Source: Podarcis erhardii (Eukaryota). From it: a DNA stretch of 63,857 nt. The position numbers and the translations under genes are program-made. Shown piece by piece: positions 1 to 63,857 of the stretch. Below the pieces are notes generated by a model. That model made no database searches, was not told where the DNA came from, and saw only the letters and a list, made by a program, of their open reading frames with translations. The DNA is taken from assembly GCA_964252035.1 (NCBI GenBank), contig OZ176202.1. One strand, 5' to 3'. Position 1 is the stretch's first letter; each line of letters begins with the position of its first letter.

Positions 1-26
1 CGATGAGAGCCAGGTCCTGACTGATC
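1..26 (-). CDS. CEP170: CEP170 coding exon, truncated by the window edge ((R)ISQDLALI...)
   Basis: Acceptor ttaactattaacAG|G ATC AGT CAG GAC CTG GCT CTC ATC; phase 2 matches the upstream exon ending AG|GT at 1195. Confidence 0.92.
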
Positions 27-391
27 CTGTTAATAGTTAACACAGCATAATTGATCCCAAATAAAAAACCTCAGAGTTCAAAGTTGCTGTTCCTTACAAT
101 ATGAAACATGCTACTGTTTTGAGTATTTTCTTCTAATCATAACTATCATAGGTACGAGTCTTTAAAATAACTTCCAGCTTTGGTTGCTCTGGCAGCTACA
201 AGAGCAGCACCTAAGAAACTTTGCTGTGCAAGGACTCCAACATTCTGCTGCTGTAATTGAACAAAATGCATCTCAACATTTTAAATCCAGGGATGTACAT
301 CTTACCATGTGCAAATGGGTCATTACAGTTTATAGTTTCAACCAAGGAGAACTGCAATGGCTTATAACCTAATAATTAACCCAAACCAATG

Positions 392-642
392 GATTCAAGT
401 TACAAGAAAGGAGATTCCAACAAAACATCAGGAAGAACTTTCTGACAATAAGAGCTGTCCAACAGTGGAATGGGCTACCTTGGAAGGTGGTGGACTCTCC
501 TCCATAGAGGTTTTTAAGCATTTGTCATGTGTGATTTGGGTGGCATCTGTCATGGATGCTTTAGCTGAGATTCCTGCATTGCTTGTGGTTGGACTAGATG
601 ACCCTTGGGGTCTCTTCCAGCTATACAGTTCTATGATTCTAT
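392..642 (+). mobile_element. CR1 LINE 3' fragment (older copy)
   Basis: ttacaagaaaggagattccaac...aggaagaactttctgac...cagtggaatgggctacct, ending ttctatgattct (CR1 3' terminal repeat). Confidence 0.85.
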
Positions 643-859
643 CACTTAATTAACATTAATTAACGAGTACTAAGCAAATGTTAAATAGTAGCTACTTGCA
701 CACGTTTGTGAAACCCATTATGACAATTGGGGATTTAGGGCTGCATTTAGGAACACTATGATAGTATCTTTCACTGACAGTAAAGTAAGTTTATAGTGCT
801 TCTGTGGTAAAGAAAATCAATTTTGTTTGAGTATAAACCCAAACTACAAGAAAAAATTT

Positions 860-1097
860 CCCAAACTACAAGAAAAAAGATTCCACCTAAACATTAGGAA
901 GAACTTCCTGACAGTAAGAGCTGTTCGACAGTGGAGTTTGCTGCCAATGAGTGTGGTGGAGTCTCCTTCTTTGGAGATCTTTAAGCAGAGGCTTGACAAC
1001 CATATGTCAGGAGTGCTCTGATGGTGTTTCCTGCTTGGCAGGGGGTTGGACTCGATGGCCCTTGTGGTCTCTTCCAACTCTATGATTCTATGATTCT
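860..1097 (+). mobile_element. CR1 LINE 3' fragment (younger copy)
   Basis: Encodes KLQEKRFHLNIRKNFLTVRAVRQWSLLP..VVESPSLEIFKQRLD (CR1 ORF2 C-terminus) and ends ctctatgattctatgattct; taaaccca occurs on both flanks (834-841, 1097-1104). Confidence 0.92.
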
Positions 1098-1194
1098 AAA
1101 CCCAGTTACAAAACAAAACACATTTCGTAATGGTCATTGATTTAACCGATAAGATGCTGTTTTTAAACCAAGTAATCATCCCTTGAAAGCCAAC

Positions 1195-1472
1195 CTTGCT
1201 ATTTCTTCTCGATGGGCAGTCCAATCTCGAATGTAGTCTTCCTGTTCCTTTATCCTATGCTTGAAGATATTGCTACTTTGCGTTGGTGTCCCTGTGCTCT
1301 GCANNNNNNNNNNNNNNNNNNNNNNNNNNNNNNNNNNNNNNNNNNNNNNNNNNNNNNNNNNNNNNNNNNNNNNNNNNNNNNNNNNNNNNNNNNNNNNNNN
1401 NNNNNNNNNNNNNNNNNNNNNNNNNNNNNNNNNNNNNNNNNNNNNNNNNNNNNNNNNNNNNNNNNNNNTCTA
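1195..1472 (-). CDS. CEP170: CEP170 coding exon(s) interrupted by the assembly gap
   Basis: Acceptor ttttattccttgcAG|TA GA at 1472, then Ns. After the gap, (L)[35 protein letters not shown](R), with donor AG|GTTGGC at 1195/1194. Confidence 0.88.
1304..1468. other. Assembly gap (165 N)
   Basis: Run of N seen directly. Confidence 1.
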
Positions 1473-4400
1473 CTGCAAGGAATAAAATGATTATAGATTT
1501 TAGAAACATCATGACAACACAACAGTTGCTTAATTCCAAACCCAAAATACCTTACACAAAAGTGTTTGCTGACTATAGCATAAAAAGAAAGCTACTAAAA
1601 TTGTGTTAAATAATAAATGCTAATTTACAAAAATGTGAAAAAGGAAGCTCTTTGTACAATGGTGAGTTAATAAGTTAGGAACGCTACTAGTCTTCTATCT
1701 AAGAGCATGATATATATATATATCAGAACAAAGGCCCAATTCATTGTCACTTTCTAACACAGTGAGTCGTACTTTTTCTGCAAATTTTTCCCATTGTCAA
1801 AAAGCCTAACTTTCCATGAGATAATATAGGCATTGAATACAAATAACTGAAGTAGTGTAGTTGCCAGAGGGGGGTGGAAATATCAAGTCTATTGAATTTG
1901 AAATTCAATTTTGAAACATTAGGTGACATCCACCAAACGTTGTAAGAGCATAGTGAACTTGAAATAATAATCTAATGTTACTTTCCTGAGGAAGAGGAGT
2001 AACAATAGCAGGCAAAATGCTCATTTTCAGTCAGATGTTGAGGGCTGCAGGAAACCCTTTCTTGTCCACCCCTCCTCTTTCCCCCCGAAAAGGCTGTCCA
2101 GACTAATATAAATACAAGTCCTTGGAAATGTAACAGTGCCCAAACAACCTAAGGGAACTGAAGATTCAAAACACTAGCTTTGTAGGTCAGTTGCCTTGAA
2201 TTGTGGATCAGTCAGATAGCATGAAAGAATGTGGTGTCAAAAAGCTTGAAGTCATTTTTGCCAAGATTTGTTAAGTGCACAGATGACACTTTTAGACAGT
2301 ACAAATATTACTGTTCAGAAATAATTTAAGTAAAAATAATTTACAATTCAGTACAATGTAAATTATTTGCATGTGTTGCAATGTAAAAATTGCAATGTTT
2401 TCAGATCAGATTATAATAATAGCTTGTAAAGATACATGGTGAATTTAGAATATAGCATTATTCCAGTACAATTAATTGAAGAATGAAAATATTTCATTGC
2501 CAGATAATATGCAGATGCTAATGAATAAGTCAGGTTTTACTTATTTTAAATCATCTAAAGTAGTTTTACTCTACCCTGCAGCTGAAAAAGGTTCCTAGTG
2601 TGGCTTTCACATTTTAATAAGACACACTGGAATATATATACTTTTGCAGTTTCTCATCCTTAGTTTAAAAAGCTTTTTTTTAATAAGCAGAAAAAGCACT
2701 TATTTCTAAAAGCATGCAAAACAACCACTGAGGGTCAGAGAGTTGTCATGAGCTGGACCCGATTGTTGTTTTTGTTTTTTTGTAAAACATTTCAAATTGA
2801 TTTGAATTTCCCTTTATTTCCCAGTTACTCCAATAGTCAGAGTATTTTTTTTAAGTTACAGTTTTATGAATTTGGAGCTAGTCCTGCAACCCAGCATTGT
2901 ACAACATGAGAATTTAAAGTAATTGTTTTCCAAAAAACCAAATATTTAGGAGTGAAATCTTAGAAACAAAATATGATTTCTAGTACTCTACCACTGTAAG
3001 TTTCAACAGCAGGATCTGGGTCTGGGAGAAGACGGTATGCCTCTGTGTACAAAATATTTGTTTATCATATTAATGAAGATATACAGATTTAAAGCATTTG
3101 CTTGTATTAAGTAATTCCACTATTTTAAAAACACAGACGTGAAAAAAAATTAAACTGATTTTTGAGAATTCTGTTAAATACAAACTTAGACATCCAAATA
3201 ACAGGCTACAACATAGCCAGGAAGAGATACAAACAAGCAGTAACTTTCGTCATGCTCATTTTAGTTCCATCAGTACCAAGAAGGCTAAAAAGCCTGCAAA
3301 AGAGTTGATGCTCTGCTTTTTCTAACAGGAAACGTGAGCTTGCTGTTTCGCAGAGATCAATGAAGCAAGCTCCCATTTCTCCTTAGCAGAAATCTTTGCG
3401 GGCTGCAGAGAAGTGACTTTTGGGCTTCTTGGAACTTAAGAGATCACTTTTCCACTCTTTCCAAATGTCTCTTAAACAAGGAAGGCTGCAATGATATCAG
3501 AGGAGCTTCTGGGAATTTCCCTGTTGAACAGCATTTCCCAGTAGATCAGCAACTCTCTTGTGTACCAAGAAGCTCTCTGGGCTGATAGACTGGTGCTACA
3601 TGGTTCCATAGGTAGGGCCCATTCTGCATGTAACGAGCTCATGGAAATATATATTGTCTCTGAATTTAGATGCAAACTGACCAGATCCACGTCTTCAAGA
3701 CCAATGTGCAAATCAGAAGAGAATAATTTTGCACATCAATTAATTTGGCCATGCAATACTCAACTCAAAAAAATATATTGAAATACATTAAAATGGGTAA
3801 TTTAGGTTAAAAAAGATTGAGAAATGCATATACTGAAACAGAATACCTATTTCAATATGTATTTTGTGGTAAGTATGTACAGGTGGCAACCATTTTGAGT
3901 GGGGGTTCCATTCCTGGCCCCCTCGTGCATTGGCCAAGTGTGCATAAGCCCACACCATTTTCAGGCCACTTCTGGGGTTGGCAGTGACCAGCATGTGCAT
4001 GATTGCACATTAATTGGATGCATGTAAAATGGTGACTGCCTATAATTGAATGGCCTGCCCATGCCTTAAGATCTTCTGTTGACACTCTACTCCAAGTCTT
4101 CTTTACTGGAAGATCATTATATTATTAAAATGGAGAGGGCTTTGTTAGTGGTAGAACCCGAGGTTGGGAATGCACTCCCAAAACAAGGGTACCTGGCATC
4201 TACTTTACAATCTTCTTGGCAACAGGTTAAACCTTTAAAAAATATCAAAAAAATCTAGGCATTTTAATTTGAATAATAGCTTACTTAGTTTTCCTTGTCA
4301 TTTTTATCTGCTGTCTTTTATTCAAGATCATTAATGTCTTTACCTTATTGTACTAGGAATTTACTAATTTATTATTTATATCTGCTGTATACTGCTCTGT

Positions 4401-4478
4401 AATTGAACTTGGTGAAGGGATTATTAAAAAAGACAACAACTTCTAACCTGCTCTTGGTGTGATGCACAATTAAGGAGA

Positions 4479-4708
4479 TACAGTGGTATCTCGGGTTACA
4501 AACACCTCGGCTTACAGACTCTGCTAACCTGGAAGTAGTACTTCGGGTTAAGAACTTTACCTCAGGATGAGAACTGAAATCATGCGCCAAGGGTGCAGCA
4601 GCAGTGGGAAGCACCATTAGCTAAAGTGGTACCTCAGGTTAAGATCAGTTTCAGGTTAAGAACGGACCTCTGGAACGAATTAAGTACATAACCAGAGGTA
4701 CCACTGTA
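4479..4708 (+). mobile_element. Tc1/mariner (Tigger/pogo-like) MITE, copy 1 (orientation A)
   Basis: TA|CAGTGGTATCTCGGGTTA ... TAACCAGAGGTACCACTG|TA terminal inverted repeats with TA target duplication; no ORF. Confidence 0.85.
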
Positions 4709-6336
4709 TTCAGTCTCCAACAGAAATTAAATTTCTCTTTGCAGTGGGGAAATTGAGAAGTCAACTCATTTTTACTTTCTTCTCAATAAGTAATGTCTGA
4801 ACAAATGCAGTTACTCATCCTGTATAAGAAGCATTACATATCAGAGCTGTTTTACAGCATCTAACATTGTGACATTTATTTTATTACTGTTTTTATTACC
4901 GTATTATTATTATTGCCTATTTCTATATTCCTTCTTTTTTTTTCCATTTTGTAACTTGGGTGTACTCTTTGATTCTGAGCTATCACTCTCTGCGTACAGC
5001 TTTAAAGTTTTTTCAATGAGTTTTTTGGAATTGTAAAACTTATTTTATTCCTTTAAAATATCTCTAATCTTGTCAGGCAAGAGACAAAAAACTGAGGGGA
5101 CTGTGCCTGCCTCCCAGAATTCTTTGCTCTCCGGCCTCCATCATGTGAAGAGGGTTATAACCCAACCCATTCGGGTCATCAGCCACTGCCTCAAATTATC
5201 TCTAGCCTACCCTTTACTGCAAGTGACGCCATTATAAATTATATTATGTTAGTTTATCAATTAAGAATGGGATTTCAGTTGTTGGGATACAATGATGGCA
5301 GGAAAAGGGTCATGCTTATTTTGTGCACCCAAGGATATAGACAGAGTGGGTAAAAATGGGTGCCACCCAACATGGTCTCAAAAACCCAAACCCTGATTTA
5401 CAAATAGTTTAAAATGACAGTTGCAGAAGTCCTAATGTCTCCAACAGAATGAAATAGTATCTGCAAATGCTTTTTACCTAGTTGCGTATCATTCTCAAAG
5501 ACAGGTAATAGGCCTTCTATCCTGTAACCATGATTCATATAGCCTTGTATACACACAATATTTTTTTCTATCTGGCTGCAGCTGCTCATACCATGGCCAG
5601 ATGCTACTCTGGAGGTTTCCCCAAACCCTTGGGCACGCCTTTTAGGTATAGCTGAATGACTATGATGAAAGAAATGCCCTGGGAACTCCTAGTGCATGCT
5701 TGGCTGTTGAGATCTTGGCCGGAATGTTTCACATGGTGATGGATATGCAAATAATATAACCCCCAGATGGAGGCTGACAAAAACTAGTTATGCATGAAGA
5801 TAATCCATGTGTAGACTGCTGCATTTCAGTTCTTTCCACATGCGCTATACCAAACTAATGACTAGGTTAACATGCCTTTTCAGAGGCCTGTTATGAAATT
5901 AGGTAGTAATTCTCAGTCAACTGGAGAACCAAAGCCAAGCGTGACTTCTTTTCTTTTCTTGGTGTATCTTAGCTACTGTAGAAGCAATAGATAATAATCA
6001 CTGGCCTCTCATAATCCAAATCCAAGTTCAAAATGCTATGTACTACAGCACTAGATCTGAAAAAGAATCCTGACATCCCAAACATTAGCAGTCTTACATG
6101 TTACAGTTTTATAGCAAAAAAAGCATTAATTTGGTTAAAAAGCTGAATGACTTATGAATAAACCAGCCATTTAGCAGTGAAGGAGATTCAGCTAATCCCT
6201 TACCATTTTTCATTAGATTCAGCAACTTTAAAGCTACACTTTATTATTAAAAATGTTTCATGTATGTCCCTATCAACCGAAAAGGGAAAGTGCTGACAGG
6301 ACAAATTATTGAATTAAGGTTGAAAAACTCTCGTAC

Positions 6337-8187
6337 CTGCTGAAGGATTATGAGCTGATGACAGAGATTTGGATTTGGAGTCCGAAAGGCGAGATATGCT
6401 GTTCGCTCTCATTCTAGGAGAAACTTTAGTGCTGTCTGCTGGCGGTGTTATCCTAATGCCACTTCTAATTATGGCTTCTGGAGTACGAGATGATGTCGTG
6501 CTTCTAGACATTGTTGCTTCAGAGTCACTACGCGCTGATAAAGAACCAAGTCTATTTCTCCGTGGCTGAGCAAGCAGGTCAATTCTTGAGATATTTCTCC
6601 TTCCAGATGGGGGTTTGGAAGTGGAACTTGTAGTAGACACCTCAGAAGCAACGGATGCTTTATCCGCATCCGCTAGTTCACTATCTGACACTTCACCAAG
6701 TCGCGCTCGACGTAAGAGAGAAGTCCTTGTGGGGCGAGGCCTTGGGAGAGTGGTTGATTTACTGGACTGCCCAGCTGATGCTGGAGAGGTCCTCAACTTG
6801 GCTGACTTGATACCTTCTGTTTTGGAATGTAAATGTTCATCTGCTGAGGTAAAAGATGTCCTTCCATGTGATTTGCCAGAGCATGTTTCCTGGTCGGAAG
6901 ATAAGATATCAGAAATGGCAGAATGAGGTACACTGGAAGTTTGGTCGTCATCTGTTAAATCTACAGAAGGCTGCCTTATTCTTCCACTGCTCTGCACAAC
7001 CTTGCGTGCATCACCTCTCGAACCAGCATCTGAAGATCGGCTTTTTGTTTTCTTCTCAATTTTGTCTCTAGCGCTTGTAGAAGATGACTTTGAAGCATCC
7101 TTTGAAGGTGAACCAGTGGAACATCTATCTTTGTACAGGGTACTAAAGCTTTTTCGTTTCTGAGATTGCTTTCTTTCACTGTCGCCAGTAACAAGGCTAA
7201 TTGTACTAGCTGTATCCACATCTGATTCAGGCGAAATGGAATTATCTCTATTATAGCTGGGAGTATCAGGTCCTTCGTCGGTTTTGTTTTCTTCACGCAG
7301 CTTCGCTTCAAGAAAAGCCATTACAGCTTCAGTGTCCTTTAAGATAAGTGTTGTATCTAGACTAGAGTCTGTTTCCACGGAATCACTTTTCTCACTTATT
7401 CTACTAGTGGATGTTAAAGACAGTGATGGCGGAGTAGTTCCTGTCTGTTTATTGATGTGAGGGATTAGTTCTATAGGTATATTTGTACTTGGTTTATCTA
7501 TGGTAAAGCTGCCTTGTCTCACCAGCGGCTTTGATGATTCTTTTTTATCCCCACTAAACCCTTTTGGAGTTGGACATCTTGTTGCATCTTCCGCTTTCCT
7601 TCTTTTCCCGTCACTTTGCACCACTTTACTTTCTGCTTTGCCAGAACCACGCCCTGATGCTTTCTCTTTATTGTCTGCTTTATGAGAAAGAGGTGGCTCG
7701 TCTCTACTTCTTTCAGCTTGGTTTGTTGTTTTTGAAGAAGATAATTTAGTGGGGGTACAGTGTGTTACCTCCTTTTGTTCCTGCTGCTTAATTTTAGCCA
7801 AAGCTTGTTTTACCACCGATGTTTCTCTGCCATTTTCACTCTTCTCTTTGTCAGAAGAAAAGGAACTGTTGGAGTGAAGAAGTGCCTTGTCTGCTTTAGG
7901 AGACAGGCCATTCATTGCCCTGCTTGCTTTAGTCACGCTCCTGTCACTAATTTGCCCTATTTCTTTCTGGGTATGAGTTGGAGTTTCTTTCTCTTGAAGT
8001 TCAGTGTCTTGTTTTTCACCTATCTCCGATCGCTGGTGGGTTGTAACCTTTGTTCTTTGTCCTTCTGTGGCATTTTCCTCCTTGGGCAACTGTGGAAGTG
8101 TTCGCCTCTTTCTATCTCCTTGGCTGGTCAAAGAGGCAGCAGAGGCAGCACTTCTAGCTGACAGGCCGGATTCACTGATATCTGTAT
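6337..8187 (-). CDS. CEP170: CEP170 large coding exon (1851 nt, 617 codons)
   Basis: Acceptor ttttAG|AT ACA GAT and donor GCA G|GTACGA. Translation includes [39 protein letters not shown] and [18 protein letters not shown]; phase 1 to phase 1. Confidence 0.96.
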
Positions 8188-8326
8188 CTAAAACATAGGA
8201 AAATGGGGAGAGGGAAAACATGTTAAGTAAAAGCACTTGTGTGGGATTCACCTGACAAGCCGTGTCAGTGGAAGCCCTGGGCAAGGACTTCCACTTCTGT
8301 AATAAGGCATACCCTCACAACAGCAC

Positions 8327-8533
8327 CATAGCTGTCAACCTTCCCTTTTTTGGTGAGAAATTCCCTTATTTCAGCACTGTTTCCCGCTGCTTCCCGCTGC
8401 TATCCTGGATTGTTAGATATCCCATAGACTGTCTCCGGGACAGGCGAGGCTGCTGATCCCTTATTTTCAAATCCGAAAGTTGACTGCTATGCTGCTGATC
8501 CCTTATTTTCAAATCTGAAAGTTGACAGCTATG
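8327..8533. mobile_element. hAT-type MITE with duplicated right end
   Basis: TIRs CATAGCTGTCAAC / GTTGACAGCTATG, perfect 8-bp TSD AACAGCAC (8319-8326, 8534-8541), and a 42-bp tandem duplication at 8450-8533. Confidence 0.85.
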
Positions 8534-8851
8534 AACAGCACACAAGGGGAAAAGAGAGGGATCGTTCCATCTGGCAAGCTGCAATGCTAGTGCAGATGCA
8601 ACACTCACCATAGCACAACACTGAAGGCCACCCTGAAATTCTACAAATATTACAGATGATTTCAATTAAAATTTAGAGGGAGCCTCATTTACTCTTTTTG
8701 TTTTGCTTCACAAGGCCTTTAGCATCAAAATTCTTTACAAAGCACCTGTTTTAACAAACACTATTGCTTTAGTGGTTATGAGAAGATTAACAATTGAGCG
8801 AGATAAAACGTGCTGCTAGTAGTTGCTATGAAAGATAAATATGTATAGTAC

Positions 8852-8978
8852 CATTTTCTAGAGGAGCAGGAGCAAATGATTCCATCCGTACTTCACTTTC
8901 TTCATGTTTTGTATGATTAGCAGCCAGACTAGCCCACTGTGACACCCAGCGCTTGCTTCCAGATACACCAGTGCTTTC
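8852..8978 (-). CDS. CEP170: CEP170 coding exon ([22 protein letters not shown]...PLEN)
   Basis: Acceptor tctgttattAG|GAA and donor AAT G|GTACTA; 127 nt, phase 0 to 1. Absent from the supplied ORF track. Confidence 0.95.
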
Positions 8979-9077
8979 CTAATAACAGATTTCAACACAA
9001 ATCAGGCTTACATTGATTTAGTCATTTTAAAGAGAGAGAAAAGGAAAAACATTCAGAAAATTAAGATCTTGGAGAAC

Positions 9078-9080
<3 letters not shown>

Positions 9081-9118
<38 letters not shown>

Positions 9119-9157
9119 CATGTGCGCATGTACACACACACACACACACACACACAC
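9081..9157. repeat. Compound microsatellite (TC)n(TG)n..(AC)n
   Basis: Seen directly. Confidence 0.95.
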
Positions 9158-10529
9158 TCAGATTAAGTGAAATCATGATTCAGTCATTACCATACATTGA
9201 ATGATGCCTTTACTGCAAGACTAATTAGGAAGGAGTGTCATCTAGTAGTGAACTTGTGGTTAGAAATTGGCAGTGTGCAGTCATATCTTGGCTTAACAAA
9301 CAGACATATAAATAAGTTTTTTACACCTATACATGTAGCTGCTTTGATCCTCCCTACATGAGTGGGGAAAACAAACCAGGAATTTACCACAGCTGTCCAT
9401 TACAACTGAACTGCCGAACTATGGCTGACTGCTTCCGAAACAAGCCAGTTACCAGAGCTTCGTATTCTGGCTTGCTTAGAAGGCATCAACCACATTTTGC
9501 TAGTTTGAACTTAATAGTTAATGGCAGCTTTCTGACTTGTCAGCTTGCTTGCATGAAGGAAGTAGCAAACTAGCTGCAGGATGCAGGATGCATATCCACC
9601 TCTCAGCCAATTTGATAATCCAAACATAGCCAGGGGCATCTATCCATCAATGTTGCTATATCAGCCCTCTTTTATGCAAGTTTAGCATGTACGTCTGACT
9701 TTGCTGTTGTTTAAGGCATTAGCACTGAAACACCACGAGTATAACACGTAGAACATATATAACCACCCAACATAGTACCCTACAGGTTGGGATTTGATAA
9801 TAGTGGGGTAGGAAAGCATAAAATAATGCCAATGCACTTCACATTTGGCAACCAATGTGCCCCTTTGGTTTCAGATTGTACAGGGGTAGACGAGTCTACC
9901 CAAATTTCCACAGTCCTCTAATGGCTATGGTGGCTCATTTGCTAGAAATAATGTATTTAGCGCTAACTCTGGAAGTGTATACTCGATTTTGACCAAACCA
10001 AGCCTTCCAGAGCACCACATGGGAAAATCTGGTGCAAGGCCAAGCTCTGCAGTGTTGGCCCTGCAGTCAAGATCACAGATCATGTATTGCGAGTCTGTAT
10101 TTAGCATAGCATGGAGAGGAAGATTATTTTTAATTCTTATAATAAAGCTCCATAAGCTCAACATCTGTTTACTCTGTGAAAGTTATTTCAAATGGTGGGG
10201 AAAAGTGGGTCAAATTTAGGCTGGTCTTTGCAAGTATTTGTTGAGGCTTTGAGACTGAGTGAAAGGACTCTGAAGCTGCAGTAAATTCTTTGTCCAGTAG
10301 GTGGCTGTCAAAGAGCCTACTTAGGCTCTGATGTGCCATCAAATTACAGCAGAAGCTGCTTTAGCTTTTTGAAGATTGTAAAACATGTGTGCAAAATGTT
10401 AATTCACGTGAAAGGACTTTTGTATTTCCTGCTCTTGCATGTGTCATATTTTCTCCCTCAAGAACACAGAAACCCGTCTCTTCAGTGATGCATCTGCACA
10501 GCACTCACTATAAATCCCTTTAAAACATT

Positions 10530-10908
10530 AAAGGTAAAGGTAAAGGTACCCCTGCCCGTACGGGCCAGCCTTGCCAGACTCTGGGGTTGGTGCGCCCATC
10601 TCACTCAAGAGGCCGGGGGCCAGCGCTGTCCGGAGACACTTCCGGGTCACGTGGCCAGCGTGACATCGCTGCTCTGGCCAGAGCCAGAGCCAGAGCCAGA
10701 GCCGCACACGGAAACGCCGTTTACCTTCCCGCTAGTAAGCGGTCCCTATTTATCTACTTGCACCCAGGGGTGCTTTCGAACTGCTAGGTTGGCAGGCGCT
10801 GGGACCGAACGACGGGAGCGCACCCCGCCGCAGGGATTCGAACCGCCGACCTTTCGATCGGCAAGCCCTAGGCGCTGAGGCTTTTACCCACAGCGCCACC
10901 TGCGTCCC
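10530..10908 (-). mobile_element. Sauria SINE, near full length, CpG-rich (young)
   Basis: Minus strand has a tRNA-like head with GGTGGCGCTGTGG (A-box-like) and GGTTCGAATCCC (B box), and an (ACCTTT)n tail; 12-bp TSD TTTAAAACATTA at 10519-10530 and 10913-10924. Confidence 0.88.
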
Positions 10909-13900
10909 TGTTTTTAAAACATTATTCACATGTAAAATATGGACTGAAGCAAAATCAGTAATCAGAGGAAAGGGGTTGGCTTCAATGTGCTCAGCAACTG
11001 TGTGGGAAATGATTATACCACAACCCACTGTGGTAGGCTGATGTGTGGAGATAAAGGCCCAAACTAAACATCAGACACAAACAGCAGCTGCTGGTGGGTG
11101 GTTGATATTTATCAGGATTGAAGCAGCCAGGGAGAAGAGATTCTTAACTCTTTCCTTCCCTGTAATCACAATCTGAATCTGCTATTTGCACTGGAAGAAA
11201 ATTACTTCCGTTAGCAGCTGCGAGTGCCAAGTTTGGCCTAAGGATAATGAATACGGGGCTCTTATACAACAATATTCAGGGGAAAGTTTAAAAGAAATTT
11301 CTCAAATTTTATGAATCTGTACTATCCTACAGATTAAATTTAGTCTGTGGATGGTCTCAAATTCACCTTTGTCACTGCAGGCCCAGGTAGCCTCTTTAGC
11401 AGTTTAGACCCTGCATGACAGAAAAAAGTTATCCTGTCCCTGGTAATGTCTAGAACTGACTATTGGTAACTTTTTGTAAATGGTCTGCCTTTGAAAACTA
11501 TTTGGCAAATGCCCTTGGTGCAGAATGCAGATTCCAGGTTACTGTCACTGGTTGTTTTGAACATACCACACCAATACTTAAAGAACTTCAGTGGCTGCCA
11601 GTCACTTCTTATTTTTTTTTAAATAGTTTTTTGTGTGTGTTTCTGAACCCAATTCAAAGATCTGGCCTTTGCTTTTATAGTTCTATGTGGCTTGAGGTGC
11701 AGCTACCTGTATTAATTCTTATTCCTCTGTCAACCAATCTGTGAATTGAGGAAACCTTCAGCGGCTCTCCTAGCAGAAGCCTCAACATGAAAGGCAACTA
11801 GAGAGAGGTCCTTCAGGATTGTGACACTTGGTTCCTGGAACTCCCTCTACAGAAACAAATGTTATCATAATTTTGGTGCCAGGGAAATATGTCGTTATAT
11901 ATTCAGTCCTTTGCTTACACCGTTGCTTTAATATACTGTTATCTGAACCTTGTATTTTATTCAACTTCAGTAAACCACCCTGGAAACAACACCTAAGGAT
12001 AGTATACAAATCTTTCACAAGTAAACAAACATAGCAGGTTGATTGTAGGTGACATTCTCAGGGTCAGCTAATAGATACATAATTGTCATAAAGTTGACTT
12101 GCATGCATTCATATGGGAAGAAAATATGCATGAACTCAAAGCCCCTGAATTTCTGTTAACTAAAAAAAAGGTCAAAAGGGCTGTCTCAACTGTGATTGTG
12201 TTTAATCAGGTAACTACCAATTCACAGACTAGTTTCTTCATGTGATCATAGCCAGTTTGTTAAATTCTGTGGCACAATTCATGTGGTATGTATAAGTAGC
12301 CTCCAATATATTGTTAATTTCTAAATAAAACTGATCCAAATTTCAGTGCACTTATTTCCTATACCAAAGTAATTACATCACCATAAAATGAGTATTGTCA
12401 CAGACACAGAGATGTGAGATTCTGTAACATCTTATTTTATATTATAGGAATACTTTCCAATATAGTCTCCTTTGGAAAAAAACAGAATTACTCATCAAAT
12501 ATTCCCATCAGTCTCAATGGGACTACTCCAAGGTAAGCAGTTTAAGAATGATAAACTGACTGTGCTTATTCCACATTTATATTCCCACCCTTACAAGCCA
12601 TGTTTTTCATTATACAGTTCTCAAAATGGAAGGAAAAGGAAATGACAGAAATAAATGATTAAACAATAAGACAGGTATTTTTAAAATATAAAATAATTCC
12701 TTGAAAGGATAATCCTGCAAAATATTTTTGCAACTTTGAAATATTAAAAGGGGGGGGGGGGAGAAAGAGTAATGAAACTTGAAAAGTCTGAGATTTCTCA
12801 GTATCTTAATGCAAAGGAAGCTTAGTCAAAAACCAGTAAAGGATTAACTGTTACAACATACCGTTAGACAATGTCAGCAATAAAATAAAATACTTTAACT
12901 TCTCAGAAGTTTAATTCCACACATGATTTCTCTTATTCACCTTCTGGAGTTCTTCCAGGAGCCTAACCTAAAGCTCTCTCAATTGCTGGTAGTATTCAAA
13001 TTATAGGACATATAGAATATGTATGCATTGGTTGCTATGGGTATGTTATGGCGTCACTTGCTACAGATTCTACAAGACAGGAACATTCTTTCTAAACCCT
13101 ACTGAGAAAACCTCAAGACATGTTTTTATTTGGTATTCAAAACCACGGTACTTTTAAGTAATACCTCAATGGAATAGCTTGTGTCTGGAGGCAAAATTGA
13201 GGAATGGTAAAATATTCAGGTAATTTGATTTGCTGGGGCAAAATGGTGCAAGTCTCAGGGGTGATCAATATATTGTCCATGAACTGCACATAGGTCTTAA
13301 ACCACCTTTAGAGCATTCCCAGTAACTCCAGCTTTCATTTCAACACAAAAAGCTTGATAACTTTATAAAATGGTGTTCACAGTGTTCTTGAAAATGGATT
13401 TTAGTAAAACACCATGCGGGTCAAAATGTGATTTGGAAACAGTGGCATGATCAGACTTTTTCTACTTGGCATTGAGACTGCCCACTTAACAGTATAGTAC
13501 CATATTATAGTGTAATAATAAAAGTTTTGAATAGTGATGAATGGCATGGCTGAAAATTCTTTTCTGTGGTTCCTCCCTCTCAGCCCCCTCCCCTAAACAC
13601 CATACTTCAGATTTATAGTGTCACTTCAAGATATATTGCAAATCCCTCATTTTATTTTTGCTATCTGTCAATGAACTTGACTCACTATGGTGTTTTTTTA
13701 AAGAAAAAAACCTAAAATATTAAGATACTGCTTGGAGTTTTCAATATAAATCTTATACAATATATCATCTTACATAAATCGTATAACATTAAATATGGGT
13801 ATTAAGGTTGCATACTCACATTTAAAGCACATCCCCCCTCAAGAATCATTGGATCTGTTGTTTACCCCTCACAGCACTACAGTTCTCAGGATTCTCCTTT

Positions 13901-14859
13901 TGGGGGAGGTGGGGATGTACTTTAAATGCATAATGCATAAACAGCCAAAGAAACAGAACAGATGCTGCATTACAACAGTTCTGGAAAAGAAAGTATTAGA
14001 AGGAAATTCAGCTCCAGGTGACAAAAATAACTGTATATAAGAAAGGTAAAAAAATAAGGATTAGTAGAAGAGTAGTGTAATTTCTTTCCATATTTAAGCT
14101 TATGGAACAATGTCACTATGCATAGCAAACTCAAGTTAACAGTTACACATTTTAACTTGGATGTTTTTATCACCCCTTTCCCTTCATGTTCAGTTGAAAC
14201 ATAAAGATGCTTATTGCATTTGCTGCTCTCTGTAGTTCAATCTATGGTTGCAGGAGTCTTTTTTGTGTAAGAAAGTTTGGCTTTACTGTCATTCCTTAGA
14301 CCTTCGTGAACCTCTAAAATATTACTAGACACTATCAAAAGTTGACACAGAGGTTTATTATAGACTTAAATGCTATGCTGATTCCTGGGCACGATGGCAA
14401 TGCCTTTGCAAAAGCAGTGATCCATGAACTTTCCATCTGGAAAGATCAACGTCTTTCCATCTGCACTCACAGGCTGCATGTCCCTTTCCTTGCATAATTG
14501 CAAATTTCAGAACTTTTCTTGACCAACACCCAAATATAGTATAGCTAACAATACAGCAACTCTAGTATTTATCTTTTCTTTAGTTGCTTGTGCCATATCT
14601 GCACAGTGGCATACATAAATGAAATGCTGCACAGAAGAGCATGCTATGTAGTATGCGCAAAGGTCGCAAGTGGCCATGGTTTTGCAGAGAAGGGATATAA
14701 GCTCTAACAAAGAAATCAGAGATACAATAATTTAAAAATTAGTTCATATTCTCTAAGGAAGCTTTGCTTGCTAGCTACTTAATACTGACTATATTAAGGT
14801 CCTCTCCTTTGTTGGTAGAGTAGAAAAAAGAAGATGACCCATCAAAAATTGAATTCTAC

Positions 14860-15009
14860 CTCTGTGTCAAGAAATCCAGTTGTACTCAGTGGTCTTTTTT
14901 CTTCCAGCACTACTGTAGTAGAATTTATAGCCCAATCTTTTACTAAATCTTTCTGGCTCTCGTTGATAACAGGCCTATTATAATCCTGGCTGTCATCCAC
15001 TCCAAAAAC
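14860..15009 (-). CDS. CEP170: CEP170 coding exon ([17 protein letters not shown]...FLDTE)
   Basis: Acceptor ttttattttcAG|GTT TTT and donor GAG|GTAGAA; 150 nt, phase 0 to 0. Confidence 0.95.
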
Positions 15010-15821
15010 CTGAAAATAAAACAAATAATCACACACATTAACTGAAAGCCTTCCCAATTAAATTAAATTTGAACGTATGGGTGGTCCTCTAACAAATCAG
15101 TTAGCCAGTTAAAAAAAGAACAGAAACTTGAATAGCTTGTTGTGAAGTGTAAATCTTGCCAACAATTTGCTATTAAAAATAGAGTTTTGCAAGCAGAACT
15201 GATATGTTCCAGTTCTAGGGAAGGTTCAAGTAAGTTAACTATTCTTATTTTTCTAATGTTAGACTAATATGAAAAGAAGAGGGATGACCTAACTGTAAAA
15301 ATAAAATAACTTCAAAATACTCTTTGAGGATTTTTCAAGCTTTTAATTTGTATATAAAGCTATGTTTATGCATTATTTGCTAGCATCATGTGGATTATAA
15401 AGATCTCATTGGGTTTAAGAAAAATGTAGTCACTCTTGATGTGACTCAATGTGCACAGTTACATATCAATTTACTTATGTTCCCTTAAAACGTGGTTAAG
15501 TGTGTGCATGCCTGCCTCAATTCAGCAGGCGAAAACAGCCCACAGCAAGGAAGCTACGATCAAGAGAAAACAATTATGCAAAAATCAATGGTAATTGACA
15601 AGAAGGGGGCATCAGTAAAGTGAGTATGAGGTGATGTTACTAGTAGAGCGAGTATGAGGTGATGCTGAAGACAGCTGCAGATTCCTTCTGCACTATGAGG
15701 AAAGATGTTAAAATACTTAAATTCTTAAATTTAAATTCTTAAATGACAGAAATAGATATAGTTATTTCTGTGTTTCTGTCATAGTACCAGCTTCCTTGTC
15801 CAACTTCCTCTACTTCACAGC

Positions 15822-17019
15822 GGGCTAGGGACAAAGGTAAGAGCTGTTTCCTAGTTCTGCTGGATCTCTCAGCGGCTTTTGATACAATCGACCATGACAT
15901 CCTTCTGCACTGTCTAGAGGAGCTGGGGGCACTGTTATACAGTGGTCCCGCTCCTTCCTCCTGGGCTGTGTCCAGAAAGTGGTGGTAGGGGATGAGTGTT
16001 CACTGGGCCCTCACTTGTGGGGTGCCTTAGGGTTCCGTCCTCTCCCCCATGCTTTTTAACATCTACATGAAGCCGCTGGGATAGATCATCAGGGGGTTTG
16101 GGCTGGGTGTCCATCAATATGTGGATGGTACCCAACTCTACCTCTCTTTTAAATCGGAACCAGTGAAGGCAGTGAAGGTCCTGTGTGAGTGTCTGGAGGC
16201 GGTTGGAGGATGGATGGCAGCTAATGGATTGAGGTTGAATCCTGACAAGACAGAAGTACTGTTCTTGGGGGACAGGGGGCAGGCTGGTGTGGAGGACTCC
16301 CTAGTCCTGAATGGGGTAACTGTGCCCCTGAAGGACAAGGTGTGCAGCCTGGCAGTCATTTTGGACTCACAGCTGTCCATGGAGGTGCAGGTAGATTCTG
16401 TGTCCAGGGCAGCTATCTACCAGCTCCATGGTACGCAGGCTGAGACCCTACCTGCCCGCGGACTGTCTCGCCAGAGTGGTGCATGCTCTAGTTATCTCCC
16501 GCTTGGACTACTGCAATGTGCTCTACATGAGGCTACCTTTGAAGGTGACCCGGAAACTACAATTAATCCAGAATGCGGCAGCTAGACTGGTGACTGGGGG
16601 CGGCTGCCGAGACCATATAACACCAGTCCTGAAAGACCTACATTGGCTCCCAGTATGTTTCTGAGCACAATTCAAAATGTTGGTGCTGACCTTTAAAGCC
16701 CTAAATGGCCTTGGCCCAGTACACCTGAAGTAGCATCTCCACCCCCATCGTTTTGCCCGGACACCAAGGTCCAGTGCCAAGGGCTTTCTGGCGGTTCCCT
16801 CACTGTGAGAAGCAAAGCTACAGGGAAACAGATAGAGGGCCTTTCTTGGTGGTGGCACCCGCCCTGTGGAACGCCCTCCTATCAGATGTCAAAAAGATAA
16901 ACAACTACCTGACATTTAGAAGACATCTGAAGGCAGATCTGTTTAGAGAAGCTTTTAATGTGTGACATTTTGATGTATTTTTAATCTTTGTTGGAAGCTG
17001 CCCAGAGTGGCTGGTACAA

Positions 17020-17067
<48 letters not shown>
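15822..17067 (+). mobile_element. L2-clade LINE, 5'-truncated and decayed RT (ORF2) fragment with (TTA)n tail
   Basis: LDLSAAFDTIDH, GVP*GSVLSPMLFNIYM, YVDGTQLY (degenerate YADD), LNPDKTEVL, SRLDYCN, LQLIQNAAARLV and LHWLPV motifs, with stops and frameshifts. Confidence 0.92.
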
Positions 17068-17289
17068 TCCAGATTCTACTTACCTTTAAAGCTCTGTTCA
17101 TGTGCTATCCATGCATAGAATATACATGTACATAACAAACTAGGGCCATGCTTCCTGCCCCTGAGGTATGCAGCTACAGCATGTGATGTTGGAAGGAGCA
17201 TGCAACATGACACCCCCCCCCATGTGTTGAATCCATGTCTGAGTAAGGCTCAATTGTTTCCATTAACTCATTCCTTCTTGTTGATGTTC

Positions 17290-17652
17290 TTCTTTCAGTT
17301 AAGCAGACTTCATCTCTCTGCTTATTTACCACCAGATAGGAGAATGCCCCTCCTACATTTTATTTCCCCTCTCAAGATGTTTCCAGAGCCACCACACAGT
17401 TTTCCCGGGTCATGTAGCCAGGATGACTAAACCGCTACTGGCGCACGGAGGACCATGACGAGTGCCAGAGCGCACAGAAATGCCGTTTACCTTCCTGCCA
17501 CAGTGGTACCTATTTATCTACTTGCACTGGCATGCTTTTGAACTGCTAGTGGGCAGGAGCTGGGACAGAGCAATGGGAGCTCACCCCGTCACAGCGATTT
17601 GAACCGGTAACCTGCCAATCAGCAAGCCCAAGAGTCTAGAGCCACCACCCCA
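17290..17652 (-). mobile_element. Sauria SINE, older decayed copy
   Basis: Shares gccgtttaccttcc...gtggtacctatttatctacttgcac...tttgaactgctag...gggagctcacccc with the 10.5-kb copy; boundaries approximate. Confidence 0.75.
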
Positions 17653-18692
17653 ATCTTAGATAATACTTTCTACAGAATGAAGTACAAGTAACAAAATAAC
17701 CTTTGTTATAAAGGATTCAATGATTTCTTAAATAAGGATTTCAGGCTGTATCCACTGCTGTCCATGCATGAGCAGAAGAAATTTCCACTCATGCAGTGGG
17801 CCTTTCACAGTCGTCTCTCCCTCCCCCCCCCCCTTACACAATCTCAAAATTTGCTCTGCAGGGCTGAGTGGTTATCCAGAGCAGATCAGGGTAGTGCTTG
17901 CAGGAGGAAGAGGAAGGTGAAGTTCCATTTTGTGAACTGAGAAGGCCATATTATGAGTCCTAGTACTCCTGGCATTCTCTGGTGATGGCACAACATAAAG
18001 GGCCTCCCAGACAGATCGAGTCTTCGGCAGAAAAGTAGAGGGAAATGATGCTAAAAATTAAAATGCATGGGATATATACTACTCAACCTTTTCACGCAAA
18101 TGTTTGACAAACCTGCAGTAACAATGAAAATGTTATTTTCAATCTGTTTTGCCTCTGAAAAAAATCAGCACATCAACATGTCTAAATATGATAAGAAGGA
18201 AAATTAACACTATGGTGTGGGCTTCCAATAGCTGCTTAAGCCAGTACAAGGAGCCTGGGTATCCCAGTAGATTTTCTTTTTATGGTTGTGTAACAGTGTT
18301 TTACTTTCTTGACAGCCAACTCCCTACCCCACCCCCAATATCACAGACTGCTTTTAGATCGTATAGGTTTCAGAAGAAGCTCACCAGATGCTATGAGGCT
18401 CTCTGAGAAAAACCCTGCCCTTGGATTCATGAAACTTATTACATTTGGATCCTGACCACCATTTTAAAGTGATATTTAACATACTGAAATAAATTATTTG
18501 TCTACAGACAAGTGCCATTAAACATTTAAGAAAAAGTAAAAGGGTACATGTTATTGAAGACTATTTTGGGAAAGATTCCTGAATACATTAAAAGTGAACA
18601 CAAACTATCTACTCTCTGTTTTTATAATTGTATAGTCTACTGTTCTTACCTGCCTTGGGACCTTATGGTGAGGGACAAGCAAGAAATCTTAT

Positions 18693-18732
18693 ACATACAT
18701 ACATACATACATACATACATACATACATACAT
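18693..18732. repeat. (TACA)n tetranucleotide microsatellite
   Basis: Seen directly. Confidence 0.9.
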
Positions 18733-18785
18733 ACTACAGTGCCCTAAGAAGTTGCATAAATTATTTTCTCTCATGTATACTTTCT

Positions 18786-19034
18786 GAAGAAGAAGAAGAA
18801 GAGTTTGGATTTGATATCCCGCCTTTCACTCCCCTTCAGGAGTCTCAAAGCGGCTAACATTCTCCTTTCCCTTCCTCCCCCACAACAAACACTCTGTGAG
18901 GTGAGTGGGGCTGAGAGACTTCAAAGATGTGTGACTGGCCCAAGGTCACCCAGCAGCTGCATGTGGAGGAGCAGAGACGCGAACCCGCTTCCCCAGATTA
19001 CGAGACTACCGCTCTTAACCACTACACCACACTG
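18786..19034 (-). mobile_element. tRNA-derived squamate SINE (Squam3-like) with (CTT)n tail
   Basis: Minus strand starts CAGTGTGGTGTAGTGGTTAAGAGCGGTAG...GGGTTCGCG (A and B boxes), has an L2-like 3' body (gagactcctgaaggggagtgaaaggcgggata) and ends in (CTT)n. Confidence 0.8.
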
Positions 19035-20396
19035 AATTATAAAGTTATACATATATGGGTATACAGTTCTCAGAAAAGATCCAGGTAAGAACACCTTGCA
19101 TACTGTGATCTGGTCCCAAGAAACTACACCAAAAGTCAAAAAGCCAAAGTGTGATTTAGACTTCAGTTTCAAAATATGTTTGCCATGTGACACAGGGGCA
19201 GGTATACTGTTCATGCAAAAGTGTCCACTGTAAAAAGCAGTTTGACATGGCATGGGGGGTCAGTTATTTAAAACAAAAAAAGTCAAAATTTCTACTTTGT
19301 GAAGCCCTCTCTGAGCATTCCCAGAGTAGCTCCTTGAATTGCAGATTAAGTTTTCTTTTCATTGTCTGGCAAAAGTAGTGGTAGTAAACTAGACTGAAAC
19401 AAACCAAAACAATCAATTGCTCAGGCCACAATCCTACACACACTTACTAGGAAGTTATATTATTGAAATATAATATAATTCTGATATAAATTTAAGATTG
19501 GGTTACCACTAATTCAAGTAGTTTGATACAGACCTGGCAGAAGTCCGTCATCAGCCAGATCAAATTGCCTCAGGACTCTCAGTTTAGCAAGCCTTTAGAA
19601 AATATGAAATTTCAACACTCACCTTCAGAACCTGCATGAGCCTTAGCATTGTAAACAAATGCACAACAGTGATGATGCAGCATTCCTCACACTATTTCAA
19701 GAATTCCAACAGGTCTTCTAACCCCAAAACCTATAAATCATTGCAAATAGTCTGCTCTGTTCTTCCACCACTGGTCATTCATCCTCTGTTGCTCATGATT
19801 ACTATTTCATGCCTCCACCTCAGCAATATTATTATGCTATGGCAGTTGAAAGTGGGCCGCCTAAGTCCTATTGTGAACAGGAGGTAATGGTAACTGTTGT
19901 GTGACTCACATATGTGTTGCTGCCTTTTAAGCCTTCTGGGGGGAAATTTGCTCCCTTCTGTTTATTTTTGTAGCTCATGCCTCAGTGTTCTCCTGGGCAT
20001 GCCTGATTATCTGCTTTGAGTGTGGGTGGTCTGGTTTTGGCTCTAACCCAGTTGCTACAACTTAGTATCAGAAGGGGTGATACATAACATCTAGATCTTT
20101 TTATATTGTTTTAATCTCATTAGGGTTTAATTACCTTTTAATGAATATCCTTTCTACACTTTAACATTTTCTATTTGATCTGTGTCATTGTATTTTTATC
20201 TGTAACTCACCTTGTAAAAAAGGTGGGGTGCAAATAAATATAATAATAACAACAATAACATCTAGAAGCCAGTTTCAGAAGGCAAATGGCTGCACTACTG
20301 TAAGACTAGAGAATTTTAAAAGTTTAAAAATGTTGAGTTTTATTGTGGATTACTTCCTTTCTGTGACCAATGCAAGAATAAGCCCATGCACCTAGG

Positions 20397-20700
20397 GTTG
20401 CCACATGGAAAATGGAGCAAGCTTGTTTTTCCCCACTCTAGAAACTAGAACCAATGGATTCAATTTACAAGAAAGAAGATTCCAATGAAACATAAGGAAG
20501 AACTTTCTGACAGTAACAGCTGTTCCACATTGGAAGGGCTCCCTCAGGAGGTGGTGGGTTCTTTTTCCTTGGAGGTTTTTAAGCAGAGGTTGGATGGACA
20601 TCTGTCATGTATGCTTAAGTTGAGGTTCCTGCATTGAAGGGAGTTAGGGCAGATGAACCTCAGGATCCCTTCCAACTCTACAATTCTATGATTTCATGAT
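20397..20700 (+). mobile_element. CR1 LINE 3' fragment
   Basis: Same ORF2 C-terminal and 3'UTR sequence as the copies at 392 and 860, ending ttctatgatttcatgat. Confidence 0.85.
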
Positions 20701-22659
20701 CTGGTGGTCTGCCACCACATTGTGCAATCCTCTTCTAGTTTTGTTTGAGAGTAGGTCACACTCCTAAAAACACATCAAACTAACAAGTTATTTGGAGGGA
20801 CCACAGCATGTGTACTTATGTTCTGTGAAGCAGGTGATAATGCCAGGGAAAGTGACCTAGAACTGCAGGATGAATTTAGGGTGCAAACCAGACAAGTGCA
20901 GTGAGGTCTGTGTTCTTTCAACCAGAAATCTCTCTCCAGCCAGCACAGTTTTCTTCACCTGTCATAAGCACAACTAGACAAACCAATAGGAATCTGGTAA
21001 GTGAAACTTGTAGGGAGACTGTAAAACACAGCTGAATCTAGGCTTTCAGCTTGCCACTCTCCTACTTGCTTAAGACAGGCAATAACTGCCCCCAGGCAAG
21101 CGGCCAAGTGGAAAACTGGACTTGCTTTTCTTTCCACCAGCAGAGCAGTTTTCTGCTGCAAAGGCAAATGCTGCACTCATATCTCTCTAATTCTTCTGCT
21201 CTCTGGATGCTGAATAGAGAAAACAAAGGGAGAGCCACAAATACACCCCACAGCATTACACTTAGTTTTCTTATCTGGGGAAATGCAACAGCACAGCGCC
21301 TGCACACACACCTCCTCACTGTTGGCATTAAAGACAACAGAGACAAAGAGAGTATAATGTTGTGTTGCTGTAGTTGGAGAAAAACACTGACTAAGTACCA
21401 ACCACCAGTGGGAACTCTCTCTACTGTATTGTTCAACTCTTCTATTTCTGTCACCCACATACAGATGGTATCCCCATCATCTTAAAATGTACATTTTAAC
21501 TTTAAATATTAATAAAGCAACACTGGTTTTTCTTTAAAAAAATCTCAATGAGCTCTTAAAACAATCAAGTATAAACATTTCTACCCCATATTTTGTTTAA
21601 TATCATTTCAAAAGTATTTCTGGGAACAATCCAAGGTCTTCACATCAGGGCCAACATTTGAAAATCAGTCACGTACTATGTTATGGGGATGGGTGATCAC
21701 TTCTGTTTCAGATAGTAAATTATAATAGTTGCTTGTTACTTTCCCTTTTCACTGAGGACACAAAACACACACTTCAATTGAGAACTGCAAAGTACACACT
21801 TTCAACATGCCACATTTTGTTATTGTTAAAATAATCTATTATGATGATCGTGAATTCCCAGTGTATTTCTCCTATGTAATAAACTCCTCAAGTGAATGAA
21901 AATTACTGGGACTTTAGAAGTGCACCTGATCTTGGGGCAGCAACTTGCTTTACGTTTTGTTCTTTGGTTCAAATACAATGCACGTTTCATTTATATATCG
22001 GTACCAGCTGAACATGGTGCATTCATTATTCACAGTGTTGTGTACTGAATTAACTTGAAAAGAACTGGGCTCCAACTTTATATGAAATTGTATCACGAAC
22101 AGCAGAAATTTAAAATGCATATGCATCATTTTCTTGACCTTTAACATGCTATTTATTCATTATTTCAACTTTTAGGCTGCCTTCTCATATAAATATATAA
22201 AAAGCAGTATGCAGTAAAGTAACATGTAATTAAGAATTACTCATCGGTTGAGGAATCATTAAAAATCACAAGTTCATACACTTTTACATAAAATAGCCAG
22301 AATACACAAATCTTTCAATCCAACACAATCAATTGAACCAATGTTTCCCACAAAGTGAAACATTCCTCTTGTATTTCCTGTTATCTGCAGTAGTAAGAAT
22401 TTATTCAGTTTCTCCAAGAGTGAATAATGGATATTTTATTTGGCATGATTCATTCCTGAAGCAACTGGTTCAAGTTTTGATCCAAAATAGGATACTGATG
22501 TGTTGAGTAATTTTAAAACAAAACAAAATATCTAGAGATCAAACGAAGTTCCTTTTCTTTGAAACAAAAAGAGGAGTCCATTTTCCTAGTCCTAAATCTG
22601 CTCACTTTGAAAATGAATGTAACATGGAAGTTACTTAATAAAACTTAATTAAATTGAAC

Positions 22660-22918
22660 TATAGTGGTATCTTGGGTTACAGACGCTTCAGGTTATGCAT
22701 TTTCGGGTTGCGCACCGTGCCAAACCCAGAAGTACCGGAACGGGTTACTTCCAGGTTTTGGCGCTCGCGCATGCTCAGAAGCATTAAATCGTGCTTTGTG
22801 CAGAAGCGCCAAATCATGACCCGCGTGTGCGCAGACACTGCGCTGCGGGTTGTAAACTCTGTGGGTTGCAAACGTGCCTCCTGCACGGATCACGTTCGCA
22901 ACCCGAGTTTCCACTGTA
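22660..22918. mobile_element. Tc1/mariner MITE, related subfamily, CpG-rich
   Basis: TA|TAGTGGTATCTTGGGTT ... AACCCGAGTTTCCACTG|TA termini; the interior differs from the other four copies. Confidence 0.8.
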
Positions 22919-24134
22919 CTGAATTAAAAAGATAAAAAAAGCTACAATTTAAAAACAATAAAAGAAATTGGATGCTTATTTAAAAGATATTTGCCATTTG
23001 AAATTTCAGTTAGATTATGCATCTCTTAAATTAAGTAACCTGGTTTAAAAAGGAAATGTGAATCAAATGTCAAGATTTTAATAATAATATTTTATCTATA
23101 GCTAAATTTGCCCATCATACCAAGGCATAGTTTAGCAGAACATGCATGAACTGGAAGAAGCCTGAGCGAGCCTTAGGCTCATGTGCTCCCCTCTCCTCCT
23201 ACCATGAGGCTGGGAGCCGGAGTTCAGAAGCTTTTGCTTTTAATTAGCCATCAAACTATTATTAACACAATCTAAAGCTGGTTTCAAACAACCCAATTTC
23301 AAACTGGTTTCTGAAGCTGGCTTGTTTAAACGAATTCTACAATACATAATTGGTGTAAACCAACACTCTAGATCTGGCTGACACAGCAAGCTATGGTTAA
23401 CCAAAAGTGGGACTGAAATGTTTTGGACGACTCCTCCCAACTGTGAGGAAAGGAGGAAACACATTAACCAGAAGATGGGTCAAGTTTGATGCAGCTGTCA
23501 TAATAAATTACAGTTTAGTATGACATGACCCTTGCCTGCATTTTGATGTAAAATTCTGAACCAAAACGTATCTGATTTGAGGTCAAGCATCATACTGGGT
23601 GGGGAGCACAGGCTTAGGAACCAAATGCTGCCCTCCGGTCCTCTCCATCCTGCCCCTGGGACTCTCCCCATGTCATGTCTGGCTTCCTTTGTAGGCCACA
23701 CAGACCCTCCTTGGGCAACACCCATTACTGGCCCTGATCCACATATCCCATGCTGTTGCATGACTGGAATATGTCATTAACTGTGATGATGCCTCTTGCC
23801 TGCCTGGATGAAGGCTACAGAGTATATGGAAAGGTGTGTGAAGAAACTTTTGACTTTTGCATGGCTGGGATTTAGTCCGCTGTACATGATGCTGAAAAAC
23901 AACAACACTGCTATGACTAATAAGTTCCAACCCCGGCTTCCAAACGTTCAAGGCTCTTAGGCTTCAGGTCTAAGATCCTGCTTAGTATCCTTACTATGTT
24001 CAGAGAAAGCTAAAGAGAAATCCTTCCCCAGTTCTCCCCTAAGCAGAAAGGACAAGCACCAGAAGGTTTGGTTTATGCTTTGGGGGCTAAGATAAAGTCT
24101 ACTGAGTTGTAAGCCAACTCAATAAACAAGTCTA

Positions 24135-24345
24135 GAATGTAAGAATGTAGGAACATAAGTGCCTGCTAGATCAGGCCAATGGGCCATCTAGTCTAGCATA
24201 CTGTTCTTACAGTGTCCAACCAGATGCCCATAGGAGATATGCAAAAAGGAGCTGAGCTCAACCACTCTCTGCCCACCTTTAATTCTCAGCAACAAGTATT
24301 CAGAGGCTTAATGCCTCTGACAGTAGAGGTGGAACATGTCTACTA
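24135..24345 (-). mobile_element. CR1-type 3' end remnant (second family)
   Basis: gaacataagtgcctgctagatcaggccaatgggccatctagtctagcat... resembles the reverse complement of a squamate CR1 3'UTR as I recall it; a similar remnant is at 55872-56055. Confidence 0.55.
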
Positions 24346-25239
24346 AGGATTAAGTCCTATTAGGATTAGAATTGCAGTCTAAATGGTTATAGGGATTATA
24401 GTATGCATGTTTAGGAAACTGTAACTAGCTCATTTTCTCACAAAATTATTTTTTATATATTCCTTGGGTTGCATCCAAATTTGGGAACCATGGGGATCTG
24501 CTTTTGCTAAACGAAGGGGAATGATTTTAATTTTTTTGGCCACTTCCTTCTCCTTGCAGCCCCCTGAAAATCTACTGTGGGTGGTCAGGGACCCTTGGGA
24601 GCAGCACAAGTGGTGGCCCTGCCAGTGGGCTGCAGAAGGTCAATATGGCCAATGCTCACAGCGCTAGTAGTCTCTTGTACCGTTGTTCATTGTGTATGTG
24701 AGGTCATCCATGGCTATCAAAAGGAGAGCTAGTCCAGTAAAGTTGCCAGGGAAAGAAAATAACACCAGGAGAGAAACTTCTGGAGGATGGCAGACTTCCT
24801 ATCTCTGCTTTAAATGGATATACTTGACCAAATTATTAAGGTTCTTTTTTTAAAGGGCGAGAGAAGAATCTTGCTAAATATTAGTGCTGAACTTTAATAG
24901 TTGCTTAAAAGTTTGTTTTATTACAAACTTGATACAAGACAGGTGGAGTATCGGGCTTCATTCTTTTCACTGTATAGCAGTCAACATGATTGGAAAATAG
25001 AAAAATCTGTTTAACACATAGTTTGTATGTACTCAAGAAGTCCGTTCAAAATACCCTTTTGTTGCCTAGTACATAGCTTGCAATGAGGGATAAAATACTA
25101 AGAGTTCAAAATGTGGCTTTAAAAATAATCTATTTTTAAAAACACCCTGATTTATTAGAATAATCGTAGTTACTAGGACCCCACCATAAACACCATGGAT
25201 TGGGGTTTTAACAATGGCACTCTTATTTAAATTGCTTAC

Positions 25240-25856
25240 CTTATCAATCATCTTGCGAGCTTCTACTTCCTCAGCATTGGGATTTTCCAGTTCAATAGTG
25301 TAAGTACCTTTATCACTTTGGTCATCCTCCTCCTTTTCAACAGCCACCGAAACGACCTGGCTTTTAATCTTTTTCTCCATGTCCTCAGTTGTACTTGGTC
25401 TATTTCCAAGACTTCCAGAACTTCTCAATAAAGCAGTTTGTAAGAAAGGCAGTGCAGCAGAAGGCTCTTCTGACTTTTGCTTCAGAAGTTTTGCATGTAC
25501 TGCTCTTTGTTGGGCGGAGCTATTCTGCGAAGGTGATAAACTGCCTTTGGAGTCGTCAGTTCTTGTAGGGGGTGCCGGAGAAGATGTTTCAGGGAGCAGA
25601 ACTCCCACGTTTTGAGAAAAGGAATAAGATCTCCTCTTCCGGGAATGGCCTTCATCAAAAAACTCAATCATAAAAGCAGTCTGACTAACAGTTGGCTGGT
25701 CTGAATGTTTCTCTGTGTCCTGGGATTTTGTGTGCAATTTTTTCTGCTCAGCATAATGATGCCTTAGCTGTTCTTCAAGTGCTGCCCGTCTACTGTAATG
25801 CCTGCGTGCTCCGGCATTTTCTGAATCGCTCTGTGTCCCATCATCATGTTTATTTC
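25240..25856 (-). CDS. CEP170: CEP170 coding exon ([13 protein letters not shown]...EARKMIDK), containing an internal GT-AG segment
   Basis: Acceptor ttttgtctttgcAG|GA AAT and donor AAG|GTAAGC; 617 nt, phase 1 to 0. Confidence 0.95.
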
Positions 25857-28308
25857 CTGCAAAGACAAAACAAAACATAGAAATCTAGCTCTACATGAGC
25901 AGCAGTAATGCGGAAAGAACCTCCGAAAGTTAAGTGAATACAGAGACAATATTTGCTTTTCTGTTAGAAGCTCAACTGTCTGTTAGTAACAAGCTCTGCA
26001 AGCTTCCCATAGCAACAACAGACACATTCAGACTTGCCATGCACAATGGAGTCTTTTGCCAGCTAATCAGTGAGGGAGATGCATTTGAATTGTCTTATTC
26101 AGAAAACAGTCCAGTTCCCAATCATGCTTGATGATGAAATGTGAATGTGCTACAACAGCTATACCAAAATTAGCAGATCAGTATGTCTTCTAAACTGTAT
26201 TAGTACCTAGCTACAAATAACTCATGAGCTAGAAAACAAACCTTTGCTTCTAAACATATTCCATGAAGGGTAGAAAGTAAAACAGGAGGTAACAACTGTA
26301 CAGTTGCCACTATCAGTGGAAAGCTTTTGGCAAAAGCTTAGGTTTGGAACATTAGAGTTGTTTTCCCAGAATAATTTTCCAGTTAGTTATCAGTGTGGTT
26401 TCCGGAATACAATTCTTTATTAGCAGCAATAAACAATTATGGTTTTTCCCCATATAACGAATGGAGACGGAGCAAAATAGGGCAGCTTTAGACTTTTAAA
26501 AGAACCCTTTTATGACTGCAGCTCTGTACCCACTAATCTGGGAGTAAGTCCCTTTCAACTCAGTGGGGCTTAATTCTAAGGAACCATATTTAGGATTGTG
26601 AGATGCCTAGGGAAGAAGTTCTAGGTGAACACTGAATATTTGAAAGTAAAGGAAATTTGAATGTATATAAAATCAAACATTGTAAGAAAACATATATTTA
26701 AAGAGATTAACAAGGTCTTACTATAGTTATACAAACAACAGAATGTCTCAAGATATGTCCACATAATTTCTGGTCTATGCAGTCCTGCGCCAATTCCCGT
26801 CCCTGCTGGGCTACTTCACACCTAAGGCATACTTGGGATTTGGCTATTGCACAGCCTTCATTCATAACCATTCCTAGCCAGAAAACACAAGCCCTTTGTA
26901 GCCTGCTTTTGACCAAGAACTGTTGTGCCAGGTTTGATCTGCTGCAAGCAGTTGTTACACAGCCTTTTGTCCATGCAATTAGTTATCTGGAAGCTCATGC
27001 TAGAGATGGTCGAAAATGGCCGTGGGTTGCACTGCTAATCTTCAGTATAGTTAACTGGTGCAATATATTTATGAGTATAGCAGTTACAAACTGAGAAAAT
27101 CAAAAAGCCCAGAACTGTAGTTAGATACAAAGATGCTCAATTTACAAAGTATGTTAAGAAGGTAGTCCATCTTCAGAACACTGCGATCTTCCTGGGATAT
27201 GGGCTCTTCAACCTGCTGTTCTAAATTTATATTTAGTAGTAGAATAAATGCTGATTATGGAAATTGCACTAAAATTGGCTTGAGAATTCATTAAAACATG
27301 CTAATGGTATCTTATGCAAATTTTGCTCCTAAAGAGCAACCTTCTTTTAATGCATAATATGCAGAATTACTTACAGGATACCATTTAAAGTTTTCAGTTA
27401 ATTAGTTACAGTTCTGGAAGAATTTTCAAATAAGAGTTGTAACTTATATGAATTAGTTACAGCATTCTATTTTACATTGAGTGTGCCAGAGTAAGTTCCT
27501 TATTAGAAGAAATAAAAACATGTTTCAGCTGAAATAATTTAAAATATATACTTATTTTTGAGTGAGTATGCTATGTACTACTATGACAAATATCACTCAT
27601 AAGATCAGACAAACCATCCTGAGAGATTTGTATGAAGTATAATAATATAACTGCCAGTCAGCAGGAAGATGTGGGTGAGCAATAAAGTGAAATAATGTTT
27701 TAAAAATATGAGTTGTAAAGGACTTTGATTTAGTAAGGATAATCTGAAAGGCAAACCAAAGGAAAGTTTTTCAGTCAAACTTAAATCACTGAGCTAATAA
27801 AAAGGAATCAGAAAATTAGAAAACAATTTAAACCTGTTAAAATTATTAAGTTGAAGTCTATGACCTATATTCACTCGCTTTATAAAGCTTGATGAAATGT
27901 TCATCTCCATTTTTCTTAGGTCTGCCCAAAACCCATTTTAAGCAGCTTGAATCCCCCCTTCAACCATTCACCACATATTGAACATTAAACTTTATTGAAA
28001 AGTGATACTTGAACATGGATGCATTTTTAATCTTTTGTGAATACAATATTAGCAAGTTTGCTTTGGTATTTGTGTTTCGTAAATGTACCAATGCTATAAC
28101 ATCACAAGCTTTGAATAAAAAGGTACAATTTTTTTTTGGGGGGGGGGGGTCCTGGCAGAATTGGTTGTCACTTGATGCTTTGTCTAAAACATTCTGGTCT
28201 GTAAGAATTCTAACAGAGTGTAGTAAATGTGTACAGTTCCAGTTAGCATACTTACGGCTGAATATTCAAGACAAAGGAAATAAATACAGCTGAAATTATT
28301 TGTTTTAC

Positions 28309-28779
28309 CTTTCAGTCTCTTCAAGTAGACTGGAACATCACTCTTAATACTTTTTGAATCTTCCTCTGTTGATTCCCAGATCATTGTTGGGGGATTGTTT
28401 TGTGCTAACCAGTTTGCCACTTTGCTCTCCGGGGCCATCATCACAGTTTGAAGCCCAGGAAGATCCTGGGCACCAGAAGGAGAAGGCTTCTTAGATTTGT
28501 GGCGCTGATCTGGAGTGAATTTTGTAACATGATCTTTGATGGTTACTTTTCCTGGGGTGCTGTCATCAAATTCAATAGTAAATGAAGCATGCCCTGCCCC
28601 TGCTATGTGTGTGTCTTTTGTTGGGATCTCATGAATAGTACCCTCAGGTATTTGGGAATGTTGATGGAATTCCTTTGTAGGGATTTCAAAATAACTTGGC
28701 TCCCTACAGAAAGGATAATTTTCTTCTTCACTTGCAGCTGCAGATTGCTCCTCAGCTTGCTTGCCATCTGTGCTGCATC
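28309..28779 (-). CDS. CEP170: CEP170 coding exon (GCSTDGKQ...[15 protein letters not shown]...VPVYLKRLK)
   Basis: Acceptor ttttcttaatAG|GA TGC and donor AAA G|GTAAAA; 471 nt, phase 1 to 1. Confidence 0.95.
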
Positions 28780-31700
28780 CTATTAAGAAAAACAAAAAAA
28801 TTGAAATTCTCCAATATTGCAAAAGCCGAGGCTTCAAGGAATTTCAGAGTTCACATAAAAGCCAGGAGACAATTCTTGGGAAGGACATAAGAAGAGCCCT
28901 GCCAGATCTGATCAAAGGCCTATTTAGTCCATCATCCTGTCTCCCAGTTGCCTGTGGGAAGCCCACGAGCAATGCAGAAAGACTGAAAAATATAGCTCCA
29001 GAATTGCAAGTCTTCTCTGTTGATAGTTCCATATTGAAGACAGGCATGAAAGTACGTGCACATCTAACCAAAAGAAAGCTCACTAAGAACGCCAAAGAAA
29101 CAAGTTCATGGGTATCAAAAGATTACACAATTGAATAGAGCCATGGGGAGGGGTATCTTTGTCTTCATGAAGTCCTGAAGAGTAAATATGAACTTGGCTT
29201 TAATTCAGATTTTAATATATCCCTGCCAATGGAAGCAAATAAGCTAGCTTGCAGCGACTCAAGACACTTCTGAAAATCCAATGCCGAAAAGTACAGTGCA
29301 GGAAAGGAAGATAAAATTAAAATGGAATGGAACGTCTATAAGCAATAAGAAACATGCAGAAGTTTGTAAATATCTTGCTTTTTGATGGATAAAGAAGCCG
29401 GAGAAGAGAGGAACAATGTACATTCTGAATAAATGCTAAATCCAAGCTTTTGTGGAGCTGCTAGCAAAACATTATGCATTCAGCACAATAAGCTTGCTTG
29501 CCAAGTATTAGAGATTTGAATGCACCACAAGCAACTGCTGCTGAAGTGAATACTGGTAAGTCGATTCCAATGGCTGAATGGAGCAATATTATTTATTTTT
29601 CAAGATGCACATAAAGTAACAAAACAGATAACTTTAAAACACTAACACATTTTAAAGAAATCTACTAACATATTTACTCTGTGGATGAAAATGGTACAAT
29701 GTCATGCAAAATGCATTTTAAAATGGGCAGCACAGCAAACAGAATATTCACAATGATTTTCAGGAGTCATGTCATTTAATTTTACTATCGTTTCTCTAGA
29801 AAGCAGCAGCTAAAAAGCTGGGGCTGTGTTTCATGTTAAAGTGTTAATGAATCCCAGCGCAACATACAGCTGAAGACATTGGGGAATGAATGTTATTGGC
29901 AAGGGATCAGAGAACTGGTACACAGTATCCTGTGATCTTCAGCCTCAACAGAAAAGCAGCCGATGAGGTTTACTTTGTTTTACCACAGTGTTAAAATATA
30001 AAATACTTGTCCAATTTTAAAAGATTATTCCAATTAAGATTCGCAGTTTTATGCAACATCTCCTGCCAAGACTAAATAAGAACTAGGAAAATTGCTCTGG
30101 AATGCACATTTTTGCTCCACTTTCTGTGCGAAAAGATAGGTTTTTAAATTACTTTTAAACTGTCTATCTTTTCTACGGTAATTACCTTGGTAGAAACTGG
30201 TAAAGAGATTTCCTCCACCTCCCTTGCAATTAAGATCTATAATACATCCACTTAATTAAGCAACAAAAATTGCTCACACAAGAACGCATACATTGGCCCA
30301 GATCAAAAATTGCTCATGTGCAACTTCTCATGCTGCTAGGTGCCTCCCTCCTGCTTCAGCCCACATTTCCATATCCCATATTATTCTGGAGGGTACTATA
30401 ACCTTCAGGAGCAGCTTTACAGGGGACTCAGGTGGAGAATGGGGTTGGAATCCCCTGTTGAACAAGTGACATTCTGCTTTTGTCTCTTTGGCTTGAGGCC
30501 ACTCTATAAAATGTCTTAGTTTTTTTAGTTATAGCACAAGAGACAAAAGCTACCAGTATACTAACTTTGGTGGGTTAAAAAGTCAACTTCCTCCAATTAG
30601 GTTTTTGGCCCCTGAATTGATGTTGCTGTTGCTTTAGGGAGCTGTGCTAAATCACTTCTTAAGAGGGAAGTTGTTAATAGATTTTAAATATCCTTACCTT
30701 TTCTAGTAAGCACTGTAGCATGCAAAGAGTTAACAGTTCAAAAATGAGTTCTCTGCCAGGATACTGTGTACTACAACAGTGATGGGAAACAAGACAGGCA
30801 AGTTGCTTAACTACCATGCAATGCAGAACTGGATGTACATGAAATGAATGGTATCTGTACAAGAATGACAAAATGTGAGCTTCTACGGATTTGAAATCAG
30901 GAAAGTAGCCGAGGCTTCTGGAGATGAAAAACAGCAAGGTTTTGCTTTCAATGGAAAACAGCACAGTGAAGGAAGCAAGAAATGCTCAGGGCAGAAAGCT
31001 GGTAGGGAACAGGAGGATAATAAGAGCAGGTGTTAACAGCAAAGCCAGGAGCTAAGAGCGAAGCTGGGTAAAGTAGTAAGGGGTGGCCTGCAGGGAAGTC
31101 CATGGAAGGAAGAACAAAGACAGAACAAGTCTGTTTTGATATGTGATGCTTTCGGAGAAGCAGTTAGGATGGATTCTGGATTGAAAGAAGTAAAAGTGCT
31201 TGTTTATATGAAGGAGACAGATTCTGTAGGAGTGGGAGCTAATAGACCAGAAGTGCAATGATACTTATCATCTCAACTGTTCTAGGAAGAATTCAATAGC
31301 TGGAGATTGAAATATTAGCACTGTGCTTTATCAAATACACTCTGTTACAATATATTGCTTGGCAGCCAAGTTATTTCCAACTCTGCTATCTTCTTGTAAA
31401 TTCTTCACTATTAAAAAGGCAGCTCAGTGCTCCCAAAATTGGGGTGTGTTCATAGTTAAAACCTGTTAAAAGTTTAAAGAATTACAGTGCAATTTACTGT
31501 TTAACATGTACAGTTTCATAGAATCTGACAATCATTAAAAATGCAAGTAACAGATGCAAAGAAAGCTGTAGTCAAGAACCAAGAAAATCAAATCAAAGAG
31601 ATCTAGCTGGAAATAAATTATAAAAAGTTTGCAACCAGCAAATATTCACTAACAAAGCTAATCTGTAATGTTCTTTTTGGGTGGGGCCGGTTATAAAGGC

Positions 31701-32426
31701 ATCATGACCTTAGCAGTTCAATAATTGTTTCAAGGGTATTTCTTCCCTGTAACAGATTTTTAACTAGTCAGAATGTATAAATGGAGATTTGTTTCAGAGC
31801 TCTCTGGATAACCACGAGAAACGAGAAATATATAAATGGCACAGACATATAAGCATAATTAATTAAGCATGTTTTGCTCTTGGTTTTTGTTTTGTTTTAT
31901 TAACCACCAGTACTTCTAAGTTCAAAAGTACCCCTAAAGTGTGTTTGCAACTCCCCATACCCAAGTCAATTAGAAAATGTGTTTTGATAGAAAGTTAATA
32001 GCATAAGTGAACCTACAATAAAAAGTTGCTATGTAGACTGCTCTCATTCAGGATTCCTGCCAACCAGCCATGCTCTCTCCTATGATATTACATGTGTTCC
32101 TCATTTCCCCGATAATCAGTCAGTATTTGACGCACAATAAGCACATTCAATCCTCACTCCACTGTATGCAATTATTTTCCAAAAGCAGGGTTGTGGTTTT
32201 GATGAGCATTTTTATACATCTGCAGATCCTTGGATTGCACTGAGCTGATACCGCTTCCTTGTGTATTGATGGTGCCATTTTGGTTACCTAAGGAATGGCA
32301 CAATTATATATGATGAAATTTTACAAATGTGCTGGGGGTGCATTGTCACTGTTCCTCAAACATTTAAAGTGATGATATAAAGCTAGCAAATCTACTCACT
32401 TAAAACATCATTAATCTATAAGGTAG

Positions 32427-32672
32427 TACAGTGGTACCTCTGGTTACGAACTTAATTCGTTCCAGAGGTCTGTTCTTAAGCTGAAACCGCGCTTATCCTG
32501 AGGTGCGCTTTTGCTAATGGGGTCTCCCGCTGCATGCATGCCTCTGCCATGCGATTTCTGTTCACATCCTGGGGCAAAGTTTGCAACCAGGAGCAGCTAC
32601 TTCCAGGTTAGCAGAGCTTGTAACCTGAAGCATTCGTAACCAGAAGCATTTGTAACCAGAGGTACTACTGTA
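32427..32672 (-). mobile_element. Tc1/mariner MITE, copy 2 (orientation B)
   Basis: TA|CAGTGGTACCTCTGGTTACG ... GTAACCAGAGGTACTACTG|TA; its reverse complement is colinear with the 45068 copy. Confidence 0.85.
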
Positions 32673-34954
32673 TTTCTTGCATGGGGAAAATAGTAGTTTG
32701 ATATCCGAGATATTCTTTCACAAAGAACAAAAAAGGATGATGCTTTAAAGACAAGATATAAAGACTGAACATTTTAACAACTAGTAAAAATGACTCAAGT
32801 GGGCATACAAGGGGAGACAATCAAATTTCAGATACACATTTAAATCTGGAAATCTTTGTTCACAATCCTTCACTTATGCTTACTATTAAAGAAGCTTGAG
32901 CCTTTCAGAAAAGTCTGATATTTATAAATAATGTGTTACAGATTTTAATCTAGCTCGTTTCAATGCACCAAAGTGAAGAACAGTATATTAGCCTCAAAGG
33001 TCACAGACTTTTGTTTGCAACTCTCCAAATAAGGTAGGTACAATTAAAAATGGATTGCTCAGTAGATTGATTTTGTTTCAAAACCACAGTCTAGTCAGCC
33101 ATATTTGGGACTGGAAAAGACTTTTCCTTTGAATTAATACCCTAGATTGCATGCAATGGTCATTTCATGGACAGCATGCAGGACTGCACTAGAATCAGCA
33201 TAAATGGGGTGCCACAGCTTGCACCAATGAAAGCACTTTTCATTAAGACAAAGCTACCATTGGATACCACCCACTGAATTTTCTTGTGTTGCTTATCATG
33301 CAGTGTCTGTTTTTCCCCTGCAAGAAAATCCAGTTACTATTATTCAATATTTATCCCAGACTGAAACTAATATCAATCTGAAAAATGTGCTGTAGGCTTT
33401 GGAAGGAGAATCCATTCCAAGAAGTGACTAATGCAACAGATAATTTATATACCTCTTTCATATTCAGGACCATAAATCATACCAATATTCTTTTCTCATA
33501 GAAGGGAAGGCTTGAATCAGCACAATCCGTTATAAACTTGAGTTTTGGGAATCAACAATAGACTTCAACACTCTTGGGAGATCAGATCAGAGCACACCAT
33601 ATTGATGTTTATAGAGTACTATATTTAACTGCCAAAGATAATTGAAAGCTTATAGCCTTGAAATAAAGTATGTTACTAAAAAGCTAGAAACATTCAGCAC
33701 ACTGAGGTAGGCATTTATTTTTTGTAAGGATTTATTACAGTAAGATATAAAAAGGTGACAAATAAGAGTAGTAGGTAGTTTAAAATAGTACATTGTATGT
33801 GTAATGTATGTGTATCTGCACCATCCTAAATCATGTTTTCTGGATCCATAGTAGAGAAAACAGATCAACATTAACAAATATACCCAAAGTAAAGTCTATA
33901 ACACCTGATCTGAGCCCACTGAGGTTTGCTTGCTGGAACATTTTCCATTACAGGTTTCTACTAAGGCTGAAAAACAGTAATACCAAAATAATCTTATTAA
34001 CTTAAGTCTATAAAGGCTAATTGTATCTAGTTGGCTTAGCAGAAACTAATCTCCTATATCAATCTCCTCATTAAACCATGCCCCATCTGCTATATTATAT
34101 ACGTTCTCTTCAAAATAATGCCATTTTTCAGAAGTGCAAAGTGGTGAAGCAGTTTTGGTAAATTCAGTATGCCAGTTCAGGCTTGTTTTAAGTTACTTAC
34201 AAAAAAATTATTAACAAACAACCAAGCTTTTAATTTATAAACTAGCTGCTATGAAGTAGACCAAAATCTCACATTGAATGCCATTAAATCTATGCCCAAG
34301 AAAATATATTTTTTATCATATTTATATAGCAAACTGCATGCAAACTCCAATGTAACATTTATGTTTCATGAAGAAATGACAATGAAGGACGGATTACATG
34401 TGAAAAACATAGCAGTGGAATAAAAATGAAAGTTGATTCTGTACATATATTTGCATATAGATTTTGGCTCATTCCTGCTCATGGAACTTTCATCCAAAAT
34501 GCAAGATAATTTTTCTTACTATTTTTTTACATGGAGGAAAAAGAGTATGATTGATTGACCGGGGTGACATGCACAGCCTCAACTGTCAACAAAAGCTAGT
34601 GCTCCTGTTGATGTCTTAAGCTTGTTATGGAATGAAAAGGAAAGCTACTGATGTGATTGCTCCTGAGTGCCTCTCCAATCTGTAGAAACTTGGTACTCAG
34701 ATGAGCTCCATCCTATGTAATGGGCTAGACAATGGTTGGAGTGCAGGTGGTGCAAGTCCCAGAGTGAATATTGGTGATAACTGCACCTACCATGTGGCAG
34801 TGGCAGCAGCAGAGAAAGTGCATTTCTCTGCCACCACTGCATTCTTGGTAAATCACCAGGTAGAGCTGTTTCAGTGGATAAATGGGCTTATTAGGTCCAG
34901 TCCAGTAATGAAAACATTGCATGGGGGCTCCAGCCCAATGACAGCATGCAAGTA

Positions 34955-35600
34955 ACCTCTATTTCTTTATCCACTTTCTTCATATCAGGTGTAATCTTGT
35001 AAACTTCTATCATGTTGCCCCTTACTTGCCCTTTTTCTAAACTAAAAAGCTAAGTAGTCTATGTAGGGAAGTTGCTCCAGCCCACTGATCATTTGTGTGC
35101 ACTTATTTGCAGCGTTTGCAGCTCTACCATATTTTAGATAGATATATACACTTTTTAATTTTTGAGATGCGGCAACTAAAACTGTGTACTGTATTCCAAA
35201 TGTAGCTGCACAGACTTGTATTAAGGCATTACAATATTTGAGTTTTCATTTTTGACCCTTTGCCTTTTTCACAGTTACTGACTCAGGTGACATTTTTGTT
35301 TAATGATCCATAGTAACCCCAAGTTCTCTTTCCTAGTTAGCGTACTTTAATTCAGAATCCATCAATGTACATGTGGTTAGAATAATTTGCCCCACTGAAC
35401 ATCATTTTATGCTTACATTGAACTTCATTTGACATTTTGTTGGACTTTTCACCTACTTTAGTATATTTTACTCACTGTCCAGTTTGACATAGTCGGACAT
35501 GACTAAATGACTAAACAAGAATCTTCAATAATTATGGCAATAATTATGGCACAATCTGCAAACAGGGCCACCTCATTGCATACCCTAACTCCAAAAGCAA
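34955..35600 (-). mobile_element. CR1 LINE ORF2 remnant, decayed
   Basis: aaacttctatcatgttgcccctta...ttctaaactaaaaag...ctgatcatttg...tgtattccaaatgt...acattgaacttcattt are characteristic reverse-strand CR1 RT segments; boundaries approximate. Confidence 0.6.
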
Positions 35601-37471
35601 GATTGAATATAAAGACTTTTGATATATACATGTCAGGTTTCCCCCCCTTGAAACATTGAAAATAATATTAATACATGATTAGAAAATGACAGAAGGCTGT
35701 AATAACTATGTGGTTCTATCTGACTAAATTATACTTGGAGTAGAACCATTATATTCAATGAATGTTAGTCATCACTAACTCAGTTCTATTGATTTCAACA
35801 GGTCTAAGAATGACTTAGTTGAACATAACTGACAGGCCAACCTATTTTCAGGTGTAACAGCAAGAATATGGGACACATTAGTGAGTTTAAGTGGAGTTGC
35901 TAACTTTTGTTTTTACTGAACTAACAGATAATTACAGCTTGTCAAATAGCCTAAACTAGACATTAATGTCTAAACTAGACATCATGGAGAGATGTATAAG
36001 CACCACTAATATGCATTTCGCAGATAACTTGTAGAAACATAATTATATCATAATTTCCCCATCCCACTTGCAAGGGGTAACCAATGAAACAGAGCAGTGG
36101 GCAAGGATATGCTAATATGGTATCGTTTTCCAGCTACATGTTAACTGTGGAAACATGCACCCGCATGTATCCCCATAAGGTTGGGCTATGCCAGGGACGG
36201 GGAACCCATGGCCCTCCAGATGAAATTGGACTCAACTCTAACTGCCCCAGCTGATATGGCCAGGATGAGCTCTGTAGTCCAATAACATTGAGGTGTGGGG
36301 AGTGTGGGTGGCATAGGCTCCCACTGCTAGGCTTTGCAGTACAATCCTGAATTTTTCTACTCAACAGGACTTACTTCTAGGTAAGTGACTATTACAGCCT
36401 CCCTAATTCACCAGAAAAGAACTCTATACCTACTTTTTTATAGCACAGGTATTTGAAATACTTAACATTATTTTAAAAAATTACAGTAACATGCTATAGA
36501 AACTGTAGACAGAAGCCATGCACAGCCAAAATCCAAAATAAAACTATTTTCAGAAAAACTGCTTTGTTTTCCCAAATATGTAACAAGAGACATGTCTTTC
36601 CAATGCATACATTTTATTCACATACACTTTTCATTGCATAGATTTAGTAGTCTATATCTATATCCATATCCATTTTCATTACTTAAATGTCTACTACCAA
36701 GTGGCTAATATTCTAAAATCAACTGGTTTGTAAAAAAATGTTTGGATCACATCAAAAGTATACAAATGGAATTCGATTAAGCACTCTCTCAATTCACTGG
36801 AGTATCTGAAAGGTACAAAAGCCAGTGGCTCAATTCCATCTTTGGCACATTAGTTCATGACAATATAATTCCTAGAGGAAACATTTCATATCTTTTAAGT
36901 TTTGTACAACACAAAAAATACACTGAATCAGAACAGCTCTTGGGAACAGACAAAACTTGTTTTCACTGAGAAACTGGCTTTATAGTTCCTAGTCCCCAAT
37001 AATACACTTTTAGGTTGCAATCTTATACATATTTTCCTGGGAGTAAGTCAGTGGGACTTACTTCTGAGCTGACATGCATTGTTAATTTCCCCTAGATAAG
37101 TGAATGGCTGTCATTAACTCCTATGGAGGGGAAAAAACAAAACTATGACACTTGATATGACTGGCACATTGTGACTGAAACCTGCCACCCGGCCATTGCC
37201 ACAGACTGATCCAACCTCCACTGAAAGATGTCAGTATGTACACAGACACAGGGCCCCACAGTTTAGTGATATTTTCTTCTCCCTCCCACACCAGAATGGC
37301 AAGTATTTAGTTAGTTTACATGAGTTTTATGCTTGAATTTACTGTAGACATTGTTCTCTTACCATTATTTTCTTAGGCATGTGGACTGACTTAGAATATA
37401 TACCAGGCCTACCAGATGTGAAATGGAGGTGGGGAAAAGCTACAAATGGATCTGTTTATAAATAACCTTAC

Positions 37472-37606
37472 CTAAAACTCCAGTTTCTTGTATTTTCTCT
37501 TCAGGTTTACCATCAGGTTTGTAACCATTCTGTTCTTCAGCTTCATCCTCACCCCACCATGATGGTTGCCCATATAATGGTGTGCCCCGAGGCATAGCAG
37601 AAAGAT
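37472..37606 (-). CDS. CEP170: CEP170 coding exon ((D)[21 protein letters not shown]...)
   Basis: Acceptor tttatatAG|AT CTT and donor TTA G|GTAAGG; 135 nt. Confidence 0.95.
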
Positions 37607-38791
37607 CTATATAAACAAACAAAATAGATTATTCATTTGGAGCGGCAAGAGTGACACTATGAAAAAATGGTAAAGAATAGAATATGGATTGTGGCTAATG
37701 TTCTGTTTACACTGCTTCCCAAACCAGGATGCAGAGTACACGGGAGTCTGTAAACAGCCCAAGCTGGATAAAATGTGCTAACATATTGCTTGCCTAGCTG
37801 CTCACACACATTTAACTGAGCTGTGCTCGTTTCCTTGAGGGGCAGATGGAGCTCATCAACCTGGAATCCTTCTAGGAGAAGGAAAATTCTGATCCTAAAC
37901 CTCCACTTCCTTGTGGGATATTTTGTGGGATTATCTTAGGGAGTAAGACCTACACAAATCCGGAGTGGAGTCCGGTTGGATTGTGCCTTGTACCCTGTTT
38001 CCGACAAGTCCTGCAGCCAATTGGTGCCAAACATATTGCTCTGCTTTCCTTTGAGCCACAACAGTGAGGCTGAGAGGGAGATCTTCTTGTCTGGCCAGCC
38101 CAGGACCTCCATACATACTGCCTAGGCTTGTGACCTGGGGAGGATACTTTGGTGCTGCTATTGCAGCGGTTTGACTTAATCCTTAGATGAACACTCCATT
38201 TTGTCTCCAGACAGATGGATGCTAACAAGAAAGGCCCCTTTGCTTCACAATGAATAATTATTTTCCACTTTCCTTCTTTTATTTTTTTTTAATGTCTCCA
38301 AATATGCTAGTTTGGCAAAGAAATACTTGTTTTAATAAAAGTAATAAAGCATTCACTGGACTTCAAAGCTGCTGCAACAAAATTTGATTCACTTTAAAAT
38401 GAAAACACATACAATGTAATGTGTCAGATAGCAAAGCCAAGCTGATTTAAGAAATACAAGGGATCTGACAGTTAATTGTAGCTTTTTGTTTCTATTTACA
38501 CCGTAACAGCCAGAAAAGCACACTGTTAAGAGGCAAGTGATACAGAATGAGGAGTTCTTTCCTATTAGGCCACTACACAGAATAGAAATTTCTTTGCAGA
38601 ACTATAACAATTAGGTACTATAACAAAGTAAGAAACAAACCTGGCAATTTTTACAATGACATATGAGGCAATTAATGGCCCAACTCCTCTGTACCTTACC
38701 TAACTCAAAACATCTTACATCTTACAGTGGCTTCTCAAAAGTTAATATATTTTAATAGCTAGAACTGACAGTACAAATTCATTTCTCTCAC

Positions 38792-38954
38792 CTGTCACTT
38801 TCTCTTCAGATTTCAGTGTGTCTATAACTTTGTGGTGCACTTCAGCAATGGTGTCTTGTACCTTTGGCTGTGTAGCTTTGGCACTGGTTAGCTTTGATCC
38901 TTCTGCCTCCAAGGATTTTTGGGATAGCTGCAGTTGACTTGTAAACTTCTCATG
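38792..38954 (-). CDS. CEP170: CEP170 coding exon ([13 protein letters not shown]...KSEEKVT)
   Basis: Acceptor atacAG|CAT GAG and donor ACA G|GTGAGA; 163 nt. Confidence 0.94.
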
Positions 38955-40670
38955 CTGTATATTAGATAATTCCCCATCAAGCAAAGCAACAAAACATTAA
39001 GTATTCAACATTAAGTTTTAATAAACTACTATAAAATGAATCAATCAAGGTTGATATAAGCCATATTCAAAGCAGACCCACTCAAATCAACAAACTTAAG
39101 GTAACAAACTTAGGTAAAAGTCCATTGTTTGTACTGGGTATCACCCAATATATTGATTCTAAACCAACTGGTTGCATTTGCAGATAATACCAAAACACAG
39201 TTTGTGTTTCCTAGCTGTGATCTGTCTGAATATAGGAACCTGGCCCAGGAAATTAACCATGGTTTATTTACAGAAAACATACCATGGTTAGCTGTTGACT
39301 TATGAACTGCAGCTCACTTTAACTATGGTTTATTGTTAAGTCAGAATCCAGGATCCTGACGTAATACTTGTTTGTGTTGACACCCCAGCCCCTTGCTTGA
39401 CAAGCAACTAGAAAAGAAGGCATGAGGCAAGGGTAGCTAGAAAATGAAATTGTTCCCGGGGCTAAGAAACTGTGATTGGTGCATTTCTACAAGTAGCCTT
39501 CCTTCCTTTCCTGCTTGACAACAGACTCCTTTGCCTGCTCACCTTCTCTCTGACAAGCCCATCTTTTCAAACCAACTTCCCTAGCTTTGCTACTGCTTTA
39601 CAAAAAACAAAACAAAACAAAAAAACACTTAAAGGGACCTCCAAATTACTAATATCTACCCAGAAATTTATTGTGAAAACACAATTCATCTTAGGAGGTT
39701 AACATAGTTGTTACACTTATGCAGGGAAACAGAAATAACTTTGAAAAGGAAACCAAATAAAACTACTATTTTCTATTTCACACTTTAGGGTCTCCCCACA
39801 CATACACACATGTTGTTGGGAATTTTTTTACTTCTGACTGCAATGTAACCCCCCAAACATTTCCAGCTCTATTTAACACAATAGGCAAAACAGCAGTTAC
39901 TTTGGGGGCTGGTTGGATGAAGTGATGATGACTCATTTTTGCTTGCTAGGAAATGTTCAGGGAACAATTTGGTAAAAAGCCTCCCTACTATGGACTGGAG
40001 GTGCAGTTTGCTAATGTGGAGTAGATGTAGGGAGAATTTCCTTCAGGGCATGCAAAAGCACCTACAGGGAGGCACTAGTTCATTCAAACTGCAAGCATAG
40101 TAGCAGCAATCAAACAGCAGTCACACAAGCTCCCCAAATGCTTGCATGGGGGCTACTGCTTAGTGAGAATTAGGTTTCAGGAGTGCAGCAATCTAACTCG
40201 AGAAACAATAAATACGGGCTATATATTTTTACCTTAAGCACTTATTTATTATTTATATTTTTTATTACTTTTTATTGAGTGTTTTCAACATAAGATACAA
40301 TAAAAACCAAGCTAAAAAAAAGAGGTAAGAAACAAACCAAAAGAAAAATAAAGGAAGGAAGAAGAAAGAAAAACTAAATCTGCATGTAATACCAAGCCCT
40401 CTATCACAATTATATATTAATCCTTATTTCACCCACAGAAGAGTGAGCTCTCCCTGCTCTCACCTGGGAGCTTCCCCCACTTCTCTCAGCCTCACACCCT
40501 GAGGAAACATATCTGGTCTGCCTCTCATGGAGGTCCTTTTCTCTTCTGTCCACCACCTTCCTATGTGTATCTTCATTTATGCCAACTATAAATCTTCAGA
40601 GAACCAAACATGCATATAGATAGAATGAGCAGAGAGCTATCAAGAGTTAAAAGTGACAGAAAATGCATAC

Positions 40671-40729
40671 CTTAAGGGCTTCTTCAGGAACTCTCATCTC
40701 TCCTCGGACTACAGTAAAAAGATTAGTAT
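40671..40729 (-). CDS. CEP170: CEP170 coding exon ((D)TNLFTVVRGEMRVPEEALK), end of FHA region
   Basis: Preceded by an AC acceptor (cgtAC|AT ACT) and followed by AAG|GTATGC; 59 nt. Absent from the ORF track. Confidence 0.94.
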
Positions 40730-41787
<1,058 letters not shown>

Positions 41788-42344
41788 TTATAGAATCAAC
41801 CTCACTTGCCCAATAAAAAATTCAGAAAGGATATGTGAATATACAGAGATCTGGCTTTATTTAATGCCAACATGCCCTGGGCCTATCATGAATTACTTAC
41901 AATGAATCTGCTAATGAAATATGCTATAAACTTGCTGTGTTAATAAAAGCTGTTCCCACAATAGCAAGATACCTTTCTCAAAAGATACATGACATTTATG
42001 ATTTTGTTAGACTGGATCTAGGGTAGAACCCCATGAACTGGATGATTCTGTGAGTGGAATGTGGGTGGGGTGGGGGGTTTTTTTGGTGTGTGTGTTTTTT
42101 GCTGATTCCTGCCTCCATGTGGACGTCAAAGATCTGCTTAAAGTTTAAGCCCCGCCTTTCTAAAAAAACTGTGGGGTGCTTCACACACAATTTGTAATAT
42201 ACCATTAGGGTATAGTGTTTAAAGTAATGATTCTTCATTTCTTTCAACTTAAGTCTCCATAACAAAGTAATCACAAATATTTGTTCAGAGCTCTCTAAAT
42301 TGTTAAAGCTGAACTACATCCTGAAAACAGAACCGTCAAGTTTA

Positions 42345-42449
<105 letters not shown>

Positions 42450-43746
42450 TTAGAAGATAATATAACATTGTAATTTGTATTAATATAAATACGCATTAAA
42501 GTAAGGAATTAATAAATCCTAGTTGTTTCAAAGGACACCATGAAGCTACTAGGAAAAAGTTATGAGACTAATGTTGTGAAGGGCTTTTAAGGTTAGAGAA
42601 GGGAAATTTAACCTGATACAGGGGCTAAAAATAAAAGCCAGTGGAATTGTTCAAAAACAGCTGACAGTGACAATTACTAGAAAAGCTGTTTATTTTAAAG
42701 GCTGAGATTTGCATAATCTGCAGAGAGGTAGTGTGACTATCAGGAAGCTCAGCAAAACAGTGAAAATGGTCAGATCTGGAAGGAATAATTCTATAGCTAG
42801 CTGTTCTTTTAAAATAGATAACTCAGTAGAAAATAGGAAATATTTGTTGTGTAATAACCTTGAATAGTAATGGAAACAGGTTTGTGGGCAATAAATTATC
42901 AAACAGAAAATCAAGAATACACTCTAAATAGTGTTCTCATCAGTATAGCATGTAGTGAAAAGGGTAATGTGAACTTGCTTCCTCTTATTCTCCCAGCTAT
43001 GCAGATGAACTGAACATACTAATTTTTTTTTAAAAAAAAAATCAGTAACTAAACCAGAATTTTTACCCTGCTGGTGTTAATTTGGAGTACCATATTGGAA
43101 CAAATTTGGAGACCTTGTCCAACATCCTTAACAGTAGTCTAACCTCCAAATTTTGAAGATTCCCATAACCTGAGATATGAGCAAGCCTTTATCACATGTG
43201 CACAGCCCCTTTGTTTCTCTGCTCTTATGAGCCATGATTAACCAGGAAGCATATGATTAATCACAGCTTATCTCATCAAACTGTAAAACTTTGGTTGCCA
43301 GCTTCAGACCAAGACAGGATATTAAATACCCTCAGTTTCCCAAATTGGATGAAAAAAGGAAAGTGAAGACTTCCTTGTTTGCTCATGCTGCAAAAGGGGA
43401 AACAAGGTGCACATGGAAAATGTTTGTTCATATCTTGGCTTATTAAGTTCATCTCATCTGAACCAGTTCTGTGTCAAATTACTTGTATGAAAACATCAGG
43501 TAATGCTCAAAAAAGTAAAGGCTAAGAAGCTTGTTCATATTTCAGTATATTAAATTGATTGTCTGAACCTGGCTGAGATTCCAACACAGAGAGTAGTACA
43601 CGGCAACTGTTCTGAGAAACAAACTTTGAATCTGAAATACCCTCAACAGAGATCTATCAGTCATGACTAAGTTACTTAGCACTAAGCGGCTGACTAGAGT
43701 ACCATCCCTCTGATCTGGACATAGCTGAATACCTCTATGAAGTGTA

Positions 43747-43785
<39 letters not shown>

Positions 43786-44234
43786 TTATTTATATCCCCC
43801 CCTCCCCAGCCGAAGCCGGGCTCAGAGCGGCTAACAACAGTAAAAATAACACAGTTTACATAAAATCACAATCAATTAATTGAAATACATTCTAAAATCA
43901 TTCTAAAATCAATTCAGAGTCAAATTAATGGCAACCACTGGGCTAGAGTTCTATGAGGATTACAGAAGGAGAGGGTCAGACTGTGCCTTGGCCAAAGGCC
44001 TGCTGGAACAGCTCTGTCTTGCAGGCCCTGAAGAAAGATGTCAAGTCCCGCAGGGCCCTAGTCTCTTGTGACAGAGCGTTCCACCAGATTGGGGCCATGG
44101 CCAAAAAACCCCTGGCTCTGGTTGAGGCCAGCCTTACCTTCCTGTGGCCTGGGACCTCCAAGATGTTTTTATTTGAAGACCGTAAGGTCCTCCGTGGGAC
44201 ATACCAGGAGAGGCGGTCCCGTAGGTACGAGGGT
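43747..44234 (-). mobile_element. L2 LINE 3' fragment with (ATT)n tail
   Basis: Encodes ...STRARGFLAMAPIWWNALSQETRALRDLTSFFRACKTELFQQAF (L2 ORF2 C-terminus), followed by a 3'UTR and an (ATT)n tail. Confidence 0.85.
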
Positions 44235-45067
44235 CTATCAGTGATTCAATAATTTAGAGAAATTAGAAAATGGGATTCTTACTTTATAATTCTAAGACTG
44301 TAAGTGCCTACCTGAAAAGATGTGTTTAACTGGCAACAGCACAAATCTGCTTGAGTATCTAGCCACCTATAGATCAGACAGATTGATTGCTGCGAGTTAC
44401 TCAGACTACACTGCGCTACACTGATGGTGGCTGCTTGTGTTCACTGAGTGCAGTACTACTAGACTTTCCAGTAGCCTACACAGCTGCCTAGCCTAATTTT
44501 AACATTCCAGCAGAGACTGGTCACTTAAGATTTTTACAGCTATTTATCCATATTAATAATTTATATTTCTTTGTCAAAGACACTCAGATGTAGGTAAATG
44601 CTTGCTATGGAACACTGCTTTTGATGCCTTACTTAGATGGTGAATCATAATTATAAAAGCTACAAAGATGCTTTTAGTACAGAGGTGATTTTAATACAGA
44701 GCATGTTGTACTTTAAACATTTAAGAGGTAGCCAACTTTATTTCACAAAACATGTGAACTAAGATGTAAAAAGATTCAGTTTTGAAGTCATGGAAAAATG
44801 CTATTTTCCTATGCTTCCCTCAAAAAAAATTTTTTGGGGGGAAACATTTAAATAGTACTAGGAACATGAAGGGTGGCAGCCAGGGTACCTGCTCCATGAA
44901 TTGAAGAGTTGCACTTCCGGAACTACCATTAGCCTAGATCTCCTTGCAAAGCTTCCGGACGACAAGTTATTCCAATAATCCAATCAAACATTGAAGCCAT
45001 GTCTATAGCACTACTAATTTGTTTTGAAATTTGGAACAAACAGATCTGCAGCAGTGTGTACTGGATA

Positions 45068-45303
45068 TACAGTGGTACCTCGAGTTACAAATGCCTCAGG
45101 TTACAAACGCTTCAGGTTACTCCACTAACCTGGAAGAGTTACCTCGAGTTGAGAACTTTGCCCCAGGATGAGAACAGAAATTGTGTGCCAGTGGCACAGC
45201 AGCAGCAAGAGGCCCCATTAGCGAAAGCACACCTCTAGTTAAAAACAGTTTCAGGTGAAGACCTCTGGAACGAATTAAGTTCATAACTAGAGGTACCACT
45301 GTA
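45068..45303 (+). mobile_element. Tc1/mariner MITE, copy 3 (orientation A)
   Basis: TA|CAGTGGTACCTCGAGTTA ... TAACTAGAGGTACCACTG|TA. Confidence 0.85.
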
Positions 45304-45363
45304 TAACAAAGAGCATTGCTGCATTTTACAGACAAACAGATGTGTAGCCTACAGTCTCTAGTT

Positions 45364-45499
45364 CAGGCATAGGCAAACTCGGCCCTCCAGATGTTTTGGG
45401 ACTACAACTCCCATCATCCCTAGCTAATAGGACCAGTGGTCAGGGATGATGGGAGTTGTAGTCCCAAAACTTCTGGAGGGCCGAGTTTGCTAATGCCTG
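45364..45499. mobile_element. Palindromic hAT MITE (136 bp)
   Basis: CAGGCATAGGCAAAC.../...GTTTGCTAATGCCTG termini, near-perfect arms of about 58 bp, and a perfect 8-bp TSD CTCTAGTT (45356-45363, 45500-45507). Confidence 0.9.
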
Positions 45500-46086
45500 C
45501 TCTAGTTCAAAGGCTTTGAAAAGGTTTCTATTCGACAAATGCTTAAGATACAATATATCTGCTAGTCTCCATACTGCTACAAAATTAATATATGTACTGT
45601 TCTGGAACTTGCTACTGTGTTAACAAAATTACTTTTTAGAGCAAAGTGTTTCATTATTTTAAAAAAGTGTTTTCAGATTTCATTTTTTTCTATTTCAGGA
45701 CTTGAGGAAATTAAAAAATGGGGGAAAGGGCTTAATCCTGATTTTTTCTAGACCTTTACATTTCTATGAGCCTCAAACTTTAATCAGGAATTAATTCACA
45801 ACTATAATGTAACTCAAATATTCTCATATTGCTACCCAATTTCCTGCTTGTCTGAAGGCTAACTCTGTAGACAGAAAGAGAGGTTATGTTCTCACTTCAT
45901 GATCAGAATGGTCTATAGGTCTACATGTTTATTACTCAGCCACATGTCAGACTCATGCCGTGTGCACAGGTCCACTAACTGAAGCAAACTAATACTATGC
46001 AGTCACTACAATCCTGCTCCACAGTGTGGAAGAAAGATTAATTTATTAGAGGTTAAGACTGGAGCAGCAAAACACTTAACATTTCA

Positions 46087-46308
<222 letters not shown>

Positions 46309-46675
46309 CTACGTCATCCTGCAATAAGAAACAGATAAAGAGAGAAATATTTTATAGTTATTTTTATCTTCAGTTCTTGTTCCTAATAGGGTTTCTATAT
46401 TTTCCAACACAGAGAAGCTGGACAACACAACTAACACACAATTTTCAGATTTATATCAGCTATATGGATAGCTTCACAAACTACCTTTTCATACACAGAT
46501 GCAAGGAAATAAACATGCACACCATCATATGTGAAGGACACCCATCTATTTTTCCATGTATCACACATTGGGAGTCTGCTGCTATCAATCACAGCTGCCC
46601 AATACATGTACATAAATATGGTACATGAAAAATGTACACATCCCCCCCCCCACATACACACTATTGCACTGTGAC

Positions 46676-46787
46676 TAGAGATGGGAGGGCCGGGGGGGAG
46701 CAGAAAAATTGGGGGGAGGGGGACCAGAAACCTGGGTTTCCCCCTCCCAATTTTTCTGTCCCCCACCCCCAGACCTTCCCATCTCTA
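46676..46787. mobile_element. Small G/C-rich hAT-like MITE
   Basis: TIR TAGAGATGGGA / TCCCATCTCTA; flanks ACTGTGAC / ATTGTGAA (6/8 match, degenerate TSD); internal inverted repeat. Confidence 0.65.
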
Positions 46788-49700
46788 ATTGTGAACATCA
46801 TAGCTAGATCATAGCTCAAATTTCTTATTGTTGTGTGGGTGTAGGTGGCATGCATAAACATGAGACAGTTTCTCCTTATAGATTTATTCAATTTACAGGG
46901 ATGAATGAAAGAAGTTCAGTAGCTTTACAAGGCTGTAAAAAAATTGATCATTGGTTTTCAGTAAGCATAGGATGTTTTAACAACATATGGCAAAATTTAT
47001 TTCAAGTAATGATTTCTGCTTCAAGACTTCTCATGCTCTTGAGGATACAATTAAAATGCTACCACTCACACACGAGAGAGGTATCAGTACACTTGGGATA
47101 GTCCCAAGGTTTGCCAAAACTCCAAAAATCTTTAGGGGAAAGACCTAAGGAAGGAAACCCAAAAATAGCTCTGTACAAACTCAATGTCATAGAATGCTTA
47201 CTGATGAGAGAAAATTTTGGAATGCTGCCTTACTTGAGAAATTGACTAACAATGTTGTGACTACAAAGGCAAAGCCAAGCCAGAAAAAGATTACGGCACC
47301 CCTTTATTTTGTACACTATGAGTTCTGTTAGGGGAAATGGAACAAAGTGGCTAGAGAGGGAGGGAAGACACATCTAGATTTCAAGAGTTTAGAACTGCTT
47401 TAAAATTTTCAATGAAGTTTGTTTAAAAAAGAGAGAGTGAAGACTGATCTCTCTAATTATCAAGGTAGGTCATTTACAAATTGATGCAGAGACGGAAGAG
47501 AGTGCTGCCATAGACATCAATGAGAAAATTCAATGTTTTTATATAGGTAGGATTGGGTACAAGTACATCTACCCCACAGTATCCACCAAAATCATATACA
47601 AATCATTGAAACAGGCCCATGAGAACCGATCAGGCTCAGTCAGCATGCAATGCTGAGTTTTGAATGGGGTAGGGAGGAAAGTTAGTATAGTAGGAATGAT
47701 ATGGAATGAAATGACATTAACCCTGAACTGAAGTGTGCCACATGCTACACTGTTGCTACAGGGGCCCATGTGTTTTGCTTACTACCTAGCCTGATTTTGG
47801 GACTGCTCAAAATCTTGCTCGCTACTGTATGGCATTTTGGTTGACCTAATAAAGGTATTCTCCTACTATGGATTTTGAAACAAATATTGTGCTTTGACTT
47901 AAAATAGAGCAGAATCTAAAAGATCTGGAAAAACACAAACAAGCATACTATACTTTTAGCGATTGGCAAGATTACAAAACTACTGATAAAAATACAACTA
48001 GCAGTGAAACATATTAAATTTAAAAATGTAAATCCAAATAACATTATAGATTGAGATTGAACAGGAAGGTTTTTCAAAACAAACAAACAAACAAACAAAC
48101 AGAAACAACTAGGTCAGGACTGATTAATCAGAGCACTGAAGCAACTGTTGATGAACAGAATAAATTAAAACTCCTGAGAAGGGTTTGTATATTTTTTGTT
48201 TCTGACAGTCATAGTAGCTTTAGGTAGCACTTGCAGAGATAAAAGGCTGACAGCAGACTCAAACTTTACTGCTACACCTAGCAGTAAGCAAACTGGCAGA
48301 ATAGTGACAGATTTGCAACCCAGATACATATTTTAAACGTCTTTTAAGAACTCTTATCAACCTACTGTATAAAAGCTGGTTGAATGAGAAACCAAGAACA
48401 CAATCCTATGCATATTTACGATTAAGTAGGTCACAGTGGTACTTGTGGTCCAATCCACACCTGTTCAGTAAGACTGAACCATAGAACAGGTGGGGAATCT
48501 CAGGATCTGGGGCTGAATGCGGTTGTCTATAAGGCACTTGAACCCTCCCCAGACCACACCTAGGACACACTCCTCCACACTCCTCCCAGGTGTGCCTTGT
48601 AGTTATTTTTCCTGGCTGGAATGTGTCCTGAAACTGTGCTCATTCTTCTAGCACATGCTTCTAGCACACATGGATGGGCATGTGTGTGCACACTGTTTGG
48701 GCATAGGTGCAGGAGTGCTGGATTGGCTCCACTACCATGCATGTACGGCACCAACCTCCTCACCCAGCAGCAACCCCACTGTTGGCAAGCCAGGTTTGTT
48801 ATATATAAAACCCTGTGACTGAAATGTAGTCTACTGTACAAAGGTAGGTGTCATATCCATTGTTCTGCCCACTTTTTTGTCCTTGGGCTGAAAAGCTTTT
48901 CCCAGTTCTGCCAAGTAGGTTTTAATGGAAGAGTCGAGTCCATTACCAATTATCAAGCCCAAACATACATTGCAAGGAAAATACTAGATGGACCACTGTT
49001 GTCACTCTACAGAAAATTGAAAATTCCTAAAAGGGCTGTATTTGGTTCCCTGATAGAAACAGTAACATAAAAATGAAGGTGACATCACACTGAATTTAAA
49101 TACCTAACATCAATGCATGCACACTTTTAATGGAATGTACTAACCTAATAAAAAAGTGTTATATTTTGGCATGTACTGCAGTTTTCATTTGAAGAGAGTT
49201 GCACTGTTTTTACAGCTTTGGGAATTACATTCTTTATCTGCTTTGTACATAAATTATTCTGTTCAAAAGTGTGTCAAACAGATGATGCAATAGCTGCAAA
49301 GCTACGAATAGAATCCACATAATTCAGAACTTTAACTCCATATTCTGTGGGTGTAACCCAGTTTGGAAAGAACAGTTTCTCTGCCTGCCAATAACTGAGC
49401 TAAATATTATCAATGAAATTATTAAAATATGAAAACACTGCCACAGAATATGCCCTTGGTTGTGGCTGTGGGTTAGAAACAGCAATTACCCCACTCCCAA
49501 CACAAATACACATGATCAAAAGTCCACAAGCCTTGAAGACAGATGACTTAGTGTCAAGCAGCTGCTCCTATTACTTTGGAGCATTTGGTCCAGCAGAAGC
49601 AACATTTAGGTCCCTCACCAAAGATCAAGTTCTACCTAGCCTTGAAACATGTGAAATAGGCTAAGCTAAATGTCACCTAATCAACTTTATGGCTATATGA

Positions 49701-52700
49701 AAATTTGAATCTCGGTCTCCATAATCCTAGTCCAGCACTCTATGCATTATAGACAATGGCCCGAGTCACTGATGATTGCTTATGCTCTTGTTTGGAGATA
49801 CCTACAATTATAGTCAGGAGAGTACCTTTGCTCATGACTGAGCAAAGCTAGCAAGCAAGCTGTCTTCACTCCTGCCCTAGGTAACAAATGGCAGAAGACA
49901 GCTTGTCTCTAGCCCTACAGCAGTCAGGGGCAAACATAAAAGCATGGCGATATCTAAATAAAAATAGGTAAACTGTTACCCACAGAGTATTCTGGGTATA
50001 TTTGACTGCTTCTAATAATGACCCATAAACTGACTACCCTTCAGTTTGACTGGTGTGCAGCCCTTGCTGGTAATGACTAGCTTCAACAAAACTTACACAA
50101 TTGCAGATCTGTTCCAATTTGAATCACATGCCAGCACAACTATCTAGAAAGGCAGGAGTGAGGGAGAAACATGTTTATGAGTTTTTATTATATTAGGCAA
50201 TATTTAGCTGATGCAAGTACTGAGTAAGAATGCATATTTCTTTTACGAAGTAGTTCAGAAAAAGACTCTTCTCAAGGCAAATTTTAACACTAGCCCATTT
50301 CTTGAATTGTAACGCACACTGAGAGCATATGAGAACACACCCGACATCTGTTTTGAAGTATCTGGTTTTTTTTCAATTATAGTTGACATCTCCTTTTGTT
50401 TACTGCTCTCATGACAAAGACTTCATCATTGACCAATTATTTAAATGTATCCCATTTCATCTCTTAAGACCAACTCAAAGCCTATTGCATTCTCAGCTCT
50501 GCCTAAATTATTCAAGACCTGATTTTTAAAAAGCCTTAATTTGTAGATCTGCATCTTGAGATAAATGAAAGTGAACATAAAAGGAAGAGGCACCTAAGAT
50601 TTAGACCTGATACATGCATACACATTATTTGGGATTTAGGGACCAAAAGGCCAAGGGATTGCAGCTAATCCCACTACCCAACCTGGTCAGCTAGTTGCTA
50701 ATTCATGCACTGCCTTAATTCAGTTCTGTGGTATGCATGTGTGTTACTATTACCAAAACAAGTATACATAGAAAGGGGGAGATAGAAATGGTAAGGATGC
50801 ATGATCTTGCAAACTCATTATAACTGCCTAAATTCATCATGCTTCTCTCGGGCCTTGATGTCAATTTTTTGAAATAAAGATCATGCTCAATTTGAAAACT
50901 AATTTTAGTTCATGGATAATCTCTGATCACTTCTTCAAAGCAGAATTTGGTACTTGCACAAGCAGATAGGAAACTTAAAATAATACCGTTCATAACTATG
51001 TAAATTCTAGTTATGCAACACAGATTTGTTACTTATTACTAGCTTGTTTGCCAAATAATTTATATCTATCTAAATAAAAAAGTATCAATATTAATCACCA
51101 GCAAAATCTCACATACCCTGTTAGTTTGCCATTACGAATATTTTTCACCTTGTAGGCTGATATGAGTTCACAGTATATCCAACTTTCCCTGATTTACCTT
51201 ACCTGAAATACTTATCTCAATAATACTGAAAACACCTTAGAATGGATATCACTTTCATCAGTAATACATAGAAAGTTCGTAAGGTCAAGATTATGTCTTT
51301 AATTCTTTTCATCCACTTATATGCTACTGCATCTAAAGGTAATCAGATTACTGCATGCACGTCGTGCCATGCAATGGCATAATAAGCTTTCTTCCAATTG
51401 CCCAAGGTACATTTCCACCTGATCTCTCATTGACAGGACTAGATTATGTTTCTTCTATCAAATTAAACAAATATACAGGGATTTTCATAACTTAATTTCT
51501 TTTGCACCAAATGCATGTATCCACTAATATTCCTCAGTAATATAGGAACAGTGTTTTTGAATTTATTTTGAGGTTCTTTTCTTTCATTTCCCTTCCAGTT
51601 TATCTGATATGCATTGGCCTCAACCCACCTGACACAGATTTATTTGGGTTTTTTAAATTCCCACACCAAGTACCCTGGACAGTATGGACAATCTATAATT
51701 GAATAATTGAGATGATGCACCAGCCACCCCATAGCACCTACTTCTACACTGCCTTGGTCTGAAGATGTGGCTCTTACATAACCCTTGAAGTCCTAACAAT
51801 TATTCTCCTGAAGCGTCACCCACTCCTGCTCCACATTAATGCATGAGTGTGTAACTGAAGAATAGAATACGGGCGCTTAAGAAATTGCAAACAGCTCTCA
51901 CAGGGGAGGCAGAACCACGGGAAGATCTGCCAGTCTTATCAAGGCTTCAGATGATTCCAAGCCTTTGTTCAGACACCTTCTCAAGAACAGCCAGCAGGGC
52001 CCACTGGGAGCTGCCCAGGGTCCTGATTTACCTTACCTTATCCCAACTATGATTGGTATTCTTTACTTCTTTCTCTGAAGGCCCCAAGACCAAGAAGAAG
52101 AGGATAATCAGGCATCAAAACCCTTCTCACGTTGTAGGTGTAGAACCCCAATGCTTAACTGAACCAGACACATCTGATACCCCATGCCATATTTTCTTGG
52201 CTTTGGCCCAGATACAAGCTTCGAGAGCTTGTAAGACTCACCTCAAGGAAGTGCTGAGCACTGCAGCCCTGCTCTCCAATAAATCTACTGTGGGGTTAAC
52301 TCCTCCTCCACCAGCAGTTTTCTTTTGCAAGCACAGTCTATTTGCCCAAAATGCTTCACCTGGCCAAATATCTGTGAGGCTTGCAAATAATCTGTGACTG
52401 TTCAATGTGTGTGTCTAAGATCAAATTCTCAAAGCTCAGAAATCAGCCAAGACATCCCAGTTTTGGAGAATATTACTCAGATTTCAAAGCTGATCTAATC
52501 TCAAATTTGAACACCTGAATTTTTTTTTAAAAATGTGAGGGAGGTGTTTTACCAAGTGATATATCATTGTATTATAGATGTTGTAGTCTGTTGGGTTGAG
52601 CAAAAGACAGCCCTTTTTTTCTATGTTCTGGTCATTGCTTCGCCTACAAAGCATGGGATATGATTAATAAATAGGTTTCCTTTATGCCTACCAATAAGCC

Positions 52701-54268
52701 TTCTAGCTAGTATTCATAATAAACTAATTGAAGAAGGTACTGAAGCTTAAAGGGTCAGACCATTAAGCAGAAGCTTAAACAACTATTTTACAGTCCAATT
52801 TGAGCCAGAGACACAAAACTTCTTTATTGTCCCCCATACAAGACCACCAGAATTAGAAAGGAAGTCCAGACCACAATTACATCAACTCAAAAGCAGAAAC
52901 TATGTTTAACTGCTGATGCCCCGCTCCCTTATTCTTTACAAACAAAAGACTGCTGCCCTCTTTGCCAACATCCCAGAACTTTCCCTAAACAGTGGCTGTT
53001 TCTGGAACCAGGACCCTAAATTCTGATATTTATATGAAAGCATTTCTGACCACATAGAATGGTGTCTTTCTTGGAGGTCCTCAAATATACTAAAAATGAT
53101 GTGAAACAAAATTAAAAATCAGTCCCACCAGTGATGTGGGACAGAAAATTTATCAAGCTGTTTTTAATATATTTTTTAATGCTGTAACCCACCCTGGGAC
53201 TTTAGAGTGAAGGGCAGGTAATAAATAAATAAATCCCAGTACTTTCTTTTCACATGGAAATTTTTCTATTTCACAAATTCATTAACAGAGAACAGATGCC
53301 AACTGCAAATAGGATATTAGACATCTGACTTTCAAACTTGCAAAGTTTTTAGGTTTGTTTACTAAATATAAGTAAAATGAAACATGCTAAGTGACGCACA
53401 TAGAACAGTATGCTTAAGAAATAAACCTCTAGTATTTCTGCTGAATTTTAAATGAAGGTAATGTATTTACTTGAATTTAAAATTTGCCTTATAACTACCT
53501 TAAAGAAAATATTAATACGACACTAACAAATGAAAATACAAGATGTCCATTTATAAACATAATTTTAAATTTGCTTTTTTCAAAATATCAAAATAATTGC
53601 AAACACAGCAGAGGCACTCACATCATGGTTTTCCTTATACCCACTCTTTAAATGGTTAATTTGCAGGATGCCATAACACTATTTTCTAGTATTTAAGCAA
53701 ATGATACCATTCTGGTTGCAAAATAGCCATCAACAATGAAGAATACATTTAACAGAAGGCATTATCTGTGCCTCAAGTTCTCTCTTCAAACTGTATAATC
53801 AATTTTTTGGCTAATACAAAAAAAAATAAAAAATCAGAAATATTTTTACAAATATATTTGCCCAAAGGTAATCATTCTTCCTAGTAGGAGACAGTTCCTA
53901 CTGAAAGACAGTTCCTACACTGAATGAAGTTTTTTTTTTGGCAGCTTGACTATAAGCCTGAATTGATCACACTGCAAAATCAATATATGTAGCAGTTTAT
54001 TGGAAAGAACGGATAAGGTTATATCGAAAGTTGTTAAGTCGGCAATGAATGGCCCATTAATGTAACACAGCTATAGAAGATGAAAATAATTGAAAGCATG
54101 TTGAATGCAATCATAAAACCATCCTAAGAAGGCCATCACCTGTGCACAAGACCTGAATCACAGGTTGTGCAACTGTTATGACAGGAAATATTTATCAACT
54201 ACTTGATAACTACTGAGGGAGAAATGTAAATGATATATACTCCTAGAAGATAAATAGTGTGACGTGGG

Positions 54269-54406
54269 TAATAATAATAATAATAATAATAATAATTTAT
54301 TTATACCCCGCCCATCTGGCTGAGTCTCCCCAGCCACTCTGGGCGGCTCCCAATCAAGTATTAAAAACAATACAGTGTTAAATATTAAAAACTTCCCTGA
54401 ACATGG
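54269..54406 (-). mobile_element. L2 3' tail fragment with (TTA)n
   Basis: gggagccgcccagagtggctggggagactcagccagatgggcggggtataaataaatt(att)n on the minus strand; same family end as 16990-17067. Confidence 0.8.
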
Positions 54407-55119
54407 TAGATGAGAGCATGAAGGCAACAGCTTTGAAAGAGAATATATTGTGCAATATCAGCATTTTTATGAAAAATAGCTCATAACTGGCTTCCTAAGT
54501 GGCAGGTTTCAGGGAGTGGCCTCTTTTTAGGGTCTATTTCTTTGTAATGAGAGCAGGCTAAAGACTGATGGTGTCTTGGTTTGTTTGTTGAGAGATATAT
54601 TACCAGCGAAGTTGAAGTAAGTAATCTATTAAGCAGGTAGTACAACCACTCATTGTTTGGATTCCCAAAAAGTGACAGTTGTCACACACATATATGGACA
54701 TGGACACATACACACATGCAGAGGTTTAGCTAATTCTGGCAATGAATTCTTTCTGCTCAAATTCAAGCTACAATAAACTTTCTCTGAACCTCTCATTATC
54801 CAAAGGGTATGATATTGCAAAGACTGGAAAGAGAAGATATGGTAAAGCTTGGATATATATTTCCAGCTATTACACTCTTTATTGTGTACACCATATGCAA
54901 AACCACAGTAATAGGCACATTCACAGTAAGACAAAATGTGTAACATGAAGAAAATTTAAAATATGGTAAGGGAGAATTCTGTGTTAGGGATCGTTAAGAA
55001 AGGGATTGAAAACTACACTGCCAAAATTGTAATACAAAATGGTCCCACTTTACAAACAGTGCATTACCCGGAGATTGTTCATTGGTGGGTGTTGCATAAA
55101 ACTATAGTAAAAAAAGGGA

Positions 55120-55462
55120 AACCATGATGTGATCACCTGCTCCCTTATATTCCAGGCCGATCACTGTGGTCTTTGTGTGAGTCACTGTTGGTGGTCCTCT
55201 ATGGCTCATGCTCACCAGGAGCTGTGTGCTCAGTGATATGGGACCATTTCTATGGAACTCCCTCCCAGCTAAAATCAGATGAGACACCACTCATTTGAAC
55301 TTTCAGTCCTTGGTGAAGATTTCAACAGGCACTTTAAGCATTTTTTTCTGATTTCATGGTTAATTTTAATTGATTTTATCTTTATCGTATAATCTGTAAC
55401 ATTACTGTACATCACTTAGAGACTTAGGGTGTTGGTATATAAATTGTTGAAATAAAATAAAA
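55120..55462 (+). mobile_element. Decayed L2 3' remnant
   Basis: ccatttctatggaactccctccc...gtacatcacttagagac...aaataaaataaaa resembles the L2 ORF2 end and tail. Confidence 0.5.
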
Positions 55463-56659
55463 CAACTCCAAACCATGGAATTAAGAGCTGCTTGTCTGTT
55501 CAGCATTCCCATCTCTGGCTACAGTGATCTCAAGAGGCAAAGCAATGACCATTACCATTTGTTTATCACAAATTATGCCTTGCTATAATATCTGGCCGAA
55601 TAATAATAATAAAACCCTGGAAACAACTGCTTAGGCAGATGTGTTTCAGCAGGAGAAATTCTTCTTCTGAGGCTGTTTTTGACATGCAGGTCTGGACTAA
55701 TTTTGATCTGATTTCTTCAAGCTCTCTAATTCTGTTGGAGTCTTGAAATTTTATCAGAGTGCTGGTAACATTTATGAAGAGTTAATATAGCACAGTGATT
55801 GCAAGCATGAGCTATGACCTGGGAAGTCCCAGCTCAAATTTCAGCTCAACTATGAATTCACTGGGTAGGGGTGAGCATAACAGCAAGCCTTCTGGATCAA
55901 ACCAAAAGACCCATAAACTGCAGTATCATGTTTTCCACAGAGGCCAAGCAGATGCTCCATGAAATACAGAAGAAATGCATGAAACAACAGCCACTCCCCC
56001 ATTCTTGTTTCTCAGCATCTGGTATTCAGTGGCAAAATACCTTTGAATATGGAAATCTTAAGAATAACACTCAAAATCAGATTGTACTATACTAATGTCA
56101 GTAGTATGTATACCTTACAGGATTGTAGTAAGCAGGGTGGGGGATTTGCTTGTTTTAAAAAGACTTTAATATTTCAATTATTTTCAGTGGGTGGGATTCA
56201 ACTTATGAATCCCATCAGCGGAAATCATCCACCTTCCTCGCTCCCTGAAATTGTCTCAAGTGGGATCTTGAGAACTCATGGAACAGCACACCGGGGGGGG
56301 GGGGGCGATTGGTCTGTCAGGCAAGCCAAAATGCTTGTCCTGACGGAATGAGAACATTAGAACAACACTGAATTCCTCCAGTATTTTCTTTTTAAAAAGA
56401 GAATTAGTATTTAATACACATATATATCAAACAATAAACATAAAAGTGAAACATGAATCATAGCTATCTATTAAACACCATGTTAACAGTGAGAGAACCA
56501 TTTGGGGATCTAACTTCTAAGATTATAAATGACACTATAATTAATGTATTATATTTATAACTGTAGGCTTCTTATAGGACTGAGAGACTAGAAAATCACC
56601 AGTGTCCAGGGTCCAAGAGACACCATCCTGTATCTTACTAAAACCACTGTTTGGGGATG

Positions 56660-57230
56660 ATAATGGGCTAGATGAGGACCAATAAAGTGAAGCTGGGTGC
56701 AAATAAGGCAGAGGCTCTGTTGGTGAGGAGCTGACAAGTTCCTCTGATTGGTAGACTGGCTGTTCTGGATGAGAATGCACTCCCCTTGAAACATCTGCAT
56801 AGTCTGGGAGTATTTCTGGATCCATCTTTGTCACTGGGCGCTCAAGGGGCCAGATGGACGTCCAACAACGATTCTTGGACCGGGAAAGTCTTGCCACAAG
56901 ATTCATGCCCTGGTAAACTTATGCCTTTTAGCGTCATATATTACACCTATAATCTGTGATCTGCATGCCACCCATTCATTTTTGAGTCACATATAAGGTG
57001 CCGTGATTTACTTTTAAAACCCTAAATGGCTTGGAGGACAAATACTTGTCAGAAGAGTTTTGTCTTTCCTGGCATTTGCCAGTCTTGCTATCTGAGGGTG
57101 ATCTTAGGTTCTGCCAATGGGTAAAGTCTAAGGGTGGGTGATTTCTCAGCTGTAGTACCCTGCCTGTGGAATTCCCTGCCTTTGCAAGCCTCTTTTGCTT
57201 TCTATGACCCTCCAAGGTTTGAGCAACTCA
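56660..57230 (+). mobile_element. Decayed L2 ORF2 remnant
   Basis: ctccccttgaa...agtctgggagtatttctggat..., ttttaaaaccctaaatggcttgg and cctgcctgtggaattccctgcc parallel segments of the 15.8-17.0 kb L2. Confidence 0.6.
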
Positions 57231-57513
57231 GTTACTGGCAAACATATTTTCTAACCACCTCACCCCTCTATGACATTAGGAAAGCTTCAACAGAGGCTTC
57301 ATCATCAACACTGCAAACAAACCTTTGGGTATAGTCTAAATTACTAATACACAGTACGGATTCTTAGTTTTAAGTACTTGTTCATTGAAAGGCAAATGTA
57401 AGACCTGTCACTCAAAACACATTAATACTCAAGCACTGGGCCTTGATTTGAGCCAATCAGAACCTACTTACAAGTATAAAATGCTATTTACCACAAACAT
57501 ATATTAAGAATAG

Positions 57514-57735
57514 TACAGTGGTACCTCGGGTTAAGTACTTAATTGGTTCCGGAGGTCCGTACTTAACCTGAAACTATTCTTAACCTGAAGCACCACTTTA
57601 GCTAATGGGGCCTCCTGCTGCCGCCGGAGCACGATTTCTGTTCTCATCCTGAAGCAAAGTTCTTAACCTGAAGCACTATTTTTGGGTTAGCGGAGTCTGT
57701 AACCTGAAGCGTATGTAACCCGAGGTACCACTGTA
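57514..57735 (-). mobile_element. Tc1/mariner MITE, copy 4 (orientation B)
   Basis: TA|CAGTGGTACCTCGGGTTA ... TAACCCGAGGTACCACTG|TA; its reverse complement is colinear with the 4479 copy. Confidence 0.87.
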
Positions 57736-59306
57736 ATAGTTGTGATAGTCATGAAGGTAGAATTTAAAAAAGGGATACAGATATCAGCCTTTTTAGTGTG
57801 GAGCTGCTCTCTACCATTCTCCGAGACAAAAATGGGAATATGTAAAGTCACACAGGCATTTAAATAAAAGAAGTACAGCAGAGACAAGGTGATAAGGTTA
57901 ATATATAAAGTGTAAAGGAAAGGGAGGAAAGAAAATGACAACATTGTTTGTGCACATTGTAGGAAATTAGGGAGCTCCAGATCTCAAAACAGAACAAGAG
58001 CTTCAAAATCATTTAGCTAAAACAAAGATTTATGCTAATTACACTATATTTACAGACATTCTCTCTACCCCTCAAAAAAAGGAGACTTTATGAACTATGA
58101 GACCTTTTAAAGTTCCATGAAGATGAAGTATTCTAAAGTAAGAGACTACTAGTGAGAAAGTGAAGCAGCTGCTATTCTATCAGCACCCATGGTACAAATT
58201 ATTCAACCACTGTTGAATTTTGTTGCTGGACCACACACACCAGTCTGGCCAGAGTGTCCAAAACAACAACCAAGTTGTTTAACAGATGTATATAAATAAT
58301 CTTATGTTAAATATAATTCATTGCCTTAGAATACCCTTTTCAAGTGCAGAGTAGTACCAATGTGATACACCAGATCGGCACAATCCTAGTCATAGTTTAG
58401 GAACTTGAGTGCATTGCTTCAAATAAATATTTTATTAAGAATATCTTTTGCACTTAATGAATGTGAAAACAACTGAATCCAAGGGATTCCATTTTAGATA
58501 ACACATTGTCTGGTTGCTCTGAAGTTCTGTTTTGTTTTTATCAGCATATTGTACTTGCTTTGGTTATACACAATATTGTTGGAAGCACTTGCTTAAAATT
58601 TGTTTAAAAGCTAACAAGTAGCTCAAACAGCAACTTATTTACAATTCAATGACTGCATGCAAGTATCATATTCTGAACAGTTACAGCCCATTTTTAATGT
58701 ATTTAACAATTTCCTGATCAGATGCTGAAGCAACATCATGCCTGATCCTGGAGACTAACTAGATTAAGTGAATCATAAATGCACCAGAACACAATTTTGA
58801 GCAGAAACACTCCTCTTCCCTTCCCCATTTCTAGCATCAGGCTCCAAGCAATGAGTGGATGAGATCACAAAAGAAGGCTCATCTGTAGAGCTGTCATATG
58901 GTTTTCAGTCCAGTCAGCTTCCTCTTTCACAAAAAACTGAATATTTGAAAACCAGGCTAAGATTTTTATTGCCTTTGTAACCAATCCATTTCACTTCCAA
59001 GAAAGCTGCTATGACTACACATATCTCACTCGTGCACAAAATGAATGACTTGCAATGATGCCTTCGACAAAAGGCCGTTACTTTCCGGTCTGTTTAGTTT
59101 TCGAGAAGCCATATGCATTTCCCTAGGGATCCTTTTCATACACAGAAGACCACAACGGAAACGAATTCACAAAACAATTATCAGAAGGAACATCAGCAGA
59201 AGGGAGGGGGGAGAAAATGTGCATAGAAATGTAAATCCATGCCTCGTTTTAGATAAAGGCTGCTTACAATCAGAGCTGCATGCCAGGCTGAAAAAGAGAA
59301 GCTTCA

Positions 59307-59364
59307 AATTATTATTATTATTACTAATAATTATTAGTATTAGTATTACTACTACTACTACTAT
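59307..59364. repeat. (TTA)n/(CTA)n compound microsatellite
   Basis: Seen directly. Confidence 0.85.
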
Positions 59365-60075
59365 TGCACACAAACGCCTTTTCTATTTATCGGCCAGATG
59401 GTTTTTGTCGTTGTTGTCGTTTCCTAAACGAGGGCCCGTAAAACGAATCGGAAGCAAATGGACAGATGAGAATCCACAGTGGAAAGGGAGGGAGGGGGGA
59501 GAGAGAGAAAGAAGGAAACCGATCCCAGAAGAAAAGGCACAAAGCAAAGAAGCTGCACTCACGCCCCTTCTAGACATGTTTTCCACGCAGAAGCGTATGC
59601 GAGCTGACGAGAGGAGAAGGGGCTCGAAGCCTCCACCCCACTGGAGAGAGCGCCCGGGGGGAAGGTTTGTTATCTTGCAGGAGGAAGGGGAGGAAAGAGG
59701 AAACGGTGGTTTTAGTAGCTCCATCTGTATCCAATCTGGGCCATTGCAACCCCCACCCCTCGCCTCCGTGCAAGAGCCGCAGCCTCCTCTGTGGAGTGAG
59801 TCCCAGAGGGACAATGCTCAGCGGGCAGGAATAGCAGAAAGCATTGGAAGAAGGGCTCGGAAAAGAGCCCGTGTCACTGAGGGGCATGCGAGGCACCCGC
59901 CTCCCCTGAGGAGGAGGGCGAGGGCAGCAGGCGGAGCGGGAGGCATACAAGGCGCCGCATTTAGGGCTCCATCCCCGGCCGGGGGAAGGGAAGGCGCCGC
60001 GGCGCTCGGGCGGAGGGGTCCCCCCGCCCGCAGCATCACTCACCCCGCTTGGGAAAGGCAAAAGCGCTGGCTCAC

Positions 60076-60330
60076 AGGCCCACCATCTTCTCCACAGAGA
60101 GGAGGACGCGGAGGGAGGAGGAGGAGGAGGAGGGGAAGGGCGCTCGCGGACTCCCCGCCTCTCAGTGCCGCTCTGGCTGTGTAAGCAACCGCTCGAACGT
60201 TATTCCCAGCATATAGCGGCTAACGGCGCGGAACAGGGGGAAGCTATTGCGCAGGCGCCGCCTCAGCTCGCCAGCGCGGAGAGAGAGCGAGAGAGGAGGA
60301 GGGAGGAGGGGGGAGGGGAAATGAAAAGAA
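60076..60330 (-). other. CEP170: Candidate non-coding first exon of CEP170
   Basis: Lies in the CpG island with donor-like CCT|GTGAGC at 60076/60075 (alternative ATG|GTGGGC at 60084/60083) and a pyrimidine-rich 5' part. The TSS is not determinable from sequence. Confidence 0.5.
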
Positions 60331-61247
60331 TGGATTTGCAGCGCCTCAGAACGGAACCACTGCGCATGCGCGCTTCCCAGCGAGCAGGCTCGCACTGCGC
60401 AGGCGTCCTGTTCCAGACAATGGGGATAATAATAATAATAATAATTGATAATAATAGTCTCCTCTCCATTGGGAAATAGAAATGTAGAGTTTGGAGGATA
60501 CGTTAATGAGACGAGAAACATCATATTTTGCCCTGTGCGATCGCTGCACACGCCTTGCTTCTGCGGTGGGCGTGAGCGAAGAGTAAAAAACGCGCCCGAG
60601 CGCGCGGTTGGGTTGAGGGGGGGGTGTATTGTGCGCACGACCTCAAACGAGGATGAACGCAGCTATTGTGGTACCGCTGGCAGCCACAGACGTATTGTTC
60701 TACGTTGTTGTGGTGCGAAACAACTACAACTCCCAGAAGCACCTGCGGCAAAGCCTTGTGGGCGTAACGCCATAGTAATGGCGCGTTGCATGCCGGGCAG
60801 GGGGGGCTGGAACGCTTTCTGCTTCTTTAGCGCCGCGCGAGGCGGCGGGGCTTCCCGTCTGCCTCAGGGGGAGATGTCGTTTCCGCCTTTCGCCAGCTTC
60901 GTGGCCGGCCTGGGCAGCGCCTCCTCGCCCTCCTCCTCCGTCACCAAGCGGGACCTAGAAAAAGACCGTTGCTTGGTTGTCTAGCAACGAGCTTCCTCGT
61001 GAGAGGCGTCGGAAGCGCGCCGCTCCCCATCCTGGGAGTTGTAGTCCCTCCGCGTTCAGCTTTCCCATACTGTTGAGCGGTAGTAGGAGCAAGGCTGGAC
61101 TACAGCGACCGAGAGCCACCGGGGAAAGCCTAGAAAAAGGTTTCCCTCACGCGCCTCCCAATGCAGGAGTCTGTCGGAGCCACGGAAAGAGCGGCGGCGT
61201 GTAGCCCGAGACCCGACTGGGGAAGCTCGCCGAGTTACTCTCCCTCC

Positions 61248-61314
61248 ATGAGGGAGGCCGGAGGGGAGTCGGGCTTGGCGGAGTCTCTGGAGCGGTGTCA
61301 GCAAAGCCTGCACG
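61248..61314 (+). CDS. SDCCAG8: SDCCAG8 first coding exon (MREAGGESGLAESLERCQQSLH+G)
   Basis: 22 codons plus 1 nt, ending CAC G|GTGAGA. It resembles human MAKSPENSTLEEILGQYQRSLR(E) in length, phase and the L..SL...Q.SL pattern as I recall. SDCCAG8 is the known head-to-head neighbour of CEP170. Confidence 0.75.
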
Positions 61315-61834
61315 GTGAGAGAGCGAGAGGCGGGAAGGCAGGTTTGGCTCGCGGGTCCTCCTTTCAGACCCCCCCCCATGAACTCCTGTCGCCCCCCTCA
61401 GTGCTGCTCAGCACCGACAGATGCGCCTTGCAGCGCTTTAGGGATGCGTCTTTAGAAATGTGCACCAAGCCAAGCCCGTAGAACTGTGTGCATCAGGCTG
61501 AAAAAAGTAGCGGATTCGCCAAAACTGCAACTGCCAGCTGTCGGGTATTTGGTCTGCCTTGGGTTCACTGGTGCATTTTGTTTTTTGTTTTGTTTTTTAT
61601 CGAGGTGACACCTCTTCCCACTCTGTATACTCCATATCCTGACCCCTCTGCCCTTATGTGAGACTCTCCCATGTCCTGGAGGCTCCTTAAAGGCTCTTCA
61701 GGGTCTCCCTTCTGATAAATGCCTTTTTATTGAGGAAGGTTATTGGTGGTTGCTGTGCAAGTTGCACCCACTCTTCAATGAAACTGATTTTCTTAATTCT
61801 TTTTTGGTCTGGCTTTGACACAGATAGTTCAGTA

Positions 61835-62030
61835 GGAGGTGTGTGACCTGCTGATTCTCCTGAACCTCTGTCCTGCTTTTGATACCACTGACAATGGTGG
61901 CTTATACAGGCTGACCAGATTGGGAATTGGGAGGCAACAAGTGGTGGTGGTTCCCTTCAGAAGTTTTGCTCCTGCTTGGATGATTTCAGTAGATGGACTG
62001 CAAGTGGGAGCCAACTGCTTGACTTCATTA
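61835..62030 (+). mobile_element. Decayed L2 RT remnant
   Basis: LLILLNLCPAFDTTDNG parallels LVLLDLSAAFDTIDH; probably continues at about 62760-63200. Confidence 0.55.
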
Positions 62031-63857
62031 TATTAATGTTGTCCCCCCCTCCCTGCCCCACACACTATTTAACATCTAAATTCAACCACTGAATGAGGTC
62101 ATCTGTACCATCTGTACAGTATGACATCATCTCTGTTCTCTTTATCACACCCAAGTGATACACAGGAAGTATTGAATGTTTGGAACCAAAAGTCAACCAG
62201 GAAGGTGGTGTTCAATCTGTTTGGATAGTGTTGCACTTCCTCTAAATGAGTGGTCCCAAACTGTTTCCCCCACGGATTACTTGAAGAATTGCTGAAGGTT
62301 TTTCCCTGCATGTTATAGCAGTTGTAATCTCCTATGTTAGATACAGTAGGATTTTAAACTGTAATATGCTACTCCAATTTATGAGCAGTATGAGATTCCA
62401 GGGTCTGTGTCATTATGATATGTGGTTTATTTACACACATACAGAACCTGAGCCTATGATGCAGGGGATCAAAGCACCCTAAAAGGGCTTTGCTTCTCAT
62501 AGCTGTGGCTTTAGATTCAAACAGAAATCAAGAATTGCATTTGAGTACCCTTGCTGTAAAAGAGCAGGTTTACTACTTAGGGTACCAGTAGATCCACTGT
62601 TTGAACTGGAGATGCCAATGGCATCTGTGGTACACCAATTTTGCTTGGTGCATCAGTTGTGATCCTTTCTTGTAACCTCTTCACTGAACTATCACAATGC
62701 AATTATGCAAGGCTAACTGGAACTGAGTTTGAGGAACATACTGTGCTGATGCTTAAATAGCTGTGCTGGTAACTGGTCCCATTATTTAAAAGTTCATACT
62801 ATTACCCATAAACCCTTAAATGGCTTGAGGTCTCACTACTTGAAGGGCTGGCTTTTTTGACATGAACTTGGCTTAATATTTTGTTCATTAGCAAAAACTT
62901 CCTGCCATCTAAAGTTAGGTGGATGATGACTGGCGGGGAGGATATGTTTTGTAGTGACTTCTATTTGCAATGCTGTCCCTAGGGAAGCTCATCTAATACC
63001 ATCTTTGATGTCTGTGATGATTTTTTTAAAAATCTGCCCAGGCCTTTTAGTATGTTGTAAAGTAAGTGTCAGTACTATCTTTATAGCACTATTGAATTTT
63101 ATTGCTGTCTATGCTTTCAATGTTTTTATGTGGAATTTTTGTTGTATTTATTGTTCTTAAATTGAATACCCCAACTAGAGTCTTGCACTGATAGATAGTT
63201 TATAAATTAAGTTTTAAAAAGTGTTCAATGTTCCCCCTTTGACCACTGTCACCAGATCTGCTATGCTTCTGGGGTGACCTTTTGTCAAAAGATTTGGAAA
63301 TGACAGTTCATTTATTTTGTTTTTAGGCAAAAGTTCATCTAATTAAGCTACAGGAACATGAGGTTGTAAAAAAGTAATGCTAACTTAGAATGAGGTACTT
63401 GGCAAGGCTGCCTGCTATGTCCACTGCTGTTTGCACTCTTTCTGGAACCCTTAGCTAATCTCATATGAAATAATAATCACATGTCTTAGTATCAAGTATG
63501 GCACTGAAGAGTTCAAAATTGCACTTTATGCTGATGACAGCAGTGATGGAATTTTCATTCACTGACCTTTGTGAGTGTTTTTAGCACCCTCAGTGAATCC
63601 AATTATAAGTAACCCCAACCCAAAAAAGCGCACATTTTCTTATATAAGCAGAAAACAAAGGCCATGCAGAGTAGACACTCAGAAGTACCTAAGACATACC
63701 ACCAACAAGAAAATAAGTTTCTTTTTTTTTGCAAGTGCACAGCACAACTGTTGGAGGCTGCTCCTCAGGTCTGGCACTGCGATTGTTGATTTCCTGTTCC
63801 AATTCCCACTTGTTCCTGCAACACTGCTAATGACTTCCACAGTAGAGGAACCACTGG

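What the first reader, a model, noticed from the sequence alone, without database searches (positions are those of the whole stretch)
25525..25689. 165-nt in-frame exitron inside a CEP170 exon
Within the 617-nt open exon is a segment starting GTTAGT and ending ...ttatcaccttcgCAG, with a branch-like ACTGAC whose A is 31 nt from the 3' end. It is exactly 55 codons with no stop. Removing it gives HSDQPT|NSSAQQR, which aligns with the canonical human HQDQAV|TSSAHHR as I recall. Retaining it adds [26 protein letters not shown]...SPSQ, with a basic RKRR patch and serines in basophilic-kinase context. The same DNA serves as both intron and coding sequence, so it could act as a switch for a regulatory or localisation module.
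Basis: partly seen in the sequence, partly recalled or inferred. Interest (0 to 1): 0.75.

Follow-up and report, generated by a model that had tools for sequence, protein, structure and literature searches.

The report
CEP170 exon segment that mammals splice out
The 165-base GT...AG stretch inside this lizard CEP170 exon matches exactly the piece that mammals remove as an intron, but in lizards and birds it looks like ordinary, strongly conserved coding sequence, so a splicing switch here is possible but unproven.

Summary
A 617-nt minus-strand CEP170 exon (25240-25856) contains an in-frame, stop-free 165-nt segment (25525-25689) that starts GTTAGT and ends CAG. Its borders match the junction seen in mammalian CEP170 mRNAs (HQDQAV|TSSAHHR).

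The exitron reading is only partly supported. The segment encodes an ancient motif, [20 protein letters not shown], found from hagfish to birds and in CEP170B-like proteins.
- **Constraint:** in sauropsids its first 28 codons are the most constrained part of the exon (dN/dS about 0.07-0.10).
- **Bird isoforms:** 228 of 231 fetched bird isoforms keep the segment. The three that lack it look like homology-projected models.
- **Splice signals:** of the sauropsid sequences compared, only this lizard and its closest relative have both GT and AG. Both sites score below the pangolin and desman sites on my own matrix.
- **Branch motif:** ACTGAC is created by a 21-nt in-frame deletion specific to this window.
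- **Mammals:** pangolin and desman have GTAAGT plus a strong pyrimidine tract, and the motif evolves almost neutrally there.

Most likely this is translated exon sequence, orthologous to a segment intronized in mammals. It is an ordinary case of a known kind. The scan had not noted it before.

The parts
25240..25856 (-). 617-nt internal coding exon of CEP170 (phase 1 at its 5' end, ends on a full codon)
   Evidence: AG at 25858-25857 and GTAAGC from 25239. Open frame of 205 full codons. Aligns to falcon CEP170 residues 363-599. Own-matrix site scores 11.2 and 10.9.
25525..25689 (-). The 165-nt in-frame GT...AG segment (55 codons, [26 protein letters not shown]...SLSPSQ). Orthologous to the 186-189-nt segment spliced out of mammalian CEP170 mRNA.
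   Evidence: Mammalian skip junction. Nucleotide alignment.
25684..25689 (-). Candidate internal donor ACT|GTTAGT (weak)
   Evidence: Own matrix 2.7, against 6.1 for pangolin and desman GTT|GTAAGT and 10.9 for the exon's real donor. GT is absent in the gecko-like L006, L005 and bird L008.
25525..25544 (-). Candidate internal acceptor GCAGTTTATCACCTTCGCAG|A (moderate)
   Evidence: Own matrix 6.4, against 10.1 in pangolin and desman. AG is replaced by CTA or CAA in L002, L003/4, L005 and L007.
25555..25560 (-). Branch-like ACTGAC. It spans the junction of a window-specific 21-nt in-frame deletion, between 25556 and 25555.
   Evidence: The closest relative L001 and all other amniotes aligned carry 21 or so more bases here (ACTGAAAAAGTGAGACCTGCATCAGGCGAC).
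25612..25680 (-). Ancient conserved motif [23 protein letters not shown]. It has an FFAT-like EFFDEGH core at 25645-25665 and a basic/serine patch RKRRSYSFS at 25615-25641.
   Evidence: Present from hagfish, ray, teleost and frog to birds, and in CEP170B-like proteins. dN/dS 0.07-0.10 in sauropsids. Coordinates.

Best explanation
In this lizard the 165-nt segment is, mostly or wholly, translated sequence of one constitutive 617-nt CEP170 exon. It encodes an old short linear motif in the disordered middle of the protein: a hydrophobic-acidic FMIEFFDE core followed by RKRRSYSFS. This is probably a docking site whose use is tuned by basophilic-kinase phosphorylation (inferred). The same orthologous stretch was turned into an intron in the mammalian lineage. 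There it has a consensus GTAAGT donor and a strong pyrimidine tract, mRNAs lack it, and the motif drifts almost neutrally. The lizard's GT and AG sit at the homologous places. Sauropsids do not keep them as a pair, so they are best read as ordinary codons (Val GTT, Gln CAG) that could at most support minor splicing. Shown here: anatomy, homology of the borders, splice-signal gain and loss across lineages, selection pattern, and isoform content of databases. Inferred: constitutive use in this species, and the motif's function.
For: (1) The motif is present and aligned in hagfish, stingray, teleost, frog, turtle, gecko, skink, birds and CEP170B-like proteins. (2) dN/dS of segment codons 1-28 is 0.07 across eight sauropsid sequences, 0.10 in squamates alone and 0.08 between two birds. 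That is as low as or lower than the flanking exon parts (0.13-0.15). It is about 0.9 between pangolin and desman. (3) All indels in the segment are multiples of three, including the window's own 21-nt deletion. (4) GT and AG occur together only in the window and its 95.6%-identical relative L001. Skink-like L002 and L003/4 have GTAAGT but CTA or CAA at the acceptor. L005 has GCGAGT and CAA. Gecko-like L006 and bird L008 have TTA or TTG. Bird L007 has GTGAAT and CAA. The turtle protein has Ile at the donor codon. (5) 228 of 231 fetched bird CEP170 isoforms with both flanks keep the segment. The 3 exceptions are 'CE170 protein, partial' models with an odd junction. Gecko, skink and turtle gene models also keep it. 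(6) Pangolin and desman sites are strong (6.1 and 10.1 on my matrix, against 2.7 and 6.4 here). Mammalian fragments that run across exon junctions all lack the segment. (7) Weak: runs guessed to be RNA from relative 'organism A' hold the same share of the exon's words (0.64) as that species' runs with genome-sized contig sets (unlabelled, probably DNA). Contigs lacking 27% of the exon would not.
Against: The window does have both GT and AG at exactly the mammalian positions, with a usable pyrimidine tract and a branch-like motif at a good distance. Exitrons typically have weak sites, so weak scores do not exclude use. Purifying selection on the retained form is compatible with alternative splicing. 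An alligator model (P0010) joins at the same donor position to a farther acceptor. Squamate transcript-derived fragments were absent from the searches, so 'no skipped squamate form found' rests on only two gene models (a gecko and a skink).
Confidence: 0.66

Rival explanations
1. A true exitron in this lizard. The spliceosome removes 25689-25525 from part of the transcripts, giving two CEP170 isoforms with and without the [17 protein letters not shown] module. On this view the dual-use state is ancestral to amniotes and was lost in geckos and birds.
For: GT and AG lie at exactly the positions used in mammals. It is the best-scoring in-frame pair in the exon. The length is 3n and the region is disordered, as is typical of exitrons. 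GTAAGT also occurs in skink-like relatives and mammals, so the donor hexamer may be ancestral to amniotes. Alligator model P0010 uses the same donor position.
Against: The GT/AG pair is not co-conserved in any other sauropsid sampled. The relatives with the best donor lack the acceptor. The branch-like motif is new to this window. No sauropsid transcript or RNA-informed model lacks the segment. The donor has T at +3 and CT at -2 and -1, and scores 2.7.
Confidence: 0.27
2. A constitutive short intron, as in mammals. The segment would always be removed in this lizard, and its open frame would be a leftover.
For: Canonical GT...AG and an open 3n frame are also seen in the pangolin and desman copies, where mRNAs lack the segment.
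Against: Very strong purifying selection on the encoded motif in squamates and birds (dN/dS 0.07-0.10). The splice dinucleotides are lost in sister lineages that keep the frame. The sites are weak. Gecko and skink models translate it.
Confidence: 0.03
3. Pure coincidence with no biological relation to the mammalian splice event.
For: 121 in-frame GT..AG pairs exist in the exon. With GT in about half and AG in about half of sauropsid lineages, one lineage with both is expected by chance.
Against: The borders are positionally homologous to the mammalian junction at single-codon resolution, so the relation to the mammalian intron is real even if the sites are unused here.
Confidence: 0.04

Closest known systems
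Mammalian CEP170 mRNA and isoforms lacking this segment (Pongo abelii isoform 19, Monodelphis isoform X19, Meriones and Galemys models, Logan transcript fragments)
   Same: Identical junction position (…DQxx|xSSAxxR) and the same exon. In pangolin and desman the excised piece is also 3n and open.
   Different: Pangolin and desman have GTAAGT and TTTCTTTGTCTTTACAG, and every fragment found that runs across exon junctions lacks the segment. The lizard has GTTAGT and a weaker tract, and no skipped transcript is known. The motif is nearly neutral in mammals and strongly constrained in sauropsids.
Exitrons (exonic introns; Marquez et al. 2015, cited from my own knowledge)
   Same: Lies inside a coding exon, has GT-AG borders, no stop, 3n length and weak sites, and encodes a disordered, phosphorylatable region.
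   Different: The defining observation, both spliced and retained mRNAs in the same organism, is missing for this species.
Intronization of coding sequence (Irimia et al. 2008; Catania and Lynch 2008; cited from my own knowledge)
   Same: An ancestral constitutive coding stretch becomes an intron in one lineage (mammals) and stays exon in others.
   Different: Here the intronized piece carried a deeply conserved motif, and in pangolin and desman it still keeps its frame.
CEP170B (KIAA0284), the paralogue
   Same: Carries the same motif ([23 protein letters not shown]) at the same place, and binds partners through extended fragments of its unstructured middle region (PMC12731735, citing Guan et al. 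2023).
   Different: It is a different gene. No role has been assigned to this particular motif in the papers I could read.

Membership tests
CEP170 gene | CEP170 C-terminal domain (Pfam PF15308) | tested here: met
   E=5e-126 on the product of window 6317-8284 minus strand.
CEP170 gene | N-terminal FHA region and collinear exon order with annotated CEP170 | tested here: met
   tblastn of falcon CEP170 isoform X4 maps residues 1-1331 to 12 collinear minus-strand blocks, with the N-terminal blocks 90-100% identical.
Exitron | Lies wholly inside a protein-coding exon, with canonical splice dinucleotides | tested here: met
   25525-25689 lies inside exon 25240-25856, with GT at 25689-25688 and AG at 25526-25525.
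Exitron | No stop codon and length divisible by three, so both forms are translatable | tested here: met
   55 codons in frame.
Exitron | Both the spliced and the retained mRNA are observed in the same organism | tested here: inconclusive
Protein searches found no skipped squamate form, but few squamate transcripts are in range.
   GT and AG occur together only in the window, L001, pangolin and desman. One or both are lost in L002-L008, and ACTGAC is window-specific.
FFAT motif (VAP-binding, consensus EFFDAxE in an acidic tract; from my own knowledge) | Seven-residue core and acidic upstream flank | tested here: inconclusive
   The core is EFFDEGH here, EFFDEDN or EFFDEDH in other vertebrates, and DFFDADN in hagfish. 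The upstream flank QTAFMI is not acidic. No paper links CEP170 or CEP170B to VAP. A lead only.
14-3-3 mode-1 site (RSxpSxP; from my own knowledge) | Arg at -3 or -4, phospho-Ser, Pro at +2 | tested here: not met
   RRSYSFS has the Arg and Ser pattern, but Ser replaces Pro at +2. It still fits basophilic-kinase consensus only loosely (inference).

The most novel reading that the evidence does not exclude
The lizard keeps a working copy of an exitron that arose in the amniote ancestor. On that reading the same 165-186 nt has been both intron and coding sequence for over 300 million years. Mammals shifted it to near-constitutive removal, while birds and geckos lost the sites. Splicing would then toggle an ancient FFAT-like, phospho-regulated docking module of CEP170 on and off.
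Probability: 0.2. Interest if true: 0.55.

Novelty: new member of a known kind. Interest (0 to 1): 0.3.

Why it matters
The work on CEP170 that I know of uses the mammalian protein, whose mRNAs lack this segment. That segment holds the most conserved short motif of this exon in other vertebrates and in CEP170B. The data give a clean example of lineage-specific intronization of a conserved linear motif. They also flag the [17 protein letters not shown] module as an unstudied candidate interaction or phospho-regulation site in non-mammalian CEP170 and in CEP170B. For genome annotation the message is practical. Projecting mammalian CEP170 onto sauropsid genomes wrongly deletes this segment, as three bird models appear to show. 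As a splicing switch in this lizard it remains an untested and rather unlikely possibility.

Tried and rejected
- **Contig look-ups:** The look-up of encoding contigs had no record for the alligator (P0010) or opossum (P0005) isoforms.
- **Papers:** the CEP170B-KIF2A paper (PMC10233374) is not held. 'CEP170' with 'exitron' gave no paper. 'CEP170' with alternative splicing or intron retention gave nothing on this event. 'CEP170' with FFAT and 'CEP170B' with VAPB gave nothing relevant.
- **PP2A-B56 idea:** I considered the LxxIxE motif (prompted), but the residues do not fit it.
- **Open frame in many mammals:** I rejected this as proof of function. ORFs that read through are the only ones the search could return, so there is an ascertainment bias.
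- **Possible human contigs:** I did not fetch contigs for mammal-like Logan proteins of unknown species (for example P0200, P0202, P0205, P0208, P0226), because they could be human. Only named non-human mammals (pangolin, desman) were used for DNA.
- **Bird models without the segment:** three models (P0333, P0416, P0419) have a junction residue absent from the genomic reading. All are 'CE170 protein, partial' entries, so I judge them homology projections rather than transcript evidence (inference).

Full report
**What is there**

On the minus strand, window 25856-25240 is a 617-nt internal exon. It is preceded by ...ttttgtctttgcag and followed by gtaagc. It is open in one frame and gives 205 full codons. 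The gene is CEP170. The large downstream exon matches Pfam CEP170_C at E=5e-126. Falcon CEP170 isoform X4 maps collinearly to 12 minus-strand blocks from 46278 to 1188. The closest named relatives are squamates: a gecko at 72% identity, and a skink identified. A Logan contig, L001, is 95.6% identical in DNA.

The segment 25689-25525 is as described. It starts GTTAGT on a codon boundary and ends TCACCTTCGCAG. It is 165 nt with no stop, and ACTGAC has its A 31 nt from the 3' end.

**Is it more than chance?**

Being stop-free is automatic inside an open exon. A 3n length is a one-in-three event: 121 of 345 GT..AG pairs of 60 nt or more in this exon are 3n. What is not chance is the position. Several mammalian sequences join exactly at these two borders (HQDQAV|TSSAHHR against the lizard's HSDQPT|NSSAQQR):
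- Logan protein fragments that run from the FHA-domain exons through this exon into the next ones (P0207, P0262-P0266, P0270).
- Pongo abelii 'isoform 19' (P0211).
- Monodelphis isoform X19 (P0005).
- Meriones and Galemys models.

**What the segment encodes**

A search of 1.8 billion representatives with the exon and the alignments show that the first half of the segment encodes [10 protein letters not shown](D/G)(N/H)(P/S)[10 protein letters not shown]. This motif is present in:
- hagfish (AFTIDFFDADNPRKRRSASF), stingray, teleost and frog;
- turtle, gecko, skink and birds;
- CEP170B-like proteins (names).

It predates the CEP170/CEP170B split. It is the second of three [AS]F[TM]I[ED] motifs in the protein (window 28562-28585, 25612-25680 and 7487-7513).

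**Splice signals across species**

I aligned the exon with genomic contigs of eight sauropsids and with two named non-human mammals, pangolin and desman.

| Sequence | Donor | Acceptor | Own-matrix scores (donor / acceptor) |
|---|---|---|---|
| Window and L001 | ACT\|GTTAGT | ...CAG | 2.7 / 6.4 |
| L002 (skink-like) | GCT\|GTAAGT | CTA | 5.9 / -15.3 |
| L003/4 (skink-like) | GCT\|GTAAGT | CAA | 5.9 / -7.2 |
| L005 | GCGAGT | CAA | -0.9 / -7.2 |
| L006 (gecko-like) | TTAAGT | CAG | -4.1 / 2.0 |
| L007 (bird) | GTGAAT | CAA | 1.8 / 0.1 |
| L008 (bird) | TTGAGT | CAG | -4.1 / 9.3 |
| Pangolin and desman | GTT\|GTAAGT | TTTCTTTGTCTTTACAG | 6.1 / 10.1 |

- The exon's real sites score 10.9 (donor) and 11.2 (acceptor).
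- The turtle protein has Ile at the donor codon.
- GT and AG therefore occur together only in this lizard's immediate lineage and in mammals.
- With each present in roughly half of the sauropsid lineages, one lineage having both is what chance predicts.
- The branch-like ACTGAC is produced by a 21-nt in-frame deletion found only in the window. L001 and every other amniote aligned have ACTGAAAAAGTGAGACCTGCATCAGGCGAC or its equivalent.
- Segment lengths are 165, 183, 186 or 189 nt, always 3n.

**Selection**

These are Nei-Gojobori estimates on codon alignments.

| Comparison | Segment codons 1-28 | Segment second half | Flanking exon parts |
|---|---|---|---|
| All sauropsid pairs | 0.07 | 0.44 | 0.14 |
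| Squamates only | 0.10 | 0.51 | 0.13-0.15 |
| Two birds | 0.08 | 0.24 | 0.06 / 0.28 |
| Pangolin vs desman | about 0.9 (10.2 nonsynonymous, 2.8 synonymous differences) | 0.40 | 0.10-0.14 |

- The pangolin-desman estimate rests on few differences and is a small sample.
- The motif is strongly protected where the splice signals are absent or weak.
- It is nearly free where the signals are strong.

**Isoform catalogues**

The best 120 hits to the falcon region are all bird isoforms that keep the segment. Adding members of ten 90% clusters gives 231 bird CEP170 proteins with both flanks. Of these, 228 keep the segment. The three that lack it are 'CE170 protein, partial' entries whose junction carries a residue not encoded next to the borders. 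I take them for projections of a mammalian protein (inference). Gecko, skink and turtle gene models keep the segment. An alligator model (P0010) joins at the same donor position to a farther acceptor. Its basis is unknown.

**RNA evidence**

I worked beside them and sent none of their letters to any tool afterwards. One indirect and weak point remains. Three small runs of 'organism A', guessed to be RNA, hold 0.64 of the exon's sampled words. That equals the share held by that species' runs with genome-sized contig sets (unlabelled, probably DNA). Contigs lacking 27% of the exon could not reach that share. Those runs may, however, be DNA.

**Reading**

The best-supported account is lineage-specific intronization.
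- An old, constitutive, motif-bearing stretch of the CEP170 exon is removed as an efficient intron in mammals, and its motif is drifting in the two mammals compared.
- It stayed coding in sauropsids, including, most probably, this lizard (confidence about 0.66).
- A real exitron in this lizard is not excluded (about 0.27). Both dinucleotides are in place, exitrons have weak sites, and selection on the retained form does not forbid a second form.
- A constitutive intron here is very unlikely.

**How the module works (inference)**

- The region is disordered. CEP170B is reported to bind partners through extended fragments of this middle region (PMC12731735).
- The hydrophobic-acidic core resembles an FFAT core (EFFDEGH here, DFFDADN in hagfish). 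It lacks the acidic upstream flank, and no paper links it to VAP.
- RKRRSYSFS fits basophilic kinases. It only partly fits a 14-3-3 site, because it has no Pro at +2.

**Novelty**

Splicing of this piece in mammals is already built into standard annotations. I found no paper describing it as an exitron or as intronization. It is a further example of known kinds of event and not a new mechanism. The scan had not noted it before on other DNA.

Noticed in passing
window 25555-25556 (minus strand): A 21-nt (7-codon) in-frame deletion relative to the closest relative L001 and all other amniotes aligned (EKVRPAS(G) missing).
   Followed up: yes
L001:109-942, equivalent of window 25357-25359: The closest relative's Logan contig (ERR13935990) has TAG where the window has CAG, a premature stop inside this CEP170 exon. 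It could be a read or assembly error, a heterozygous variant, or a real truncation.
   Followed up: no
window 28562-28585, 25612-25680, 7487-7513 (minus strand): CEP170 carries three copies of an [AS]F[TM]I[ED] motif ([29 protein letters not shown]), conserved from fish to birds. The mammalian mRNAs found here lack the middle one.
   Followed up: partly
P0262, P0263, P0265, P0266 (mammalian Logan transcript fragments): These fragments run across exon junctions, lack the segment, and then read past ...ARKMIDK into the downstream intron (KVNN, KVKH) and stop. This hints at a short isoform ending by intronic termination after this exon.
   Followed up: no
P0333, P0416, P0419 (bird 'CE170 protein, partial' models): These are the only three bird models lacking the segment. 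Their junction (…QAGL|TSSSHH) has a residue not encoded beside the borders. They are probably artefacts of projecting a mammalian protein onto bird genomes.
   Followed up: partly
window 16121-16858, both strands: ORFs resembling a retrotransposon reverse-transcriptase fragment (…LRLNPDKTEVLFLG…) lie in a GC-richer patch (0.48) of the intron.
   Followed up: no
window 59000-62000: GC rises to 0.57 with long Arg/Gly/Pro-rich spurious ORFs. This is likely the CpG-island promoter and 5' end of CEP170, upstream of the first coding block at 46278.
   Followed up: no
window 25110-25145: This intronic stretch tripped the reads tool's filter, which by its own message also trips by chance. Nothing was laid, and I avoided these letters afterwards.
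   Followed up: no
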